A DNA stretch of 63,401 nucleotides, filler included, from Octopus bimaculoides (lineage: Eukaryota): NCBI RefSeq assembly GCF_001194135.2. It is 4 parts of 4 records of this genome, joined end to end, with 100 filler letters (N's around TTAATTAATTAA, not from the genome) between each part and the next. Parts side by side here need not be neighbours in the genome. Positions count along the whole stretch, not along the records: positions 46,761 to 62,205 come from NC_069004.1; 3 more parts are not named here. The stretch is one strand, 5' to 3'. The number at the start of each line of letters is the position of its first letter. The stretch's first letter is position 1. The notes beneath the pieces are model-generated. The model saw nothing but the letters and a program-made list of their open reading frames with translations. It did no database searches and was not told the origin of the DNA. Shown piece by piece: positions 1-63,401 of this stretch. The position numbers and the translations under genes are program-made.

Positions 1-174
1 GTTCACTGTTCATGTAATCTATTAAAACCTTTCATACTACCTCAGCTACTCCGATATCTTTTAATTTAGTGTAGTTTTATATTTAACAGTTCTATATTTA
101 AGAGATGAGGAATTATGTACACTATCTACATTATTTACATTTGACGGATATTCATCCTCATCTTGTTTGTTGTT

Positions 175-220
175 AACATAATGTTTCGGCTGATATACCC
201 TCCAGCCTTCATCAGGTGTC
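175..220 (-). ncRNA. Hammerhead-like motif inside an interspersed repeat
   Basis: Minus strand: GACAC CTGATGA A GGCTG-gagggtatat-CAGCC GAAA CA TT ATGT. Perfect 5-bp stem II, extra A after the core, very short and decayed stem III and stem I. Confidence 0.5.
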
Positions 221-714
221 TTGGGGAAATTTTGAACCTTTTAATTAAAAAATTGTTTTAATATTTCATTTTGTCCTTTTTCTACATTTTCTATCGTTTT
301 TTACTTCATTGTTCAGTTCTGTCATCTTTCATTCTTATCTTTTGGTTTCCCTGTCACTAATTGCTGACTTCTCAAGTATCACTTCCTTCTACCTGTTTAT
401 TCCTCCTAACTTAGCTTTACTTCTCTTAGCTTAGCAATACGTCTCACCATCCTACTATGGCATTACCCTGTTATCTCTCTGTAAAATGGTTGGCTTTGGG
501 AAAGACATCCAGTTGTAGAAAAGAAACCACACCTAAACAGACAGTAGAGCTTAACATGGTCCTTAGACTTGCCAGTTCCTGTTAAATTGTCCAACCAAAG
601 GCAGTGTGGAAGATGGATGTTAAATGATGATGACGATGATGGTGATGATGATGGTGATGATGATGACGACGACGACAACGACAACGACGATGACGACGGT
701 GATTATGATGATGT

Positions 715-745
<31 letters not shown>

Positions 746-1427
746 GGTGGTGGTGTGACAACGACAACAAGGATGATGATGATGATGATTACTGAGTAGG
801 CGGTTGGGTGGGTGGAGATGTCAGATTTAATTAGACAAGGAGGATGTTTAAGGAAATGCTAATTTCTGATTATGTTCCTGTCACGTTCTCTGAGTTGAGT
901 CAACCATTTTCTACAGACATTTACAGTTATTAACAGAATATTTTGACCCAAATCAACAGATTGTGAGTTCCATTCCCATCTTGATTAATTCACTGAACAT
1001 ATCTGTTCCCCTTCTTTTTTACTTCATTAAAAACTACTATGATTGATCAGAGCTAATTAATTAATTGATTGATTGATTGTAATTAATGATGGATGAAGAC
1101 ATTAATTAATGCTAATTTATTCTATCATTAACAGTTGGTGAAACTGAGTGATTAAGGATGCTTAGAATTCTGCTTCGTATTGATATTTATATTCTTCTTA
1201 ACACCCACCCACCCTCCTGTAACCATTGCTCTATTGGTCTGGCCTGCTTATATGTCTGCCTGTGTGTCTGTCTGTCATTGTTTTTTTTTTTTGCTTCTTT
1301 CTTTCTACTCTTTTAAATATTTGGACCTGCCTCTACAGACACATACTTCCATCATCAATGCTAACTCCTACAACTATTGTCATCATCATCATCATCATCA
1401 TCATTGTCATTGTCATCATCATTGCCG

Positions 1428-1458
<31 letters not shown>

Positions 1459-1806
1459 AATCAGCATCATCAACATCATCATCATTGTCGGCATTATTTT
1501 TTAACATCCACTTTTCCATGCATGCATGGGTTGGACGGGATTTGACGTGGCAGATGCTCTTCCTGTCGCCAACCCTCCCATTTGTTTCCAAGTAAAGTAA
1601 AATTTGCCCAAGGCCAGGCATGTTTCCATGGAAGATTGGAAACGAGGGGTACTGCTTGCATGACATTTGCTTACAACTATCGCTTGATGTCAAGACAAGA
1701 AGACAGTAACACCCACACACATACACACACATATATGCATACATAGATACATATATATACACACACACATATACAAGCATACATACATATATACATATAT
1801 ATGTAA

Positions 1807-2033
1807 GGCGGCGAGCTGGCAGAAACGTTAGCACGCCGGGCGAAATGCTTAGCGGTATTTCGTCTGCCGCTACATTCTGAGTTCAAATTCCGCCGAGGTC
1901 GATTTTGCCTTTCATCCTTTCGGGGTCGATTAAATAAGTATCAGTTACGCACTGGGGTCGATGTAATCGACTTAATCCGTTTGTCTGTCCTTGTTTGTCC
2001 CCTCTGTGTGTAGCCCCTTGTGGGTAGTAAAGA

Positions 2034-2040
<7 letters not shown>
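1807..2040 (+). mobile_element. SINE family A monomer. Other copies: about 9895-10130(-), 16075-16270(-), 35215-35425(-), 43020-43255(-), 44640-44787(-), 38350-38530(+), 50380-50520(+), 62420-62575(-)
   Basis: Near-identity to the first half of 54857-55288. Confidence 0.85.
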
Positions 2041-2066
<26 letters not shown>

Positions 2067-2174
2067 NNNNNNNNNNNNNNNNNNNNNNNNNNNNNNNNNN
2101 NNNNNNNNNNNNNNNNNNNNNNNNNNNNNNNNNNTATAGATATATAAAATATATACACACACACATATGTCTAC

Positions 2175-2217
<43 letters not shown>

Positions 2218-3540
2218 CATATACATACAATGGGCTTCTTTTCGACTTTTTTCTACCAAATCCACTCTCAAGATTTTGGTCAGCCTGAGACTATAGTGGA
2301 CACTTACCAAAGTGTCTTGCAAAAGACACTTACCCAAGTGGAACTGAACCCAAAACCATAAAGTCGGGAAGCAAACTTCTTAACCACATAGCCATGCCAG
2401 CGCCTATATCTCTCTATAAAAAACAACTTCCATTACTACTATGAACTTCATTGAATTTTTTTCAGTGATATCTTCATCAAATTAACTTCACAATTTGATA
2501 AAAAAAAAAAGGCTTCTAGAAGCATCAGTCATATTTCCCTTAAACCATACCTTACCTTCTGAAAGGACACGTGATGTAGCATATGCTTCGGTACAGTATT
2601 CATAAAAAAGGGGGGGATGGTGGGGGGTTTTGAATAGCTATCTACTGGATCAGTTCCAACCTGAGGCTGAAGAAGAACAATGACAATTAAATTTATCCAA
2701 TATTACAGACATTTGACATCAAACCACTACAACCACCATCATAGTCAATACCACATCAGAATCACACAACAAAAGAGACTGCTGCTGCCACCACTACAAA
2801 TTCCCATTAATAAACCTATGTTCAGAAGCCCTAAAGCAGAAATGGCAGAGCAGTAATTAGTTCCATTCTTTGATGTTCTGATTTCAAATCCCAACATGGC
2901 TGACTGAACCTTTTGTGTCTCTACAAGAACAATCAGAATGTACCAAGCATTTACTTCAATTGACTCAATAGATTAAACTTCTTCCCAACCTAGATATTTT
3001 GTCTTATGTCATGGCAAAGAGAAGTATATCATTGTATATTGGCAGAATCATTAGAGTTTTGGACAAAATGTCCTGCAGTATTTCTTCCAGTTCTTTACAT
3101 TTTGAGTTCAAATCCCGCTATTGTTAAATTTGCCTTTCATATTTTTTTTCGTAATTGATAAAAGTGAAGTGCTGGTGGGGTCAATGGTATCAACTACCCC
3201 TACCTTCCCAAAATTTTGGTGGTTCCTCATGTCTATGCCACTCTTTACATTTTGAGTTCAAATTCCAGTAATATCAACTTTGCTTTTCGTTCTTTCAAGG
3301 TTCATAAAATAAATACCAGTGAAGTACTGAGAGTTGGAAGTATTGACTACCCGGCCGTCCCAAAATATCTGTCCTTATGCCTGTGCAAGAAACGCTGACT
3401 ATGAATANNNNNNNNNNNNNNNNNNNNNNNNNNNNNNNNNNNNNNNNNNNNNNNNNNNNNNNNNNNNNNNNNNNNNNNNNNNNNNNNNNNNNNNNNNNNN
3501 NNNNNNNNNNNNNNNNNNNNNNNNNNNNNNNNNNNNNNNN

Positions 3541-3575
<35 letters not shown>

Positions 3576-4493
3576 TAACAACAACAACAACAATAATAAT
3601 GCACTGGCTCTCATGGCTTCTCAACTGATTGGAAGTGTTATCATGTACATTGTTTTGTCTTGGTATAAAAGATGGGCTACAGCAAATATTCTGCTCAATA
3701 CCACAGATTTGCTTGTCAGTTGTTTAACCTTAACCAGTTGAGCATGTCCCTTAGTGGCTGACGATATGTGCATCTCTGGTCATGAGCAGAGTAGTGGGGG
3801 AGCATCATAGCCATGTGTTGAGAGGAATTCTTTGGAGTTTGAATAATTCACTTTTGGAAACATGGGTGTTTCATTAAACATCCTTAAACAACCCTTATTC
3901 ATGGACCTTTTGAGCAGGATGGGCTACTCGACCAGAAGAAAATTCTAACTGGGCCCCACCTGCAAGGTCATGCACTGTTTATCTTGATATGAGATTACCA
4001 TGTCACACANNNNNNNNNNCTAACTGGGCCCCACCTGCAAGGTCATGCACTGTTTATCTTGATATGAGATTACCATGTCACACACATATGGTTGTGATGC
4101 ATGTGTCTGGTGTACCCTTATCAGACTGGTAGTCAAGATGGGTATACTGGGCTTTGTATATTTTACCCCAGTGTCACTTTGATAGCATGCACTGCTCTGA
4201 ATCTTTGGTTTTTTTTTTATGTTTAAATTCAAATTCCACTAAAGTCAACTTTACCTTTCATCTTTTCGTAGTCTATACAGTACCAGTGTTATACAGGGAA
4301 TGATATTAACTTATCACTAACTCTCAAAACAATTATAATTAAGTTAAAATAAGATTGTTATTAGTCGTAATATTGATATTACCTCAACCAACTGCAATTT
4401 AACCTAAATATCCCTTAATAAAATTATTATCGTATGCAAAAGAGAACACCTGTTTCCTGCACTAAATCTTGGAACAATTTGCAAAAAATAAAC

Positions 4494-4885
4494 GAGTGGC
4501 TGTGTGGTAAGTAGCTTGCTTACGAACCACATGGTTCCAGGTTCAATCCCACTGCGTGGCACCTTGGGCAAGTGTCTTCTACTATAGCCTCGGGCTGACC
4601 AAAGCCTTGTGAGTGGATTTGGTAGACGGAAACTGAAAGAAGCCCATCGTATATATGTATATATATATGTGTATGTGGTGTGTGTGTCTGTGTTTGTCCC
4701 CTCAACATCGCTTGACAACCGATGCTGGTGTGTTCACGTCCCCGTAACTTAGCGGTTCGGCAAAAAGTGACCGATAGAATAAGTACTAGGCTTACAAAGA
4801 ATAAGTCCTGGGGTCGATTTGCTCGACTAAAGGCGGTGCTCCAGCATGGCCACAGTCAAATGACTGAAACACGTAAAAAAAAAAA
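4494..4885 (+). mobile_element. tRNA-derived SINE family B with internal microsatellite. Other copies: about 2220-2405(-), 5500-5650(+), 11690-11850(-), 17460-18050(-), 19510-19980(+), 28975-29190(+), 35770-36140(-), 56170-56320(+), 58510-58600(+)
   Basis: Head GTGGCTGTGTGGTAAGTAGCTTGCTTAC...GGTTCAATCCCACTG, core GGCACCTTGGGCAAGTGTCTTCTACTATAGCC and tail ...CAAATGACTGAAAC all recur across the window. Confidence 0.85.
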
Positions 4886-6238
4886 AGAATTAAAAAAATA
4901 AAACGTTAAAAATTGATGATTAAAGGGGAACAACTTCTACAAGAAAGTTACTTCCCTTATCAATTTAAAAAAAAATTTTTTATAGGAGATAAAAATCGTT
5001 ACATTTTATACTTTTTTTAAAAAAGAAAACAGATTTCTATGTGTTTATTAAAGAGCTATATTTTCCTTCCATTGTGTTACATTAGAAGTTTGCATGTTTG
5101 TGAATGTACGAGAGAGAGTAATAGAAGGAAATTCAAAAGATTAATTAAATTCTACAAATATTCACGATATTTCGAGGGCAAGTAACTCGCAATAATTAAC
5201 TTGTAACTTGCGTTTTATTTTTGATTAACATAAAATACATCTATAAAAGAATTAATATTTATTCATTTATACTCTCCCTGTCGATGGTTGATGTCAAAAG
5301 ACATGTTTGATAGGGGATCTCTTTCTCTACTGTCGATAGACAGGACAAAGTTACAACAGCTATATCTGAACAAAATACAAACTTCCAAAAGTCGAATGCA
5401 TTGACACCTTGTCAACATTACAGTGAACTACTGACTGTTCCAACTGGATCCCTGTATTCAATACATCTTCTTGTCGCGGGAGTCGGGAGAACACTACAGC
5501 TGTGGGGTTTACAAGCTCGCTTTGTAACCAAGTGGTTCCCGGTTCAATCCCACTGCACAGCACCTTGAGCAAGTAACTCTCACTATCGAGTCAAATTGAT
5601 CAGTGCTTTGTGAATGAATTCGTTAGGCAGAAACTCTATAGAATCCTATTGTATGTATGTGTGTATTATGTATGTGGGTGTATGTATGTGTGTGCGTGCG
5701 TGCGTTTGTGTGTATTTATTTATTTATGGGTTTCAGCCTAGTGGCTGCGGTCATGCTGAAGCACCACCGTGTTTGTGTTTGTTCACCCATCCCGCTTGAC
5801 AACCAGTGTTGGTTTGTTGACATCCAAGTAACTTAGAGGTTTGGCAAAAGAAACAAAATGACTTTAAAAAATATTGGGATTGGCTTGTTTTGTTTTGTTT
5901 TTTTTTGGTATTTTTTTGTTTTTCTTTTCAACTACACCCTTCAAGGTGGTGCGCTAGAATTGCTGCAGTCCAATGATTGAAACAATTAAAGAATAAAGAG
6001 AAAGAAAAAGAGAAAAGAAAACGCAGTCAAATACTATATTTTTATCTGGGTTACGTTATGCCCCGTTTCTGACAGTTTTGCCTAGAAATCCCTCCAAGCT
6101 TAACATAACATTAATTTTAGGATTATGTATAAAGGCTAGTGTGACGACACTATGGAAAGAAAGATATCTACGATCAGAATTAAAGATAACTTGGTTGATT
6201 AACAGTTGTTGTTGGTGCTGCTGTTGCTGCTGCGGCTG

Positions 6239-6270
<32 letters not shown>

Positions 6271-6881
6271 GGTGCTGCTGCTGCTGCTGCTGCTGCTGTT
6301 GTTGCTGCCATGTGTTGGACGGTTTGACTGGGGACTGGTGAGCCAGATGGCTGCACCAGGCTCCAATCTGATCTGGCAGAGTTTCTACAGCTAGATGCCC
6401 TTCCTAATGCTAACCACTCCAAGAGTGTAGTGGGTGCTTTTACATGTCACTGGCATGAGGGCTAGTCAGGTGGTACTGGCAACGATCACACTTGGATGGT
6501 GCTCTTAGCGCTCCACTAGCACGGATGCCAGTCATATGGTGCTATCATCGAATTTGATTTCGATTTCGATTTCACTTGCCTCAACAGGTCTTCACAAGCA
6601 GAGTTTAGTGTCCAATGAAGGAAAGGTATGCATAAGTGGACTGGTTACACCACTGGCATAGGCCACAGGTTATGGTCTCACTTGGCTTATGAAAAACTTA
6701 ACATGGATTACATGGATGGTTTGGGGTAGCAGTTTGTGAGTATTAGTCTGCTGAGGAAGGTAAAAGTTTGATTTCAAACATTTATTATATACTCTGTAAA
6801 TATGTATTTATGTATAGAGGTTTTTAGTGTTATATACAAACAGGAAAATATTTGCACACATATATTTGTGTGCGTGTATAG

Positions 6882-6955
<74 letters not shown>

Positions 6956-7171
6956 TTATATATATGTATGTATATGGTATGTGATGAGAATTTACGGAAA
7001 GGTATCCCATAGAAACTCAACAAGAAGAGAAGATGTTAGAATTTAAAAAAGAATTTTTATACATGCATACAATCGTTTCAGACAGCAATATTAACATGTA
7101 AATAACATGGTAGAATAATTAAAAATTAATTAAATTAAATTAGATTAATTACATATTACTGTTCTCCTCAG

Positions 7172-7335
7172 TACAAAAAAAGAATGCATCAAAAGATTAT
7201 TATTATTGTTACAGAAGACTTGATGGAGGAAGTAGCAAATAACATATTTGGATATACATATTTTACCCTTATGAAAGACCAAGAGCATACTAAAAAAAGT
7301 GTTGTCGAGTCTAGTTGTGAAAAAACTAAAACTCG
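7172..7335 (+). CDS. Weak candidate exon (unassigned)
   Basis: Acceptor gttctcctcag, donor CG|gtaagc, one open frame (YKKRMHQKIIIIVTEDLMEEVANN...KTKT). No homology recognised and it could be decayed transposon sequence. Confidence 0.25.
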
Positions 7336-7772
7336 GTAAGCTACCAACAAAATATGAAGAATCTTTGTTAGAAATCGCTCCTTTGGAACCCTCCAGAGTA
7401 AAGGATGAAATCGAACTCAACCTTTTCACATATATATCATCATCACCATCTTCGTTTAATCTCCGCTTTCCATGCTAGAATGGGTTGGACAATTTGACTG
7501 AGGACTGGCAAACCAGATGGCTGCACCAGGCTCCAATCTGATCTGGCAGAATTTCTACAGCTGGATACCCTTCCTAACGCCAACCACTCTGAGAGTGTAG
7601 TGGGTGCTTTTACATGCCACCGGCATGAGGGCCAGTCAGGCGGTACTGGCAACGGCCATGCTCAAATGGTGTTTTTTACGTGCCACCTGCACAGGAGCCA
7701 GTCCAGCAGCACTAGCAATCACCTCGCTCGAATGTTTTTTCACGTGCCACTAGTATATATATATATATATAT

Positions 7773-7983
7773 ATGAGAGGGTGCTAAAATGTTCTTGGCT
7801 TTAAGGGTATTGTGAAAAGCCTGGTTGGAAGCCTAACCTTCCAGGTTGTTTCACTGGGCTTAGAGAAACTGAAGGACTGCAGCAATAAGTGTGTGAATCT
7901 GAAAGGGGAATATGTTGAATAAAATCATAATTAACTGATCCTCCTGTATTTTCTCTTACCCAAAGTCAGGAACTTTTCAACAC
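7773..7983 (+). mobile_element. Second copy of the same mariner-derived MITE
   Basis: Same TIR and internal sequence as 9382-9596. Retains the mariner C-terminus GLEKLKDCSNKCVNLKGEYVE*. Confidence 0.75.
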
Positions 7984-8436
7984 TAAATATTAGGCTTTAA
8001 AAAAATGAGTACTGGGATCGATTTGTTTGACTAAAAATTCTTCCAGCCGGTGTCCCAGTATGGCTGAAGTTTAATGACTGAACAAGTATAAAATGAAAGA
8101 TGTGTGTGTGTGTGTGTTAAATAAACCGATATTACTTACTTGCCATCTTGGGTTTTCTGGATACCAATATCTCTCAATTATATATATAGACCCCTTGAGA
8201 AGAAGACCCATCAAGTTAAGCAAAATCGCAGTTGTGGCAGATACCATTATCACGTAAATGGCACCCGTTCCGGTGGCACGTAAAAGAACCCATTAAACTC
8301 TCAGAGTGGTTAGCATTAAGAAGGGCATCCAGCCATAGAAAACCATGCAAAGTTAGAAAGGATCCTGGTGCAGCCTTCCAATGTGTCAGCCCAGTCAAGC
8401 CATCCAACCCATGCCAACATGGACAACAGACATTAA

Positions 8437-8576
<140 letters not shown>

Positions 8577-8883
8577 TATATATACACACACATACACATA
8601 AATCTTTTATAATTTGCTTGTTTCAGTCATTGGCCATGCTGGGGCACCACCTTGAGGAATTAAATAAAAATATAAATCAATGTCTGATGTTATTTTTGTT
8701 TTCTCCTCAGCTAGAACTATAAGACAGCTCTGGACATGTTTCACTCTTTCTGGAATTCCTTACCATAATTTACTAAAGTACTAGTTATCAAGTTACTAAG
8801 TAAATATACAAGAATGTTTATTGTTGGCATTGAGGGAAAAAAATATTTGTATTTGTATGCATGTGCGTGTGTGAATGTGTGTG

Positions 8884-8936
<53 letters not shown>

Positions 8937-9381
8937 ACATGCGCATGCGTGTGTGTGACTGTATGTGTGTGTGTGTGTGTGTGTGTGTGGTGTGAAGAGC
9001 TCTGTCTGTTCTCAGTTGTATCATCTATTCCACTTAAACTGTACTTACACTTTTAATATGCTTGAGAATAAATATCACACAGCCTTACTCCCCCCCACAT
9101 CCTCTTTAGACTTTATACTTATGTCTATAGGTGAGATGGCTAAGTGAATAAAACATTGAACTATTTGCCCAATAAACTAGATGCAAGCATTTTGTTGTGT
9201 ATTTAGGTAGAACACTTGACTTCATGTTGTCCCAGTTCACTTAAATGTTGAGAAGGTATAACGGATCACCTGGGAATGTTACCTGTAATAGACTAGCGTC
9301 TTATCTAGTGTGACATTTGTGTCTTGCTAAATTCACACATTTGAATTTAAATTAAACACCAGCCCTTGACAATCTCTATTA

Positions 9382-9596
9382 TACAAGGGCTTGCTGAAAA
9401 GTTCCTGGTTTTAAGGGTATCACAAAAGGCCTGGTTGGGGACCCGACCTTCCATGTTCTTTTACAGGGCTTAGAAAAACTGAAGGACTACTTACAAGGCT
9501 TAGGAAAACTGAAGGACTGAATTTGAGAGGGGAATTTACTGATCCATCTCTGTTTTCTTTTATCCAAAGCTAGGAACATTTCAGCACCTCCTTGTA
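9382..9596 (+). mobile_element. Non-autonomous mariner derivative (MITE) with TA target sites
   Basis: TIRs TACAAGGGCTTGCTGAAAAGTTCCTGGTTTT and AAAGCTAGGAACATTTCAGCACCTCCTTGTA. Confidence 0.8.
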
Positions 9597-9654
9597 TCTC
9601 TTATATCTACGAGAGATACCATTTGCAGGTCCGATATAAATATAAATTCAGTTT

Positions 9655-9885
9655 TACTGCCTACCCTTACCTGTGGTCACTGATGAATGTTGGGTAATGA
9701 CCAAAAGATTACGATCACAAATACAAGTGGCCAAGAAGGGGTTCCTCAGTAAGACCTCTGGAATAATGTTACTTTACAGGGCATGTAACTCAGAGATCAA
9801 AGAGTCATTATGGGTTGAGCCACTACTTCTTCGCATTGTGAGGTCACAGCTCCAGTGTTGCAGACATGTGATAAGAATCTTTTCT
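9655..9885 (+). mobile_element. RTE-clade LINE fragment (C-terminal to RT)
   Basis: DECWVMTKRLRSQIQVAKKGFLSKTSG...NSEIKESLWVEPLLLRIVRSQLQCCRHVIRI resembles RTE W.MT...R.RIQA.EM.FLR....IR..L.VEPLL..IE..QL.W.GH. Confidence 0.7.
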
Positions 9886-10322
9886 GCTCTAGGCACAAGG
9901 CACAAAACTTTTAGGGAGGGTATCAGTTGATTAGATCAACCCCAGTATGCAACTGATGCTTAATTTATCAACCCAGAAAGGATGACAGACAAAGTCGACC
10001 GTGATGGAATTTGAACTCAAAACGTAAAGACAGACAAAATACGGCTAAGCATTTCACCCGGTGTGCTAACGTTTCTTATTTCTTTACTGCCCAAGGGGCT
10101 ACACACAGAGGGGACAAATAAGGAGACACACACCAGTAAAAGCATCAAAGAATGGTTTCTGTTTGCATTTGCGAGATTACAAAACAAAGCCTAAAAATTT
10201 TTACTTGGTGTCTTTGCTCTGTTTCAATGAAATGTCTTTTCCAAGATGAAAAACTCAAGATAATCTCCATTCCTTTTGGCAATACACATGTGATGAAACA
10301 AACTCCTAACTATCTACTTACA

Positions 10323-10401
<79 letters not shown>

Positions 10402-12665
10402 TCTCTCTCTCTCTCTCTTTCTCTCACACACACATGCATATACTTCCTTCTTTTCATAGACGTTATCTTTTTATCTGGATTTATAAGTTTGTGTTGTTAC
10501 CAAATGTCTGTTGCAATATACTGTTGCCTTTGATTTAATTTAATTTTGAAAATAATAAAGAGTTTAGTAAAATAACTTTGTCATTATTAAATCAATGTTT
10601 GGAATGCAAATCAACATGAAATTTGATGCAAAGTTTTAACCCTTTCCCTGTGAAATTAAGTTTCATTGTTATTCCAGTTATGATGTAAAATATCTACCCA
10701 AAAATAGAATTGGTATTTTCTGCAAGTCATGTTGCCAGAATAAACTTGACATATCTCAACAGAAAATAGATTCAAACATGACATTTTTCAACAAAAGCTA
10801 GGCTGGAATATAAAATTGCTCTCCACAGTTAAGGGTAATGAAATTTTGAGTGGATGTATCTGATTTCCTCAGTTAAAGGAATAATTTGATTCTTTAGCAT
10901 TTAATTCTTCTCCAGCCAAAATATTCTACCTGTTTTATATTCAAACTGGCTAGATCTAGTCTCTCGTGCCTACTGTACAATATCATTCTAAAAACAATCT
11001 ATTACATTGTTGAAATCTCAAAGTTATAAGATAATTTATGATTAAATAAGCAGTACATTTGAAAGAATAATCTAAATACCAAACAGTTAAATCACTAAAG
11101 CTGGAAGTTTGTGTCATAGAACGAAGGACAGTTTCAGACAGAATGATATCAAAAGGTTAAAGACATATTACATGATGTGGGAGTTTGGAATAATTGCTTT
11201 TTGTTTTCTATTTGTATTCTGACCCACAACATTTCCACTTTCTCCACATTTCCAGATCGTCATCAGCTTTAAAATTTTTCCTTTTATGATAATTACCTCT
11301 ATAAGTGACCCTTAGAATGCCTCTGTAAAATGTATGCACTTCAAAAGTAAATCACCTGCCCTCACTTTGTTTGGTTTCTTAAGTATGTTCACTTTCTTTT
11401 ATCACTACTTGACATCATCTCTCAATGGGTTTATGACAAACAACACAGTATTCTTCAATATCAGCATTTGACAGTCATTTCACATATTGTTGTCAGTGTT
11501 AACTTGTATCTGAGTAGTAGATCTGCAGCAAGTGCTTATTACACATATCAACGGGACACAAATACAGCATTACACCTTCCCTATCCAACAACTCAACCTA
11601 TCCAACAAATGTCACCCAGTACTAGGCCTCCTAATCTATGAAAGCCACTCAAGGCAAACAGGCACACACACACACACACACACATACACACACAGCTGGC
11701 TTCTTTCAGTTTCCATCTAGCAAATTCACTCACAAAACTTTGGTCAGCCCAAGGTTAGAGTAGAAGACACTTGTCCAAGGTGCTATGCAGTGGGACTGAA
11801 CCTATAACCATGTGGTTGGGAAGCAAGCTTCTTACCACAAAACCATGCCTGCACATTAGGGTATGAATTCTCAGGATCTATGCATATCTATGAAGAATTA
11901 CTCTGAATTCTTGCATTCCTGATTCTCTTATTTTTCTTCCTAATTTATATATTTTTAGACTCACTTTTATAAAGCTATTTCATAAATGCTTTGATGCCAA
12001 TAACAACTGCCTATCCATCTTTTATTTTATCTTACTTTCATCAGCTCCACTGGTACATTACCTTTACCCAACACTTGGTTGCATGAATTCCATCTCCCTT
12101 TGATTGACATTGGATCTTAGGTATCTAGTCCACTCTGAGCACTTATTGTTTGTATCTATCATATGCCTTTTTCTGATTTGTTCTCATCCATTATATAAAA
12201 ATAAACATGTATGTACAGGCATCTAGCAATTATTTGTCTGTTCCTCAGTGTAAATAATAATAATGGAAATGAACTCATTGTATACAGTGCTCAGGAGTAC
12301 ATTGTGTACAGCGCTCATTGTATACAGGGCACATCAGAAAAAGTAACCAAAAGTGCACGAACATCATCATCATCATCATCGTTTAACGTCCGCTTTCCAT
12401 GCTAGCATGGGTTGGACGATTTGACTGAGGACTGGTGAAACCAGATGGCTACACCAGGCTCTAATCTGATTTGGCAGAGTTTCTACAGCTGGATGCCCTT
12501 CCTAACGCCAACCACTCAGAGAGTGTAGTGGGTGCTTTTACGTGTCACCCGCACGAAGGCCAGTCAGGCGGTACTGGCAACGGCCACGCTCAAAATGGTG
12601 TATTTTATGTGCCACCAGCACAAGAGCCAGTCCAGGGGCACTGGCAACAATCTCGCTCGAAAATC

Positions 12666-12704
<39 letters not shown>

Positions 12705-12976
12705 GAACAGTACATAGAATATGCACAGGAAGAGAACAGTGAATGAGTCACTAGAAAAAAGTGTAGGGAATGAACATTAAGTGTACTATTGGTGAATTTT
12801 GGGAAATATGGAAGTTTTGAAGGACGCAGTGTCCTGACAGCTAACAAGTGATGCTAGTACTTTATTCTGTGCTTCAGCAATTCTGAGAGTAAAAAAATGT
12901 TTGTGTGTGTATGTACAAACCCAATATTTAGCATTGACTGTATGTAAGCTAATACCTTTTTCTCTGTCTACTTCAG

Positions 12977-13094
12977 CCTCAAGATGCAGAGGAGACATGT
13001 ATCGTCCATAACTTCCAGCCCCATCGTGTAGTCCAACCTCACCAATGCCTTGTGTGTAAAAAAATAATATGGAACCAAGGTAGTTCCTGCGTAG
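12977..13094 (+). CDS. Coding exon: first part of a C1 (PKC-type phorbol ester/DAG-binding) zinc finger; host gene possibly tensin-like
   Basis: Acceptor ttctctgtctacttcag, donor G|gtaagt. 118 nt, phase 0 to phase 1. Translates PQDAEETCIVHNFQPHRVVQPHQCLVCKKIIWNQGSSCV, i.e. H-x12-C-x2-C-x10-C. Confidence 0.85.
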
Positions 13095-13300
13095 GTAAGT
13101 AACCTTTGTATATGGTATGAGGCATATTGGCCCTGCCTATTTGGCATCACTGATTTGACACTGACTTATTTAACTTAAGATGTTTCAAAGTTTCTCTTGT
13201 TTTCTTCTTCCCTCTCTCCCCTCTTCTCTCCCTCTGCTTCTCTTTATGTGTATGAGAAGGAAAGTGATGATGTCAGTTGTGTTCAATCAATAAATTATAA

Positions 13301-13353
<53 letters not shown>

Positions 13354-14294
13354 CCAAAAATTGTTGCCACTAAAACAGTTTATGATAACAAGTTTCTCAA
13401 TGAAGATTGCTGGAAGAAAATATAGCTCAATAGTGAGTGAATTTATAATTAGAGGGATTGGATGTTAACCTAATAATTTAATGAGAGAATTCCTGAAAAG
13501 TATGCCATCCACAAGTGTAGTTAGGTGGGATTTGGTAGGGGTTATCCGCTCCACATGGCACTTTTGGGTCTGCTGTAGGCAATATATGTTTTATTGTGGG
13601 GTCCGGAGGTGACAAACAGAAGGGCTGCCCTGGGTGGCACACACTCTAGCTACACTAGTGATGCAATCCACTTATGAAACTAACATATCTTACCAATGAA
13701 ACTGAACTAATGAAGCTAATAGTATTTAATAAGTAATAGTTTTGTTCTCTCTCAAAAATTGGTTATCAATAAGTAAAGAATTAAGAAAGGAAAACAAACA
13801 GAAATATCTCTGATATTTGTGAAAGGATTTTCCATTCAGAATAGTGAACTTTTGAACCTGTCTGCTTATGAGAAATGGGGGTCCTTTTTTTTCTTTTCAC
13901 TAACCCCACCCAACAGGAGGGCTTTATACTGTTATCACTTTAAGTTCTTTGAAGAGAAAAGGAGCAGAGCAGGGTGGAGTGAATGCTACCCACTCCCTCA
14001 GCGACCACCACCAGTTCAGACACAAAGGTTAATATAGAAATTAATCAGTAAGGGCAGGTAAAAATATGGATAGACAATTGGGTGGGGGAAGTGGTTTTCA
14101 ACCTTGTTTTCTAGCAGATCCCTCACCTATTTGAGGTAAATGTGTGTGCATATATGTGTGTGTGTGTGTGTGTGCTGTGTACATGTGTGTGTGTGTGTGC
14201 ATGTGTATGATGTGAGAGAGAAAGAACAGTTTTTAGCATAAGAAAACTGTTTAAATGTCAGGTCAACTGAAATTGAGGGAAACACAAGCATAGA

Positions 14295-14335
<41 letters not shown>

Positions 14336-14464
14336 ACACACACACACACAAATACATACACACGCACTCACTCACTCACTCACTCACTCACTCACTCATG
14401 CACACACACACAGATGTGCACATGTACACACATACGCACACACACAGACATACACACGCTCAAA

Positions 14465-14499
<35 letters not shown>

Positions 14500-14994
14500 G
14501 CACACAAATTTCCAAGTAGAAACTTGAACAAGGTACAGAGTACTCAAATGTGTCAAACAATGAAAATATATTCTTCTTGTTAATGTCAGCAAATTCTCCA
14601 TTACTTCAATTTTATTGCCAAAGAGGCAATCATCAGATGGTATATCAATAAAGAAATGTTTTAAAAGCATTTAAGCCATTTGTTTGTTCATATACCATCT
14701 GTTGACAGCCTATATGGGAAGAAATTCAAAGTAATGGAAAAATAGTTAGCTTTGATAATAGGTGCCACATGAAAAGCACTGGTACTGTGCCACATAATAA
14801 AAAAGCACACATGCTGGTGCCACTTTAAAAGCACTCAGTACACTTTGTAAAGTAGTCAGCATTAGGAAGAGTATGCAGCCATAGAAACCATGCCAGAACA
14901 GACAATGGTGCTTGGTGCAGCCCTTGGCCTTACCAGCTCCAGTCAAAGTGTCCAATCCATGCCAGCATGGAAAATGGACATTAAATGATGATGA

Positions 14995-15028
<34 letters not shown>

Positions 15029-15066
15029 GGTGGTGGTGGTGGTGGTGGTGGTGGTGATAATGATGG

Positions 15067-15121
<55 letters not shown>

Positions 15122-17129
15122 ACAATCACAGCTTTCACTCACAAGCAAATGTAACTTGGCAGTATGTACCATGCTTTAACTAATTGTTTTAGGAGCCCAT
15201 GTTGTCCACAAGGAGTCATAACCACCCAGTGAGCCCTCTGATCCCTGATCCAGCAGATCATCCAAAACATGACAGCCAGAAGGAAAGAATGCTACGCCAG
15301 CACTCACCTGGTGCGGCCCTCTTTTCATTTCAACCGATTAGATTGGAACAATGTGAGATGAAGTGTCTTGCTCAAGAGTACATACAACATGCTGCCTGCT
15401 TCAAAAACCAAACCCCAAACCCTACAATCATGAGCCCAACATCCTTAAGCCATACACTTTCCTGCATACACACACATTTATATGCATGTGTGTATACATG
15501 TTATATATGTATGTGAGTGTACGTATGCTGGTGTCTCCTTGTCTTGACACTGCACGACTGCTGTAAATGAGTGTAGCTGTCATACAAACAGTGTCATTCA
15601 TTTCCAATATTTTGCAATTTTGCAAAAGTATGTCTAAGAACAAGGAAATATTACCTTGGTTGGAAGCAGATGAAGATTGGTGACAGGAAGAGCATCAGGT
15701 TGTAGAAAAATCTATCTCTATCTGACCCATGCAGACATTCAAATGTGAATGTTAAAATGATGATGATGACAATGACAACGACAACGATGATGATGATGAT
15801 GATGATGATCATCATCATCATCATCATGGTTATGATGATGATGGTTATGGTGATATATTGACATGTGATGAATAGCAGCTGTATAAAAAGGGTGCCCTGT
15901 GTGTCCAAAGTAGAAGAGACAGGCTAAGCAAGTCAGAAGATGAAATGGTAAAGACTGTTCTCAAGAAGCTAATCCTCATAAAAGGAGATGACATAGGACC
16001 ATGACCCTTGATCCTTCACTTAATTTCCTTCTGGTTGAAAACCATACTGTATTATATTACTCATGTATGCCTCATACTGGTTTCAGATTTTGGCACAAGG
16101 CCAGCAAATTCAGGAAAGGTGATAAATCAATTATATCAACCCCAGTGCTCAACTGGTACTCATTTTATTGATCCAAAAAGAAGGAAATGTGAAGTAAACC
16201 TCGGTTGAATTTGAACTCAGAATATAAAAATAGATGAAACACTACTAAGCATTTTTCCCAGCTCACCACCTTATGATGTATGCCACATACTACCTTTTTT
16301 TCTGTAGAAAGAGAGAAACCCTTTTGTTGTTAACATATGCAGCAATTTTCTAACCATCTTGTGGAGATGCAGTGAACCTGGAGGAAAGGGTCAGTAATGT
16401 CAATGGTTGAGGGACCCTACTGGAAGAGGAAGTGTGAGTGACTTTAAGTGCTTGGAAGTAGGACCAGCGTGAGTATTTTTTGGCCTTGGGTAGTAGGAGC
16501 AGAATGATGCATGTAGACATGTGAGTGAGAAAGGGAATTTACTGTAGGTTCTAGCGATAGGTTAGACAGGTAAGGTTCATCTCAGATATAACCCAGTTGG
16601 ACAGTCAACACTGAGAGGTAGGTGAATCGCAACAGTTCCTCATATTACTCAACTTCCATCTCTCTCTCTCAAACTATTACTAATTAATTATTACTGACCA
16701 TATTTCCAGTGCTAATTAAGTCTTTTCTTTTTAGTGCTCATAACTTTTTGGCAGGATCCCTGAGACCTGGGAGAAATGGAGAAAAGTGCTTATAGGTTAC
16801 AATGAGTATGAAGCAGTTTGTTTAGATACACAGTTATGAATTAGTCTGAGTAACCAAACTGAACTATTTTTGTAAACCATTTCAGTTGTTCATATTTCTT
16901 AATTCATATCTATTTATTCAATTACTGTATTCTTGTATAAAGGCATAAAAGTGTTATGTGTCTAGCTGTCCAGTGATACTGAACAAATCCTGTACATGTG
17001 AGATATTTTCTGGTTTAGAAAAACATTGATAAAAACACGTGCAAAGCAGATATTTTGTATAATTTTCCTTCAGTGAATATTTTTTCTAAATCCTTTCTCA
17101 TCCATTCTTTTTCCATATCTTTTTTGTAG

Positions 17130-17167
17130 ATTGTCACATTATTTGTCACAGGAAATGTGAAACAGAG
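17130..17167 (+). CDS. Coding exon: second part of the C1 zinc finger
   Basis: Acceptor cttttttgtag, donor GAG|gtaggt. 38 nt, phase 1 to phase 0. Joined to 12977-13094 it reads ..SCV-D-CHIICHRKCETE, completing C-x2-C-x4-H-x2-C. The last Cys must lie in a later exon that I could not identify. Confidence 0.85.
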
Positions 17168-17847
17168 GTAGGTAAAATTTTAACTAAATAATTTTGTTTT
17201 CTTTACCAAATAGGGTGGGTTTAATTTTTATTTTTATCTTTCGCTTGTTTCAGTCACTGGGTTGTGGTCATGCTGAGGCACTGCCTTGAAGGGTTTTAGT
17301 TGAACAAATCATCCTCAGTACTTATTTTAAGTCTGGAACTTTTGGTCTTTTTTTGCCAAACTATTAAGTTAGAGGGATGTAAACAAGCCAACACTGGTTT
17401 CCAGCAGTGGTAGGGGGACAAACACAGAGACAAGCTCACACATATTCACATACATATACTCTTTTACTCTTTTACTTGTTTCAGTCATTTGACTGTGGTC
17501 ATGCTGGAGCACCGCCTTTAGTCGAGCAAATCGACCCCAGGACTTTGTAAGCCTAGTACTTATTCTATCGGTCTCTTTTGCCGAACCGCTAAGTTACGGA
17601 GACGTAAACACACCAGCATCAATTGTCAAGCAATGTTGGAGGGACAAACACAGAGACAAGCTCACACATATTCACATACATATANNNNNNNNNNNNNNNN
17701 NNNNNNNNNNNNNNNNNNNNNNNNNNNNNNNNNNNNNNNNNNNNNNNNNNNNNNNNNNNNNNNNNNNNNNNNNNNNNNNNNNNNNNNNNNNNNNNNNNNN
17801 NNNNNNNNNNNNNNNNNNNNNNNNNNNNNNNNNNNNNNNNNNNNNNN

Positions 17848-17880
<33 letters not shown>

Positions 17881-18916
17881 CATATATATACAATGAGCTT
17901 CTTTCAGTTTCCGTCTACCAAATCCACTCACAAGGCTTTGGTTGGCCCAAGGCTATAGTAGAAGACACTTGCCCAAGGTGCCATGCAGTGGGACTGAACC
18001 TGGAACCATGTGGTTGGTAAGCAAGCTACTTACCACACAGCCACTTGTGCATTGTTGTCAACGATGACTAAGGACATCCCATGGGAGAAGAAGATGGGTC
18101 ACAGTGTGTCCAGCTGTAGCCAATCAGGCTGAGGTATGCTCAAAAGGTTCTGCTACAGATTGAACACTGGTGGCCTTCTGGGAATGAAGGCAAAGAGTTG
18201 GCTCAGAACTTGTGCAGCTCATGTTTTCTTTGTGCTCCTGCAATCCTATTCTGTTCATAGGAGGTGGCACCATTGTTGGCGCAGCCATGCCAGGCAGGGC
18301 AGCTAAACCATAGTGAGGGTAACTGATGGCTTTCAACCTTCAGTGAAGTAGGGCTTAACTACCTATGCATCTGACGACTGGACCTGGTGGACTATGCAAA
18401 GGAAACCACTAGATTGGTCCAACAGACAGGAAATTGAACCAGCAAGCATTGTGGAGCACGAACATGGCACAGTGAGAAACAAAAGACACTGTGGCCACCC
18501 ATTGCATCCCAACCTACCTCTAGTCATCTTGACTTTGTCTTGCCACTGGAATCAGATAGGAAGGGACAAGAGAGTGAGGCAGAAGACATTGCACAACCCT
18601 CCCTCAATTAAATCTATGTCACATACAAGTCAAGACATTACATACATACATACAGTATGCATACATACAGTATGCATACATACACACACATGTACAACAG
18701 GATTCCACACAGTTTCTATCTATCAAATTCACTCACAAAGCATTGGTTGGTCCAGGGCTATAGCAGAAGATACTTGCCCAAGGTGCTATGCACCATAACA
18801 TTCCATTGATATTCTACTGATACCATAGATTATCAATGATATTGTATGATGTAGTATCTGTAATTGGGTTATGGGGAATAAGAGATGTTTGATTTTGATA
18901 TTATCAACTGTGAAAA

Positions 18917-19350
18917 GGGCAACAAGCTGACAGAAACATTAGCATGCCAGGCGAAATGCTTAGTGGTATTTCGTCTGCCGTTACATTCTGAGTTCAAATT
19001 CTGCCAAAGTCGACTTTGCCTTTCATCCTTTCAGGGTCGATAAATAAAGTACCACTTAAGCACTGGGGTCGATGTAATCAACTTAATCCCTTTGTCTGTC
19101 TTTGTTTGTCCCCTCTATGTTTAGCCCCTTGTGGGCATTATAAAGAAATAGGAACCGTTAGCATGCCAGGTGAAATGCTTAGCAGTATTTCGTCTATCCT
19201 TATATGTTCTGAGTTCAAATTCCGCTAAGGTCAACTTTGCCTTTCATCCTTTTGGGGTCGATAAATTAAGTACCAGTTGTGTACTGGGGTCAATCTAATT
19301 GACTGGCCCTGTCTCTCCAAAAATTTCAGGCCTTGTACCTAGTAGAAAAA
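18917..19350 (+). mobile_element. Dimeric SINE family A, CpG-decayed copy with a 17-bp TSD
   Basis: TSD ATTATCAACTGTGAAAA at 18900-18916 and 19351-19367. Colinear with 54857-55288. Confidence 0.88.
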
Positions 19351-19669
19351 ATTATCAACTGTGAAAAAAATTATATATGACTGATTTCAATAGTTTACAT
19401 GTTTAATAACAAGTAAAATAATGTGAGCTCAGCACACAGTCTGTGATAAATTCTTTTGCTATACATTTGATAGAAAGGTATGCGTATACAAGTGCCGGTA
19501 TGGTATAGGCACAGGTGTGGCTGTGTTGTTAAGAAGCTTGCTTCTCAACAATGTGGTCTTAAGTTCAGTCCCACAATGGCACCTTGGGCAAGTGTCTTCA
19601 ACTATAGCCTCAGCCTGACCAACACCTTGTGAGTGGATTTGGTTACAGAAACAGAAAGAACCATATTGT

Positions 19670-19732
<63 letters not shown>

Positions 19733-22493
19733 CATGCACATGCATCTATGTGTGTGTTTGTGTTTGTGTCTGTGTTTGTCCTCCACCACTGCTTGACAAC
19801 CAATCTCGGTTTGTTTATGTCCCTATAACTCAGCACATCATCAAAAAGAAACCGATAGAATAAGTATCAGCCTTAAAAATAAGTACTAGGTAGGGGGTTG
19901 CTTTGTTCAACTAAACCCTTCTAGATGGTGCCCCAGCATGGCCACAATCAAATGACTGAAACAACCAAAAGACATAAAAGATAAGAAAGGTTTATATTTA
20001 TGAGTTTATTCATGACAACAATTTCTTTTAGAACATTTTTCTATCAAGCCTTCTTTCTATACTATGTGTATGAGGGGCTGGAGGGTGTAATACAAATAAT
20101 GAGTATTATTGTTGTTGTTGTTGCTATGTTTACCTTGATCCTATGTGTCCATAATGATGGTTACTTTCATTCAACTGCAAAATATGTATGTCACCTGTGT
20201 TTTGTAAAGTTTATATGTCACTTGTGTTTTGATTTTATTTTGACTGAATTCATAAAATAACCTTCCTTATTGTATATTCTAAGGGGAGTGACTCTCATTG
20301 AGTTCACTTGGATAATTTTAAAGAAAAAAAAAATAACTCCATTCATAGTTTATTTACAATCTATTAGTTCAACAAGCAAGCTTGAATTTATTGCTAGTTA
20401 ACTAAGATTGAACAGTAAATACATCATCATCATCGTCAACATTTAACATCTACCCTCCATACTAGCGTGGGTTGGACAGTTTGTCACAATCCAATAGGCC
20501 CAAACACTGCACTGAGCACCAGTGTTCATTTTGGCATGGTTTCTTATGACTGAATGCCCTTCCTAATGTTGTTGTTGGCACTCCGTCACTTACAACATCA
20601 AGGGTTCCAGTTGATCCAATCAACAGAACAGCCTACTTGTGAAATTAACGTGCAAGTGGCTGAGCACTCCACAGACACGTGTACCTTTAACGTAGTTCTC
20701 AGGGATATTCAGCCTGATACAGTGTGACAAGGCTGACCCTTTGAATTACAGGCACAACAGAAACAGGAAGTAAGAGTGAGAGAAAGTTGTGGTGAAAGAG
20801 TACAGCAGGGTTCGNNNNNNNNNNNNNNNNNNNNNNNNNNNNNNNNNNNNNNNNNNNNNNNNNNNNNNNNNNNNNNNNNNNNNNNNNNNNNNNNNNNNNN
20901 NNNNNNNNNNNNNNNNNNNNNNNNNNNNNNNNNNNNNNNNNNNNNNNNNNNNNNNNNNNNNNNNNNNNNNNNNNNNNNNNNNNNNNNNNNNNNNNNNNNN
21001 NNNNNNNNNNNNNNNNNNNNNNNNNNNNNNNNNNNNNNNNNNNNNNNNNNNNNNNNNNNNNNNNNNNNNNNNNNNNNNNNNNNNNNNNNNNNNNNNNNNN
21101 NNNNNNNNNNNNNNNNNNNNNNNNNNNNNNNNNNNNNNNNNNNNNNNNNNNNNNNNNNNNNNNNNNNNNNNNNNNNNNNNNNNNNNNNNNNNNNNNNNNN
21201 NNNNNNNNNNNNNNNNNNNNNNNNNNNNNNNNNNNNNNNNNNNNNNNNNNNNNNNNNNNNNNNNNNNNNNNNNNNNNNNNNNNNNNNNNNNNNNNNNNNN
21301 NNNNNNNNNNNNNNNNNNNNNNNNNNNNNNNNNNNNNNNNNNNNNNNNNNNNNNNNNNNNNNNNNNNNNNNNNNNNNNNNNNNNNNNNNNNNNNNNNNNN
21401 NNNNNNNNNNNNNNNNNNNNNNNNNNNNNNNNNNNNNNNNNNNNNNNNNNNNNNNNTTCGAGTGAGATCGTTGCCAGCGTCCCTAGACTGGCTCTTGTGA
21501 GGGTGGCACATAAAATACACCATTTTGACTGGCCTTCGTGCCGGTGGCATGTAAAAGCACCCTCTACACTCTCTGAGTGGTTGGCGTTAGGAAGGGCATC
21601 CAGCTGTAGAAACTCTGCCAAATCAGATTGGAGCCTGGTGTAGCCATCTGGTTTTACCAGTCCTCAGTCAAATTGTCCAACCCATGCTAGCATGGAAAGC
21701 GGACGTTAAACAACGATGATGATGATGATGATGAATGGAGAAATTATACAAAATGTATAAATGGATGATGAGTAATGCACCAGCACTGTTTCGATTTCCT
21801 GTTGCTATCCGTAGGTTTACTGCAGGAACTCCATAGTGACGGTTGGGGTAACAGTATTAATAAAATAGGAGATGGAATGTGTCCATCTTCCATGCTGGCA
21901 TGGGTTGGATAAATATATACATACATACATGCATACATACATATCCAACACATGCCAGCATGGAAAATGGACATTAAATGATGGCAATATAGATATAAAT
22001 AGAAAATTATTATTGTTAAATCTCTGAACGAGAGACATTTGGTAACAATTCTTTGGAGTAAAGATTATTTGCCAACATAATGTAGCAGTCTTGGTTAGGA
22101 CGATTGTTACTGTTATTTAGCCCCAGGAAATATCGTCTCCCGCTGGCTATATGTCACACTATCTGTGTCCTTATACTTTCGAACAAAGGAGTTTAGCATC
22201 CCCACTCAGCTCAAAGCAATATCTACGTACCAATGGTTTCTGGGGTATTTCTCTTCATTAGCCCAGAATAACTGCTTGGCTAGAGATGGCGCCACTAACC
22301 TCATGTTTGAAATATATACTTTTCAAAGTGACACACAGTCACTGATCTGACAAATATAAAATTATTATTTCTAAATCTCTAAATGAGATACATTCAGTAG
22401 CAGTACTCTAGAGTAAAGATTATTTGCCAACATAATGTGGCAGTCCTGGTTAGGACAACTGTTACTATTATTCAGCCCCAGGAAACATCATGT

Positions 22494-22561
<68 letters not shown>

Positions 22562-22565
<4 letters not shown>

Positions 22566-22895
22566 CACCATTTTGAGCGTGGCCGTTGCCAGTACCGCCT
22601 GACTGGCTCCCGTAGGATTTTCAAGTGAGATCGTTGCCAGTGCCCCTGGACTGGCTTGTGCGGGTGGCACATAAAAGACACCATTTCGAGCGTGGCTGTT
22701 TTCGTGCGGGTGACACGTAAAAGCACCCACTACACTCTCTGAGTGGTTGGCGTTAGGAAGGGCATCCAGCTGTAGAAACTCTGCCAAATTAGATTGGAGC
22801 CTGGTGTTGCCATCCGGTTTCACCAGTCCTCAGTCAAATCGTCCAACCCACGCTAGCATGGAAAGCGGACGTTAAACGATGATGATGATGATGAT
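22562..22895 (+). mobile_element. Retroelement family C (RTE-like 3' end, (GAT)n tail). Other copies: 21458-21735(+), 8230-8575(+), 14750-14990(+), 480-620(+), 7438-7752(-), 12365-12660(-), 6314-6690(-), 1490-1700(-), 20425-20570(-), 24520-24720(-)
   Basis: Shared GGTTGGCGTTAGGAAGGGCATCCAGCTGTAGAAAC...CATGGAAAGCGGACGTTAAAC followed by (GAT)n. Confidence 0.85.
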
Positions 22896-23840
22896 GTGTG
22901 TGCATGTGATTATAAAAAAGAATACTCCCTATTGAATATCAAATGTTTGCATAAAATAATAAGGTACAGAAGTTAAGTCATACTGCAAAGCAATAGTGGA
23001 AAAACTAAAACAGATTACATTGAAATGGATGAGAATTGTTTCACAAACCTTTAGCTTAGGTTTTAACTCCTCCATCAGGCAGTTAGGAACATCAGTTGGT
23101 AGGCGTGGCTCTATTTACTAAGTATCATAGGTAACCAACAATGAATTAAATTACATTTTTCTTCTGATGATCTGATGTTATGAGCTGATTATGCAATCGT
23201 CTGTCATCTACATAATAGTTACCACTTCGTATACTGATATAAATTAGTGAAACGCATCTAAATATTATTTATTCATGTTGTTGTAAGAAAAAGTTTCTTA
23301 ATGGATCTCCAGGTTTATTCATCTCTTGGATATAAACTCTATTCAAATGTATATAATACCAAACAAAAATTTGAGGACACATTATGTTCAACACTTGATT
23401 GGAAGTTAAATATACTTGGACTTACATGGAGTTCTAAGCATAAATTCATTGTTATGCTATCTCATTTGAGATAACAACTTATATATGTATATGTGTGTAG
23501 AGAGAGAGAGAGAGAGACACACACACACATAAAGACAAGGTAAATTTGTTATGAGAGACAAAACTATGGAATATACAAACACTGAGTACATCATGTCTCA
23601 AATCTGTGAACTAAACTGACCATTGTTAACTCTGCACACCTGAAAAAATATAATCTCTGAATATGGGTATATTAAACTTTAAACAAAAATCAGAGATTAT
23701 GTCAAAATGCCACCACAATAACAAATTCTAGCTGGCAAATTACAATAGTGATATGAACTCCAACTGACCCACAGAAATATGTAATGTAGAATCATTTGTC
23801 AGATAAAGTGTCATCAACAGAAAGAACATTAATGGTTTTA

Positions 23841-23898
<58 letters not shown>

Positions 23899-24867
23899 TA
23901 TTATTATTATTATTATTATTATTCAAAAGAAGTTCTCTTCGTTGGAATGCCAGCTGAAGAACACCTGGATAATGCAGAAGTTTCAGTGGTGGCTGCATAG
24001 TCATTCATCATTAAAATACATATGTCAGTATCTTCTAACTCAAATTTCGGTTATAAATTCATATCCTGTTAACATCATGTCCTATGCAGTCATAAGTGGA
24101 TTTAGCATCCATAGCCCGCCAAACATACTTATCTTTATAGTTCCCTAGGGAAGCTATATACATAAACACTACATAAATCAAGAAGTAGATAGGGTGTTAT
24201 AAATACACTTATCCACAACTTAAGTTGCTCTTAGCTGCAACTAAAAGACAAAAAATAAATAGCATTTCAAAATTATGCCAAAATATGACTGTACTTGTAT
24301 ATATCTATGAGTGTTTATGTGTTGAGCATTTATTTATCTTCATATATGTTTACATCATCCTAATCACAATCATCATGATCAACACCACAACAATCATCAT
24401 CGTCACCACCACCACTACTATCATCATCATCATCATTATCATCATCATCATTATTATCATCATCATCATCGTTGTCATCGTCGTTATCATCATCACCATC
24501 ATCACCCTTTTTGTTTCTGTTTCTTCAATGCTGGCATGAGTTGGATAGGACGTTTGAGACAATATTTTACAGCCAGATGCCCTCATTATTACCATTATGA
24601 TTGTTTTAATGTTCACTTTTCCATGCTTGCATGGGTCAGACAGAGGTTTAATGAGGGAGATTTATTTTCAGTTGGATACCTTTCCTGTCACCAACTCTCA
24701 CCTGTTTCCAAGCAAAGAAATATTACATAATCGGATTGTTACCTCACACTTTATTGAATCCCTGGTATGAAACCAATTAGTAAGATCGGCCATAATGGAT
24801 ATATAATACTATACACTTCAGATAATATATATCTATATATATATATATACAATATTAATTGACAGAA

Positions 24868-25074
24868 GATGGATTCAGTATTAAAATTGGGTACAACATA
24901 TGTTTTGACCAATCAGTCTGGGTCTCATCAGGTACATTGATAAAGATATATCGCACTACAGCCAACACATAAAACCTGTAGTTAGACATATCTTTATTGA
25001 TGTACCTGATGAGACCCAAACTGATGGGTCAAAATATATGTTGTACCCAATAAAGATTTAATACCGAATCCATC
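24868..25074. ncRNA. 207-bp fold-back carrying two oppositely oriented minimal type I hammerhead-ribozyme motifs (both G12A)
   Basis: Arms 24868-24952 and 24985-25074 are reverse complements with few mismatches. Plus-strand motif: GTAC CTGATGA(25006-25012) GACCCA-aactga-TGGGTC AAAA TATATG TT GTAC. Minus-strand motif: GTAC CTGATGA GACC..GGTC AAAA CATATG TT GTAC. Confidence 0.7.
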
Positions 25075-26077
25075 TCCAGTTAATTAATATTATTACTGCT
25101 ACTGCAGAGTTCCTGAAGTAAATCCAACAGAAGTGTACCATGACTGTGGATGACAACAGGTAGTCTAAACTGTGCCGGTGCTCTACTCAACAGTTAACAC
25201 ACTAATTGACATACTTGTTTGTCCAAATTATTTATTATTATCATATATATATGCATATATATATCTAGATAAAACTTACTTGGAAAGGGATGCGTGGCGT
25301 TCGATCATATAATAATATAAATAATATATAGATATATGCATATATCCATACATATATGTACATACCTACATATATATGTATATATACATGCATATATGGG
25401 TTCAGGACATCAAAAAAATGTTGAACACAATGAGAAACGAAAACATAAAAACGAAAACATAGAAAACGAATGTTTTTTCAAACAACAAAAAAAAACAGAG
25501 AAACAAGACATGCAACATAAAGAGTATATCTCTTTGTCAGTTGTACCTGTTTCATCTACTCCACATTTCAAAGACAAGAGAAAGATTTTTTTCAAAAAGT
25601 TAAGATGAAGAAAGAAAAAACTTTTTAGAGAGTAGAATGGTACTAACCCTTAGGAAAGANNNNNNNNNNNNNNNNNNNNNNNNNNNNNNNNNNNNNNNNN
25701 NNNNNNNNNNNNNNNNNNNNNNNNNNNNNNNNNNNNNNNNNNNNNNNNNNNNNNNNNNNNNNNNNNNNNNNNNNNNNNNNNNNNNNNNNNNNNNNNNNNN
25801 NNNNNNNNNNNNNNNNNNNNNNNNNNNNNNNNNNNNNNNNNNNNNNNNNNNNNNNNNNNNNNNNNNNNNNNNNNNNNNNNNNNNNNNNNNNNNNNNNNNN
25901 NNNNNNNNNNNNNNNNNNNNNNNNNNNNNNNNNNNNNNNNNNNNNNNNNNNNNNNNNNNNNNNNNNNNNNNNNNNNNNNNNNNNNNNNNNNNNNNNNNNN
26001 NNNNNNNNNNNNNNNNNNNNNNNNNNNNNNNNNNNNNNNNNNNNNNNNNNNNNNNNNNNNNNNNNNNNNNNNNNNNN

Positions 26078-26125
<48 letters not shown>

Positions 26126-28217
26126 CATACTCACTTTCTAGGAGTGGGTAGATAATATGGGAAATCTTTAAAGGAAGAACTGCCATCAAGTGTTAGTATG
26201 TATGTATGTTTGTATGTTTGTATGTATGTATGCATGTATGCATGTATGTATGTATGTATGTATATATGTATGTGTAAGCTATTTGACCGACAAATTAAAA
26301 GACAGCCTGGCACAATGCAGTGAGGTTGCCTCTCTGTAAATTTATACCACCTGCTTGATAGAACAACCACTTCGCTCTTAAATTCCACTTTATTGCCTTA
26401 GAAGAAGGAAGGACATACTAAATTTTGGATACATTAAGTCTGAAATGAAAATCAGGATCTTCACCGATGGAATACTTTTAATAATGGCTCTGCTGCGTCA
26501 CCTCTCAACATAAGTTGACTGGATAAAGAATGGACATGAGTCTAAATAACAAGACCAACATGGATACACTGTATGAGTTGATACACATTGATATGAATTT
26601 ATGCATGCCAACAGTTTGACCTGTATGCTGTATTGCTATGGAATTAATCCATTCCAGAAATCTGTAGACCATGTCTGTTAGTCTCTAATCTATTTTCGTA
26701 TGTTCTATATTTGGAAACTTTCTATCAGGACCTACTTTCCATGTTTTACTGTTATGTGTTATGAAGCTTATTATATACACTAACTAGATTTACCAAACCA
26801 GACCCTTTGGAACTCTCACATACTCTGCTACCATCACCACCAATACAGCCTCTACTGCTGGTACTGCAGGTACTACTACTACTATTTCTACCACCACTGT
26901 TGCCCCTTTTGTAACAAGCAGGCTCATCTTCCCTACCATTCTCAACTCCCTGTATATTCAGTAAGCCACTTACTAGAAGGGAGCTAAGCAGCAGCCCTAC
27001 TTGGCAGCTGTGGCTTTCTGATAGCAGCCATTATAATTGAAATATCATACCTCCAGGGCCAGTGGTGGGCCCTTAGAATGGTTGTGATGTTTATATATAG
27101 AAAACCTTACTGATAATTTTACAGACAGATTATTTCCGTTCAACAACCCTACAGCATCACTTTTCTCAAGCATTATCTTTTTTATTTCCCAACTTTTTGT
27201 TTTTTTTTACTTTCTGTAATGTTTACTTATTTATTCATTTATTGAATGTAAGTTTCTAGTTCTAGTAAGTTCCAAATTCTCCATGGAAGCAGAAACTGGA
27301 TAAGTATGAGTTACAAATTATTCAAAATACTGTTGGAAGTATTTCACAGAAAGTGTTTCCAAGTTGGTGGAATATGTTTCAAAAGAATTGACTAATAGTT
27401 CTTTCAACAACAATTTTACTGAAGAAATATTTTTTGGTCTGAAAACATCATCTAACAAGTGCCAGCTGTAATATTTTGATTTAACTCAGCACTAGTATTT
27501 GTTCTGTTATTTCCATCAGTAACTAACTCTCTATCTCTCGTTCTCTATCTCTCTCTCTTTTCCATGGACAACTTCTAAAACAGAAAACGTTCTTGCTTAA
27601 CAAATCTCCAACATTTATTCTTCACCTTCATTTTTCTCTCTTCTACACAAAATGTGGAAGCAGAAATGATAATTTACAATAGCTTTTTTCCTTTCTATTC
27701 TTATACATACATACATATATATATATACTTCTGTGTATTTTCTTATATACATATACTTCTATGTATTTTGTATTTATCAGTGTGGGTTGAATTTCTAGAG
27801 AAATCTATTACGTCAGTAAACTAGAGTAAAAATGGAACAAGGCAAGGTGTTATAAAACTAAGCAAAAGCACCTGCCACTCTTGGCATTGCTGGTAGGTGA
27901 GCTGTGAGGCTAAACAAATGTTACCATCACATCTGAAATGCCTGGTTGTCCATCTTTAAGTAAAAGCAACTGGCTGAGCTATGTCTTACCAATTCTGAAA
28001 CACCTTAGAGTCTTAAACAAATAAATCATTAAAAAAAAAAAAAAAAATTGTTGAAACCTACGTAAAAGTCAAAAACAATAAAGAAACAAACACCATACCC
28101 TCTCTTCACCAAAAGTCCAGGAAAAGAGGTGGAAAAAGAAAAGCAAACAACACAGCAAGGACAATTTTACTTGGTTTAAGAATCAAACTACAGGTAGTTG
28201 CGTGGTAACATTCTCAG

Positions 28218-28313
28218 ATTTTTCGTGAGTCTCATACCGTTCCAACCATGCTGAAGTTTGCACACAACCGGCAACAGAGCAGTCAACAGAAAACTGAAAA
28301 ATCTTCTAAAAAG
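28218..28313 (+). CDS. Candidate downstream exon of the C1-domain gene, or an alternative first coding exon starting at MLKFAH
   Basis: Acceptor ttctcag, strong donor AAG|gtaagg. 96 nt, phase 0-0, open: IFRESHTVPTMLKFAHNRQQSSQQKTEKSSKK. No recognisable domain. Confidence 0.4.
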
Positions 28314-28839
28314 GTAAGGGTTATCACCTTGTAATTGTCTGATGACTAAAACAATATGACTGATAACTGAAGAATACTTGTTATGTTTTGGTGGGGAGGG
28401 GTTTCTTATTTTTTATCCGTCTGTATTTCCCAATATTGAACTTCAGAAATTAATTAATAGAAACCAAGAAATGGAATTTTGTTTTTCTTTATATCTTATG
28501 CAAAGTTTGAATGAAAACATTTAGTTCTTCATGAACGTGAGATACACATGCACACACATACAAATACATACATACGTACATACATACATACATACATACA
28601 TACATACATACATACATACATACACATATATATATACATACATACATATATATATATACATACATACATACATATACATATGCTTGTGTATGTGTGTGTA
28701 TGTGTGTGTATGTGTGTTTGTGTGTGTGTGTGTGTTTATAAATATATATATATATGTATGTATATAATACTTTTGGATAGTACATTTTAATACATTTGAG
28801 TGTTCATGTATGTTTGCTTGTTTATGTCTGTATGTTTAA

Positions 28840-28873
<34 letters not shown>

Positions 28874-28973
28874 NNNNNNNNNNNNNNNNNNNNNNNNNNN
28901 NNNNNNNNNNNNNNNNNTTAATTAATTAANNNNNNNNNNNNNNNNNNNNNNNNNNNNNNNNNNNNNNNNNNNN
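28874..28973. other. Artificial 100-base scaffold spacer N44-TTAATTAATTAA-N44; also at 46661-46760 and 62206-62305
   Basis: Identical geometry in three places. The palindromic 12-mer puts TAA stops in all six frames. Confidence 0.93.
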
Positions 28974-29449
28974 TGTGTGTGTGTGTGTGTGTTTGTATGT
29001 CTGTGTTTGTGCCCCAACATCGCTTGATAACCGATGCTGGTGTGTTTACGTCCCCGTAACTTAGTGGTTCGGCAAAAGTGACCGATAGAATAAGTACTAG
29101 GCTTACAAAGAATAAGTGCTGGGGTCGATTTGCTCGACTAAAGGCGGTGCTCCAGCATAGCCGCAGTCAAATGACTGAAATAAGTAAAAGAGTAAAAGAG
29201 AGAGTAAAGAGTACAACCTGAATAAAGATCCCAACAACAACCGTACTGCAACCGTAACTCGGGCTTCCGAAAGAAGAAGGAAGCGGGGGGAATACCCAAC
29301 AAGAACTGATTAAAAAGAGAGATAGGCTAGTGGATAGGGAACGTAGAACCAAGTGTGAGCCACAGCCATCGCCAGAGCAACATGGAGAGAAAAAGAGAGC
29401 AAGAAAGGGTAAGAGAGCGGAAGAAAAAGAGAGAAAGGGAGGAAGTTTT

Positions 29450-29635
29450 ATATATAATCTAGGTACGAAGTGAATAGGAGAAGGCCCTATATTACTTTTA
29501 TAGTGACGCGCATTGTACTTTGTGAGGTGTGTACGAGTGCTAATTTCTGTAGCTCTATCTTTGCTCATTTTAGCGTATCTTAATACTGGCATGCTCCTTG
29601 AATTGATTGCTTTGATAAGATTCCCTTTCAGAGGA
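29450..29635 (-). mobile_element. Restriction-like-endonuclease (R2/R4/NeSL-type) non-LTR retrotransposon fragment
   Basis: GNLIKAINSRSMPVLRY...TRTHLTKYNARHYKS...RLYI resembles the post-RT motif GNLIKAIN..A.PVL.Y...TR..LT.....H.K....RLY. Confidence 0.65.
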
Positions 29636-29711
29636 ACTTTTGTTAATGCAAGTTGGGTGATCGAAAGACTTGACTTGCAGTGAGTAATAGTGAAAGAAGA
29701 AAAATCCTTAC

Positions 29712-30000
29712 CCAAAAGACCGAGAGATGAGTCAGTCTAGAGGTACCAAGTCACGTTATCGACCAAACTAATCGGTGCGCGATGACACACCGTCGCATCG
29801 GCGTTATGAGTCAGTGGATTGAAAGATCAATGCAGTGACAGGCGGAAGTTGTCTAGAATGCGTGTGAAGAACTAAAAGAACTTTCGTCACGCGAGACAAA
29901 GTATCAAGTGCAAATGTTTTCACATTTTGGTTTGAATTCGGAGCGAGAAAGCACGCGGGTTCGTTTTCATTAATTTGCGAAAAACAAAAGAATTGCAAAA
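29712..30000. promoter_or_regulatory. CpG-rich, non-repetitive promoter/enhancer-like segment
   Basis: ATGAGTCAGT twice (TGAGTCA at 29728-29734 and 29807-29813), ETS-like GGCGGAAGT at 29841-29849, high CpG density, and a minus-strand donor GG|gtaagg at 29711. Confidence 0.4.
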
Positions 30001-30414
30001 GTGAGGGAGATGGATGTTTCACTGGTGGCTGCCAGAGGATATCTTGACCAGAGGCATAAAAACAAACAAACAAACAAAAAACAGGTCGGAGTGGAGCTTT
30101 TAAGCCAAATGAATCAAAAGGTGCTCGGAGTCAACTTGGAGCTAATCGGATTGCTAAATGGCACCAGTTTGATAGTGAGGTCAGAGGGTCACATTTGCTG
30201 TGCGCCCGACCCCTAAGGCTTTTCTGTTGACAGCAAAGGGAAATGATAGAAGATTCCTACTGCTATCGACGTCACATGATAAACAGGAACAACAACAGCA
30301 GTAGCAACGACAACAACAACATACAATCTTCTGTGCAATAAAAAATTGCGATAGTAAAATAAACAGCAGAGCCATGATGAAAGCAGGAATAGCAGCTAAA
30401 GCAGTAACACCAGT

Positions 30415-30415
30415 G

Positions 30416-30468
<53 letters not shown>

Positions 30469-30469
30469 G

Positions 30470-30517
<48 letters not shown>

Positions 30518-30520
30518 CAA
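30415..30520. repeat. Compound (CAG)n(CAA)n microsatellite
   Basis: Read directly from the sequence. No splice or ORF context supports coding. Confidence 0.9.
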
Positions 30521-30619
30521 CAGCAAAAACAACACTAAACAAAGCAACAACGAAGCTCGCTATGAGAACAACAACAAAAAATCAACACCAAGCACAGCAA
30601 GAAGAAAACTCCCTATGAG

Positions 30620-30656
<37 letters not shown>

Positions 30657-31197
30657 GCAACATCTCTGGCATCGGCAACGTAATCGTCCAACCCCAACAC
30701 AGCACCATAAATCCTATCCTTTCCGCCATCAAATCACTCAGAGTTGTCCTGCAATGGGGACGATAAAGATGAAAAATGGAAAACCGTCCCAGTAAGAAGA
30801 AAAGGGGAAAACAGACAAAACAAACTTGTTCTCATAAAAAAAAGACTTCCATCCTCCTTCGCCATTACAGACAACATCGACACTACAAGCATCACAACAG
30901 ATACAAATACTATTTACATTCAAACCAACAATATTTACATCCAAACCACCAGTAAAGAAACAACCATAAACAACACGGTCATAGTCATGGACAAAGAATT
31001 CATGTATATCTACGTGGAGCGCATGGCTTAGTGGTTAGGATTTTGGACTCGTCATCGTAAGATTGGGGTTTCGATTCCCGGACCGGGTGAATCGTTGTTT
31101 TCTTCAGAAAAACCACTTCATTTCACCTTACTGCAGTCTACTCAGCTGGTGAAAATGAATAATCATGCAACGGATCAGCTTCCTGTCCAGGAAGGAG

Positions 31198-31243
<46 letters not shown>

Positions 31244-31520
31244 AGAAAAACTGGGAAACCGATCCTATGCTGCTTCTGCAGTAAGCTGGAGTGTGAACAT
31301 GTAATCAACACACAAACATTACAATGACTACATCACGTCAAAAACATAATATAACATGTATATATCCTTAAAAAGAACATAAGAAACTACTCTACCTACC
31401 TACCTACTTACCTTCCTATTTTCGTATCCACTAATCTACCTACCCACGTTCCAAACTACATTCCTCCTGCCTTCTTCTCTACCAACCTTCCATCCGCCCT
31501 CCCCTCTTCCTCCCTCTCGG

Positions 31521-31552
<32 letters not shown>

Positions 31553-31691
31553 CATACATACATTCCAAATATAATAGATTTCTCTCACCATATGTGTGTG
31601 TGTGTGTGTGTGTGTGCGTATGGAGGAGTAAGATTATCTATTTATCTATCTATATAGATAGACAGATAGATAGGTAGATAGATAAGTAGTA

Positions 31692-31728
<37 letters not shown>

Positions 31729-32919
31729 AAAAAGAAAAAAAAAGAGAACGAGCATGAAATCAATATTTTCAGCGATGTTTTAATGGAGATGATGAACGAT
31801 AAACGATGAGATAGAAGTTATCTGAAACAGTGCCTCGTGGATTTTTCAAAATATAATTTAACGCTTTATAAAATCCATATTAATTCTTGATTATCTTAAA
31901 AAGAAAACAAAACAAAGCAAAAACCCTGTCATTCATAATTTTGTTATACATAATTATAATTATACAAGGTGAACAACAGATTATTATTGTTTTCTAAACC
32001 TTCATCCTTTATATATTTTTGTTTATTTTTCCATGTGAAGTATATCAATAATTTTGTAAACATTATCGTTTGCACATACACTGTGTATGTTTTTTGTTTA
32101 TACACCAATCTGCTGTGGGACAACGTCCCGAGAAACCTAAAACTTCCTATACAACACCGAGTTACAGGCAAGACAACTTTCCCAAAGAGATCGAGAATGA
32201 TAGATATATATCAATATTTCGCTATCGTTATAGCTCTTCAGTACCATTAACTCGATTCACCGCGAAACGAATTGAATCACCGGTGTAGGACATATATGCA
32301 AATCGTGTAAAGTGTATTTGCTGATGTACTGTAGCGTAGCAGATGTGAAGCAGAGTTAAGTTTAATTTTATCAATAATTCTATTTTTCTCTTTTATCTTC
32401 AGTGCATCAAGATGCCAAGAGAACTATGAGGGAAATCCGTTTCTATTTTTAATTCAGATATCACCAATATTCATCAATGCTTGTACTAGAATCGATTTGA
32501 TAGCCTGTACGCTATTCCAGCAATTTATCGATGCCTTATGTCTATGTTAAAAATCATTATTCTGGCAAAATGAGTTGAAAATGCACTGGGTCAATCCTGT
32601 CTTTCATCCCTTCGGCATCAATGAACCAAACTACTGGTGTCAATGGCTACGACTATTCTGTCTTCTGCCCAAAACAGAAACCGTTAGCTGGACAGTATAA
32701 AAATTGACAGTTAGTTGGTCAGAACTAAACGTACTTTGCAGTTTAGATTCCGAATTGAAACAGGCGCAGTCTTTGTATTTTGTTTCTTTTGGATCTCGAT
32801 AAAGTTAAATGATAATTATGTTCATTTTTTTAATGCAACTAAGCTGCATTGACTTTTGCAGATCTGTAAGTCGAAGCTATTTAGGAAAAACAAATGGATC
32901 CCATTTAAATCACAACATA

Positions 32920-33310
32920 TTGTTGGCACTCCGTCGCTTACAACGTCAAGGGTTCCAGTTGATCCGATCAACGGAACAGCCTGCTCGAGAAATTAACGTG
33001 CAAGTGGCTGAGCACTCCACAGACACGTGTACCCTTAACATAGTTCTCGGGGATATTCAGCGTGACACAGTGTGACACGAGTGTGACAAGGCTGACCCTT
33101 TGAATTACAGGCACAACAGAAACAGGAAGTAAGAGTGAGAGAAAGTTGTGGTGGAAGAGTACAGCAGGGTTCGCCACCATCCCCTGCCGGAGCCTCGTGG
33201 AGCTTTAGGTGTTTTCGCTCAATAAACACTCACAACGCCCGGTCTGGGAATCGAAACCGCGATCCTACGGCCGCGAGTCCGCTGCCCTAACCACTGGGCC
33301 ATTGCGCCTT
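32920..33310 (-). mobile_element. tRNA-derived SINE family D with a 12-bp TSD. Partial or related copies: 20576-20814(-), 46259-46577(+), 31017-31200(+)
   Basis: Minus-strand head GGCGCAATGGCCCAGTGGTTAGG...GTTTCGATTCCC has A- and B-box-like elements. TSD AATCACAACATA at 32908-32919 and 33311-33322. Confidence 0.88.
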
Positions 33311-34009
33311 AATCACAACATAACATTTCAAGTAAAAGGCACACGGCAGGAGTCGATATAATCCATGATATGCAAAAATATGAGATGCTCACGGCTGGAA
33401 AGCTTTTGATTGTGGGCGGCATTCTTGTTGAGGGTTGATCTGTGGATGAACGACATCAAAAATTAACAATAAAATGCATAGTAACAACGGCAGCAGTTCA
33501 TACGAAATGATGTAGCCTCTACATAGACGGTTCTTCAAAAATCAGTTACCAAATATAACTCCAAATACCACATAAAAGTATACAGGATAGAACGATCTTA
33601 CGACTAAGGCTTCTGAAAGCTGCATGAAATGCTTGGAACAACAACTGAATACTCTTAAATCACATACCGTAAAATCATAATAAAATACATGTTATTACAT
33701 AATATAGACCACGATACAGAAAAAGACAGCATCTTTACATATGATAGCATGTCTGCACGTTTTAGAGTCGTCATGCGGTAAAGACAACAACAGCAACAGC
33801 AACAATAGATTACAACAACAATAATAATAATAATCACAGGCTCTTCAAATTAAATTTCTGGCTTTGTACCGATGTAAGAAATTACTACCTATGTGTGTAT
33901 ATATGTGTGTGTGTATGTGTGTGTGCGTGTACGTGTGTGTGCATGTACGTGTGTGTGCATGTGTGTGTGTCTATGTACGAGCGAGTATACACTTATACAC
34001 GCGGAACAA

Positions 34010-34054
<45 letters not shown>

Positions 34055-34811
34055 ATAAAGAATTAAATAAAAACTTAACATTAATTGGTTTATTCAATTA
34101 AAATGTTTTCTTTCTAGCAATAATATAAATAAATTCGACTGTTCGAACGGCTGGTTTTAAATTGTTTATTCACTCAACTGTATATTTCACTTTCGTTTGC
34201 TGCTAAAACTAATGTTGTTGTTGTTGTTGTCTTGTAGTCGTTGTTTTTGTTGTTGTTACTATTACTATCGTTGTTGTTGCTGTTGTTGTTGTTCACGTCA
34301 TTCTCCTTGTCGTCGTTGTAGCAGCTGCTATTAATAATACTGATCTAGATGTTATTACCATTTATCATATCTAAAAGAAATAACCACCACCACCACCACC
34401 ACCACCACCANNNNNNNNNNNNNNNNNNNNNNNNNNNNNNNNNNNNNNNNNNNNNNNNNNNNNNNNNNNNNNNNNNNNNNNNNNNNNNNNNNNNNNNNNN
34501 NNNNNNNNNNNNNNNNNNNNNNNNNNNNNNNNNNNNNNNNNNNNNNNNNNNNNNNNNNNNNNNNNNNNNNNNNNNCACCACCGCCACCGCCGCCGCTCCA
34601 GTCGCCGCTACACCCCACTCAGTACTACTCTCACGACTAGTACTACTAATACCACTTCTCCTATGGCTGTTATTATTAATCACGTGGAATTATGCCTCCA
34701 GATTAGAATATCTAATATGGCACTATTACTGTATTTTGCTGACGACGACGACAATGACACCAGCGACGATGATGATGATCATCATCATTATCATCGTCGT
34801 CGTCGTCATCG

Positions 34812-34857
<46 letters not shown>

Positions 34858-36189
34858 AACGGTGACTATGGCGGTTTGTGATGACGACGTTGATCACAAT
34901 ATTTCTTTTTTGCGGATCTGACTTTAATTGAATAGATTGATCTAAATCCTCTACTGGCCCTTTAAGTATAAATACCGGGAATCAAAACTATACCAACGAT
35001 CGTGATTGCAAGATAATTTGTTCCTGGCTCTACTAATTTTCACACCTACCGATTTTTCATATATCGCTGTCTAAGTCAATCTGAGGGACAGTGCTTAGTT
35101 GATTATGTTTTGCTTTAGAGCATCACCAGTATCTTATTCTATTAATCTGAGAAGGATGAAAGGCAAATTTGCGTTGGACGGGATTTGAACAAATACTGCA
35201 TGATATTATTGATTCGAAATGTTGGCACAAGTCCAGAAAGTTCAGAGTGAGGGAGATAGTCGATTACAGCGACCCCCAATGTTCAACTGATACTTATTTT
35301 ATCGACCCCGAAAGGATGAAAGGCAAAGTCGACCTCGGCGGAATTTGAACTCAGAATGTAAAGACGGATAATATGCCGCTAAGCATTTTGTCCGGCGTGG
35401 TAACCATTTGCAAGCTCCTTGCCTTACTGCAAAACATTGTTGCCTGTCATTCGATGAATTCTGTTCTCGTCACAGAGCCGTTATTTTTGTTTTAGAAAAT
35501 TCATAGTTGAGCCTATAATGGCGAGGGATTGGAACTATGATGTGAACAGAACCTTATGATTCCGTAACTGTAACCAATTCAGAGGGAGAGAGTCCAAATA
35601 TTCAATACTTTAATTATGGATCCTGAAAGAGATAAAAAGTGGAAGTCGACCTCGCAGGATTTGAATTCAGAATGCTGATGACCTGAATATCATAAAAATT
35701 GTATCAGACGCTCTACAACTCTGTTAATTCGTCACTTATATTATCTTAATCTTTTATCTTATTCTTATTTCGGTCATTGAACTGGTGCACTACCTTGAAT
35801 GGTTTAGCCGAGCAAACAAACCCCAGTAATTACATTTTAAGTTTGGAACTTATACCGGTTTCTTTTGCCGAACCACTATATGACAGAGACGTAAACACAC
35901 CAATAACGGCTATCAAGAGGTGGTGGGAGATAAATACAAACACAGTGACACACATCACACATACACAGATGTCATCCACATTTATCAAACTATATACGAT
36001 GGGCTTCCACAGTTTTGGTCTTCCAAATTCGCTCACAAACTATTAGTCAATCCGAGGGTATAGTGGAAAACACATGCTTAAAGTGCCCTACAGTAGGACT
36101 GAACCAGAAACTACAAGATTCTTAATCGCATAGCCATATTTTTATCGTAGTAAAAAAGAAAGCGAAAAACAAAAAAAACAAAAAGAAAC

Positions 36190-36252
<63 letters not shown>

Positions 36253-36789
36253 GAACATTACGCTGCGTGTGACGATGGCGGCGATGATAAAGAGGAGGAA
36301 AACTACAATTACAATTAAAATGTTATTAAATCTCTTAAATGTTGGCAGCGACTTGGTGTCTTTTAGAGATAAAAAGAAATGCGCCTTAATTTAAAATATG
36401 GTCTTCTATTAATAACTTCACTAGAAAATTGTCGGTAAATATTTTTTTCTTGCAATTTGCTATTTAATCAAACAAGTGTTGGCTATTCGATATGGATCGT
36501 AAATTATTGTTAGTACTGTTACGCCACTGATGAAAAGGTATTTTATTGATTTTTTTTATGGTACATTCTCTGAAATAACGACCACAAGTCATCTACATAT
36601 AATTGCAGAGATGCCATCCGTTTTAAGGTAACAAAATTAAAGATCATTTCAGTGAGCTATCGGAACATTAACTAATGCATAAATTATCTATAGTATTTAG
36701 ATTTATTTTACTTCTAATGTGTACATTATATTCAATGCTCGGTTTCTCCAACAAACAGCATATGTTTAAATTAACCAACAACCAGACCT

Positions 36790-37001
36790 CAGTGATTCTC
36801 GACCATTTTTTTTTAATCTATGGACCCCTTTGATTCCTATATGATTCTCTTGGCTCCCTATGTTAAAAGGAATCCTATTATATTTTTATAATTAAATATT
36901 ACTAGGAATTGCAGAAGTATAAACAATTTATTGCAGATAAATTATAACAAAATCTTATGAGAATCCCTAAAGGTCACTGGGACCTCGGTTGAGAACTACT
37001 G
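36790..37001. mobile_element. hAT-type MITE; a related copy lies in reverse at about 57790-58025
   Basis: TIRs CAGTGATTCTCGACC and GGTTGAGAACTACTG. The internal ATAGGAAT(C/T)AAAGGGGTCCAT segment is shared with the 57.8-58.0 kb copy. Confidence 0.65.
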
Positions 37002-38765
37002 CTCTACGCAGTTAAGCCTATACGTGCTGGTTCCGCCTGCTTGAAATAGCAGCGAAATCTAAAATTACATCTTGATGTTTGAAAAAAATGAAAGATATGT
37101 TAATACATTCATAGAATAATAATAATAATAAAAGATAGGATTGACGCGATTGAAACGGATTTGATGATAATCTGCTCGACCAGGTCTAGGATTAATCCAA
37201 GGTTAAAAAGCAAACTGTTTAATTTTCTCTCATTCTTTAGTGGAAAGTATTAAATGAGAACCTCTACTACAAGTCATACTTTTCCATGCTTATTATCTCA
37301 TAGAAGAGCTGTATACCCCAGCCATTCTGTTCAGACCAATTCTGTGTAATACAGTAGCTAATCAATTTACTACAATGGAAATTCTATTATAGTTTTTCCG
37401 CCTACCTGTCTCTGCTCTAGACAGCAATTCCAAATGATCTCTTATTTACTTCCACGCTCAATTTTTATTTCGTCGTAGATTTTCCCATATCATAGTATTG
37501 TCGGATAATTACCTAGTCAAATATTTCCAACATCTCATCACCGTATTGTATATCTTACTTGACTTGCGAGGTATTTGGTTAAGCATGGTCAGAATTTAAC
37601 TAAGTCTATGTTAACGATTCATTAAAGTAAATGTGTTGTTTCCTCTTCTGAACAAACTGAGACAACTAAACGAGTAACCAAAACAGGCAAAGTTGCTTTA
37701 AACACGGAAGGAGAAAATGACACATTCGGTCATTGAATGGAAGGCTTTTTTCTCCATTAAAACGCACGAACATAACCATAAAGAGAATAAATGATACCTT
37801 GATAATTTGCACAAAATGCAACATCTTTGTCTTTGCAAATGTCAAATAGTTCGTATTCATTCTGTGTTTTTGAGAAAGCAATTTCTACTAACTTTGCAGA
37901 AAGCTCGACAATCTACAAACTTAACAGTATTTCAACCCAAATGGCTACTTAAGCAATATAACTGCTGATGAAGCCATCAAATATGCTAGCCAGACTCACT
38001 TTGCTTCTAACTTTACTCAGTACGCACCAACAACAAAGCATATAAAGACTTATAGACTTGTGTGCTCAGTGGCCAACTTTGAAGACGTCTTTCGTTATGA
38101 GCCAAAGAAGAAGCTGTCATTTAACTTGTTAGAAATAGTTCACACATCTCCTTCAAATAAACATAACCACAAAGAATAACATTGTATACTGTAACCCCAA
38201 ACACACGGACACACACACACGCACACACACATTGCTCATAGCTGGAATGTTTAGGGTCATAGGTTTTCTCAATCAAATTGAGCTTGATCTAAACAACAAT
38301 TTGTATAAAAGATGTAAAAACCTCATAGTTCATTTTTACTATGAAACTAGACGCTTCACAGCCCGCAAGAATATTGTTAATAAATGATGATGTTGCTAAA
38401 CAGCATTTCAGCCTTCTTCATGTTCTAAGTTCAGATTTCGCCGAGGTGAACTTTGATTTTCATCCTTTCACTGAGTTCAATGTAATCGACTTAATCCATC
38501 TCCCCCCATATTGCTGGCTTTGTGCCAATATTTCAAAACAATATGTGATGATATTGTTTAGCTCGTAGAGCAATCTTAGGGTGATAGGTATTAAAACCTT
38601 TGCTCCAGAAATATACATACCAAATATACTTTATAAAAACAGTATAGTGAAATTTGAAGGACGTTTTTGTTACTATGTCTAACAAGTCAAATGATAGCAA
38701 AGAAGACCCCACAAAAGCTCGATGATATATATATATATATATTTATACACACATTTATATATTTA

Positions 38766-39671
38766 CAGGGGTTGGACAAAATAATGGAAACAACTTAAAA
38801 TTTCAAATAAATTTATTTTAGTATGGGGTAGGACCGCCTTTGGCAGTAACTACAGCTTGAATTCTACAAGCTACGGACTCGTATAAAGTTTGAATAGTTT
38901 CCAAAGGAATTTTTGTCCATTCTTCATCTAAAACAGTTCCCAGCCAGATAACATGTTCAACTTCACTAGAATGTTCCTCGTGCCATTCAGTAACAACTTT
39001 AGCTGTGTGAATTGGTGCATTATCATCCTGAAAGATTGCGTCCCCCCCCCCGCCCGGAAACAGTTCCGCAACCGTAGGAGGAATTTGATCAGATAAAATG
39101 CTTAAATACTCTAGACTATTAATTCAGCTATAACAGGAAAGAATTGGGCTGGCAGATTTCCAAGATATAGACCCGCCCCATCAGATCATCACAGATCCTC
39201 CTCCATATTTAACAGTTGCAAGAAGGCAGTCTGGTTCAAATGCTTCTTTAGCTGTCTCTACCCGTGGTAGGAAATAAGGTAAAGGATGACTCGTCCAAGA
39301 AAATAACGTTCATCCACTGCTCTAGAGACCAATTCTATAGGTTTTTACTCCACTCTAAACGCTTTGCAACGTCTGTTTTTGAAAGTAGTGGTTTTCTGAT
39401 TGCAACCATCCCGTGAAATCCGGCTTTGTGCAGCTTCCTGTGAAATCCGGATCCGTTCGTGCTGCAGATGTTGGTGAGAGGGATAACTACCCTTGGCAAA
39501 CAGGACACAGTCGTGTGTCGATAAGCCAGCTGGAGGAGATGTCCTCCTGGGGCTAAAAGCAACAGTAACATCCACCCCTAGGGGTCAGCCACACTTAAGT
39601 GGCAATATACTACACTTTATCGTGCAGTTACTGTTAATACTTCATTTAGAGAATTAACATTGCTTGTTTTC
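38766..39671 (-). mobile_element. Tc1-family DNA transposon with a pseudogenised transposase (about 38818-39560); the other end is lost in an N gap
   Basis: TA then TIR CAGGGGTTGGACAAAATAATGGAAACA at 38766. Translation RKLHKAGFHGMVAIRKPLLSK..KRLEWSK.*NWSLEQWMNVIFLDESSF...TVKYGGGSVMI..FQDDNAPIHTAK...EEWTKIP...RIQAVVTAKGGPTPY*. Confidence 0.93.
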
Positions 39672-40950
39672 NNNNNNNNNNNNNNNNNNNNNNNNNNNNN
39701 NNNNNNNNNNNNNNNNNNNNNNNNNNNNNNNNNNNNNNNNNNNNNNNNNNNNNNNNNNNNNNNNNNNNNNNNNNNNNNNNNNNNNNNNNNNNNNNNNNNN
39801 NNNNNNNNNNNNNNNNNNNNNNNNNNNNNNNNNNNNNNNNNNNNNNNNNNNNNNNNNNNNNNNNNNNNNNNNNNNNNNNNNNNNNNNNNNNNNNNNNNNN
39901 NNNNNNNNNNNNNNNNNNNNNNNNNNNNNNNNNNNNNNNNNNNNNNNNNNNNNNNNNNNNNNNNNNNNNNNNNNNNNNNNNNNNNNNNNNNNNNNNNNNN
40001 NNNNNNNNNNNNNNNNNNNNNNNNNNNNNNNNNNNNNNNNNNNNNNNNNNNNNNNNNNNNNNNNNNNNNNNNNNNNNNNNNNNNNNNNNNNNNNNNNNNN
40101 NNNNNNNNNNNNNNNNNNNNNNNNNNNNNNNNNNNNNNNNNNNNNNNNNNNNNNNNNNNNNNNNNNNNNNNNNNNNNNNNNNNNNNNNNNNNNNNNNNNN
40201 NNNNNNNNNNNNNNNNNNNNNNNNNNNNNNNNNNNNNNNNNNNNNNNNNNNNNNNNNNNNNNNNNNNNNNNNNNNNNNNNNNNNNNNNNNNNNNNNNNNN
40301 NNNNNNNNNNNNNNNNNNNNNNNNNNNNNNNNNNNNNNNNNNNNNNNNNNNNNNNNNNNNNNNNNNNNNNNNNNNNNNNNNNNNNNNNNNNNNNNNNNAT
40401 ATATATATATATTTCTATCTATATTTATATATATTTATATATATTAATAGTAATACTATGACAACAAAAGAATGAATGAGACCTCGATATTATGTAAATA
40501 GAGGAACTCATCTGTAATATAGTATGTGACAATTATTTGGTTGCCATAATAAAACTCCGAGTTTCGGATGTCGGGACGGAAATCTGCTCCGGCGTCTCGT
40601 CAATGTTTAAGACAATCAAAAAGTGCTATGAAAATGACCGTTAAACAAAGGGAAATTACTATGTAAATGACCGTTATTAAGACAAACAAAAGAGCTATTA
40701 GAATGACCATTAAATAAAGGGAAAAAAGCCGAAGAGGAGAAAGTAAAAAAGTGAAAACGCCCATACAGTTCACGTATGCACGCATGTACATACATATACA
40801 TACATATACATGCGCGCACGCACACCCACGTACATGTCCCTATATGCATATGCTCACTCACTCTCGCGTGAAACATATACATGCACACTCACACACTCGC
40901 CTATATGTGCACATATATATTCAACCATACACATGTACGCATATACATAT

Positions 40951-40987
<37 letters not shown>

Positions 40988-41329
40988 TACACACACACAT
41001 GTGCACATACACATACGCGCACATTTATATTCATATACGCGTCTAAATACGCACATGCTATAATATGCAATCATACACATTCACGCTTATGCATACCCGC
41101 ACACACGTCCACACACACACGTATATGTACCCATACGCGCACAAATGTGTTCATATACACGTCTATATACGCACATGCACAAGAAAATGCAGAGTGAAAG
41201 GTAAAATACAGAAAAAATATGTAAAAATATATAAGGCAATAAAAATATATATATAAAAATATATAAAGATAAAATGCTTGTACATTGACACAATATAAAA
41301 AGTAGGTTCTATCTGTGATCTTATGGTGG

Positions 41330-41660
41330 CGGTGGTGGGGGGACCAAAAGCCTAAATATTTAGCCGTATGTGGACATGATCCAAAAAGTTCAATTCTTGA
41401 ATTTAGACATCTAGCGGGGTCTAAGCTGCTTTTCCAGATGTGCCATCTTTCCATATTACAAAGACCACACTTTCCATTGCCGTTAGTATAAGGCTTACAC
41501 TTGGCTAAGATCTTTCAATGGATGTTGTAATTGACACCTTTTTCTTTTAAGGACCATATATCACTGGATAATTTGGTTGTTTTTCTTTTATCCCTGTGTC
41601 TGAAGCTCAAGGTGTGATTGTTGAACCTAGTTTTAAATCCCCTCTGTAAATATCCGATTT
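41330..41660 (-). mobile_element. Penelope-like element remnant (C-terminal half of the GIY-YIG endonuclease)
   Basis: Minus-strand translation FKTRFNNHTLSF..KLSSDIWSLKEKGVNYNI.*KILAKCKPY...CGLCNMER..I....CLNSRIELFGSCPHTAKY. Confidence 0.85.
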
Positions 41661-42510
41661 TTCCCTATTACCCCATTTGTATTCTCCCTTATTGTATCTT
41701 ATTTTACTTTATTTTATCAAACCTTTTTTGATGTCCTTCCAAAAATTCCCCACACTGATGAGAATGACAATGCATAAATTTAGTTATAATTACTATGATT
41801 ATAATTTTTTTCTTACATATTTGTATTGTCCTTTGAAATGCGCGTATGTATTGAATCCTATTTTGTATTAAATCTAATTTTGATTCAACATCCTTTTTTT
41901 CTCCTCCATTTTTCTATAATTGTTTATGGTATATTTATATCTATACCGATATTTTTCAACTACTATTTTCATATTCTTATCACTTGCTCTATCTATAATT
42001 ATATATACATAAATGTGTATATATACATATATATATGTATATATNNNNNNNNNNNNNNNNNNNNNNNNNNNNNNNNNNNNNNNNNNNNNNNNNNNNNNNN
42101 NNNNNNNNNNNNNNNNNNNNNNNNNNNNNNNNNNNNNNNNNNNNNNNNNNNNNNNNNNNNNNNNNNNNNNNNNNNNNNNNNNNNNNNNNNNNNNNNNNNN
42201 NNNNNNNNNNNNNNNNNNNNNNNNNNNNNNNNNNNNNNNNNNNNNNNNNNNNNNNNNNNNNNNNNNNNNNNNNNNNNNNNNNNNNNNNNNNNNNNNNNNN
42301 NATATATATATGTGTGTATATATATATATATATAGATATATACAGTCACATATATATATATATATACACTCATGCATATATATGTATATATATAGAGATA
42401 TATATACACTCATATATATGTATGTATATACATTTATATATATATATACTCATATATATGTATATATATATATATATAGATATATAAATATGTGTGTGTG
42501 TATATATATA

Positions 42511-43930
42511 AAGCAATCACCCAGCCTAAAAATACTTTAATTAAAAATATCAACCGAAGAATATCTTACTGTTCATCTAATAAGGATATATGTAATATAT
42601 AATATAAAGACCAATATAACATAGCTTTGGCTAATGCAGGTTATAAAGAGAAAATAAAATATTTATCGCATATAAATAATACTAACAATAGTATGCGAAT
42701 CTCTAAAAACAAATAGAATAGCTATAATATTAAAAATAATATTAGTGACAAAAATATAAGCGAATATGTGAACAACGATAAAGTTAAAAATAAAGATAAT
42801 AACTGAAATAGAAATAGATCTGATAGATATAAAACAAACTACAATACCCCCACTTTTCTCGGAAATGTTGAATCATCTAATAATAATAATAATAATGATG
42901 ATAATATGGTTGATACCGCCTTTTGCGTTGCAAATTAAGAATATTCTGGTAAAATCTATCCTTTCAATTATTAATAAGCATTTTAACAATAACAATAAAT
43001 ATCATAAAAACATTAATATTTATTTCTTTATTGCCCACAGGAGGCTAAACATAGAAAGGACATACATGGACAGACAAAAGCTTTAAGACGATTACATCGA
43101 CACCAGTGCGTAACTGGTACGTATTTAATTGACCCTAAGAGAATGGAAGGCAAAGTCGACCTTAGCGGAATTTGAACTCAGAACGTAACGGCAGCCCAAA
43201 TACTGCTAAGCATTTCGCCCGGCGTGCTAACGATTCTGCCAGCTCGCCGCCTTATGAAATCATTACTATTAAAACTATTAAAATAGGGTATAGTTTAACC
43301 CATAATTTGGCTACTATTATTACTGCTATAAGTAATAGGAAATTGGACAAATTCTATATAAATAGAGGGGATTGTAGCGGGAATGTAAATATCTGTAATA
43401 CTAATAACCCCGCTATGGTTAACACTAGTGCTAATATTAAAGCCAATAACACAGCAATACATCTACTCATAATACGGTCCATTTACCTAAATAACCCTAA
43501 GGTCAATAATATAGATAATAGTTGTGATTGTAGAATTAAAAGTAATTGCTTACTCAGAAACGCATCTAACCGTAAAAGCGTAGTATATCAATGTATAGTA
43601 ATGGCACAGGAAATGAAGAGTTGTTATATAGGTTCGACACAATGAAATTAAGAAACGTTTGACCTCACATCTATTCTTTCAGAAATAGACGTAGATCTGG
43701 TTCCACTGGTCTGAGTAAATTTATTTGGGAGCTAAAATATAAGAATATACAGTATGATTTATTATGAAATACTAACCTCGGCGTCCTCTTATCAAATAGG
43801 TAAGAGTAACTGTCCCTTATGCCTAAATGAAAAATTCTTTATTCTCTCTGCAAAATACCCTATTCTTAACCTTAGAGATGAACGCGATGTCTCTTGCATA
43901 CATAAAACCAAATTTGTGTTCTCAAAATAC
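42511..43930 (+). mobile_element. Penelope-like element remnant (RT thumb, linker and GIY-YIG endonuclease), interrupted by a SINE
   Basis: Fragmented translation: SNHP..IKNINRRISYCSSNKD..YNIALANAGYKEKIKY; IIWLIPPF...IINKHF; TIKIGYS; CDCRIKSNCLL...VVYQCIV...YIGST; STGLSKFIWELK; CPLCLNEKFFI...LNLRDE..CIHKTKF. Contains stops and frameshifts. Confidence 0.85.
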
Positions 43931-45636
43931 TGATATAATATTATTTGATTATTTACTTATTTTAATCCTTGCATTTGCATTCATGTCTAACCCATTTCAC
44001 TACATAATTGTCCTTTTCCCCACTATTCTACGTTTAGCTCTACTTTATAATCAACCCATTTTATTTAACCCTTAATTTGTGTATGGATAAATATTTTGCC
44101 TTAACGTTAATATTAATGTATATCTTATACTAACTTATTTATCTCTTTCCCAAAAACTGTATTGAATTTAAACAAAATTTATAGTCAACTTATTTTATGT
44201 GTTTATATGTATATATATATATAATTTATATTTATGGATTTATGGGTCACTCTTAATTATTAATATTACTTAACGTATTTAATTACCTGAAATATGTTCC
44301 TAATTCCGCACATATTATTAATCTTATTTAATTAATTTTACTTATTCCTTCATCCTTTTATAATCTTTGTACAAAATTACATTTTTCAGGTAAGTTGATC
44401 TACCTAATTAAATTTATATTAAATCTTATAATATACTCCAGTAAGCTTATGATAATTTAGAGGTTTTGGTAAATCTCATATTACCTCCCCTTGATTATTT
44501 TGCATAGTGTTGTATGTTTCATGCTTATATATATATAAATAAGAATGTCTGATTTTATGAATTGGCTTCTTTGTGCTATTTCTGATGCATATTTATGCTT
44601 ATTTCTCAATTAGTTTGATTATTTTGTGTATAATTATTATTTCTTTATTGCCCACAAGGGGCTAAACATAGAGGGGACAAACAAGGACAGACAAAGGGAT
44701 GAAGTCTATTACTCAGAACGTAACGGCAGCCGAAATACCGCTAAGCATTTTGCCAGGCGTGCAAACGATTCTGCCAACTCGCCGCTTTATTTCGTGTATA
44801 ATGACTACTATATAATACGTCTACTTATATACGAACTACATAGTTATGGTTATACCTATTACTCCCCGCCACAATTATAAGGTATATCTTTCTTTTAATC
44901 CGGATTTATCATTAACTTCTTTATTTATCCTAGAATGCTTTTATATATTTATTTTATATTTTCATATTTTATATTATATTTTATTTAGTACTACGATGTG
45001 CCACAATAATGTTTATTTTCTTAAAAAATCTTTTATCCCCTTTATATGACTCAGCATATTTACTTCCGGTTTCTCTAACGCTGTATGTTTGAAAGTTTAA
45101 AATTCTTTCCTATTCAATAGATAATTATTATTATTTTTTTTTTTTACCATAGAGGTTTGAAATAAATATTCTTAAGTGAACTAAGGATATATTATGTATT
45201 CTGATTAAATTTTATTTCTTTATTATTATAAACTGAAGCAATAAGTTATTATTATTATTATATTTAGAAATTATTTATCTCTTTCTGATAACTTCGGTTA
45301 ATATATAATTGCCACGGTTTGCTTATTCTTGATTTAAATTTTATAACTTTAAATTTTTGTATTACAGTATTATAAATAAGTATGATGTTATATGGCATTA
45401 TTATTTATATATATATGCATTCTTCTATTTTCTCGTTTTCTGTTTCTCCTACTCAACACCCTATAATAATATATTAAGCTCTTCTTTTCTTACTTTAAGA
45501 CATAAAAATATACACTACCTTCTCCACCAATTTTGGATTAATGCCTTCTATAACCGGCTCTTTTTGTATATATGCTATCAGTTGACAATTAGCAGCCGTT
45601 ATCTCAAAATGTATTTCTAATCAGTATATCTTTACT

Positions 45637-45720
45637 ACTTCCGAAGAGATTCGTCCTATAAAGATTTTAATTTTATAAATTAATTAGCTAAAGATTACTG
45701 ATTCGAAACAGCTGTCAGAG
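45637..45720 (+). ncRNA. Decayed minimal type I hammerhead motif downstream of a Penelope-like remnant
   Basis: CCGAAGA (45641-45647; CUGAAGA with U4C), stem II GATTCG/TGATTC, GAAA (45705-45708), palindromic stem III CAGCTG, then TC giving a GUC triplet. Stem I pairs poorly. Confidence 0.6.
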
Positions 45721-45787
45721 ATGTCATATTTTATAATTAATAAATAATATTTTATTAATTACCTCTCCATTTTCTCCTTATTCTTCG

Positions 45788-45819
<32 letters not shown>

Positions 45820-46094
45820 TGTATGTATGTATGTATGTGTGTATGTATGTATGTATGTGTATGTATGTATGTATATATAATTGAGTTTTTACCTGTAATT
45901 TTGGATTTTGTCCCTATTATTATTATTATATATGTATATGTATATATATATGTATAGGTATATATAAGTATATGTATATATACATATATATATATGTGTA
46001 TATACGTTTATGAATATATACGTATATACATCTATATATATGCATATATATGTATATACATACATATATATATATATGTATATGTATATGTGTG

Positions 46095-46138
<44 letters not shown>

Positions 46139-46760
46139 NNNNNNNNNNATATACATATATATGTATATATAGATATATATGTACGTATATTTATGTACAT
46201 ATATATGTATCTATATGTATATATATGTAAATGTATATATATGTATATATATATGTGAAGGCACGTCTTAGTGGTTAGGGCATTCGGCTCATGATCGTAA
46301 GGTCGTGAGTTCAGCTCCCGGCGGCGTGTTGTGTCCTTGAGCAAGACACTTTATTTGACGTTGCTCCAGTCCAATCAGCTGGCAAGAATGAGTAGGACCT
46401 GTATTTCAAAGGGCTGACCTTGTCACGTTATGTGTCACGCTGAGTCTCCCCGAGAATTACGTTAGAGGTGCGCGTGTCTGTGGAGTGCTCAGCCACTTGC
46501 ACGTTAATCTCAAGAACAGGCAGTTCCGTTGATCGTATCAGCTGAGACCTTCATCGTTACAACCGACGGAGTGCTCCTATGTACACACACACACACACAC
46601 ACATATATGTATATATATGTACATATATATAAAGATGTATATATATATATATATATATATNNNNNNNNNNNNNNNNNNNNNNNNNNNNNNNNNNNNNNNN
46701 NNNNTTAATTAATTAANNNNNNNNNNNNNNNNNNNNNNNNNNNNNNNNNNNNNNNNNNNN

Positions 46761-46806
<46 letters not shown>

Positions 46807-47370
46807 GTATATATATATGTACATGCATATGTGCATGCACATATGCATGTATACACACACAGACATAGGCCTGCATACATACATACACACATGTACATTC
46901 AGATTGTCACTATTTATTTCAGAGAACCCTTTTTACCCAGTTTTATATAATTAGAAGGGAGCAATGGTTTAAACCTTTTAGCCTTTCATAAGGCGTATTA
47001 ACTTCTCTTACGTCTTTCTGAGAAGCTTTATATTTAGAGCACCTTCAATTGATGTCATAATGAAACATTTTACTGGCTATTCTTTGCACGGTGGTCTCTG
47101 GAATGACAAGCTATTTATAGCGAAAATTCATTGATTAACAAGTAAAGAATAAAGACTTTTACATCACACATTGATATTATAAACCCCATACCAATAAATG
47201 GGGATGGAAGCAAAAATATTTCACTCACTCACCTTTCCACTTTGTCTCCCACGTCTTTCCTCTTTTTTTTTCTTTATATTAATCTAAATCTACTTTTTAC
47301 ATACTCCTACACATCACTTAGTCGATAGCTGTAGATATATCTTTATCGTCATATGTATATATAATAATAA

Positions 47371-47656
47371 TATATATATAGTATAGGACAATCAGTAAGT
47401 TGTACTTGTCTTAATAGAACTCGGTTTCAAATGCCAGAGCTAAAAGCTGATTACTAATTGTCCTATGCTATATATATATATTCCTCTATTTACATAATAT
47501 CGAGGTCTCATTCTTTTGTTGTCATTTTATTATTTTTATACATAATATATATATAGTATAGGACAATCAGTAAGTTGTACTTGTCTTAATAGAACTCGGT
47601 TTCAAATGCCAGAGCTAAAAGCTGATTACTAATTGTCCTATGCTATATATATATAT
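47371..47656. mobile_element. Two tandem copies of a roughly 110-bp TA-flanked MITE-like element
   Basis: Each copy has inverted ends TAGTATAGGACAATCAGTAA and TTACTAATTGTCCTATGCTA embedded in (TA)n. The second copy abuts an N gap. Confidence 0.55.
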
Positions 47657-49191
47657 NNNNNNNNNNNNNNNNNNNNNNNNNNNNNNNNNNNNNNNNNNNN
47701 NNNNNNNNNNNNNNNNNNNNNNNNNNNNNNNNNNNNNNNNNNNNNNNNNNNNNNNNNNNNNNNNNNNNNNNNNNNNNNNNNNNNNNNNNNNNNNNNNNNN
47801 NNNNNNNNNNNNNNNNNNNNNNNNNNNNNNNNNNNNNNNNNNNNNNNNNNNNNNNNNNNNNNNNNNNNNNNNNNNNNNNNNNNNNNNNNNNNNNNNNNNN
47901 NNNNNNNNNNNNNNNNNNNNNNNNNNNNNNNNNNNNNNNNNNNNNNNNNNNNNNNNNNNNNNNNNNNNNNNNNNNNNNNNNNNNNNNNNNNNNNNNNNNN
48001 NNNNNNNNNNNNNNNNNNNNNNNNNNNNNNNNNNNNNNNNNNNNNNNNNNNNNNNNNNNNNNNNNNNNNNNNNNNNNNNNNNNNNNNNNNNNNNNNNNNN
48101 NNNNNNNNNNNNNNNNNNNNNNNNNNNNNNNNNNNNNNNNNNNNNNNNNNNNNNNNNNNNNNNNNNNNNNNNNNNNNNNNNNNNNNNNNNNNNNNNNNNN
48201 NNNNNNNNNNNNNNNNNNNNNNNNNNNNNNNNNNNNNNNNNNNNNNNNNNNNNNNNNNNNNNNNNNNNNNNNNNNNNNNNNNNNNNNNNNNNNNNNNNNN
48301 NNNNNNNNNTATATATATATGGAACAAAAACGCAATATAGGGCATTAAAACGTTTGGACAGATAGACTACACAATGGTGGAAAGAGAAACAACAATTAGA
48401 AGGACAGGCAAACAAAGACGGTGCATTCTTGGCTTTCTTTCATCAGTCAAGTAGCAGAAGTCACGACTATTTCGGACAGATATATATATATATATATAAG
48501 CGTCCACCAGTTCGGCTTTCTGTACAGATTTCATGTAAATTTTCCAGTATTCTATTCATGACGTGTTAGTCAACCGGACGCAACAACAGAAAGCAAACGT
48601 CCGAACCATTCCGCGGGGTAATCGATCCCGAAACCCCGCTGTTACGAACTGCTGTTGTTAACCACACAACGATTTCAGAGACTTTTTTTACTCGCGTTTT
48701 TTTTCTTTTATCATTGTTTCTCCGTGTGTAGGTGGAGAGCAAGCCCTTTTTAATGGACTCTGTCCAATGTGGTCGATACATCGATAACATGTAATCGTTT
48801 CGGAGATTTCTTAGTGGCTATCAATTCTTTGTCAGTTTGATGAAAAGATCTGGATTTTACCATTAGTGGAAACGTAATTTTTGTCTTATTTTGATGCCTT
48901 TTATTCATTTTTGTTTATTTTTTGTTGATTTTTGTTGTTGTTGTTGTCATCACCTTTCGTAGGACCATTTGTCGCGTTTACTTCTAATAAACAGGGGTGT
49001 GCAGAAAACAACTTGCACTGTAAGTTCAAAGTGTGTGTACACTCACACACACACACACGTATACGTATACATGCAATTAATGCATTTATACGTATATATA
49101 CACGCATGTATGTAAGCTCACACACAGAAATGTATGTATAAATATATATGTATATACACCATTGCAAATACATACGTATATATATACATTT

Positions 49192-49241
<50 letters not shown>

Positions 49242-50757
49242 CATGTATGTATATACATACATACATACATAAATATATAAACGCGTAATTCTATGCTTGT
49301 GTATTGAAAGCTTAACATTTTCATGCGCTTTCCCCATTATGCTGCTCCACCTTCCAGAATACACATCTTCGGATGTTTTTTTTTTAGCATTATTTAAGGA
49401 TATTTTTTTCTTGTTTCTTTATGTTTACATATTGCGTTATGAGGTGGGCGGATGAAGAGTTTTCCACTTGTCGAAGAATAGCTTTTTAGTTCCAGGTGAT
49501 CATATTTTTAAAGAATTACCAGAAAATACTGCGAGGAAATGACGTAAATGTTATAAACAACTAGGTCAGTGAAATTAACCCAGTCAGGACTTGAAACCTC
49601 ATTAAAAATATGACTTCAAGAGAGGTTGGCCACTAATGTAATGTTTAGGTATACATACATACATACACACATATATATATGTGTATGTATGTGTGTATAT
49701 GCATATATGTGTACGTGTATGTGTGTATGTGTATATATATTATATATATGTATGTATGTATGTTTGTGTGTGCGTGTGTGTAAATGTACATATATATAGA
49801 TATACATGTCTACATATTTATCTGTGCGCATTACGTTTATGTGTGTGTGTATAAATCTAAGTGGTTTTCTTAAATTAAGTTTACTCGTAAAAACTGTTCA
49901 ACATTGAGACTACAAACAAGAAACCCACAAGTGACGTTGGCATCTTAGAATGCGTTCATTTATTTATTCTTTCATTGAATTATTCAATTATTATGTATTC
50001 GTTCATTCGTTAATTTCTTCATTGCCACATCCGTAATCTTTACGTCGATCATTCCTTTCATTCCATTATTCTTTCAATGCTGATACCAAATTATTTCGTT
50101 CCAGTCAACGTATTCCTTTACACTAACGAATATTTTAGAATTTCGATAGAATGGACAATGGCTGCTACAAGACGGTAATTTTTTTTTATTGCATTTATGC
50201 AGTAAATTATTTCTTATATTTATTTTCATTTTCTGTTACTATACTACTCCAATGCAATTTCCACATCTTTTGTCAGTTGATATAACACTGGTTACTGTTA
50301 CACTGATGTAATATTTGTATGCCTTGTGTGATATCAATAATAATATGTTCCCCTCATCCGGTTTCCATGTGAGGCAGAGTCGTTAGCATGCTGGACGCTG
50401 GCCAAAATGCTTAGAGGCTCTTCTTCCGACTTTATACATTCTGGTTCAAATGCCACCGGGGTTGACTTCGCCGTTCATCATTTTGAGATCGATGAAATAA
50501 ATACCAGCTGAGTTTGTTCTCCTCTCATTTCATTATCTCGCGAAAATTCTCGCGTTGACATTTAGGCATAACGCATTACCCACTTATAAGCGCATACCCA
50601 CTTACGCTACGCCCCACCCCACGAAATATTTATTAAATGCTCATAAATTTTCCTTGAGCCCTTCATAAATAGACTCGACTAAGATAAATGACAATATATT
50701 GTCGAAGTCATAATAATATATTATCGTTGCAGAACATAATGAGACAGTAAATTCGTA

Positions 50758-50793
50758 TGTCATATGACATGTCATATGACATGTCATATGACA
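50758..50793. repeat. Perfect 36-bp palindrome, (TGTCATATGACA)x3
   Basis: Read directly from the sequence. The 12-bp unit is itself palindromic. Confidence 0.95.
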
Positions 50794-51130
50794 ACGTTTC
50801 GAGTTGTTTCATACAAGAGGCAAACGTAACAGATCGAAAGTCAATTATTATTTTATACGTTTCAATCATCGGGCAGCAGGCAAACTGGGCGGTTAAATTG
50901 ATATCAGTTCTTAAATTATCGTAAGTTTGGTACTTATTCTATCTTTCTCTGTTGCCGAATCGCCAGGTTACGTGGATGTGAACTAACCAATACCGGTTGA
51001 CAAGTGAGGGGGGTTCAATTACAAAGACACGCAGACACATAGACTAACACATATATACACGCATACGCATACAATACACATGTGTAAGGGATACCTACAT
51101 TGTTTGATAAAAAGAGTCAGATATGATGTC

Positions 51131-51204
<74 letters not shown>

Positions 51205-51902
51205 NNNNNNNNNNNNNNNNNNNNNNNNNNNNNNNNNNNNNNNNNNNNNNNNNNNNNNNNNNNNNNNNNNNNNNNNNNNNNNNNNNNNNNNNNNNNNNNN
51301 NNNNNNNNNNNNNNNNNNNNNNNNNNNNNNNNNNNNNNNNNNNNNNNNNNNNNNNNNNNNNNNNNNNNNNNNNNNNNNNNNNNNNNNNNNNNNNNNNNNN
51401 NNNNNNNNNNNNNNNNNNNNNNNNNNNNNNNNNNNNNNNNNNNNNNNNNNNNNNNNNNNNNNNNNNNNNNNNNNNNNNNNNNNNNNNNNNNNNNNNNNNN
51501 NNNNNNNNNNNNNNNNNNNNNNNNNNNNNNNNNNNNNNNNNNNNNNNNNNNNNNNNNNNNNNNNNNNNNNNNNNNNNNNNNNNNNNNNNNNNNNNNNNNN
51601 NNNNNNNNNNNNNNNNNNNNNNNNNNNNNNNNNNNNNNNNNNNNNNNNNNNNNNNNNNNNNNNNNNNNNNNNNNNNNNNNNNNNNNNNNNNNNNNNNNNN
51701 NNNNNNNNNNNNNNNNNNNNNNNNNNNNNNNNNNNNNNNNNNNNNNNNNNNNNNNNNNNNNNNNNNNNNNNNNNNNNNNNNNNNNNNGTGTGTGTGTGTG
51801 TATACATATACATATATATATATATATTTATATATACATACACATATATATGCGTGTGTGTGACTATGGGTGTGGAAAGAGTGAGAAACAATGAGAGGGA
51901 GA

Positions 51903-51956
<54 letters not shown>

Positions 51957-52757
51957 AAGAGAGAGAGAGGCGTCTTTGTGGCTATGAGATATGGTCTTAA
52001 GATTTCAGTAAATTTTTTAATGAAATTTCAAATCCTTACAACTGCTGTTTGAAAGTTTGTTATGCACCTATTTAAAAAGAAAACAGCTTATTGCTCTTTG
52101 TGCTTGTATGTGTGTGTGTATGAATATGTATATGTGTATGTGTATATCTGTGTATGTGTGTGTGGTGTGTGTGTATGGGAATGTGTACTCGTTGGTGCAT
52201 ATAATAAAGAGGCGCGCAGAAAACATTCTGTTTAGAGGCCACGAGCGATGAATAAGTAGACACTTTCACTGCTTCGAGAGGCCTCCAGCTTTTGTATCCA
52301 GATTATAAATTCACATTTATACCAATAACAGTTTGTGTACTTGATTTTGTGTGTAAAAGCCTAAATGACAATTTGGATAAACTAGGGTTTTCAGAAAACG
52401 ATTACAATCAGCTAACTCGCACATTATAAATATAATCTATAAGTGGAACAAAAGAAATAAGCAAGACTTTGATCAGCTTTAGAATGTGACATTGCTATTC
52501 TTATCTACATCCCATGTCCTTATTATAAACCAGCTTCTTCATCAGAGGAAGAATTCAGATAATTAAAACAGAAGTGAACACACATACATATTATACACAC
52601 ACACACACACACACACACGTACATACGTACATACATACATACGTACGCACATGCATACACACATTCATACATACATACATACACATGAATAATGCATATA
52701 TACATATATATATTTGGTTAATGAGAGAGACGGAAGATGACAGATCCGAGAATGTTT

Positions 52758-52840
52758 ATTACTGATTACAATTGCTTCGACCCATCTAACATCAATCTGG
52801 AGTATCAGTCGGTGTAGATGTGTCTCTTCAGGTGATAATA
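52758..52840 (-). ncRNA. Decayed minimal type I hammerhead motif
   Basis: Minus strand: CTGAAGA (52831-52825), stem II GACaCATCTA...TAGATGgGTC, GAAG (A15.1G), palindromic CAATTG, TA. Distal stem I TATTA/TAATA pairs but the proximal part is mismatched. Confidence 0.55.
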
Positions 52841-52904
52841 AGACGTATCTCGTTAAAATAACTACTACTCCGCAAGATATCTTCTCGGTTTGTTTACTGA
52901 AATG

Positions 52905-52935
<31 letters not shown>

Positions 52936-53801
52936 AATTGGCACCACTATCTGTGCAAGAACAAGTAGCAAGTGACAACTCTACTAGCAAAATTAAGAGC
53001 CGAATTTGAATAAAGAATATAAACGCTCTAATTTGACTTAGCATTAGTGTGTGTGTCTCTCTGTGTGTGAGTATGTTTGTGTGTGAGAGAGAGAGAGAGA
53101 GTTCGTACGTAAGAGTTTGTGTGTGTTTGAGTGTGTTTTTGTGTATTTATGTTTGTGTGTTAGTATCCGTGTGTATCTCTGTTATTTTACGTGTCTCTCT
53201 CTGTGTATCTGAGTATAAATGTGTGTGTATGTGCTTGTGTATCTAAACGTGTGTGTGTGCATTTCCGTGTCTGTGAGCGTATAGCTGTGTATGCATGTAT
53301 CCTTATGTGTGTGAGTGTATTTGTGCTTGTGCGTTTGTGTTTATTATCTGTATATGCGTACGAGTTTGCTTGTATCTGTATGAGATTGTGTGTCAATGTG
53401 TGTGAGCAAGTGTGTCTATGTGTGCATGTGTATGCCTGTGTTTGTCCGTGTGTGTGTGTGTGTGTGTGTACGCACTTGTGTGACATCATGGTGGATATTT
53501 TCTCCACTATAAAATAAGGCAGGTCGTAAAACGTTCTTTTAATCATCAAGAATAGTAACATATTCCCATTGAAAAATAAAATAAAATTGAATTTAAAAAC
53601 TTAAGCAAAGAAGCAATAAAAACGCAAGATTGTTTGTAAATAAACAAGAAATCAAAATATATACATATAAACAAAATACATTAATGTAAATAAATACATT
53701 CATTGATAGCCAGAAATAAACAAGTATACAAGACATAATAAAAGAAAGAATTTAAAGGTAAAAAAAACACAACCCAAAATGCTTAAAATAGGTTTAAGCT
53801 G

Positions 53802-53908
<107 letters not shown>

Positions 53909-53963
53909 CGTAAATATTATATATGTATATATATGTACGTATATATATATGTATATATATACG

Positions 53964-54003
<40 letters not shown>

Positions 54004-54230
54004 GCAAAGATGTCTTGTCTCGAAATCTATCGTGGAAAGAGGGAGGGTATTCGTCTCGTTACGTTCATTGGGTGATTAAAATCAGATTGTTTGGAAGTTA
54101 AATATATATATTCATGATCTTTTAATTAGCGGTAGAATTGGCGCAACAATTAATTTGATTTCGAATCAGTGACGACTGACGTCAGTGAACTTCTCGTCGC
54201 CACCTCTCAACACACATAAGCGTACACACA

Positions 54231-54363
54231 CAGACACTCGCACACACACAGACACTCGCACACACACACACACAGACACTCGCACACACACACACACAGA
54301 CACTCGCACACACACACAGACACTCGCACACACACAGACACTCGCACACACACAGACACTCAG
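54231..54363. repeat. Minisatellite: 7 units of GACACTC(G/A) separated by variable (CA)n
   Basis: Read directly from the sequence. Confidence 0.9.
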
Positions 54364-54856
54364 GTGCAGCACGCAGACATACACACGCACATACATAAAT
54401 TTGCACGCACACATATTTACACACACACACACACATATGTATGTGTACACACACACACATACACATATGCACATGTATATGCAAGCATATTTACTAACAT
54501 ACGCAAAATAATAAACACACACACAAATATACTGTTATATATACATGCATACATTAGTGTGTGTGTGTGTGTGTGTGTATGTGTGAAGGCAGATCACCAA
54601 GTGTTCCAACCGGGCGGAGCGTTGTGTCCTTGGACAATGTACTTCATTTCAAATTACTCCAGTCTATTTTTTACTGACTTCAAGCGCATAGACAAATGAA
54701 ATCGCTCTTGCTAAAGCGTAAAAGCGGGTTCGAAGTGTTGAACCTCTTTACCAATGAAGATATCATTGGATGATATCAATTCTTTGAATATAAGATGGAA
54801 CTGTCGTGGTATATCAAGGAACGACCAACCGCAAATGATAATATTTTATGCTTTTG

Positions 54857-55288
54857 AAGGCGGCGAGCTGGCAGAAACATTAGCACGCCGGGCGAAATGC
54901 TTAGCAGTATTTCGTCTGCCGCTACGTTCCGAGTTCAAATTCCGCCAAGGTCGACTTTGCCTTTCATCCTTTCGAGGTCGATAAATTAAGTACCAGTTAC
55001 GCACTGGGGTCGATGTAATCGACTTAATCCCTTTGTCTGTCCTTGTTTGTCCCCTCTATGTTTAGCCCCTTGTCGGCAATAAAGAAACAAGAAACGTTAG
55101 CACTCCGGGCGAAATGCTTAGCGGTATTTCGTCTGTCTTTAAGTTCTGAGTTCAAATTTCGCCGAGGTCAAACTTTTCCTTTCATTCTTTCGCGGTCAAT
55201 AAATTAAGTACCAGTTGCGTACTGGGGTCGATCTAATCGACTGGCCCCCTCCCCAAAAATTTAGGGCCTTGTGCCTAGAGTAGAAAAG
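54857..55288 (+). mobile_element. Dimeric tRNA-derived SINE (family A) with a 17-bp TSD
   Basis: Head GGCGGCGAGCTGGCAGAAAC..., B-box-like GTTCAAATT(C/T)C(G/C) twice. TSD AATATTTTATGCTTTTG at 54840-54856 and 55289-55305. Confidence 0.9.
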
Positions 55289-56025
55289 AATATTTTATGC
55301 TTTTGGTTCTGACATAAACTTGATTATCACCAAGTGTTCATAACATAGATTCATTGCGTAAGGAGACCCTAGGACAACTGGTGTTTCGAGATGGTTATGC
55401 CTCGTCGGCCTAAGAACTGCAGGTTAATGAATCAAACAAGAATGGCTCTTGTTTATAGAATTTAACCAACAAATCACTTGCTAATGCGTATTGATATCCG
55501 CCATCCAATAATAAATCTTGATATGCATGCGTGGACGATTTATTATCGATAAGAAATAGAAGATATCATTTTAAGAAGGTAATTAAATAATGTTTTAATA
55601 TTCTGGATCGATAATTTGAAGCGACAAATCAGTTTTTGTTATGCTGTTCAATCAACGTTTTAACGCTATTAATTGACAACTTATTTTAAGTACGAATCGA
55701 TATTTGTAATTTTAGAAATCGATATTTTTAATAATAAATATTTTAATGTTTAACATTTGAATATTAAAAAATATTATATTAACTCAATTATTAAGTATTT
55801 TCACGTTAAAAAATTATAATTTAAAGTTATTTGATAATATTTTGATACTAGAAAACATTGGTTTAATGTTTCATTGTTAGTCATCTCCATCTTTTTCTTC
55901 GGAGGAGAAAAGAAACGAATCGGGTAAAGAGTGATTGCAAGAAAGAGAAGAAATGAGTATGAGATAGAAAGAGAGAGAGAGAGAGAGAGAGGAAGAGAGA
56001 GAGAGAGAGAGAGAGNNNNNNNNNN

Positions 56026-56058
<33 letters not shown>

Positions 56059-59000
56059 GAGAGAGAGAGAGAGAGCAACAAGTTATAAAGAGGAAGGAAT
56101 ATGGGACGGAGTGAGAATGAGGGTAGGGAGAGGAACATAAATCGAAACAAAGAAGTTGAAAGCAAAATATAGGGCATTGTGTGTGTTGTTGGTTAAGAAG
56201 CTCGCTTTGCAACCACGTAGTTTCGGGTTCATTTCCCCTGCGCGGCATCCAATGGACAGGTGTCTTCAGGCTGACTAATGCGTGTGAATGAATTTGATAG
56301 AAGTAAATCGTGTGGAGGCCCGATCGATATATATATATATATAAACGCCGGTGTTAAAACGGGGGTAGCTGATGAAGGAAAATGTTCTCTATGTGGCTTG
56401 TGTGTTTTCTGTACTCTGGTTATTATTATTTTCTTGTCTACGTTTTGTTTGCAATGTCCTGTACCCAGATATGCACCTATATATACAGGTAGACGTAGGT
56501 ATACACATACCTGTACGTATATATGCATATACTCATTTATTATTTGTTTTATATATATATATATATATATATNNNNNNNNNNNNNNNNNNNNNNNNNNNN
56601 NNNNNNNNNNNNNNNNNNNNNNNNNNNNNNNNNNNNNNNNNNNNNNNNNNNNNNNNNNNNNNNNNNNNNNNNNNNNNNNNNNNNNNNNNNNNNNNNNNNN
56701 NNNNNNNNNNNNNNNNNNNNNNNNNNNNNNNNNNNNNNNNNNNNNNNNNNNNNNNNNNNNNNNNNNNNNNNNNNNNNNNNNNNNNNNNNNNNNNNNNNNN
56801 NNNNNNNNNNNNNNNNNNNNNNNNNNNNNNNNNNNNNNNNNNNNNNNNNNNNNNNNNNNNNNNNNNNNNNNNNNNNNNNNNNNNNNNNNNNNNNNNNNNN
56901 NNNNNNNNNNNNNNNNNNNNNNNNNNNNNNNNNNNNNNNNNNNNNNNNNNNNNNNNNNNNNNNNNNNNNNNNNNNNNNNNNNNNNNNNNNNNNNNNNNNN
57001 NNNNNNNNNNNNNNNNNNNNNNNNNNNNNNNNNNNNNNNNNNNNNNNNNNNNNNNNNNNNNNNNNNNNNNNNNNNNNNNNNNNNNNNNNNNNNNNNNNNN
57101 NNNNNNNNNNNNNNNNNNNNNNNNNNNNNNNNNNNNNNNNNNNNNNNNNNNNNNNNNNNNNNNNNNNNNNNNNNNNNNNNNNNTGATATTTTTTTATACA
57201 AATAACTGGTGTTTATTTTAAGGGTTCTTCAAGTTAACCCCGGCACGATTTCAGACTTGAACGTGAAACTTCGCAACTAAATATCACAAAATATTTTGTC
57301 CAGTTTTCTGCCGATTTTGCCGATGCAATGATAATCTTGTCTGACTTAAAGTTCGTTAGTTTCTTTTTGAATGTCTTGCCTTTGTGTCATCTCTGTATAA
57401 TATAAATTACCCTCCCCTCTCTCTCTCTCTCTCTCTCTCTCGCTCTTTTTACTCTTCATTTGTTCCTCTCTTTGCCTTTCTTTCTTTTCCTTCTTCTCCT
57501 CCCCCTCCTCACTCTTGTTTAACGCGCCAGGTCATTAAATATTCGGGAGTCGAAGGAAGGAGATCTAGCGAAGATAACATTGTTATGGATGGAGGCTATC
57601 TATAAATGTAACAGTAGCTGTGGTTGATTTACGAACCCTATCTACCTTTATCGCCACCCCTGCCACCCCCTCGCATTTCACAAACTTTGTTCTCTCTTCT
57701 ACGATCATCATCGTGATCCTCATCACAATCTAATCATCATCGTCGTCGTCGTTGTCACCACCATCACCCCCCCACCCCCATCATCCTTATCTTCGCCATA
57801 TGGACTCCGAAGGGTTCCATATAAGATTTTGCTAAGATTCATCTGCGATAAACTGGTTGTACCTCTACAAAATATTTTAATTTTCTTAAATACAATTCCT
57901 ATAATATTTAATTATACAAATATAATAATAGTTTTTTTTAAGCATTGAATGACTATGAGAATCCACCCATGTAAAATAGGAATTAAAGGGGTCCATTGGC
58001 AAAAAATGGTTGAGTACTAATGATTTACATGTAACCTGTTTAACAAAGTTGTTTTTATAAAGTTAGTCGGGCAAGGAAAGCGACTATAATTTTCTTAGGG
58101 CTCAAAATATTGAACGTGACACCAACATGAAGTTATTCATATTCTCGGCGCCCGAATCTTTCGAGCCTCAAAAGTCATTGATGGGTTTCAAGTTTTGATA
58201 ACTTCCTTAACTTTACAAAGAAATACTTGAAATGTTAATGCAATGTAAAGGACATAATGGAAATTAATATGCAGAAGTCAACTTCTGCAACACCACAACA
58301 TCGCATATGAAAAATGACATCGTAAATGCTCATGCCGCAAGAGAAACAATACAGTTGCTACGGTAAGTGCTTTGGAGAGAGAATAATCACCAGATACGCA
58401 ATGTCAACTGGTTTTCACGTTCCCCAGACTTGAATAGTCCGGATTTTCCTTGTGAAGATACCTGAAAGAGGGGGGGGATTACATCAATGACTTTTGGGAC
58501 ACTCTGTAGATAGGCGCAGTCGTGGCCGTGTGGTAAGGAGTTTGCTTCAAAACCACATGGTTTCAGGTTCAGTCTCGCTGCATGGCAGTGAGAACTGCTC
58601 ATATCCCACGTAAAATACTGTTTATGTAATCCCAAATTTTAAAACAAGCTTATAAATTTTTTTAATGTTTTCTTAAACGTTCTCTACAACAATACTTTGT
58701 ACAAAACCAAATATATGGCACCCTCGTCGTAAGACAAACTTGTACAAATACAAAGCATAAGTCAAACATGTAATAATAATAATAATAATAATAATAACAA
58801 CAACAAAAACAACAATAACAATAATGATAATAAAATTTAGAACTTGATATTGAAAATAATGAAGTTTATGAAAACCAGAAACATACATATAAAGAGATTT
58901 CACACACACTCACACCAAATCGCACATACATACTGACTGACATGTGCACACGATATGTCGATTAACAAAATTTTACACACTACATTGAATATACACAAAA

Positions 59001-59510
59001 CTACATACACACATTCACCTACACACACACACACACACATTATTTCTCTTTCTTTCTTTCTCTCTCTCTCTCTCTCTCTCTCACACCCATACATACCTAC
59101 ATTATTCGAAATTTCTTAAAACTATTTCATTCCTAGAAAGTGTACCTGTAGTTCAACAAAGTAAAAAATATCCGTTTGTAATTGGTGTAATATATATCCG
59201 ATGAGAATAATTCAGTATGATTGTAGTTTAATGCATTTTTGAAATATTTTTGACTGTGGAACTTCAAAAGCAATTCCTGGTCGAGAAAATCTTATGTTCT
59301 GAAACCTTAAATCTATGGTTTATGCAACGGCAGCCAGGATAACTTTACAGTTACTTTGCAACTGTGTATCCAAAAATTAAGTTCTAAATTATAACACAAC
59401 ACACATACATATATGTATGTATATATTATGTATGTATGTACGTATGTATGTACGTATGTATGTACGTATGCATGTATGTACGTATACATGTATGTACGTA
59501 TGCATGAATG

Positions 59511-59544
<34 letters not shown>

Positions 59545-59801
59545 TAGATAGATATCTCATTGGAATATAAAATTGACCGTAAATTTTGATTTAAAGTGAA
59601 AGCTTTCTTGTAATTGTGTGTGAATATGTGTGTGCGTGCACGCGTATGTGTGTATGCCTTTATGTGTACGTGTGCGTGCGTGCGTATATATATGTGTGAG
59701 TGTCTGTACGTGTATGTGTAAGAGCGTGTGCATGTGATGTGTGTGCATGTGTGTGTAAGCGTGAGAATGATGCGGCGAGTGGTGAGAGTGAAACAAAAGG
59801 A

Positions 59802-60794
59802 TCAAGCTTCAACACATTCGCAGCAAAGTGTCACTGAACGTTCCTTGAAAACCCAGAGATGTTCATAGTGTGAGTTCGACTGATCACTGACTGGAACTGG
59901 CACACAAGAGTTTGATTTCCGCACCAAAACCTTAACTCGAGATGATTTCGCTTGGCATCGGTAATGATCGAACCAGCAGCGTTTGCTCAAACAACGAACA
60001 CTTCGAATGTACTGCGGGAAATAGTTGTTCCCCAGGTCACGCCACGTATGACGACTTGTACATTGCCAAGGTAATCTTCTCTGTTCATTGCTTTTCCTTC
60101 GCTTTGCTCGGCTTTCTGGCGATTTTCTAAGACGATCTGTAAATCTTTTGACGATATCAGGGTTTGTCGTTTTCTTTGTCCTTCGCTGTTGCAGTATTTC
60201 CAATGACCTTACAGCCCCATCATCATCCTTTTCATTACTATCATCGTGGTTGTAGCTGAGGTAGTCGCCGCCGTCGTTGTCCTCATTATCATCATGATCA
60301 TTTTTACTATAAATTTCCAAAGGTTCGTTCGCCAACTCAGCAAAAACCTGTCGTTGATCTGGATGATCTGTCCGAATGCCACTCGTGTTCTTAGCAGTCT
60401 TATTTGACGTGTCAACGGGTGGCTTCACCGACATGTAGCTTAGGTTTAAGGTGGTTCCGAGCCTTGAAAGAAGTGCTGCTACAGAAACAGGTTGGCAGGT
60501 ATACTTCACAAAAGAAAACCTATTCTCAAAGTTAGGTAAGTCAGTAAAATCCGGTTTCCTCTCGCCCTTCATCACATCAAATGTACCCGAGACATGGCTA
60601 CCATTCATTAAGAGGGGTTTGAAACCGAATTCCTGTTTAAAATTACTTCCTCGATCGTTAGGGTTTTTCAATGACATTTTCTTAAAATCCAATGTAGAAA
60701 AACATGTGAACAGCAAGACAGAAATATACACCCAGCGTGTATTAAGCAGGGACATATCGTTAAATTTGTAGGCAGTATCCTTCATTTTTACCAT
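59802..60794 (-). CDS. trk: Trunk-like secreted cystine-knot growth factor (Trunk/PTTH family, noggin-related); single coding exon, 330 aa from the first ATG or 317 aa from the ATG at 60755
   Basis: Uninterrupted non-repetitive ORF. Hydrophobic signal-peptide-like start ([21 protein letters not shown]). N-terminal motif [23 protein letters not shown] resembles the Trunk/noggin C..LG..FN.RYMS motif. Basic cleavage site RAKRR at 60096-60110. C-terminal domain with 8 Cys, PWQC....W.DLG.NYFP.YIRSV.C....CW..HY.C..KS..VKVL.RK..SC...[15 protein letters not shown], matches the Trunk consensus as I recall it. Four N-glycosylation sequons (NGS, NLS, NKT, NTS). The upstream part of the listed 613-aa ORF is microsatellite and N-gap read-through. 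Confidence 0.92.
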
Positions 60795-60867
60795 ACATGC
60801 ATTCACACACACGTACACACACACAACTCTCCCATATATGTATATATATATATACACACACTCACAC

Positions 60868-60902
<35 letters not shown>

Positions 60903-60940
60903 TGTATATATGTACGTATGCATGTATCTATATGTCCGTG

Positions 60941-60987
<47 letters not shown>

Positions 60988-61002
60988 GTGTATATATATA
61001 TA

Positions 61003-61055
<53 letters not shown>

Positions 61056-61857
61056 NNNNNNNNNNNNNNNNNNNNNNNNNNNNNNNNNNNNNNNNNNNNN
61101 NNNNNNNNNNNNNNNNNNNNNNNNNNNNNNNNNNNNNNNNNNNNNNNNNNNNNNNNNNNNNNNNNNNNNNNNNNNNNNNNNNNNNNNNNNNNNNNNNNNN
61201 NNNNNNNNNNNNNNNNNNNNNNNNNNNNNNNNNNNNNNNNNNNNNNNNNNNNNNNNNNNNNNNNNNNNNNNNNNNNNNNNNNNNNNNNNNNNNNNNNNNN
61301 NNNNNNNNNNNNNNNNNNNNNNNNNNNNNNNNNNNNNNNNNNNNNNNNNNNNNNNNNNNNNNNNNNNNNNNNNNNNNNNNNNNNNNNNNNNNNNNNNNNN
61401 NNNNNNNNNNNNNNNNNNNNNNNNNNNNNNNNNNNNNNNNNNNNNNNNNNNNNNNNNNNNNNNNNNNNNNNNNNNNNNNNNNNNNNNNNNNNNNNNNNNN
61501 NNNNNNNNNNNNNNNNNNNNNNNNNNNNNNNNNNNNNNNNNNNNNNCGCACTGACATACCAACATACGCAAATGGACCCGCATAAAAAAAATTTCCCAGT
61601 CTATTTCCATAGGCGCGCATACGAGCGTGTATCTCTCTATCAATCTACCTCTCTCTCTCTCTTTTCGTCTTCCTCTTTCTCTCTCTCTCCCTTGCTCCGT
61701 CTATTTCTTTATATATGTATATATATATATATATATATATACATACACATATATATATAAATATACACACACACACTCACACACACACACACACATCCAT
61801 ACAGACATACTTACACACACACATATATGTATGCATACATATATATANNNNNNNNNN

Positions 61858-61897
<40 letters not shown>

Positions 61898-62154
61898 AGA
61901 GAGAGTGTTGTATGTAATTGTGTGTGTATCTATATATATAGCTACATAGATGTATACATATATGCACATATATATATATATATATACAAGCACACATATA
62001 TATGGATGTATTAAATATATGAATATAAATATTAATATATTTAAAGTTATGTCTATATATAGTTATATATATGTATGTACATAAATATATACATATATAT
62101 ATATACATACATACATATAATTATATATATATGTACATGTACATATACAAATAA

Positions 62155-62205
<51 letters not shown>

Positions 62206-62742
62206 NNNNNNNNNNNNNNNNNNNNNNNNNNNNNNNNNNNNNNNNNNNNTTAATTAATTAANNNNNNNNNNNNNNNNNNNNNNNNNNNNNNNNNNNNNNN
62301 NNNNNAGGCGGTGCTCCAGCATGGCCGCAGTCAAATGACTGAAACAAGTAGAAAAATAAAATGTCACTAAGTATCTTGTTTGGCTCAATAATAGTTCTGC
62401 CTTTGTAATAATAATCTTAGCCCTTTCTACTATTGGCACAAGGCCTGAAACTTTAGGGGACGGGGTGTTCAACTGGTACTTATTTCATCGAGCCCAAAAG
62501 AGTGAAAGTAAAGTAAACTCTGGTGGCATTTGAACTCAGAACACAATGACGATCCTGTGAGCTCACCGCCTTCATGATAATAATAATAATAATAAGGCTA
62601 GCAATTTTTGTTGGCCTCTTTTGCTGAACTGCTATGCTACAGGAATGTAAACAAACCAACACTGGTTGTCAAGTAGTGGCGGGGGACAAACACAACACAT
62701 ACACATATATTTACATACATATATACATACATACACTTGCAT

Positions 62743-62790
<48 letters not shown>

Positions 62791-63254
62791 ATAAGATAAC
62801 TTAGCTATGTGGATTCTTAAGAATCAAGGCATATCAAAGTGTAGGAAGCCATAAATGGCTAGGTACAAGCCCACAAATAGCACAGTGAAATAAACAGCAT
62901 TGTAGACTTCAAGTTTTGGCAGGATACTGTGGATACACAAGTAACAAATCAAATTTATAATCACAGATCTGTCCTAAATTTTATTTTAGAATTTATGGGA
63001 GCAACTGTGTTTGAAGACATATTGTCATTGAATGCTTGAAATGAGAAGTAGATAGACAGCCGGCAAATGATGAAGGGTCCTTTCTCTATGTTTACTTGTC
63101 CTGTTTTCCATTTTTTTCTCATTGTTTACATATTTCACTCCATTTTCCCTTGTTTGTTTACGTATTTCATCTTATTTGCACCGTTTGTGATGTCCTGTAC
63201 CCATATATGCATATATATATATATATATATATTATTTGTTATTTATTATATCTA

Positions 63255-63401
63255 AATTTTGACCTCAAAGACACACCTAGTTCTGGCTGTCCAGTCGAGT
63301 TCAATGAAGAGCGATTAAACCAACTTTTGCACGAAAATTCTTGTCGAACAGCAAGGGAACTGGCAAAGAAAATGGAATGCTCCCACACTGCTATAGAGAA
63401 G
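63255..63401 (+). mobile_element. Mariner transposase fragment (N-terminal HTH region), running off the window end
   Basis: NFDLKDTPSSGCPVEFNEERLNQLLHENSCRTARELAKKMECSHTAIEK resembles mariner D.PRSGRP.......L......P..T.RELA...... Confidence 0.8.

Follow-up and report, generated by a model that had tools for sequence, protein, structure and literature searches.

The genome of Octopus bimaculoides carries an intact open reading frame (ORF) that almost certainly encodes an orthologue of Trunk proper and is kept under selection. Trunk, a growth-factor-like secreted protein known chiefly from the fly embryo, represents one branch of the Noggin/Trunk/PTTH cystine-knot superfamily. It is located on the minus strand at positions 59802-60794 of the window, by which we mean the whole stretch of 63,401 nt that was analysed. 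Octopuses possess this bona fide Trunk orthologue on top of the published cephalopod Trunk/PTTH-like paralogue, and the gene is constrained in an animal that does not moult and whose embryo is not patterned as in the fly. A preliminary description, made from the sequence alone, had called it an intact Trunk-like gene of the Torso-ligand family with a complete ORF in a cephalopod-type genome; the source is the O. bimaculoides assembly GCA_001194135.2, and both the reading frame and the family held up in the analyses below.

An intact single-exon gene under purifying selection

The translated frame runs uninterrupted through 330 codons to a TGA, without an internal stop or N. The gene call on chromosome CM046624.1 of O. 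bimaculoides gives the same protein except for the choice of start codon, for which M1, M4 and M14 are candidates. The locus has only one exon, with microsatellites and assembly gaps on all sides, and Rfam, tRNA and tandem-repeat scans returned microsatellites only and no other gene in this piece. The features of the gene are as follows.

59802-60794, minus strand: complete coding sequence (CDS) of octopus Trunk in a single exon, 330 codons followed by the TGA stop at 59802-59804
60693-60794, minus strand: signal-peptide-like N-terminal region, residues 1-34 (from the sequence and a helix at residues 15-33 of the AlphaFold2 model)
60417-60512, minus strand: Trunk-type pro-region motif, residues 95-126, beginning VKYTC100 (from the alignment, the model and a dN/dS of 0.255)
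60219-60317, minus strand: acidic low-complexity linker rich in D, E and N, approximately residues 160-192 (poorly conserved, predicted to be disordered, pLDDT <50)
60096-60110, minus strand: furin/proprotein-convertase consensus R229-A-K-R232 followed by R233 (the protein's sole [RK]x[RK]R match)
59805-60074, minus strand: C-terminal cystine-knot domain, residues 241-330, LPWQC...CCECVEA (from the alignment, the model, Pfam and a dN/dS of 0.155)

In O. vulgaris the full-length collinear frame is intact, with 87% amino-acid identity and two one-codon in-frame indels, one after residue 189 in the acidic linker and the other after residue 206, downstream of it. Nucleotide identity between the two species is ~91.5% in the CDS and 74-89% in the flanks, and the collinear arrangement of the locus in the two genomes dates it to before their split. 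At a dS of 0.22, dN/dS amounts to 0.27 over the whole gene (Fisher p 1e-8), with the lower values listed above for the motif and the knot; the preliminary description had set a ratio near 1 against its own reading, and the gene is instead under purifying selection. C100 and all eight cysteines of the knot are kept in both octopuses. The chance of an open frame of 330 codons is ~1e-7 per start, and we rejected a chance ORF because the frame is kept in O. vulgaris at this dN/dS. Two antisense ORFs within the CDS (plus strand, 60451-60771, 106 aa, and plus strand, 59942-60130) were likewise rejected, since they lack support and such frames commonly arise within a long ORF.

Assignment to the Trunk family

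A phmmer search against 1.84 billion protein representatives yielded 348 matches, the best 33 of which were all Trunk-type. The Lingula 'protein trunk-like' matched with an E value of 3e-26 and the Drosophila Trunk cluster with 2.4e-25 (106 bits), which places the octopus protein far nearer to Trunk than to Noggin or PTTH; other matches named trunk came from Priapulus ('trunk-like') and Chrysoperla ('protein trunk'), and the O. vulgaris orthologue bears the UniRef name 'Protein trunk'. The alignment with Drosophila Trunk is end-to-end, taking in the pro-region motif as well as the knot. Group profiles, for which references were drawn from the supplement of PMC6660194, gave the octopus protein 180 bits for Trunk-proper, 141 for group B, 85 for group C, 45 for PTTH and 21 for Noggin, and in a leave-one-out control of the Trunk-proper and group B references all were assigned to their own group. 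The 141 bits from the group B profile exceed what this profile gives for any Trunk-proper reference. The ranking of the groups by BLASTP agrees with that by profile, with pairwise scores of ~33-35 bits for Noggins and 23-44 bits for PTTHs.

BLASTP, HMMER and a phylogeny had been proposed as checks with the preliminary description, and in the tree, too, the protein does not group with Noggin. By neighbour-joining on Kimura-corrected distances over a 90-column knot alignment with 200 bootstraps, the octopus protein falls inside Trunk-proper beside the protein P0003 (64%), while the clade of Trunk-proper plus octopus reaches only 28% on these 90 columns. The octopus pair joined group B in 10% of the bootstraps, group B was monophyletic without the window gene in 178 of 200 (89%), and the Noggins formed a separate clade in 200 of 200.

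Among Pfam families only Noggin (PF05806) scored above its curated cut-off (26.8 vs 24.1 bits). As 91 of 120 Trunk-family relatives also pass the PF05806 gathering score, this model captures the core of the superfamily. The sole significant sequence match in the PDB was human Noggin (E 0.0019). We rejected a Noggin orthologue on account of the missing clip, the wrong cysteine pattern and the profile score, and a PTTH orthologue on account of its profile and BLASTP scores, its different cysteine pattern and the presence of the Trunk motif. A profile built from an alignment of 15 relatives, including Drosophila Trunk, Lingula and Owenia, returned three proteins only from a word-indexed database of 5.8 billion proteins.

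Anatomy of the precursor

Residues 1-34 resemble a secretory signal peptide by a heuristic call, with a cleavage point that we infer. The signal-like N-terminus of the preliminary description corresponds to a hydrophobic core from W21 to F32 that follows a charged n-region and coincides with the modelled helix, and the aligned relatives also start with similar hydrophobic N-termini.

The pro-region motif reads C100-x7-L-x4-G-x3-N-x2-YMS-x3-P in the octopus, with S122 followed by VKPP, and is modelled with a pLDDT of 89-96. In the alignment of 15 relatives C100, L108, G113, N117, Y120, S122 and P126 are invariant, and in a 120-sequence alignment C100 and L108 are conserved in at least 90%. The octopus form is partly degenerate, with TTLNLS in place of the PAFNxR of the relatives. 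Noggins also carry an LGxxF(N/D)PxFMS-like motif (Xenopus noggin2: LGSNFDPNFMSV), so that this motif marks the superfamily, of which C...LG.AFN.RYMS...P is the Trunk-type form. The conserved C..LG..(F/L)N..YMS motif noticed earlier is present, but as a marker it is superfamily-wide.

The RAKRR site that had been read from the sequence is found as RAKR at residues 229-232 followed by R233, 12 residues ahead of the first cysteine of the knot, and a dibasic RR follows at 239-240. RAKR is conserved in O. vulgaris, most relatives have basic sequences such as RRRR, KRS, SKRG or KKRS at the aligned place, and RxxR appears in the 120-sequence consensus; this is the predicted cleavage site. In Drosophila Trunk a furin site at K75/R76, directly after the N-terminal motif, is critical (PMC4640135). 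In neither octopus does an equivalent dibasic site occur in the stretch from residue 126 to the aligned 'EPLEIY' segment, and several other lophotrochozoan Trunks have RR, RRR or RHRKR at the place aligned with K75/R76. The K75/R76 site is a fly-defined feature and not a family-wide one.

The cystine-knot domain and its fold

The C-terminal domain, which is presumed to be the mature receptor-binding ligand, contains exactly eight cysteines (245, 268, 273, 280, 297, 324, 325 and 327) that match those of Trunk column for column and end in CCxC, and the earlier reading of an 8-Cys domain of Trunk type was accurate. Ahead of the CC pair O. bimaculoides has L where the others have F. AlphaFold2 models the knot with four long beta-strands at a pLDDT of 87-98, and a Foldseek search identified the fold as the Noggin/PTTH-type cystine knot: the top match was Noggin (1m4u_A, E 2e-4), followed by Bombyx PTTH (5aoq_L and 5aoq_M, E 7e-4 and 1.4e-3, PTTH-normalised TM 0.69 and 0.63), with IL-17 and PDGF knots ranking thereafter. 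Membership in the IL-17 family was rejected, as the weak Pfam match (E 0.14) and the Foldseek matches reflect the common cystine-knot fold.

Comparison with known relatives

The octopus protein shares its architecture with Drosophila Trunk (trk; FBpp0079667), namely a signal peptide, a pro-region with the motif C...L...LG.(A)FN.RYMS...P, a linker that varies and a knot with eight cysteines. The knots of octopus and fly are 44% identical and have in common the pattern PWxC...DLG..YFP.Y(L/I)R.V.C....CW..H..C......VKVL.RK...C......W...E..V.(F)CCEC. Other named Trunk orthologues are close as well (Tribolium TC004893, Lingula XP_013416660.1, Priapulus 'trunk-like' and Branchiostoma Trunk). The octopus protein differs from that of the fly in being ~100 residues longer, owing to an extended N-terminal region and the acidic D/E/N linker, in its degenerate motif compared with LGxAFNxRYMS, and in the basic sites, since it lacks the K75/R76 equivalent and has RAKR just ahead of the knot, as do Tribolium and many lophotrochozoans. 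The context differs too: octopuses have no insect-type terminal patterning, and a Torso-type receptor is putative for them.

Group B, a second lophotrochozoan group of Trunk/PTTH-like paralogues, includes O. vulgaris 40845 and Idiosepius 126128 (de Oliveira et al. 2019) as well as LOC106874022 / A0A0L8ICN3 of O. bimaculoides (P0062 and P0295 in our set), and it is this paralogue, not the window gene, that is the cephalopod 'PTTH/Trunk' of the published data. Both belong to the same superfamily and occur in the same genome, and group B likewise has an 8-Cys knot ending in CCxC and a related motif, C.P....L...MG..FD..RMA. However, the group B gene lies on another chromosome-scale contig (37.7 Mb vs 36.2 Mb), its knot is 35-42% identical to that of the window gene, and it has signatures of its own (W..M..GYFP.Y.QTG.C, RCNP.P..G.NTTYEE and a basic C-terminal tail).

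Bombyx PTTH (NP_001037349; in complex with the Torso ectodomain in 5AOQ) has the same cystine-knot fold, with the TM values given above. Its precursor undergoes processing at basic sites, and in insects it shares its receptor with Trunk. It differs from the octopus protein in its seven cysteines ending in (G/A)CxC, in the absence of the Trunk pro-region motif and in the weak similarity described above, and PTTH has been reported to be an insect innovation (PMC6660194). Noggin (human NOG, 1M4U/7AG0, PF05806) is a remote homologue with the knot core WxDLG..(F/W)PR(Y/F)(I/V)(K/R) in common; it has a BMP-binding clip, a CxCxC C-terminus and other cysteine spacing, whereas the octopus protein is without a clip and ends in CCECVEA.

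Proposed mode of action

Trunk is cleaved by furin, and its C-terminal knot is the part that binds Torso (PMC4640135); Torso is activated by both Trunk and PTTH, and an aphid Noggin-like protein (ApNL2) rescues trk mutants (PMC9071555). The analyses above show family membership, domain anatomy, fold, conservation and purifying selection; by analogy, for secretion, cleavage, dimerisation, receptor and biological role in the octopus we infer the following course. The N-terminal signal sequence would direct the 330-aa precursor into the secretory pathway, and a furin-type convertase would cut after RAKR232 and perhaps also after RR240. This would release the C-terminal cystine-knot domain of ~90-98 residues, probably as a dimer, which may serve as an extracellular ligand of a Torso-type receptor tyrosine kinase (RTK) and signal through Ras/ERK, like Drosophila Trunk and insect PTTH. 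We regard this account as a whole, from orthology through processing to a Torso-type ligand, as fairly probable, and the action on a Torso-type RTK, taken by itself, as only somewhat more probable than its contrary. Points against the account are the missing counterpart of K75/R76, the 28% bootstrap value and the replicates that join the octopus pair to group B, the high group B score, two Phe replacements in O. bimaculoides (F285S and F323L), and the outcome of the searches for a cephalopod Torso and for transcript-derived copies given below. The preliminary description had named a neuroendocrine RTK ligand and a BMP/activin-binding factor as possible roles.

Mollusc Torso orthologues have been reported from Leptochiton, Patinopecten, Biomphalaria and Laevipilina (supplement of PMC6660194). 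The published Torso data files contain no cephalopod, though cephalopods were screened and are present in other receptor sets, and our literature searches found neither a cephalopod Torso nor functional work on cephalopod Trunk. With the kinase fragment of Leptochiton Torso as query, the best 120 of 444 matches, all proteins of <300 aa, included one from O. bimaculoides (P0193, 'Tie-1'), which clusters with kinases of gastropod and Ret-like type, away from mollusc Torso.

Alternative readings

The protein might instead antagonise BMP/activin-type ligands by binding them outside the cell, as Noggin does, and activate no RTK, a role suggested by the Pfam result, by the first place of human Noggin in the PDB and Foldseek searches, by the likeness of the pro-region motif to the LGxxFDPxFMS of Noggin and by aphid ApNL1, which inhibits BMP even when its clip is absent, in a superfamily that may be ancestrally multifunctional (PMC9071555). 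We consider this improbable, because the PF05806 match extends over profile positions 84-183 of 211 and leaves the N-terminal BMP-binding clip unmatched, and residues 35-95, upstream of the motif, contain no PSxxLPxxDLxExPDP-like clip. The Noggin profile falls far behind that of Trunk, with -0.2 bits for its N-terminal alignment, the C-termini differ (CCxC vs CxCxC), the Noggins stood apart in every bootstrap, and in Xenopus even Drosophila Trunk antagonises BMP only after a clip has been grafted onto it (PMC9071555).

Two further readings accept the family but not the receptor or the function. A true Trunk-family ligand in cephalopods devoid of Torso, acting on another receptor or in a lineage-specific role, is rather unlikely in our view. 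Purifying selection implies that the gene does something, no cephalopod Torso appeared among the matches listed or in the published set despite the screening of cephalopods, and PTTH action on GPCRs has been reported in work cited in PMC9071555. However, the matches listed were the best 120 of 444 and all below 300 aa, so that a full-length Torso could not have shown up among them. The 2019 screen relied on the first, fragmentary gene set of O. bimaculoides, and its ligand files also omit this Trunk; Torso and Trunk co-occur in other mollusc classes. We hold it to be highly improbable that the gene, intronless and possibly retroposed, is a relic in O. bimaculoides that is decaying or not expressed and has no present function: the frame has stayed open in both species at the observed dS, both indels are in frame, the collinear locus predates the split, C100 and the knot cysteines are retained, and dN/dS is low, especially in the knot. 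The single exon amid microsatellites and assembly gaps would fit such a relic, and so would the results of a search of a 15-billion-protein collection, which holds the protein from two genome assemblies only and no transcript-derived copy. The same applies to the substitutions F285S and F323L of O. bimaculoides, at Phe positions that do not vary among 13 relatives and O. vulgaris, but at conserved columns the two species have similar numbers of derived changes, three in O. bimaculoides vs two in O. vulgaris. We retain the reading of a constrained Trunk orthologue that may act as a Torso-type ligand.

Discussion

The background on Trunk, PTTH and Torso given in the preliminary description agrees with PMC6660194 and PMC9071555. 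Its implied surprise at a Trunk gene in a non-moulting mollusc was overstated, as Trunk has been published from non-moulting molluscs, annelids, brachiopods and even ctenophores (Jekely 2013, cited in PMC6660194; PMC6425005; PMC8398477). The octopus gene contributes a data point from cephalopods to the accepted view that Trunk/Torso signalling is older than arthropods; it is a sound and fairly ordinary find that does not overturn current understanding. A more far-reaching scenario, in which cephalopods kept a constrained Trunk together with a second paralogue and lost Torso, with Trunk turning to another receptor or having reverted to, or retained, a Noggin-like modulator role, is unlikely; if true, it would mean that an ancient ligand-receptor pair has been uncoupled. 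The mature ligand, at the predicted ~90-98 residues, is small and therefore easy to test. The full-length ORF also corrects the gene model of O. vulgaris, which is truncated at its N-terminus.

Gene structure and genomic context

The 15.4-kb piece with the octopus Trunk gene stems from the O. bimaculoides chromosome-scale contig CM046624.1 (assembly GCA_001194135.2), and its minus strand is open from 60794 to 59802 as a single frame of 330 codons ending in TGA. An open frame of this length is expected by chance at about 1e-7 per start, and it is the sole long ORF of the piece that does not result from the translation of microsatellites or N runs; RNA genes were not detected in the piece. The elements listed in the preliminary description, a complete ORF with a signal-like N-terminus, the pro-region motif, the RAKRR site and the 8-Cys C-terminal domain, were all recovered in the translation.

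Features of the Trunk gene and its surroundings
59802-60794, minus: Trunk coding sequence
Core W21-F32, minus: signal-like hydrophobic N-terminus (sequence and AlphaFold2 helix 15-33)
From C100, minus: pro-region motif (26 further protein letters, not shown; sequence)
RAKR229-232, then R233, minus: furin-type consensus, the single such match in the protein
245, 268, 273, 280, 297, 324, 325 and 327, minus: the eight knot cysteines, within the last 86 residues
59412-59800, 60797-61056 and 61630-62205: microsatellite tracts
61057 to ~61560, and also ~47660-48310, ~51210-51780 and ~56580-57180: N runs
59557-59805 minus and 60797-61585 plus: examples of spurious ORFs

The gene is surrounded by (TA)n, (CA/TG)n and TATG microsatellites and by assembly gaps, and these yield many spurious ORFs rich in Y, I, C, V, H and T. 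An ORF of 613 aa (59802-61643) turned out to be the true Trunk coding sequence artificially lengthened across a gap. There is no evidence that the antisense ORFs within the coding sequence, at 60451-60771 (plus, 106 aa) and 59942-60130 (plus, 62 aa), are genes; such frames are to be expected opposite a long ORF.

Assignment to the Trunk family

Noggin was the one family that Pfam reported (PF05806); the match spans profile positions 84-183 of 211, and its 26.8 bits exceed the cut-off of 24.1. Human Noggin was the sole significant match in a sequence search of the PDB (E 0.0019). PF05806 also matches 91 of 120 relatives of the protein and therefore marks the core of the superfamily, not Noggin orthology. 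An exhaustive phmmer search of 1.84 billion representatives gave 348 matches at E <1e-3, of which the top 33 were all Trunk-type by profile classification. Named matches include Lingula "protein trunk-like" (E 3e-26), the Drosophila Trunk cluster with D. yakuba, D. simulans and D. erecta (E 2.4e-25), Priapulus "trunk-like" and Chrysoperla "protein trunk". Its alignment with Drosophila Trunk spans both conserved modules of the octopus protein, with invariant residues in the pro-region (C100, L108, G113, N117, Y120, S122, P126) and in the knot (W243, C245, W251, L254, G255, F259, P260, R264, C268, C273, C280, L290, R292, C297, W314, E318, C324, C325, C327).

For placement within the superfamily we used the labelled Trunk, PTTH and Noggin references from the supplement of de Oliveira et al. 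2019 (PMC6660194) and recognised three spiralian groups: group A, or Trunk-proper, which contains fly and beetle Trunk; group B, with the knot signatures W..M..GYFP.Y.QTG and RCNP.P..G.NTTYEE and a basic tail; and group C, which is short, PTTH-like or Noggin-like and has a GCxC end. As the preliminary description had proposed to check by BLASTP or HMMER, Trunk scored highest.

Bit scores of the octopus protein (BLASTP; group profile)
Group A: 85-125; 180
Group B: 62-107; 141
Group C: 37-72; 85
PTTH: 23-44; 45
Noggin: 33-35; 21

In a leave-one-out control, each reference of groups A and B was assigned to its own group. A neighbour-joining tree of the knot is weakly concordant with membership of the octopus protein in Trunk-proper, placing both octopus sequences within group A, where they pair (64% support) with P0003, a 285-aa protein that is the closest non-octopus relative (47% identical). 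Group B was monophyletic without the octopus Trunk pair in 178 of 200 replicates, and the Noggins, with which a grouping had been named as evidence against Trunk identity, formed their own clade in 200/200. Monophyly of group A reached 28% on the 90 knot columns, and the case for Trunk-proper membership is therefore made chiefly by the motif and by similarity along the full length. The P0003 gene lies at 345-1202 of a 1328-nt contig (Logan SRR8281693, contig 21999); near-identical variants occur on several 1-1.7-kb contigs from public sequencing runs, and P0003 may be a transcript of another cephalopod or mollusc.

The published cephalopod "PTTH/Trunk" sequences (O. vulgaris 40845, Idiosepius 126128) belong to group B. 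The O. vulgaris 40845 fragment matches a part of the O. bimaculoides protein P0062 (UniRef A0A0L8ICN3) at 100% identity. This second Trunk/PTTH-like paralogue of the genome (P0062 and P0295, 434-443 aa) is labelled either "TGF-beta family profile domain-containing protein" or "uncharacterized". P0062 clusters with XP_052831940.1, the product of LOC106874022 on another contig of 37.7 Mb, so that the family has at least two members in octopus. The orthologue of insect Trunk is the gene described here, not P0062, and it is the group B paralogue that represents cephalopods in the literature. The gene is absent from the ligand files of PMC6660194 that we examined, a study that had the O. bimaculoides proteome among its screened sources.

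Predicted structure

The AlphaFold2 model, built from an alignment of 120 sequences, has a mean pLDDT of 69.8; confidence is very high at residues ~95-130 (89-96) and 241-330 (87-98) and low in the acidic linker and the N-terminal region. Four long beta-strands make up the modelled knot. Among PDB entries, Foldseek matched it best to Noggin from its complex with BMP-7 (1m4u_A, E 2e-4) and to Bombyx PTTH bound to the Torso ectodomain (5aoq_L/M, TM 0.69 and 0.63), followed by the cystine knots of IL-17 and PDGF. Given its high confidence, the motif segment is probably structured together with the knot. Besides the eight knot cysteines there is a ninth, unpaired-looking one, Cys100 (60495-60497, minus). 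Its conservation across 120 members of the family is ≥90%, and the segment around it has a pLDDT of ~95. Cys100 might take part in an interchain disulfide or in one linking pro-region and knot, which would survive furin cleavage.

Conservation between two octopus species

The same frame, from the MVKMKD start through the CCECVEA end, is present in O. vulgaris (OX597837.1, ~31.78 Mb; locus L001:9779-10777), where it encodes a precursor of 332 aa with a putative signal peptide. The protein deposited for this species, P0002 ("Hypothetical predicted protein", NCBI, 258 aa), begins only at Met75, inside the frame, and the public model is therefore N-terminally truncated. The two octopus proteins are 87% identical, their only indels are two of one codon each, and the loci are collinear across ~20 kb. 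By the Nei-Gojobori method dS was 0.22 and dN 0.059, giving a dN/dS of 0.27 for the two species, not a value near 1, which the preliminary description, in combination with a lack of transcripts, would have counted against its reading. Regionally, the ratio was 0.45 over residues 1-90 and fell to 0.26 in the motif, 0.25 in the linker and 0.155 in the knot, and the synonymous excess was significant (Fisher p 1.2e-8 for the whole coding sequence, 9e-5 for the knot).

Trunk is well known to occur outside arthropods, as the preliminary description had noted, and molluscs are among its carriers (Jekely 2013, as cited in PMC6660194; PMC6425005). Expression profiles of four Trunk/PTTH-like precursors have been published for oyster (PMC8398477), and the O. 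vulgaris orthologue already bears the UniRef name "Protein trunk". What is new is modest: a Trunk-proper orthologue in cephalopods besides the published paralogue, the full 330-aa gene model and purifying selection between two octopus species. Our literature search, too, yielded no functional work on Trunk in cephalopods, and among a collection of 15 billion sequences no transcript-derived copy of the octopus Trunk protein was found.

Proposed mode of action and alternative explanations

Drosophila Trunk is cut by furins inside the cell and its C-terminal cystine knot binds Torso; both Trunk and PTTH activate Torso and the MAPK pathway, and a clip-less aphid Noggin-like protein substitutes for Trunk in flies (PMC4640135, PMC9071555). 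Judging from its anatomy, the octopus protein would be a secreted precursor cut after RAKR232, and possibly at RR240 too, which would free a presumably dimeric knot ligand of ~90-98 residues that may activate a Torso-type receptor tyrosine kinase. The anatomy, the fold and the selection behind this scheme have been demonstrated; secretion, cleavage, dimerisation and the receptor are deduced from them and from the known relatives. The critical K75/R76 site of Drosophila Trunk, right after the motif, has no dibasic counterpart in octopus. The octopus RAKR, directly before the knot, agrees with the sites of Tribolium (HRSKRG) and many spiralian Trunks.

The protein could instead be a Noggin-like BMP antagonist, as the aphid protein ApNL1 inhibits BMP without its clip (PMC9071555). 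The octopus protein, however, has no clip, its cysteine pattern is not that of Noggin, the Noggin profile gives it only 21 bits, and fly Trunk has no BMP-antagonist activity unless a clip is grafted onto it (PMC9071555), which makes this reading unlikely. We likewise regard it as unlikely that the gene is a decaying relic, against which its dN/dS and preserved frame argue, although two residues that are Phe in O. vulgaris and all 13 other aligned relatives are replaced in O. bimaculoides: F285S (59940-59942, minus; context AFTVKVL elsewhere) and F323L (59826-59828, minus; VTFCCEC elsewhere). Ser285 and Leu323 could be true lineage-specific changes, reflect relaxed constraint or be assembly errors; in other respects, changes derived at conserved columns are evenly spread over the two species (3 in O. 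bimaculoides, 2 in O. vulgaris).

That octopus has a Trunk ligand and lacks Torso appears rather improbable to us. Torso orthologues occur in several mollusc classes (PMC6660194 supplement); cephalopods are absent from the published Torso files, although that study does list them for other receptors. A Leptochiton Torso kinase fragment used as query matched Torso-type kinases of Lottia, Branchiostoma and insects, and the sole O. bimaculoides protein among the best 120 of its 444 matches, in proteins of <300 aa, was P0193, a 246-aa fragment encoded on a 35.5-Mb contig and named "tyrosine-protein kinase receptor Tie-1". In the kinase tree, P0193 groups with Nucella and Pomacea proteins adjoining Ret-like kinases, apart from both mollusc Torso and vertebrate Tie, and its database name "Tie-1" is probably misleading.
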